Part shown: piece after piece, positions 1 to 17,213 of the stretch
Position numbering within the stretch: the stretch's first letter is position 1
How the letters are laid out: each line of letters starts with the position of its first letter
Assembly: GCA_037917685.1 (NCBI GenBank)
Contig: JAVCBU010000018.1
Location: 1 to 17,213, forward strand
From: Thermoproteota archaeon
GTDB lineage: Archaea; Korarchaeota; Korarchaeia; Korarchaeales; JAOZGB01
Length of the DNA: 17,213 bases
Reading direction: 5' to 3'
Notes under the pieces: model-generated
Databases searched by the model: none
Told to the model about the DNA's origin: nothing
Seen by the model: only the letters and a program-made list of their open reading frames with translations
Program-made: the position numbers and the translations under genes

Positions 1-116
1 CGCTGTTAGACTTGGCTCCTGGCAACTGAACCAGTTAAATAAATGTAGGGGTATCGGTGGAAATATCAGATACCCATCAGATACCCATTGGAGCCGTGCT
101 GTCGAACAGGATATTG

Positions 117-148
117 GTAATACTTTTATCTTTGTATTACAGTATTAT
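117..148 (+). promoter_or_regulatory. vapBC promoter (TATA-like TTTTAT at 124-129) bracketed by putative antitoxin operator half-sites
   Basis: GTAATAC (117-123) and GTATTAC (134-140) form an inverted pair around the TATA-like box, and a third near-copy GTATTAT lies at 142-148. The box is ~24 nt upstream of ATG 153, consistent with a leaderless transcript. Confidence 0.5.
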
Positions 149-152
149 CTTT

Positions 153-395
153 ATGGCTGTAATTAGTGTGAGGGTTGACCCTGAGACTAAGAGGAAGATG
201 GAGGCTTACAAGCATATTAACTGGAGCGAGGTTGTAAGGGAGGCTATAAGGGAGAGGCTACGTGCCGAGGAGAGGAGCCTTGTCAGGGCTGTCCTATTAA
301 ATGAGAAGCTTAGAAGGAAGGCTCCCAAGGGTTGGAGTAGCGTTGAGGTTGTAAGGTATTGGAGGGAGCATAGGTATGGAAAGCCTCGTGGTTGA
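153..395 (+). CDS. vapB: VapB-type ribbon-helix-helix antitoxin (80 aa; true start ATG 153, not GTG 57)
   Basis: MAVISVRVDPETKRKMEAYKHINWSEVVREAIRERL is a classic archaeal RHH antitoxin (beta strand plus INWSEVVR helix) with a C-terminal SSVEVVRYWRE motif. It overlaps the downstream PIN gene. Confidence 0.88.
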   Translation: MAVISVRVDPETKRKMEAYKHINWSEVVREAIRERLRAEERSLVRAVLLNEKLRRKAPKGWSSVEVVRYWREHRYGKPRG

Positions 396-798
396 CGCGT
401 CCATAGTTGTCAAATGGTATATTGTCGAGAAATACTCGGAGGAGGCGCTAAAGCTCAGGGATATGCATGTTAACGGTGAACTCCTACTTGTCGCCCCCAG
501 CTTGCTGCCATACGAGGTTCTCAACGCCCTAAAACATTCTAGCCTCTACTCCATGGACGAGCTCAAGCTGGCTGCAGAATCCCTGCTGAAATACGGCATA
601 CGCTTGGAGCCTCTAACCACCAGATATGCTGAGAAAAGCGTTGAACTAGCCGTGGAGAACGGGATCACAATATACGACGCGTCCTATATCGCTGTTGCGT
701 TAATAAAAGGTATAAGAATGGTGACAGCTGACAGTGGACTGATCGAAAAGCTCAGCCCGAAGGTCAGGGAAAGCATACTACACATAAGTGAGGTTTAA
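376..798 (+). CDS. vapC: VapC PIN-domain ribonuclease toxin
   Basis: PIN acidic motifs VVDASIVVKW, YEVLNAL, ITIYDASYIAVA and VTADSGL. It is 140 aa and overlaps vapB by 20 nt. Confidence 0.93.
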   Translation: MESLVVDASIVVKWYIVEKYSEEALKLRDMHVNGELLLVAPSLLPYEVLNALKHSSLYSMDELKLAAESLLKYGIRLEPLTTRYAEKSVELAVENGITIYDASYIAVALIKGIRMVTADSGLIEKLSPKVRESILHISEV

Positions 799-888
799 AG
801 CACTCATGAAGCCTCGCCAAGGAAATACACTCCTGGGCAGGAGAAGGCCGTGGGATGGTAAACCATTACGGACGCTGAAGGTGCGGAT

Positions 889-1044
889 GACCTACGCAGA
901 TGCTTATGCTTACATATATGAGCAGAACTCAAATGATAGGTATGGAAGTAGGGATACTGGGGGATGGGGTTTCTCTTTCCTAAGCATATAATAGCCGGAT
1001 GCGATAAATGTTTCGTCAGCTGTCCTTTCAGCTATGGAAGCTAG
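889..1044 (+). pseudogene. Possible decayed 3' fragment of a QueG/epoxyqueuosine-reductase-like Fe-S protein
   Basis: One frame reads DLRRCLCLHI*AELK**VWK*GYWGMGFLFPKHIIAGCDKCFVSCPFSYGS*. DxRRC followed by GCDxCxxxCPF resembles the QueG C-terminal Cys motifs. There are four internal stops and no start. Confidence 0.3.
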
Positions 1045-1598
1045 AGCATTCTAAGCGTTAATGAGACTGCAATGCCAAGGGCTAATAACAATAGTATTGA
1101 GAGAGCTGCTCTGCGCCTCGTCATCTCGTGAAGCTGGCCTATCCCCACCGTTATGATCAGCAGGGACCAGGGTATGGTGAGAACCATCAGCTGTGGTATA
1201 ACCATGGTTGTTAGGCTTGGCGTGGAACCATAGGCTACAGCCTTAAAAGTCTGCCTGTACCCGGCTTTTCCGCCCAGGATCTTAACCGCCATGTGGAGCA
1301 GCGCTGAAGCCGCTGCCATCGTGGTAATACCCATTATGACCGTGAATGGTATAACACCGACCAGGGCTATTGGCAGTGCGGTTGCATATCTTTCTCGTGG
1401 CGCGATTCCCCGGAGGAAGGGCTCCACCATGTAGTATCCGACGGATGAGAGGATGGCGGCTTCTATCGCCAACAGTACTGTAAGGTACTGGATCGCCTCC
1501 TTAAACCCCTCCTTCTCAATCATTTTAAAGGATTCATAGGCTTTCCCTGGCCTAAACATGCTGGGAAATCTTGCTAGAACCTGTTTTAAACCCATCAT
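1041..1598 (-). CDS. Yip1-family multi-pass membrane protein
   Basis: N-terminal 'MFRPGKAYESF', about five hydrophobic segments, and the Yip1 motifs 'LHMAVKILGGKAGYRQTFKAVAYGSTP' and 'WSLLIITVGIGQLHEMTRRRAA'. SD GAGGTG precedes ATG 1598 and overlaps the upstream stop. Confidence 0.85.
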   Translation of the reverse strand: MMGLKQVLARFPSMFRPGKAYESFKMIEKEGFKEAIQYLTVLLAIEAAILSSVGYYMVEPFLRGIAPRERYATALPIALVGVIPFTVIMGITTMAAASALLHMAVKILGGKAGYRQTFKAVAYGSTPSLTTMVIPQLMVLTIPWSLLIITVGIGQLHEMTRRRAALSILLLLALGIAVSLTLRML

Positions 1599-1606
1599 CT
1601 CCACCT

Positions 1607-4600
1607 CTACTCTTTAGTCACATATCTTAAGCAGTACCTCCACAGTGGAATCGTACAGGGCCTATGGCTTTCGAATATGTACCCTACTATGCCTACAAGC
1701 TCGTAGCCCTCCTTCCCCTCGGCATACATGTCTGTGGATTCCATGTGGTCCCTGGACTTCTCATTCCAAAAACTGTAGAGAGCTACAGTCCCAGGAGGCT
1801 TAGGCGCGTTGGTTGGGTAGATATACCCCACGATCCCGGTTAGTAGGTAGCCGTCTTCAGGTTCAGGGTTGGTAGACGAGTAGTAGTCCTCAGTGTCAGG
1901 ATTGTAGAAGCGGTATAGTGGAACTGTCCCTGGAGCCTCGTTATTAAATACGTAGCCTAATACCATGTCTCTGGAGTAGCCTTTAAGCGGTGAGAAGAGG
2001 AAAGTCCTCGTATAAAGGCATGGGTCCGTGGACACGATCTTTATAGACTTTTCACCTGCACTCACCATCATCCACAGGATTACAGCCTTATGCGCGAAGT
2101 CGCAGTTTACACAGTTAACTGATGGGATAAAGCCAAGGCTGTAGTCGGGTATGCCGTCAACCCCTCCCAGGTACATATCAGCGTCTCTAGCCACCTTGGT
2201 TAGATTAACATAGCCACCTGGGTCTGTCTCACTAGAATACCCCAGAAATCCCATGAGTACGTACGCCTGTAGGAAGTCCGTAACATCCCCGCTCACCAGA
2301 TAGTAGTGCCAGCTATATCCATCCGTGTTAGGAGTTTTACTGCCATAAAGATATATTTCAACACTGTTTGAGGGTGGCTCGGTGAATATGTAGCCTACAG
2401 GCTTCTCTTTAAGGAAGCCATTGATAAATACGATTGTTTCGCCGCAAGGGTCCAAGCTTAATGCGTGCTTCCACCTCACAACCTCCTTTGGACATCCCCA
2501 GCCAAACAATGCACATCCTACATCCTTAAAGAAGTCGCCTATTGCCTCGAAAAAGCTTGCGATGGCCTCTCCTACGGCCTCGAAGAAGTCTCCCATGCTC
2601 TCGAATATGTCTAGGAAGAGGTTTCCCAGATTTTTAAGCCATTCTAAAGGATCCGTGAATAGAGTTTTAACATCTAATACCCCAGCTATATCATTGATAA
2701 TCTGTCCAGCACTCATCAAGATACTCCCGGCAATATTGCCAAAGAATCCTGTGAAAAAGTCCATTCCTGGGACATAGCTCAACCCAACATTTATTATAGT
2801 TGTAATGCCTGATCCGACGGCTAAGACAAGATTACCTATTAGACCTACTACTCCTCCTAGCAAATTCCCCTCTTCAAAGTTATCAAGCCCCTCCATGAAC
2901 TGAAATATGCTGTATGCCAGGGCAAGCTTGTCTCTGATATTCTCTACATCACCTGGTGGGAGTTCGTAGCTGTCTGGAGCAATTGCGATACATAGTTTCG
3001 TCCAAAGGTGGACACCTTTACATGTTGTCTCCTTCCAGTACTTGTCGATTACATATTCAGGAACTGCGATCTGACCCAGGTTTGGCTCGTAAAAACCTAT
3101 GTAAGGCTCGCCCTCAACCATCCCATAGGATATTACGACAACCCAGTGGCCAGGACCATCAATCACATCCGTCGTGTCCGGTCTTGCTATGATATTAAGC
3201 ATTACAGGGATTCCCCTCCTTACCAGGCTTCTCACAAAGTTCAGGTCTGCATTATTGTATATTTGAGCGTCAAGCCCCTGCATCTGCGCATAGTCAGCTA
3301 TAGCCAAGGGGTCGGTTCCCATAACCACAACTGAGTCGTCCCTTATCCACTCGTCGACATCCCAAGGCATGACGTCCACCCCCCAGTACCTTAACACGTA
3401 AGCCAGGCATGTCGTTCCACACGCATTTTTCCTCTGGGTTGGAAGCCAGATGGAGTCTACTATGTAGTCTCTCATCACAAAATTCATTATGGAACCATTT
3501 TTCACATTGAGAATTATGCAATATCTGCCATGGATTCTAGAAAATCTCTCCTCTACCTTTTTACCCTTAAAGGTTTCGTGATAGCTGCCTTCATGTGTCC
3601 ATATACTCCACTCCCACTCATCGAATTTAACAGTGCTTTCCTCCTTACCCTCAAATATGTAGTCTGAACCGCCGTCTCCATAGGAGATTGTAAAGCTTGG
3701 GAGGGGTTGATCGTCGTTGCCCAGCTTCTTACTTCCCGACTCTCCAACGTAAACTGATCTTACAAGGAAGGATTCCCCTGCCTCATTATCCTTAACAGTG
3801 AGTCTTATATTATATCTTGCAGCTGGGGTTCCATTCACAGTGAAGGGTGTACTAGTGGGGTTATAAGTGTGTGTGATCGGGGTTGGTGGTGGATTATCCT
3901 TATTATATGTTTCTACTGTTCCGTCGCCAAAGTCGAAGGTCCATTCTACTATTTCACCATCGTCATCTCTACTTTTGTCTTCAATTTCTACTTCCAGGCC
4001 GTTCACCCTAACTGTGAAGTCTGGGTAGGGCATCTTATTCACATGTATGTTTGCAGCATCCCAGGGTTTAGCGGTTAACTCTCTTAGAAGCTTGCCCTCT
4101 GAGTCCCTGTAGTACTGGCCTCCACACTCCTTTCTACCTATTAGCATGAGGCTGTTCTCCTCCCATGGAATAGGGATTCTAGGCTCCTCAAACCATTTTC
4201 TAGCGGTTGACGGCTCGCGTCCGTGGGCGGCTTCAGGACTCAATTTTACGTTGATTGTGGTGGAATATTCGTTGTCGTTCTCGTTGGTTTCAGCGACAGC
4301 CCCGTCTGGGTCGGCCTTTGCTTTAAGGTCGTACGTGCCTGCATCCACGAAGAACAGGTATTTTTCAAGTGTAACCCTGGTGATTCCGCCCCCGCCTATC
4401 GAGTTAACTTCCTTCCTTACGCCTTCGCAGCAGCTCCATCTTAATTCGAGAATGAATGGTCCTGACTCTTCGCTACCGGTGTTCTCGATCGTAACTGTTA
4501 CGGTTATCGGCTGGAATATTGTGGGCTCCGGAGGGTCTATCGCTATACTTGTGACCTTAAGATTTACATCCGGCGTCCCGTATGAGGTGACAGCTCCTTG

Positions 4601-4657
4601 ACCGGTAACTGTAAGGAGGATGAGGATTGTTAAGGAGATTACCCTTTCAAAGTTCAT
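1607..4657 (-). CDS. Secreted multidomain protein: signal peptide, CARDB, PKD x2, C39-like cysteine peptidase, amphipathic helical region, DUF5648-like repeats
   Basis: Signal peptide (ISLTILILLTVTGQG). CARDB (ITVTVTIENTG...ADPDGAVAETNENDN). PKD (EIVEWTFDFGDG...IRLTVKDNEAG). C39-like motifs QRKNAC413GTTCL, GH504WVVV and FYE524PN. Gly-rich amphipathic stretch at aa ~596-723. C-terminal repeats PLYRFYN...DYYSSTN...GY...GIVGYIY. SD GGAGGTG upstream. Confidence 0.85.
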   Translation of the reverse strand: MNFERVISLTILILLTVTGQGAVTSYGTPDVNLKVTSIAIDPPEPTIFQPITVTVTIENTGSEESGPFILELRWSCCEGVRKEVNSIGGGGITRVTLEKYLFFVDAGTYDLKAKADPDGAVAETNENDNEYSTTINVKLSPEAAHGREPSTARKWFEEPRIPIPWEENSLMLIGRKECGGQYYRDSEGKLLRELTAKPWDAANIHVNKMPYPDFTVRVNGLEVEIEDKSRDDDGEIVEWTFDFGDGTVETYNKDNPPPTPITHTYNPTSTPFTVNGTPAARYNIRLTVKDNEAGESFLVRSVYVGESGSKKLGNDDQPLPSFTISYGDGGSDYIFEGKEESTVKFDEWEWSIWTHEGSYHETFKGKKVEERFSRIHGRYCIILNVKNGSIMNFVMRDYIVDSIWLPTQRKNACGTTCLAYVLRYWGVDVMPWDVDEWIRDDSVVVMGTDPLAIADYAQMQGLDAQIYNNADLNFVRSLVRRGIPVMLNIIARPDTTDVIDGPGHWVVVISYGMVEGEPYIGFYEPNLGQIAVPEYVIDKYWKETTCKGVHLWTKLCIAIAPDSYELPPGDVENIRDKLALAYSIFQFMEGLDNFEEGNLLGGVVGLIGNLVLAVGSGITTIINVGLSYVPGMDFFTGFFGNIAGSILMSAGQIINDIAGVLDVKTLFTDPLEWLKNLGNLFLDIFESMGDFFEAVGEAIASFFEAIGDFFKDVGCALFGWGCPKEVVRWKHALSLDPCGETIVFINGFLKEKPVGYIFTEPPSNSVEIYLYGSKTPNTDGYSWHYYLVSGDVTDFLQAYVLMGFLGYSSETDPGGYVNLTKVARDADMYLGGVDGIPDYSLGFIPSVNCVNCDFAHKAVILWMMVSAGEKSIKIVSTDPCLYTRTFLFSPLKGYSRDMVLGYVFNNEAPGTVPLYRFYNPDTEDYYSSTNPEPEDGYLLTGIVGYIYPTNAPKPPGTVALYSFWNEKSRDHMESTDMYAEGKEGYELVGIVGYIFESHRPCTIPLWRYCLRYVTKE

Positions 4658-6935
4658 CTTTCACACCTCCCACGTATAGCTTGTCGTCTTCGTCTATTAC
4701 TATTAGGATTTCATCCCTTCCATCGCCTTCGATGTCCCCGCATGCCAGCCCGTCGTAGGGTGTGAACCTCATGTACTGCACCTTCAGAAGGCCGAGGGAT
4801 GCACTGTAAATGTAGACTGCATCATCTTCGTCTATTGCGACCACTATCTCCTGTTTCTCGTCTCCCATAACATTTCCAAGGTATACTCCATCCTTCTTTG
4901 TGAACCTTGCAGTTATAACATTTATTTCCCTGAGACCTACGCCAGGGACATACTCATACACATATATCTCACTGTCATCCCCGTTTCTGTTTCTTAGCAT
5001 AACTATCTCGGCTTTCTCATCTCCTATAACGTCGCCTACCAGAAAGCCGTCGTAGGCGGAGCCCTTGTGATCCTCGCCGTACGTGTAACGGCAGCCTTCA
5101 AACTCCCAGCCTAGGACAGACTTATCAATATTTATGGTGCCTTCACCTGTGAGTTTCAGGTTTCCGGAGCTGTCTTTTACAAGGCTGTATATGTAGATCT
5201 TCTTATCCTCGTCAACCGCTATAAGAATCTCATTTTCACCGTCACCATCTATGTCCCCAACACCTATCCCGTCGTACTTCGTAAACCTTACGTCGAACTC
5301 CCCGATCTTAAGGCCGTATCTATTTTCTCCTTGGTATGCGGTGTAGACCCGGAGCTTCCCCCCGTCGTCGTTGGCAACCACTATAAGCTCTTCTCCAGGC
5401 CAGTCCTCGGCTACCTCTCCAACTATGAGCCTGTCGTGCCATGTGTAGAATGCTTCAAAGGTACACAGCAGCTCTCCAGCGTAGTTGTAGACGTAGAACA
5501 GGCCGTTGTCCCCGTCCGCATCCTCGTCTATCGTTATGATGATCTCATCTCCTGGGAGGTCTGGGAATATGTCTCCCGAAGCAATGTCGTCGTAGTGGGT
5601 GAACCTGGCTTCGAACACGCTGCTCCACCCGCAGCCGCACGGCACCCTCGTAATATTCAGTATCAGGGTGAACTCGCCGTGATTGCCGTCATGATCGCAT
5701 ATCTCCACCTTCAGCATGGCTGAGGAGCAGTTTCCGTAGGGCCCCAAACTGTATGATAGCTCCCTCCTGTACACCATCGGCTCCCGGATTGTAATCTCAT
5801 CTATCACTTCCTCATGCTCGGCTCCATCCCTGGATCTTGAAGCCTCAAAAACCTTTATAGTGTAGAGCCCTGAGCCGCCCTCATTGTCCCTCACCACGAT
5901 GTCGAGGTCAACCCTCTGCATGCTACTAATCCTCTTAACTATCCTCTCGACGGGGCCGGACGGTATCCCTGGAGCAGGCTTCCCAGATATCTCGAACCTT
6001 TCAATGCTTACTGTTGGCTTAACGGTCTCGCTTGGCCGGAAGATAAACAATGCCCTCGCCTCTGAGAAGCCTACGTCGAGTGTGATACTCTCAGGGCTAC
6101 ATGGTATCGAGGGCCTGACAACCCAAGTACCATGTAGAACCTGGGTAAATCTGCAGATGAAAATGTTGTAAGGCTCGCCTTCACGGTACTCGGCTGTTAA
6201 GCTTCTAGACTCCAAAACGTTGCCTCTGGCGTCAATCCTCTCAGCAACAACTACACACTCGTAGGTGGATAGGCATTTTGGCACATACTCCACTATAACT
6301 TTAATAGAGCTGTAGGCTGGGGCAGGCGTCGTTGTAGGCGGCGTCGTGGTCGGCGGTGGGGTAGTTGACGGTGGAGGAGTGGTGGTGGGAATCGGCGGGG
6401 CTGAAACCTTAATGTGGCAGGCATGCCAGTAGGGAGGGCCCTCCCTATATATCGGTGTCCCAGCCACCGCTGTAGGGATGAACACGATGTAGGAGGGCCA
6501 TAAAATCCACTCCCCCTCCTCGTTCAGTACAACCTCGCTTGCAATGAGGGTAGCCGTCTCACCAGGATTCAGACTTCCAACTTCCTGCCTGTAAATAGGC
6601 TTTCTCTCCCCGGAAGGCGTCTCAGCCATCAGGACAAGCCCCCCTTGACCAAATGAAAACTCCTTCTCCTCCCCCACATATGTTATCTTAAAGGAGACCC
6701 TAAGCACCGTGGACGTGGTGACGACAGGGTCGAAACTTTCAACTTTGAAATCTGTAAGCTGGAGGTTATCATCTGATACATCTGGACCCTCATAGTGGCA
6801 GATGACGTATGGCGGCTGAAAACCCCTAACCGCAGACTTGAACAGTGTAAGAAGAGTCAGAACAGAGAGTAGAAGATAGACATCTCTTCTATTAAGACTC
6901 AAGCCAACCCTGTTCACAGTCAAAACCTTCCCCAC
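4647..6935 (-). CDS. Secreted/surface protein with Ig-like domains, Pro/Thr linker and six C-terminal FG-GAP/VCBS-like beta-propeller repeats
   Basis: N-terminal hydrophobic signal/anchor (RRDVYLLLSVLTLLTLFKS), a PT linker, and six repeats of consensus RFTxYDGxxxGD(I/V)xGDxxxEI(L/V)IxxDED.K.Y.Y carrying DxxGDG Ca2+-loops. GGTGA SD (6939-6943) precedes the GTG start. The gene overlaps the next one by 11 nt. Confidence 0.85.
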   Translation of the reverse strand: MGKVLTVNRVGLSLNRRDVYLLLSVLTLLTLFKSAVRGFQPPYVICHYEGPDVSDDNLQLTDFKVESFDPVVTTSTVLRVSFKITYVGEEKEFSFGQGGLVLMAETPSGERKPIYRQEVGSLNPGETATLIASEVVLNEEGEWILWPSYIVFIPTAVAGTPIYREGPPYWHACHIKVSAPPIPTTTPPPSTTPPPTTTPPTTTPAPAYSSIKVIVEYVPKCLSTYECVVVAERIDARGNVLESRSLTAEYREGEPYNIFICRFTQVLHGTWVVRPSIPCSPESITLDVGFSEARALFIFRPSETVKPTVSIERFEISGKPAPGIPSGPVERIVKRISSMQRVDLDIVVRDNEGGSGLYTIKVFEASRSRDGAEHEEVIDEITIREPMVYRRELSYSLGPYGNCSSAMLKVEICDHDGNHGEFTLILNITRVPCGCGWSSVFEARFTHYDDIASGDIFPDLPGDEIIITIDEDADGDNGLFYVYNYAGELLCTFEAFYTWHDRLIVGEVAEDWPGEELIVVANDDGGKLRVYTAYQGENRYGLKIGEFDVRFTKYDGIGVGDIDGDGENEILIAVDEDKKIYIYSLVKDSSGNLKLTGEGTINIDKSVLGWEFEGCRYTYGEDHKGSAYDGFLVGDVIGDEKAEIVMLRNRNGDDSEIYVYEYVPGVGLREINVITARFTKKDGVYLGNVMGDEKQEIVVAIDEDDAVYIYSASLGLLKVQYMRFTPYDGLACGDIEGDGRDEILIVIDEDDKLYVGGVKDEL
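4650..5620 (-). repeat. Six protein-level FG-GAP-like repeats (~45-65 aa)
   Basis: RFTHYDDIASGDIFPD, FYTWHDRLIVGEVAED, RFTKYDGIGVGDIDGD, RYTY..AYDGFLVGDVIGD, RFTKKDGVYLGNVMGD, RFTPYDGLACGDIEGD. Confidence 0.85.
6315..6402 (-). repeat. Low-complexity Pro/Thr linker
   Basis: APPIPTTTPPPSTTPPPTTTPPTTTPAPA, typical of glycosylated spacers in extracellular proteins. Confidence 0.85.
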
Positions 6936-6955
6936 TATTCACCTAATATCCATAA

Positions 6956-7180
6956 AAAAACTTTTGGTTCAATCTATATGATGAAGAGGTAATAGCTGTT
7001 ACTGGTACAGGCTGGCTTGGTGGAGGAGCTAACTGTGCATTGATAATTCGTCCATCAATTTTGCCCGACGCTTGGTTCATCGTTGTAGAAAAAGGCATAG
7101 AAGTTAGGGAAATTATTACCATATCAAGACTAAAATTCTCTCAAAAGTTAATCTGTATACTTAGGAATTTGATACTATGA
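6956..7180 (+). pseudogene. 5'-truncated fragment of an archaeal pyruvate-kinase alpha/beta (PK_C)-domain protein (COG1751-like)
   Basis: A start-less frame reads ...YDEEVIAVTGTGWLGGGANCALIIRPSILPDAWFIVVEKGIEVREIITISR..., resembling the recalled family C-terminus 'EEVIAIAGTG.GADTA.VI.PA...F....VREII.KPR'. It is preceded by TAA at 6953-6955 and is absent from the ORF track. Confidence 0.6.
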
Positions 7181-7203
7181 AGCCTTTAAGACTGAGGAAC
7201 AAA

Positions 7204-7232
7204 GATCCCCCTACTTAAAGGGGAGTGTCAAC
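7204..7232 (+). mobile_element. Possible orphan right-end hairpin of an IS200/IS605 (TnpB-associated) element
   Basis: GATCCCCCTACTTAAAGGGGAGTGTCAAC: a CCCCT/AGGGG stem followed by GTGTCAA, resembling IS605/IS1341-group right ends (..ATCCCC-N-GGGGAG..GTCAA). No transposase or tnpB is visible. Confidence 0.35.
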
Positions 7233-7346
7233 AGCCTATTCTACTGCTTATTTTGTCTTCTATCCATGTTTATACTTACACCAGTACTGAATAGTGTATA
7301 CTCAAACTTTTTAACCGTTCCAACACACACTACAGAAGACAATATA

Positions 7347-7919
7347 ATGTCGTGGAAGACTGTTGTGGTTCTGATTTTAATATTAATAGCCGGTTTAAAT
7401 GGCTGGAGATATATCCATAGTGAGAGTAGAAGTAGTCTGGATATTCCCCCTGAGTTTCAAGAGAGATACGTTCGATTGAGTCGATGGCTTGATGGAAAAA
7501 TCGAAGAGTGGAAACCAGAAGAATATGAGCCGATGATTTTCTGCGCTCAACATATTGTTGCCAGCGAGCAGTCTGTAACCCTGACAAGCGAAGAACTGGA
7601 TGTTCCCTACTTAGAAATGCTTAAGGAAGTAGGAGTGGATTGTATAAGATTGTCTATATATCCCTACAACTATGAGAAGTATAAGCAGAGGTAAGGGAAT
7701 TTAATAAGGGAGATCAGGAGAAACGACTTAAAACTTATGGTTGCCTACATGGTTGGAGACCTGCCAAAAGGAGAGATTTCATCTTTTGAGGAGTATAAGG
7801 AGATTGAGGAAGCTTTCACAAGGGAGTTTGTCGGTAAGCACAAGCCGGATTACTATGCGATTGTTACAGAGCCGATAACAATGGAGGGATACATTCCGCG
7901 CGGTCTAGTATGCTCATAG
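7347..7919 (+). pseudogene. Exported glycoside-hydrolase-like (TIM-barrel) gene with an in-frame TAA and 3' truncation
   Basis: ORFs 7266-7694 and 7737-7919 are in the same frame. Read through, they give MSWKTVVVLILILIAG (signal) ... MLKEVGVDCIRLSIYPYNYEKYKQR*GNLIREIRRNDLKLMVAY ... KHKPDYYAIVTEPITM, resembling clan GH-A strands up to the (N/T)EP acid/base motif. The gene ends soon after. A TATA-like TTTTAA lies near 7309. Confidence 0.6.
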
Positions 7920-7921
7920 GC

Positions 7922-8977
7922 TCATGGGCCCTCGCTTATGCTGGAGAATCTTAAACTTGTTCCTGAGCTCCGAAAGTTTATTCCCCGTGTTTTTAGCATT
8001 TCTTTTAGTCTTTCGTCTTCTTTGTAGTGTGCTTTGCATGGGTGTCCCTCAGCTATCAAGGCTTTCCTGTCATGTGGGAGTGCTATGAGGGACCACAGTG
8101 TCCCGAGTTTTATCGCTTCTGCGTGGGAGCAGACGTGTCCCTTATGGTCTGATAGTATTTTCTTTGCTAGTTTGGAGTTGACTTCCCCGTTGTTGAGGTT
8201 TATGAGTTCTGTTATGCGTTTGTATCTTGTTGCTGATGTAGGTGGCCTTTTTCTAACGTTTTCCGCGTCTTTCATCTCTGGATGTAGGAAGTGGTTGGTT
8301 GCGACTAGGAAGCCCTTTTTGGGTTTTTCTCTTACTCTTACCCCTTGTGAAGAAGCTTCGACGACAGCCATGTCTTCGGTTTCGTCAACCAGTAGGTAAT
8401 TGTTTCCCGTGGAGAATTGTACATTTAAAAGAAGTTTGGTTGCTTCGGCGACGCTGGCGCACTTGTCTAGGACTGCTCGTACAGCTATGAACCAGTTTAC
8501 CCCGGGCTTTGATTCTCTGGTGGGAACGGTAGACATGGCTATGGCTAATCCAGCCTCGTTGACACCATCTTCTTTGCCGATAAATATGGTCGAGTTGCCC
8601 AAGCTCCAATATGCATCTCTGGGCATTGTCAGGCGGGTTTCTGCGTACTTCTTATATGAGTAGTAAAAGTCGTAGTTTCTGCCAAGAATGGGGTAGGGTG
8701 AGGAAGCTGCGAAGATGCTGCAGGAGTTATGTTCCTCTGTGCCTAATGTTAGAAAGAAGGCTTTCAAATCTTCATATGAGATTTTGCAGCCTTCAGCGAA
8801 TCCTTGGAGTTCTTCCAGGATTTCGGGGAAAAACCGTTTAACTTCCGCTTCACACTCCTTTACAAACTCGCCTATTTCCTCAGAAACCTTTGGCGGTTGA
8901 TAACCAGCCCGCTTCATGATACTGCCGTACTTAAAACCCATCTCATAGTAGGACCCGGATAATCGGTGGTGATGCAT
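7922..8977 (-). CDS. Peptidase C45 / acyl-CoA:6-APA acyltransferase-like Ntn hydrolase (autoproteolytic)
   Basis: N-terminal pro-region LSGSYYEMGFKYG...EELQGFAEG, nucleophile motif SCSIF, then ILGRNYDF, DGVNEAGLAIA, ATNHF, SATRY and GHPC. Confidence 0.88.
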   Translation of the reverse strand: MHHHRLSGSYYEMGFKYGSIMKRAGYQPPKVSEEIGEFVKECEAEVKRFFPEILEELQGFAEGCKISYEDLKAFFLTLGTEEHNSCSIFAASSPYPILGRNYDFYYSYKKYAETRLTMPRDAYWSLGNSTIFIGKEDGVNEAGLAIAMSTVPTRESKPGVNWFIAVRAVLDKCASVAEATKLLLNVQFSTGNNYLLVDETEDMAVVEASSQGVRVREKPKKGFLVATNHFLHPEMKDAENVRKRPPTSATRYKRITELINLNNGEVNSKLAKKILSDHKGHVCSHAEAIKLGTLWSLIALPHDRKALIAEGHPCKAHYKEDERLKEMLKTRGINFRSSGTSLRFSSISEGP

Positions 8978-9199
8978 CCTTTACACTTAGGAAATATCTT
9001 GAGGATGGATTATTTAATCTTGCGTGAAACAAAGTTTTACATAAATCTGGCTGAAGCTCCATTTGCGTGTACAAAGATGGTTACATTTTCTGGTGGGCAG
9101 ATTAGCGGATGGAGGGTTGGTAGGGGTACCTATGGGTGCTGCTATTCCGGGTTTAGTTTAGTGTTTAGCTTATTTAAGCCTTTGTGTTATCATAATTTA

Positions 9200-9221
9200 A
9201 ATTTTAGGCTTGCCTAGAATT
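9200..9221 (+). promoter_or_regulatory. DtxR/IdeR/SirR-type metal-responsive operator at the feoB promoter
   Basis: Imperfect palindrome AATTTTAGGCTTGCCTAGAATT (TTAGG-N4-CCTA core) between the TATA-like TTTAAA (9196-9201) and feoB ATG 9226. Confidence 0.7.
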
Positions 9222-9225
9222 GTTG

Positions 9226-11154
9226 ATGGCTGGTAAGATAAGGGTTGCCCTGGCTGGCAATGCTAACGTTGGTAAGTCTGTCCTGTTTAACGAGCTTACA
9301 GGTCTTCATCAGCACATTGGAAACTGGCCTGGTAAGACTGTTGAGAGGGCTGAGGGTACTCTCCACTACCGGGGCTACGAGATTGATGTTATCGACCTGC
9401 CAGGTATATACTCGCTTTCAACCTTTAGTATTGAGGAGATCATTTCTAGGGAGTATATTGCTCTTGAAAGGCCCGATGTTGTTGTTAACGTGGTTGATGC
9501 CTCTAACCTGGAGAGGAATCTCGTTTTTACGATTCAACTCTTAGAGCTAGAGGCCCCAATGGTTATCGCATTGAACCAGATGGACATGGCTGGAAAGATG
9601 GGGATTAATATCGATGTTAGGAGGCTTAGGGAAAGGCTTGGCATCCCCGTCGTCCCCATGGTTGCTGTTAAGGGTGTGGGGATAAAAGAGCTGCTTGACG
9701 CTATCATAGATGTCTTTGAGGGGAGGGTTAGTCTTAAGCCCTTGAAGGTTAGGTATGGGAGGGAGGTTGAAAGGTACGTTGAAAGGCTCACTAGGATGGT
9801 TGAGCCCCTAGGCTTGCCGTATCCTGCTAGGTGGGTGGCCGTTAAGCTGTTAGAGGAGGACGGGGAGATAACGAGGCTTGTTTCCTCGAGGGATAGGTCT
9901 ATTGTGGAGTATGCGTCTAGGTGTAGCAGGGAGATTGAGGGGATCCATGGGGAGCCCTGTCCACTGGTCATCTCTTTCGAAAGGTGTAATCTTGCCGGGT
10001 TGATTGCAAGGGAAGTTCAAACAATTAGGAGGCCTGTCAAGCCTCCCTTCTCTGAGAGGCTTCACATGGTTACGACCCACCCCTTGTTGGGCTATATTAT
10101 AATGCTGGCCGTGCTGTTTTCATCTTTCTACGCTGTTTTTATGGTGGGCGGGGTTATCGCAGGTGTGATAGAGGACTATTATGAGAGTTTCTCCCTACTT
10201 TACACGCCTTCAAGCACGCTTGGCAAGCTGCTGTGGGAGGGGGTTGTTGAGGGGTTTATCGCGGGCCTTACCGTTGTACTCCCCTATGTGGCCCCGTTCT
10301 ACGTAATTCTTAGCCTTCTCGAGGACTCAGGCTATCTTGCAAGGGTTGCCTTCCTTATGGACTCTGCAATGCATAAAATAGGCCTCCATGGGAAGGCTTT
10401 TATACCGCTTATGCTTGGCTATGGATGCAATGTCCCGGCGTGCCTGGGCTGCCGTATCATGGAGACTGAGAGGGAGAGGCTTATAGCAGGCTTCGTTGTG
10501 ACTCTTGTGCCCTGCGCTGCGAGGACGGCTGTTATACTTGGGCTTGTCGGAAGGTATATTGGGGTGGGCTGGGCACTGTCGCTTTACATTATTGACCTGC
10601 TCGTGGTTTTCCTTCTCGGTAGGCTGGCGTTCAAAGTCGCCCCTGGCGAGCCTGTAGGCCTTATAATGGAGATGCCGCCGTATAGGCTTCCCTCCCTGAA
10701 GGTTGTTCTGTGGCAGTCGTGGGTTAGGGTTAAGGGTTTTATGGTTGAGGCTTTCCCCCTCATAGTTGCTGGTAGCCTTGCAGTTAAGATTCTTGACGTG
10801 ACAGGGGTTATGAAGGCTGTGTCTGAAGCGTTCTCACCGGTGACCTCCGGCTGGCTGGGCCTGCCAATGGAGGCTGGCGCAACGCTGATATTTGGTATTC
10901 TCAGGAAGGAGCTTACGCTTGCAATGCTGGCAGCCTTGCTTGGTACATCTGATTTTTCCGTTGTGCTTTCCCCCGTCCAAATGTACGTTTACTCGCTTGT
11001 AGTTATGCTGTATGTCCCCTGCATTGCAACCATAGCAGCCTGTGTTAGGGAGTATGGGTGGAGGAAGGCTCTGATCATGGCGGGAGTTGAGATTATGTTT
11101 GCGGTTTTTATCGGTGGCATAGTTTTCAGGCTTCTCAGGGTGGCGCTTGGATAG
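9226..11154 (+). CDS. feoB: Ferrous iron transport protein B
   Basis: G1 GNANVGKS, G2 NWPGKTVE, G3 DLPGIYSL and G4 NQMD. Membrane domain motifs [37 protein letters not shown] and [10 protein letters not shown]. The probable start is ATG 9226. Confidence 0.97.
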
Positions 11155-11350
11155 CCATTCTTAGCAAATTTTTATAAACATAAAGTTTCATAGGATTCTA
11201 AATGTAAAACACCCATTTTTGTATTCACAAAATTACAGTTAAAATCTGTTGAAATCATACAGAAATATCATATACAACTGTGAAAAACCAATTTATACTA
11301 GTATTTTCATGAAATAATGTTTAGGTGCTGGTAGAACAGCCTAAAGAGAC

Positions 11351-11365
11351 CGAAAAGCTTTAAAT
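11351..11365 (+). promoter_or_regulatory. Archaeal BRE + TATA promoter for the small RHH gene
   Basis: CGAAAAGC-TTTAAAT ends ~25 nt upstream of ATG 11390, consistent with a leaderless transcript. Confidence 0.65.
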
Positions 11366-11389
11366 TTTCCATGTAGAGAAATATGCGAA

Positions 11390-11554
11390 ATGCCGGTAAT
11401 AAAGGGAACGTTTAAGGAGGCTTTGATATCAACAAGGGTTACGAGGAAGGTGGCTGACCTAGTTGAGGATTTGGCCGATGAGGAGGGGCTAACGGTCTCG
11501 GAATGGATGAGAAACCTGATAATTAAGGAGTTAAAGGAGAGAAAGCTCCTCTAG
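11390..11554 (+). CDS. Small ribbon-helix-helix (CopG/Arc-like) DNA-binding protein, 54 aa (missed by the ORF track)
   Basis: MPVIKGTFKEALISTRVTRKVADLVEDLADEEGLTVSEWMRNLIIKELKERKLL: beta strand ISTRV, helix A, G-L-T-V-S-E turn and helix B. It has a canonical promoter and host-like codon usage. Confidence 0.85.
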   Translation: MPVIKGTFKEALISTRVTRKVADLVEDLADEEGLTVSEWMRNLIIKELKERKLL

Positions 11555-11586
11555 AACGGTCAACACTGACTGTGGCTACGTTGATG

Positions 11587-12495
11587 TTAAACGCTCGACA
11601 ATAATGACTTGGCTGTCTCTGCTGCACTAGGGGTTTGGATTTTATATTCCTTACTGAAATAGTTGAAAATATTCGAGAGGTCTCTCTTTAAAAGAGTGAA
11701 AGCCTGATCGTAGCTAACTGGGACGGCCTGGGGGAAATCTATGAAGTATAGGTCTCCTTCCCCTGAGATTAGAATATTGTACTCGTTTAGGTCTCCATGG
11801 ATGAATCCGGCTTTAACAACTAGGGTTTCAACGTCCTGCAGTATTCTGTCCAGTGCGTCCCTGGGGTTTTGGAGCCGGGTGTCCGCAATCCTCGGTGCAG
11901 GCATCCCTGAGTAGCTGGAACTGACAAACTCCATTACGACAGCGTGTCTATTGATTGAAATCGGCTTTGGAACTGTGACTCCTGCTTTATAGGCTGCCTC
12001 CATGGCTTTCATTTCAATTTGGGCCTTAGCCCTTGGAATATCTATTTTTGAATCTTCAAGGTTCAATTCTTCCCCCCTAAGCTTTACCGCTGCATAAGAT
12101 AAGCTTCTCCTTATGTGTTTGAACTCTACACTCCAGTAGCGGTGGAACTTTACAACCACATCTCCCTGCTTGCTTGAGGCTAGAACTATTTCAGCTTCCT
12201 TGCCCTCTCCTATTGTATCAGCAACTTCCTCTATTACTCCATGTCTCTTAAAGTCCCAAAGCGCAAGCATATCGAAACCTCTCTCTAGGAGCATTGCCGC
12301 ATACTCATTATAGAAGCCTATAAAGTTGTATTTAATGAGCCTGGCTGACTTTAGAAATCTAAGCCTACTTTCAATCTCCTTCTCCGGGAAAGGGAGCTTA
12401 TCAACAATACTATTGAGCGGAACCCATTCGTAAACAGTCCTTAAACCCTCTACAACCCTGAGGATCGCTACATCCCTTTCATCAAGAGGTCTCAT
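11587..12495 (-). CDS. rio2: RIO2-type atypical Ser/Thr kinase/ATPase (N-terminal winged helix)
   Basis: wHTH N-terminus (DVAILRVVE...YEWVP...GFDMLAL), P-loop IGEGKEAEI, VVVKFHR, NRHAVVMEF, catalytic IHGDLNEYNIL and FIDFPQ. TATA TTTTAA lies at 12526-12521. Confidence 0.9.
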   Translation of the reverse strand: MRPLDERDVAILRVVEGLRTVYEWVPLNSIVDKLPFPEKEIESRLRFLKSARLIKYNFIGFYNEYAAMLLERGFDMLALWDFKRHGVIEEVADTIGEGKEAEIVLASSKQGDVVVKFHRYWSVEFKHIRRSLSYAAVKLRGEELNLEDSKIDIPRAKAQIEMKAMEAAYKAGVTVPKPISINRHAVVMEFVSSSYSGMPAPRIADTRLQNPRDALDRILQDVETLVVKAGFIHGDLNEYNILISGEGDLYFIDFPQAVPVSYDQAFTLLKRDLSNIFNYFSKEYKIQTPSAAETAKSLLSSV

Positions 12496-12569
12496 ACATA
12501 AAGCTTGGAATCGGTTAGTGTTAAAAGTTCAGTCTAAGATAGACACCCTTTTCAATCATCCATAATTTT

Positions 12570-13150
12570 AGGTGAGCCTTGGATCCCGGTTGTAGCAAAG
12601 CTTCTATTCCAAGCTTTTACACGTTTCTAGAGCATCTCTGCCCATAAACTGTGTAATAAATATTAGTTTCTCAGGCTTTACATCGCTCTTTTTCATAGAG
12701 CTTTCCACTCCCGAAGAGTTCCCCCAACTCCCGACTCCCTAACATGGGATTTTATTTCAACTAGCAAATGTTTTACCCTTAACAGTTATGTCAACCTCAA
12801 CCGTCCCTGGACACCCAGACACGAAACCCTCACTGTCGTAGACACTCCTCGCAACACTAAGATGCCTACCTGCTGTCTCACCTAGCCCTAAATGATTCTC
12901 ACTTATAATTTACATTTGATACCTAAGCAGTTATTAGAAACCCTAACTATTTGAGACCCCTATTAAAATCTTCCCTCAGCCTTCTAATCTCTACACCATG
13001 CCCCTATAAGATTTACCTGCTCTTGTAAGGCTCTGCTCTGTTGTGGTCTATTAGAATCCTTCCTTGCTCCCCGGAACTTTTAGCATTTGTGTGTTGAAGC
13101 CCTCTCTATACTTCTTTATTTCTTAAATTATCTCTTTCATTTCATCATTG
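12570..13150 (-). pseudogene. Decayed DUF3782/DUF1626-type coiled-coil + PD-(D/E)XK nuclease-like gene
   Basis: Frameshifted fragments on the minus strand: EII*EIKKYREGFN, VEIRRLREDFNRG, YDSEGFVSGCPGTVEVDITVKG, HLLVEIKSHVRESGV, KLYEK, VKPEKLIFITQFMGRDALETCK and LGIEAL. These fit the crenarchaeal family with D...EIK catalytic residues. Confidence 0.75.
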
Positions 13151-13243
13151 ATGTGAGGTATTCTGAAGAGTAATGGCTTAATAGTTTAGTAGTTTTGTTG
13201 GGGGATGGAGGTTATTAAATGTGAGGGGTCTTGGAGGGCTTCC

Positions 13244-14644
13244 TTATTCTTTGGCTGTGTAGAAGGTTTTATATGCTAGGTAGCAGCTGTATACGTCGGC
13301 TTTGCTTGTAAGCTCGTAGGGGGAGTGCATCCCCATTACGCCGCAGCCTGCGTCTACTACGTCCATTCCTAGTCTTGCTATGAATACTGCTATTGTCCCC
13401 CCGCCACCCAGCTCTTCGTCAGCCTTGCTTACTAGTAGGCCTGGTTGCCATGGGACATTATTTTCGTCAAGTATTCTTCTGATCCATGCCATATACTCGG
13501 CGTGGGCTTCGGCTCCCCTGTACTTGCCAGCCATACTTCCAACCTTGCTTACTATTATTCCACATCCCATTCTACCGGCGTTAGCCTTATCGTATAGGTC
13601 TTTGTGCATTGGGTGGACAACTGTGTCAACGTCTGCTGAGATCGCCTTTGAGTTTACGAAGCATTTTATTAGGTAGTCCTCTCTGAACTCTCCCTTTCTC
13701 AAATATATTATCCTTGTTAGGAAGTCGTGGAGGAACAGTGACTGAGCTGAGGTGTTTGTTTCGCTTCCTATTTCCTCCTTGTCGACAACCCACATTAGAC
13801 ATGTATATTCAGGATTATCGACGTCAAGTATCGCCCTAAGAGATGTGAAGACTGAAACCCTATCGTCCTGCCCGTAGCCTGCAACCATGGAGCCGTCAAG
13901 TCCGACGTCCATAGCCTTTAACGCTGGAACTACCTCTAGGTCAGCGCTTAAAAGGTCTTCCTCGGATATGCCGTATTTATCCTTAAGCATTTTTAGAACG
14001 GCAGCCTTAAACTTCTCCTTTTCGTCTTCTTTCTCCAGGGGGATATTGCCAAGGATTATTTTCAGCTCTTCTCCCTTCACGGCCTGGCTTGCCTTCCTAT
14101 CCTGAAATCTTTTCCTGCTGAGATGAGGTAGTAGATCCGGTATGAGTAGAACGGGTTCGTTGTTCTCGCCGATTCTGATATATACCTTTCCACCGTCCTT
14201 AAGGGCTACAACCCCGTGTAGGGCAAGTGGAATGTTCACCCATTGGTATCTTACCACACCCCCATACCAGCCTGTCTGTAGAAGGGAGACCTTTGCGTCC
14301 GGGTCATCCATTATGGGCAGTGGTTTAGGATCAAGCCTAGGAGCGTCACCATGCGATGCTACAAGACGGATTCCCTGCTCCTCACCCTTTTTACCTATGA
14401 CTGCCAGGAGGACCATCTTATCCTTGTAAACCATGAAAACCTTGTCCCCAGACTCCAGTTTTTCAGCCTCATCCATGTTTTTAAAGCCGTTCTTCACGGC
14501 TGCCTCAACAACGTAGTCTACAACCTCTCTTTCGGTCTTAGCCCTGTCCAGAAAGTCTTTATACTCTTCAGCGAAGCTGTACACCTTGTCTCTTTCAGGG
14601 CCCTTTAAAGCCTCCCAGGCAAGCTTTCTCTCATACTTCTCCAT
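13244..14644 (-). CDS. M18 family metallo-aminopeptidase (ApeA/aspartyl aminopeptidase-like)
   Basis: Motifs AKTERE, SHGDAPRLD, WYGGVVRYQW, DLLPHL, YGQDDR, DKEEIGS, ISADV, GGGTI and GMHSPYE. The metal ligands H, D, EE, D and H are intact. Confidence 0.93.
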   Translation of the reverse strand: MEKYERKLAWEALKGPERDKVYSFAEEYKDFLDRAKTEREVVDYVVEAAVKNGFKNMDEAEKLESGDKVFMVYKDKMVLLAVIGKKGEEQGIRLVASHGDAPRLDPKPLPIMDDPDAKVSLLQTGWYGGVVRYQWVNIPLALHGVVALKDGGKVYIRIGENNEPVLLIPDLLPHLSRKRFQDRKASQAVKGEELKIILGNIPLEKEDEKEKFKAAVLKMLKDKYGISEEDLLSADLEVVPALKAMDVGLDGSMVAGYGQDDRVSVFTSLRAILDVDNPEYTCLMWVVDKEEIGSETNTSAQSLFLHDFLTRIIYLRKGEFREDYLIKCFVNSKAISADVDTVVHPMHKDLYDKANAGRMGCGIIVSKVGSMAGKYRGAEAHAEYMAWIRRILDENNVPWQPGLLVSKADEELGGGGTIAVFIARLGMDVVDAGCGVMGMHSPYELTSKADVYSCYLAYKTFYTAKE

Positions 14645-14858
14645 TTCTTGTTATCCCATCTATGAAGAGCTGGAGACAATATTAATTTTAGTGGTCTGGT
14701 TTAGACGCTGAGCTTAAGATAAACCATGATCATCAAGGCGGAGGATGTCGAAATCAGGGATCTAAGGGCTATTGCATGGCTGTTGTTTTTAGGCGTATGA
14801 TGTGGGGTGCAAATGTCGTCGACATTACTAGGAGCCTACCAGTCTGCATGTTCACAGT

Positions 14859-15278
14859 CTAAATGTCTAGGAGTGCAAGCGCCCCTTCAGCTGTCTTCCT
14901 GGTTAATGGCTGGTTGAACTCCAGTACGGCGGCTTCAAGGGTACCCTGCACGTAGGCTTCCACTAGATGACCCGCTATGGTTCTCTCCCCGTTAGAGAGG
15001 CTGACATGTATGTGGGCGTGAGGCTTTCCGTCTTTTAAGCTTATATTTCCAAGTAGGGATGCGACCTCGTGGAAGCCTTCTAGGGTTGTGGTTTCATACG
15101 TCTTTGTTTCAGGGTTGAACACGGCTACCTTAGCCTTGCTAACGCCTCCTATCCCGGCTACTATTCCCCCTTTGACACCTAGCTCTCTCGAAGCCTCAAG
15201 CAATCCCTTTATTATCTCATCTCCCACGTCAAGCCTTACCATATGGATCTTTGAAAGGGTGTAGCTTTTATGACCCAT
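14859..15278 (-). CDS. PPC/DUF296 domain putative DNA-binding protein
   Basis: VRLDVGDEI, GIGGV, EVASLLGNIS, PHAHIHVSL and AGHL, with the HxH...H zinc motif. Confidence 0.92.
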   Translation of the reverse strand: MGHKSYTLSKIHMVRLDVGDEIIKGLLEASRELGVKGGIVAGIGGVSKAKVAVFNPETKTYETTTLEGFHEVASLLGNISLKDGKPHAHIHVSLSNGERTIAGHLVEAYVQGTLEAAVLEFNQPLTRKTAEGALALLDI

Positions 15279-15351
15279 ACAATGGTGCCAGCTGACAACA
15301 GGTATAAAGTTTCAGTAAGGTTAAAATGAAACATGCAAGATAGAATAGGGG
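15279..15351. promoter_or_regulatory. Compact divergent promoter pair
   Basis: TTTATA on the minus strand (15308-15303) lies ~25 nt before ATG 15278. TTAAAA on the plus strand (15321-15326) lies ~25 nt before ATG 15352. Confidence 0.5.
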
Positions 15352-16107
15352 ATGCCCATGCTAGATAGAATGTTCTCCTCTGAGAAGACGAGGGTTCTCT
15401 ACCCCTTTGCTGCTGGGCTGCTATCCCCGGCCTTAGGCCTACTCGCGGCGAAAATCCACCCGATTCTCCTTCCCTTAATAATGACTCTAGCCATATACCC
15501 GCTCTACTATAGGGATCTAGAGGAAGATATGGTTTGGCGGGCTTTCTGGCATGTACTCGCCTGGTCCCTAGCCTGTACAGTTATGATGATACTCCTAACC
15601 ATATACTTCGGGGCCGGGATCTCGGAGCTCATACTAAAAGGCGGATCCTACCGCAGGGAGATGTACAGCTGGATAGCTACAGGCATAGGGGAAGAGGGGG
15701 ATCCCAGACTGTTTGTTAAACCTAAAATTATTGAGATAGCTGTCTTCTCTGCCTTAAGCCTCGTGTCAGCCGGGTTTCTAGGCCTATTCCTCGGCTCTAT
15801 ACTTCTGAACTATATGAACTTCTACGTGGGATGCCTATTCCTTGACGCATTGCCAGGCTACTGGTGGGTTCCAGCGCTGTTCGGCTGGCCCATATACGCC
15901 ATTCTAAGGGTTCCAGGTTACATAGCCCTTGGTATAGTGCTCTCAAGACCGTTGATAAGGCTCAAGAGTGGTGAAAAGATGCAGTGGGGGAGAGCTGGAA
16001 GACTCGCAGCATTGGCTCTAGCTCTCATCCTGCTGGACTTCGCCCTAAAGGCTACTCTGGCTAACAGGTTCTACCAGCCAATCCTTAAGAAGGCGTTAGG
16101 CCTATAG
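15352..16107 (+). CDS. Uncharacterised multi-pass membrane protein (possibly SpoIIM-like)
   Basis: About seven hydrophobic segments, a polar loop YRREMYSWIATGIGEEGDP and the segment GSILLNYMNFYVG. The CDS is secure but the family is uncertain. Confidence 0.7.
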   Translation: MPMLDRMFSSEKTRVLYPFAAGLLSPALGLLAAKIHPILLPLIMTLAIYPLYYRDLEEDMVWRAFWHVLAWSLACTVMMILLTIYFGAGISELILKGGSYRREMYSWIATGIGEEGDPRLFVKPKIIEIAVFSALSLVSAGFLGLFLGSILLNYMNFYVGCLFLDALPGYWWVPALFGWPIYAILRVPGYIALGIVLSRPLIRLKSGEKMQWGRAGRLAALALALILLDFALKATLANRFYQPILKKALGL

Positions 16108-16108
16108 C

Positions 16109-16438
16109 CTACTCCACGATGGCACCGTCCTTAACCTCCCTTTCAGGTTTTATCAAGACGATATCATCGCCGCTTACAGCTGCAAGTATCATTACCTCGG
16201 CAAGCTCACCCATCAGCCTTTTGGGTTCAAGGTTTGTGACGAATACGTATTGTCTCCCAGCCAGGTCCTCAGGACTGTAAACTCCTTTCAGGCCAGCAAC
16301 AGCCTGTTTTACCCCCGCTTCGCCGAAGTCCACCTTAAGCTTCAGAAGCTTCCTTGACCCCGGTATTTCCTGGGCTTCTACGATTCTCCCTACACGTATC
16401 TCAACCTTCTTAAAATCTGAGAAATCTATCTTCCCCAT
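16109..16438 (-). CDS. tRNA-binding OB-fold protein (Trbp111/CsaA/MetRS C-terminal-like)
   Basis: IDFSDFKKVEIRVGRIVEAQEIPGSRKLLKLKVDFG, FVTNLEPKRLMG..EVMILAA and GAIVE. Confidence 0.92.
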   Translation of the reverse strand: MGKIDFSDFKKVEIRVGRIVEAQEIPGSRKLLKLKVDFGEAGVKQAVAGLKGVYSPEDLAGRQYVFVTNLEPKRLMGELAEVMILAAVSGDDIVLIKPEREVKDGAIVE

Positions 16439-16450
16439 AAAGCCATACTT

Positions 16451-16473
16451 TCAAATTTAACCTTTAAATTTGA
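16451..16473. promoter_or_regulatory. Perfect 10-bp inverted repeat (possible operator) over the tRNA-binding gene promoter
   Basis: TCAAATTTAA-CCT-TTAAATTTGA lies 13-35 nt upstream of ATG 16438 and immediately after the stop of the small membrane ORF. Confidence 0.45.
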
Positions 16474-16647
16474 CTAATAGGCCCGGGATCTTGCTCCAAC
16501 TATAATCAATAGTACGATCAGGAAGATCGATGCCGAGACAACCAGCAGCAGGCGTATTGGAGGCTTAAATACGTAGATCACCCAGATCAGTAGCAGGCTT
16601 GCCAGGAACAAAATGATTATTGATAGTAGGTCGCTAGCTTTAACCAC
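16474..16647 (-). CDS. Small two-TM helical hairpin membrane protein, 57 aa (missed by the ORF track)
   Basis: GTG start. MVKASDLLSIIILFLASLLLIWVIYVFKPPIRLLLVVSASIFLIVLLIIVGARSRAY has two TM helices, a KPP turn and a basic tail. Confidence 0.65.
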   Translation of the reverse strand: MVKASDLLSIIILFLASLLLIWVIYVFKPPIRLLLVVSASIFLIVLLIIVGARSRAY

Positions 16648-16923
16648 ACTAATAATGCCTTTTAAGCTGGTATTTATTCCTTTCTATAACATTTGTAGGC
16701 ATGTTGAACCCGTAATCACATGAATCAATAGGATAATCCTTGTTTTAAGAGTCTTATCTAAGCAGCGACAGAGGGTTACGGCGATGCATACATAGCTATA
16801 CTGCATTTACACATGGTATGGTAGTATAATATACTTTGAAGCACTCTTAACTATATTAACATTTCCTTAAATTTGAAGGGTAAAATTTAACACATTCCTA
16901 GGTGTCTATTTAATGGCAATTTT

Positions 16924-17082
16924 ATGTGTGAGAAAGGAAGGGTTAAAGATAGCATTAGGAGGCTTTCAAAGCTTTTAGAGGAGGGAAGGGTTAATATAAG
17001 GCCTGAGGATTTAGAGCTCTTAGAGGAGGCAAACGTGGAGTACGAGAAGATAAGGGGTTCCCAGAAGGAGGGGACAGTATAG
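16924..17082 (+). CDS. Small charged helical hypothetical protein, 52 aa (missed by the ORF track)
   Basis: MCEKGRVKDSIRRLSKLLEEGRVNIRPEDLELLEEANVEYEKIRGSQKEGTV uses host-like GAG/AGG/AAG codons and has an AT-rich promoter-like region upstream. Confidence 0.55.
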   Translation: MCEKGRVKDSIRRLSKLLEEGRVNIRPEDLELLEEANVEYEKIRGSQKEGTV

Positions 17083-17100
17083 CCTGTATCAATGTTAAAT

Positions 17101-17211
17101 TTATTTTTCTAATTTTACAAACCACCAGAAAGCTATAGGATCGAACTCTACAATATACACTTTGTATTTTTCCCAATGGTAGCCATCATTCCAATCATGC
17201 GTATACAATTC
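17101..17211 (-). CDS. Probable 3' end of a gene running in from beyond the window
   Basis: The frame is open to the window edge and reads ...ELYTHDWNDGYHWEKYKVYIVEFDPIAFWWFVKLEK*. No family was recognised. Confidence 0.4.
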   Translation of the reverse strand, partial: ELYTHDWNDGYHWEKYKVYIVEFDPIAFWWFVKLEK

Positions 17212-17213
17212 AC

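Follow-up and report, generated by a model that had tools for sequence, protein, structure and literature searches.

What do three tightly packed genes of a korarchaeal contig, encoding a propeller protein, a multidomain peptidase and a small membrane protein, make together? The window, the whole stretch of 17,213 nucleotides analysed here (Thermoproteota archaeon, assembly GCA_037917685.1, contig JAVCBU010000018.1), carries them as co-oriented minus-strand genes A, B and C that overlap or abut in its list of open reading frames. The first-pass annotation had described the genes as coupled, and the coordinates, the A/B overlap and the Shine-Dalgarno sequence between B and C were all re-derived from the sequence. 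Its domain calls (an FG-GAP-like propeller in A; CARDB, PKD, a C39-like peptidase and DUF5648 in B; Yip1 in C) were reproduced as well.

4647..6935, minus: gene A (P0001), 762 residues, exported propeller protein (open reading frame, translation, FG-GAP_3)
6831..6890, minus: A residues 16-35, N-terminal hydrophobic helix (hydropathy; helix 16-35 in the model)
6405..6809, minus: A residues 43-177, N-terminal beta-sandwich domain (model strands, pLDDT about 74-89)
5631..5639, minus: A residues 433-435, invariant Cys-Gly-Cys entering the propeller (family alignment)
4668..5627, minus: A residues 437-756, six-bladed beta-propeller with FG-GAP-like acidic loops (AF2 model)
4647..4657, minus: 11-nt overlap holding the A stop and the B start (sequence)
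1607..4657, minus: gene B (P0002), 1016 residues (open reading frame, Pfam, AF2 model, family alignments)
4262..4561, minus: B residues 33-132, CARDB (Pfam 4.9e-13; VIA match to 3idu)
4058..4168, minus: B residues 164-200, conserved LMxIGR segment (alignment, model)
3458..4045, minus: B residues 205-400, PKD and a second Ig-like domain (PKD Pfam match)
2963..3451, minus: B residues 403-565, C39-like papain-fold peptidase core (Peptidase_C39_2 1.7e-10)
2504..2947, minus: B residues 571-718, helical region (hydropathy, model)
2678-2863, minus: B residues 599-626 and 633-660, hydrophobic hairpin (hydropathy)
2492..2515, minus: B residues 715-722, invariant Cys-x6-Cys, GC.WFG.GCP (alignment)
1610..2485, minus: B residues 725-1016, all-beta C-terminal domain of DUF5648 repeats (DUF5648 7.6e-08)
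1601..1609, minus: B stop TAG (1609-1607) and Shine-Dalgarno-like region before gene C (sequence)
1041..1604, minus: gene C (P0003), 187 residues from GTG, Yip1-family polytopic membrane protein (Yip1 1.7e-15)

B starts (ATG, 4657-4655) before A has ended at its stop codon TGA (4649-4647), and GGAGGTG is found near this junction at 4670-4664 of the minus strand; GAGGTGG at 1607-1601 overlaps the stop codon of B. Alignment with homologues makes an ATG at 1598 or 1595 a likelier start codon for C than the GTG (position 1604). As previously noted, A and B each have a hydrophobic N-terminal segment and a C-terminus that is not hydrophobic (Kyte-Doolittle scan). The flanks agreed less well with the earlier description: of a proposed toxin-antitoxin pair the PIN gene (376-798, 6.1e-11) was confirmed, while the overlapping upstream frame (57-395) had no Pfam match, and the claimed gene remnants at 788-991, 6943-7122 and 7266-7694 gave neither a Pfam match nor a paralogue in the same genome. 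An M18 aminopeptidase gene also lies within the window.

Gene A matches FG-GAP_3 at 28.7 bits against a Pfam cut-off of 26.9, and its AF2 model has a mean pLDDT of 72.4. The modelled N-terminal helix could be either a signal peptide or a signal anchor. The domain behind it varies across the family, with CARDB (x6), CBM96 (in the A homologues of L026, L027 and L033) or Cys-rich domains taking its place, and in the window it shares 32% identity with the N-terminal end of a large protein on contig C10 of the same genome. Another large surface protein of this genome combines CARDB, FG-GAP and Peptidase_C25. Cys433 and Cys435 are invariant in 11/11 aligned A proteins, and the propeller that follows is modelled with 24 strands (six times four, pLDDT mostly 80-90), has DxDxDG at residues 470 and 561, and matches six-bladed propellers with VIA Z-scores of 22.0-15.9. 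Relatives of the A propeller occur with PPC, beta-helix and CARDB domains. The best match is UmbA (9oee; Z 22.0, rmsd 3.2, 283 aligned), which, as we propose for A, is a lectin propeller of a multi-protein extracellular complex; only the fold is common to the two, because unrelated NHL six-bladed propellers tied (Z 21.0), and no UmbB or UmbC homologue was seen.

Gene B encodes, in order, a signal, CARDB, a split C39-like peptidase with a PKD/Ig insert, a hydrophobic helical region and DUF5648, with Pfam scores of 49.6 bits for CARDB, 42.1 for Peptidase_C39_2, 33.1 for DUF5648 and 25.7 for PKD, and a mean AF2 pLDDT of 74.2. Domain counts were taken over 23 members of the B family. CARDB, present in 20 of them, aligns with 3idu (VIA Z 15.2, rmsd 1.8, 107 aligned). 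PKD was found in five of the 23, and the PKD/Ig unit is an insertion of the window clade that most aligned members do not have. Ahead of it, the conserved segment at residues 164-200, in which Gly174 and Arg175 are nearly invariant, packs into the peptidase fold in the model, and VIA alignments with C39-like chains begin at model residues 164-176. Within the peptidase, Cys413 and His504 are invariant in the family alignments and Gln408 is nearly so. Together with the occurrence of Peptidase_C39_2 in 22/23 members and the fold matches (VIA Z 14.0 for 3erv, 13.9 for 6mpz, 13.6 for 8vp3 and 13.4 for 5xe8; further matches are the pseudomurein endoisopeptidase 8z4h, Z 12.8, and the CdiA-CT toxin 8ssm, Z 12.7), this conservation suggests that the peptidase is active.

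A strongly hydrophobic internal segment (residues 596-629) follows the peptidase, and some hydrophobic segment lies between peptidase and DUF5648 in every B member examined (Kyte-Doolittle up to 1.9-2.65). In the window it forms a putative hairpin, assigned from hydropathy because the helical region is modelled at a pLDDT of only 38-58; the second helix contains two Asp and reaches a hydropathy of only 0.97, a moderate value, and a long acidic amphipathic helix (670-718) comes after. The helical region spans 162-175 residues in a long form and 103-111 in a short form, whose hydrophobic part is a continuous run of about 46 residues; should this run cross the membrane as a single span, DUF5648 would be cytoplasmic. 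Cys715 and Cys722 are present in 23/23 members, and further conserved pairs are 1001/1009 (22/22) and 738/880. The acidic character of both flanks of the hairpin and the conserved cysteine pairs fit an extracytoplasmic location of B on both sides, and the hairpin itself looks like a membrane anchor. The first-pass annotation had suggested that B may be a secreted effector; an N-terminal export signal combined with the hairpin more simply predicts anchoring in the producer's membrane. The C-terminal domain is modelled at a pLDDT of about 80-90. DUF5648, detected in 22/23 members, is described in the available text of a preprint as a three-bladed propeller that its authors link to glycan recognition (bioRxiv 10.1101/2025.01.06.631476), which makes glycan binding by B plausible.

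Gene C, with four or five hydrophobic segments by hydropathy, scores 57.7 bits against Yip1 in Pfam. Yip1 had been viewed as a fixed component, a view that comparison of the 14 loci where the neighbourhood of B is visible did not sustain: 12 of them have, as third gene, one for a small polytopic membrane protein, which belongs to Yip1 in six (homologues lie downstream of B in L022, L024, L028, L034 and, partially, L031) and is an unrelated four-helix protein of 144 residues in six others, and the remaining two have none. The type of third gene tracks the helical region of B, the long form going with Yip1 and the short form with the four-helix protein, a correlation confounded with phylogeny since there are only two clades. 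Yip1 similarity and B similarity rank alike.

Members of the B family are rare: a set of 5.8 billion proteins contains 13 clusters of them, and one of 1.84 billion contains about 16 at 50% identity. In all 14 loci with a visible upstream side, the gene next to B in that direction is an A homologue of the same orientation, and an arrangement that recurs in every testable locus is not due to chance. This supports the idea that the genes form a functional unit and clearly contradicts the case that would have refuted it, namely that they never co-occur elsewhere. The adjacency spans at least six named lineages, with carriers labelled Caldisericales, Anaerolineales, Altiarchaeota, Brockarchaeota and Thermoproteota, so that the cassette, found in bacteria too, is not specifically archaeal as first supposed. 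It occurs in 2/43 genomes of the window's phylum, in 4/41 relatives of a Brockarchaeota carrier and in 1/41 relatives of the Caldisericales carrier, and on the sequence evidence it is accessory and horizontally transferred. The A-propeller and B trees contain the same clades. In 4/23 members an FG-GAP propeller is inserted into the C-terminal domain of B, at about residue 778 (P0009, L022) or about residue 935 (P0008, P0012); L022 and L024 keep a separate A gene beside such a B, so that the inserted propellers do not simply stand in for A. A further locus of the same genome (C7) pairs a window-type A with a short-clade B, which argues that A and B are not strictly co-adapted. C7 has no third gene, and no homologue of the four-helix protein was found in this 95% complete assembly. 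Literature searches found no paper describing a propeller, C39 peptidase and membrane protein in this layout, in agreement with the earlier statement that no such system was known.

Our tentative explanation, to which we give a probability of about 45%, is that the cassette, which is rare, accessory and spread by horizontal transfer, assembles a lectin–protease complex that is held in the membrane of the producing cell and faces outward. Gene order, conservation, domain content, catalytic residues and the hydrophobic hairpin come from observation, and the topology, the contacts of B with A and with C, the substrate and the role are what we infer. B would be the core, routed through the Sec pathway by its N-terminal signal and held in the membrane by its central hairpin, and both its flanks would lie outside the cell, one with CARDB/PKD and a catalytically active Cys-His peptidase of the C39-like type, the other with a disulfide-stabilised, glycan-binding DUF5648 domain. 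Exported A would dock on B through its acidic-loop propeller, and its variable N-domains (an Ig-like sandwich here; CARDB or CBM96 elsewhere) would add lineage-specific binding. The small polytopic membrane protein would associate with the hairpin in the membrane. Such a complex may bind glycan-decorated extracellular material and cut its peptide part, possible targets being polymeric substrates or, on neighbouring cells, the envelope or matrix.

Foremost among the alternatives, although unlikely, is that B is released and attacks other cells, with DUF5648 and A binding target glycans, the hairpin and amphipathic helices inserting into the target membrane and/or the C39-like domain cutting wall peptides, and the small membrane protein conferring immunity on the producer, in whose membrane it would bind the hairpin. 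Replacement of the third gene by an unrelated membrane protein whose type follows that of the hairpin is a typical immunity-gene pattern, and the cassette is patchy, crosses domains of life and has toxin-antitoxin genes beside it in several loci. In pore-forming colicins a hydrophobic hairpin is buried, and their immunity proteins are small and polytopic; B resembles them in that its hydrophobic hairpin, too, lies among amphipathic helices and in that the next gene downstream encodes a small membrane protein with several spans, a likeness of hydropathy and gene order in a region modelled at low confidence, and differs from them in its Sec-type signal and in lacking an "immunity" gene in 2/14 loci, one of them the C7 copy. 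DUF5648, moreover, is the receptor-binding end of Bacteroidales pore-forming toxins in the accessible part of the preprint cited above, where it is proposed to recognise a glycan (O-antigen) and, in BSAP-2/-3, forms the C-terminus of a protein with a membrane-active part (bioRxiv 10.1101/2025.01.06.631476); the BSAPs carry a MACPF pore-forming domain instead of a peptidase and helical hairpin, and have no propeller partner. The closest propeller match is a Streptomyces umbrella-toxin lectin, with NHL propellers tied within 1 Z, and 8z4h and 8ssm are among the peptidase matches. Peptidase_C39_2 turns up in phage endolysin papers among those that a literature search listed, and another preprint reports a GH25 endolysin that ends in DUF5648 (bioRxiv 10.64898/2026.04.26.720912). 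Like phage endolysins and PeiR (8z4h), B joins a catalytic to a C-terminal binding domain; unlike these wall hydrolases it has an N-terminal signal, CARDB and a putative membrane hairpin and is accompanied by an obligatory partner gene for a propeller and by a gene for a membrane protein, and no phage context was seen. Against release, a strongly hydrophobic segment behind a Sec-type signal is expected to stop transfer in the producer's membrane, two of the 14 loci, C7 of this genome among them, do without the putative immunity gene, the catalytic and helical parts of B are conserved rather than polymorphic, and neither a PADLOC model nor a toxin-domain family of Pfam or NCBIfam matched. The suggested parallel to YknW of the Bacillus SDP-resistance transporter YknWXYZ, likewise a Yip1-family polytopic membrane protein, proved weak: C scores 23.5 bits against a YknW_fam cut-off of 110, and YknW is described as an accessory of a pump made of an ABC transporter and a membrane fusion protein (PMC4887032), neither of which is encoded here. 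Yip1 proteins of other known toxin-resistance systems are likewise accessories of ABC/MFP pumps.

Ranked after it, and doubtful too, is a role in nutrient acquisition only, which keeps the architecture of the lectin–protease complex and differs in role alone: a surface-tethered protease with carbohydrate-binding helpers would break down glycoproteins or detrital cell walls for peptide fermentation, and there would be no antagonism between cells. The CBM96 domains of A homologues are carbohydrate-binding, the PPC, beta-helix and CARDB domains of A-propeller relatives are typical of secreted hydrolases, the genome's CARDB/FG-GAP/Peptidase_C25 protein and the M18 aminopeptidase would suit such a life, and DNA of the window was found in sediment metagenomes, possibly its source. 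It would be unusual, however, for a general feeding enzyme to be so rare and so patchily distributed, and a simple ectoprotease is not expected to have a dedicated small membrane partner. To our knowledge, characterised C39-like peptidases are specific processing enzymes and not bulk proteases, which also speaks against this role.

Less probable again is self-directed maturation, in which the C39-like domain would process the producer's own surface proteins as an adhesin's dedicated protease, for which LapA/LapG offers a parallel; candidate cut sites are the invariant Cys-Gly-Cys of A and the invariant G-x-G-C of B. These Cys/Gly motifs lie at domain boundaries (C433/C435 in A, 11/11; C715/C722 in B, 23/23), double-glycine leader peptidases are among the closest structural matches, and the conserved segment 164-200 packs on the peptidase in the model. 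A Gly-Gly site is present in neither motif, however, and the cysteines are equally explicable as disulfides. B shares with the PCAT/ComA-type C39 domains (6mpz, 8vp3, 5xe8) and the stand-alone putative peptidase 3erv a papain-like fold, and with C39 leader peptidases the Gln, Cys and His residues and a Peptidase_C39_2 score above cut-off. Unlike in PCAT/ComA, its peptidase is neither fused to nor beside an ABC transporter, is probably extracytoplasmic behind an N-terminal signal, is split by the PKD/Ig insertion in the window clade and precedes the hydrophobic hairpin and the lectin-like domain; no gene for a leader-peptide substrate was seen.

Finally, the notion that A, B and C, as generic surface or membrane proteins, just happen to be neighbours, for which it can be said that all their domains are common in surface proteins, is highly improbable and already contradicted by the neighbourhood data, given the constant A–B adjacency across lineages, the overlapping reading frames, the mirrored trees and the propellers fused into B. 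Because it recurs in distantly related archaea and bacteria, we conclude from the comparative record that this rare cassette is a real and previously undescribed cell-surface module.

Three genes of the window, all on the minus strand and in the order A, B, C, form the cassette analyzed here, which encodes a propeller protein (A), a protein with a C39-like peptidase and DUF5648 (B), and a Yip1 protein (C):

4647-6935, minus strand: gene A, ORF of 762 aa
1607-4657, minus strand: gene B, ORF of 1016 aa
1041-1604, minus strand: gene C, ORF of 187 aa

The ATG of B (4657-4655) lies inside the 3' end of A, whose TGA occupies 4649-4647, giving an overlap of 11 nt, and GGAGGTG is located 6 nt 5' of the B ATG. 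At the B/C junction, the sequence GAGGTGG (1607-1601) lies ahead of C and overlaps the TAG of B (1609-1607); the homologues of C begin at a position matching ATG 1598 or 1595, not GTG 1604. The domain calls of the first-pass annotation, made from sequence alone, were reproduced by Pfam: FG-GAP_3 in A; CARDB, PKD, Peptidase_C39_2 and DUF5648 in B; and Yip1 in C. Its claim that both large proteins carry N-terminal signal sequences and no C-terminal anchor agrees with a hydropathy scan, the sole basis on which signal peptides were judged, in which A and B have N-terminal hydrophobic segments and no C-terminal ones. The scan also revealed a strong internal hydrophobic segment in B (residues 596-629).

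Next to the cassette, the TA pair proposed in the first-pass annotation held up for one gene: on the plus strand (57-798), the VapC-like PIN gene (376-798) is real, and the 112-aa upstream ORF that it overlaps (57-395) has no Pfam match; the two are probably a VapBC-type pair. The candidate "gene remnants" reported beside the operon have neither a Pfam match nor a paralogue in the genome, and tRNA and Rfam scans of the window found nothing. Between RIO kinase and M18 aminopeptidase genes, 748 bp (12496-13243) contain no ORF of at least 35 aa in any frame; this segment, C-rich on the plus strand with a GC skew of about -0.3 and lacking direct repeats, tRNA and Rfam matches, may represent the decayed remains of a gene or an RNA of unknown kind. 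No RNA sequencing runs are listed as containing the window DNA, which occurs in two sediment metagenomes, possibly its origin.

The proposal that the three genes make up one system implied that they would co-occur elsewhere, and A and B do. In tblastn searches with the three window proteins, an A homologue was found immediately upstream of B, in the same orientation, in all 14 loci in which that side is visible (the window, L011, L022, L023, L024, L026, L027, L029, L030, L031, L033, L035, L037 and L042, L035 being near-identical to L037; the contigs of L025, L028 and L034 do not extend to that side). Downstream, a third gene follows B in 12 of the 14 loci where that side is visible. It encodes Yip1 in six (the window, L022, L024, L028, L034 and L031, the last with only its first 60 residues on the contig and recognized by eye against L034), and in another six (L025, L026, L027, L033, L037 and L042, cut by the contig end in the last) a conserved protein of 144 aa that has four hydrophobic helices and belongs to no Pfam family. 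This four-helix protein was treated as unrelated to Yip1 (hhalign probability 0.08%), and a holin-like match of a single member (16.8 bits versus a cut-off of 28.4) is sub-threshold and was not relied on. The third gene is absent from L023, where a converging RNase H-like gene is found instead, and from L011, on contig C7 of the window's own genome, where the 435 bp between B and the contig end hold no such ORF.

In three Brockarchaeota-type loci (L026, L027 and L037) the cassette shares one chromosomal position, the genes for ribosomal protein L15e and a LeuA-like protein lying directly downstream, and a PIN toxin pair is inserted in some of these loci and missing in others. TA genes flanking the cassette are AbiEi/AbiEii in L025 and PIN in L026. 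B of L026 (8001-10297), from a Thermoproteota-labelled genome, is distributed over two ORFs (593 and 178 aa, overlapping by ~20 nt); the gene may truly be split, or a frameshift or sequencing error may account for the break.

B is rare: residues 400-1016, used as query against 5.8 billion proteins in a word-indexed search that scored the best 8000 candidates, returned at least 13 clusters, and an exhaustive profile search of 1.84 billion representatives returned ~16 full-length clusters, below which the list consists of multi-CARDB and multi-DUF5648 repeat proteins. Six loci lie on genome contigs (labelled Caldisericales, Altiarchaeota, Anaerolineales, Brockarchaeota (two) and Thermoproteota) and ten on metagenome contigs; locus counts take in short metagenome contigs and near-duplicates; L036, which holds stand-alone C39 peptidases only, was dropped from all counts as unrelated, and L032 and L024 were counted once because their tblastn statistics are the same. 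A second A+B pair resides in the window's own genome (L011), and one other genome of its phylum carries the cassette (L042). Incomplete genomes cannot show absence in the prevalence counts, which were 2/43 in the window's phylum, 4/41 around a Brockarchaeota carrier and 1/41 around the Caldisericales carrier; a search of 41 genomes with full-length B detected no carrier beyond the window's own, four others matching through PKD only. Nevertheless, the pattern of carriers among relatives indicates that the cassette is accessory and transferred. It is kept in Caldisericota, Chloroflexota, Altiarchaeota, Brockarchaeota, Thermoproteota and the window's own archaeal phylum and is missing from most near relatives of each carrier, and this conservation across distant carriers despite absence from most relatives argues for a working unit. 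A full-text literature search, with most subscription journals outside its coverage, found no published description of the cassette; the domains are familiar, and their fixed combination is unfamiliar.

Protein A was modelled with AF2 (pLDDT 72.4 for the whole protein), which together with the family alignment defines the following parts:

Residues 16-35: N-terminal helix (AF2 model)
Residues 43-177: beta-sandwich (AF2 model), followed by a Pro/Thr linker and a poorly modelled stretch
Residues 308-429: Ig-like domain (AF2 model)
Residues 433-435: invariant Cys-Gly-Cys (family alignment)
Residues 437-756: six-bladed propeller (AF2 model)

The FG-GAP_3 match of A is marginal (28.7 bits versus a cut-off of 26.9), with A homologues reaching 3.3e-08 and 7.2e-10. 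Canonical FG-GAP/integrin-alpha features were not found in full, six blades rather than seven being modelled and exact DxDxDG loops occurring only at 470 and 561; as modelled, the propeller would work like the FG-GAP/integrin-alpha type, yet it is not the canonical seven-bladed form. In a structure search, the lectin propeller of an umbrella-toxin subunit from Streptomyces ranked first (9oee, Z 22.0). Since NHL, phytase and fucose-lectin propellers come within 1-3 Z units of 9oee, only the propeller fold is established. The parts conserved across the A family are the propeller and the Cys-Gly-Cys motif only, and the N-terminal parts differ, with six CARDB domains in Caldisericales, CBM96 in the Brockarchaeota type and a Cys-rich region in Altiarchaeota. 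The propeller is shared by ~47 protein clusters (E < 1e-29) with many different N-domains, and source labels among them include Bipolaricaulaceae and Jordarchaeales. Another pairing of an A-type propeller with a cysteine peptidase is found on contig C10 of the same genome (L012:2916-7109, minus strand), in a protein of at least 1397 aa whose 5' end is cut by the contig end; it comprises an N-terminal domain like A residues 45-178, CARDB, Ig domains, an FG-GAP propeller and a terminal, gingipain-like Peptidase_C25, and is followed by a PKD protein with a C-terminal transmembrane segment.

Of 23 B family members, 22 have DUF5648 and 22 have Peptidase_C39_2; CARDB was detected in 20, and four carry an inserted FG-GAP propeller. 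In B itself, Peptidase_C39_2 (PF13529, clan CA papain fold) scores 42.1 bits versus a cut-off of 24, and DUF5648 (PF18885) 33.1 bits versus 25. The catalytic Cys413 and His504 are invariant in the family alignments, and Gln408, the oxyanion glutamine upstream of the cysteine, is nearly so; the 23-row alignment marks Cys413 as nearly invariant on account of one fragmentary row that starts past it. Position 524, a candidate for the third catalytic residue (Asp/Asn) in an invariant Y-x-P motif after the histidine, is E, D or N in most rows and C in the member P0007. In the C-terminal region, Cys715 and Cys722 are present in 23/23 members, Cys1001 and Cys1009 in 22/22, and Cys738 and Cys880 in most.

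The AF2 model of B (mean pLDDT 74.2, pTM 0.43) is confident for the CARDB, PKD/Ig, peptidase and C-terminal beta domains, and contains low-confidence helices at 571-595, 599-626, 633-660 and 670-718. In a structure search against 48,161 chains, CARDB matched 3idu (Z 15.2), and the peptidase, a papain-like fold, matched 3erv (Z 14.0, rmsd 2.9, 159 aligned), the double-glycine protease 6mpz (Z 13.9, rmsd 2.4, 136 aligned), PCAT1 (Z 13.6) and ComA (Z 13.4), with PeiR (12.8), staphopain C (12.7) and a CdiA-CT toxin (12.7) ranking lower. The peptidase alignments start at model residues 164-176, which makes the conserved "LMxIGR" segment part of the peptidase fold and the PKD/Ig block (205-400) an insertion, peculiar to the window's clade and the Altiarchaeota clade. 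Foldseek searches of the whole B model against PDB and BFVD gave tandem Ig/FN3-like matches only, uninformative on the peptidase, helices and DUF5648, a PDB sequence search with the B family profile gave CARDB domains only, plus one weak match, and the ESM Atlas gave no usable match for residues 560-1016. A weak match of the helical region to the tape-measure protein 8v3w_B (E 0.0067) was taken as compositional.

Between the peptidase and DUF5648, helices 599-626 (strongly hydrophobic, mean 1.84) and 633-660 (moderately so, 0.97) form a putative hairpin, followed by an amphipathic, acidic helix (670-718, net charge -7). With an export signal preceding a strongly hydrophobic segment, the simplest outcome would be a hairpin retained in the producer's membrane; both flanks of B would then lie outside the cell, in keeping with the conserved Cys pairs in the C-terminal domain and with CARDB, PKD, DUF5648 and FG-GAP being extracellular in character.

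The B tree consists of two deep clades, each with support of 100/100, in which the helical region measures 103-111 and 162-175 residues, respectively. The C7 copy belongs to the short clade, as do the Brockarchaeota proteins and that of the other genome of the window's phylum; within the long clade, Altiarchaeota contribute a pair, the window falls in a group of four, and the Caldisericales and Anaerolineales proteins are among a group of eleven. The tree of A propellers recovers the same clades with the C7 copy as sole exception, its A grouping with that of the window (100/100) and its B in the short clade, in agreement with a BLAST-score matrix, indicating that A and B recombined, or A was homogenized, within the window's genome. 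At this locus (L011:436-5063, minus strand, at the contig end), A is 59% identical to the window's A and B is of the Brockarchaeota type. Propellers are inserted in the C-terminal domain of B at two sites, ~778 in P0009 and L022 and ~935 in P0008 and P0012, and the two insertions are independent; the inserted propeller adds to A and does not replace it, since a separate A gene is still present in L022 and L024. The link between A and B is drawn from their invariable adjacency, overlapping frames, matching trees and the two independent propeller insertions into B.

For the third gene, Yip1 (PF04893) in C scores 57.7 bits versus a cut-off of 28.6, with four or five hydrophobic segments, and across the five Yip1 loci compared Yip1 similarity ranks as B similarity does. 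The type of third gene tracks the type of B helical region, a correlation confounded with the two-clade phylogeny, and suggests that the third protein meets the hairpin in the membrane. DUF5648 has been described as a propeller of three blades linked to the recognition of glycans in toxins of Bacteroidales and in GH70 enzymes (bioRxiv 10.1101/2025.01.06.631476), and is reported as a candidate wall-binding domain of an endolysin (bioRxiv 10.64898/2026.04.26.720912). Our preferred, tentative reading, to which we assign a probability of roughly 45%, is that the cassette encodes a lectin–protease complex, anchored in the membrane, that acts outside the cell on material bearing glycans, and its purpose may be antagonism, feeding or self-maturation.

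An alternative is that B is a toxin and the third gene its immunity partner. Displacement of the third gene by a non-orthologous gene, a patchy distribution across domains of life, the TA genes nearby and the toxin-like helical region of B all speak for it. However, the Sec signal and hydrophobic segment of B pose a problem for a toxin, the putative toxic parts show no polymorphism, and an immunity gene should always accompany its toxin, whereas the third gene is missing from L023 and from the C7 locus, the latter in a genome, the window's own, that also lacks any homologue of the four-helix protein. Moreover, the characterized Yip1 proteins in toxin resistance work with ABC/MFP pumps (PMC4887032, PMC8174769). 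We consider a toxin/immunity function unlikely. Its fullest form, a self-contained weapon moving between archaea and bacteria, in which a lectin-guided cysteine peptidase brings its own membrane-inserting hairpin, the propeller aims it at foreign surface glycans, and either of two unrelated small membrane proteins captures the hairpin and protects the producer, appears similarly doubtful; if true, it would define a new class of system for inter-domain antagonism, with Yip1 as the first prokaryotic member of its family to serve in toxin/immunity without a transporter.

Some known systems do not match: B lacks the ABC domain that would go with a bacteriocin-processing C39 peptidase of the ABC-exporter kind (PF03412 type), and no ABC gene was found among the cassette neighbors scanned in the window and L022-L027; C differs from YknW in that the window has no ABC or MFP genes (the YknXYZ partners), and its match to the YknW equivalog (NF052650), the only addition from NCBIfam, is sub-threshold (23.5 bits versus 110); and PADLOC-DB 2.0 returned no anti-phage defence family for A, B, C (P0001, P0002, P0003) or P0016 at E <= 0.01.

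The cassette provides a defined small system for the roles of extracytoplasmic C39-like peptidases and DUF5648 in uncultured archaea. It could show roles of prokaryotic Yip1 proteins outside ABC pumps, and could reveal any exchange of surface or antagonism modules between archaea and bacteria.
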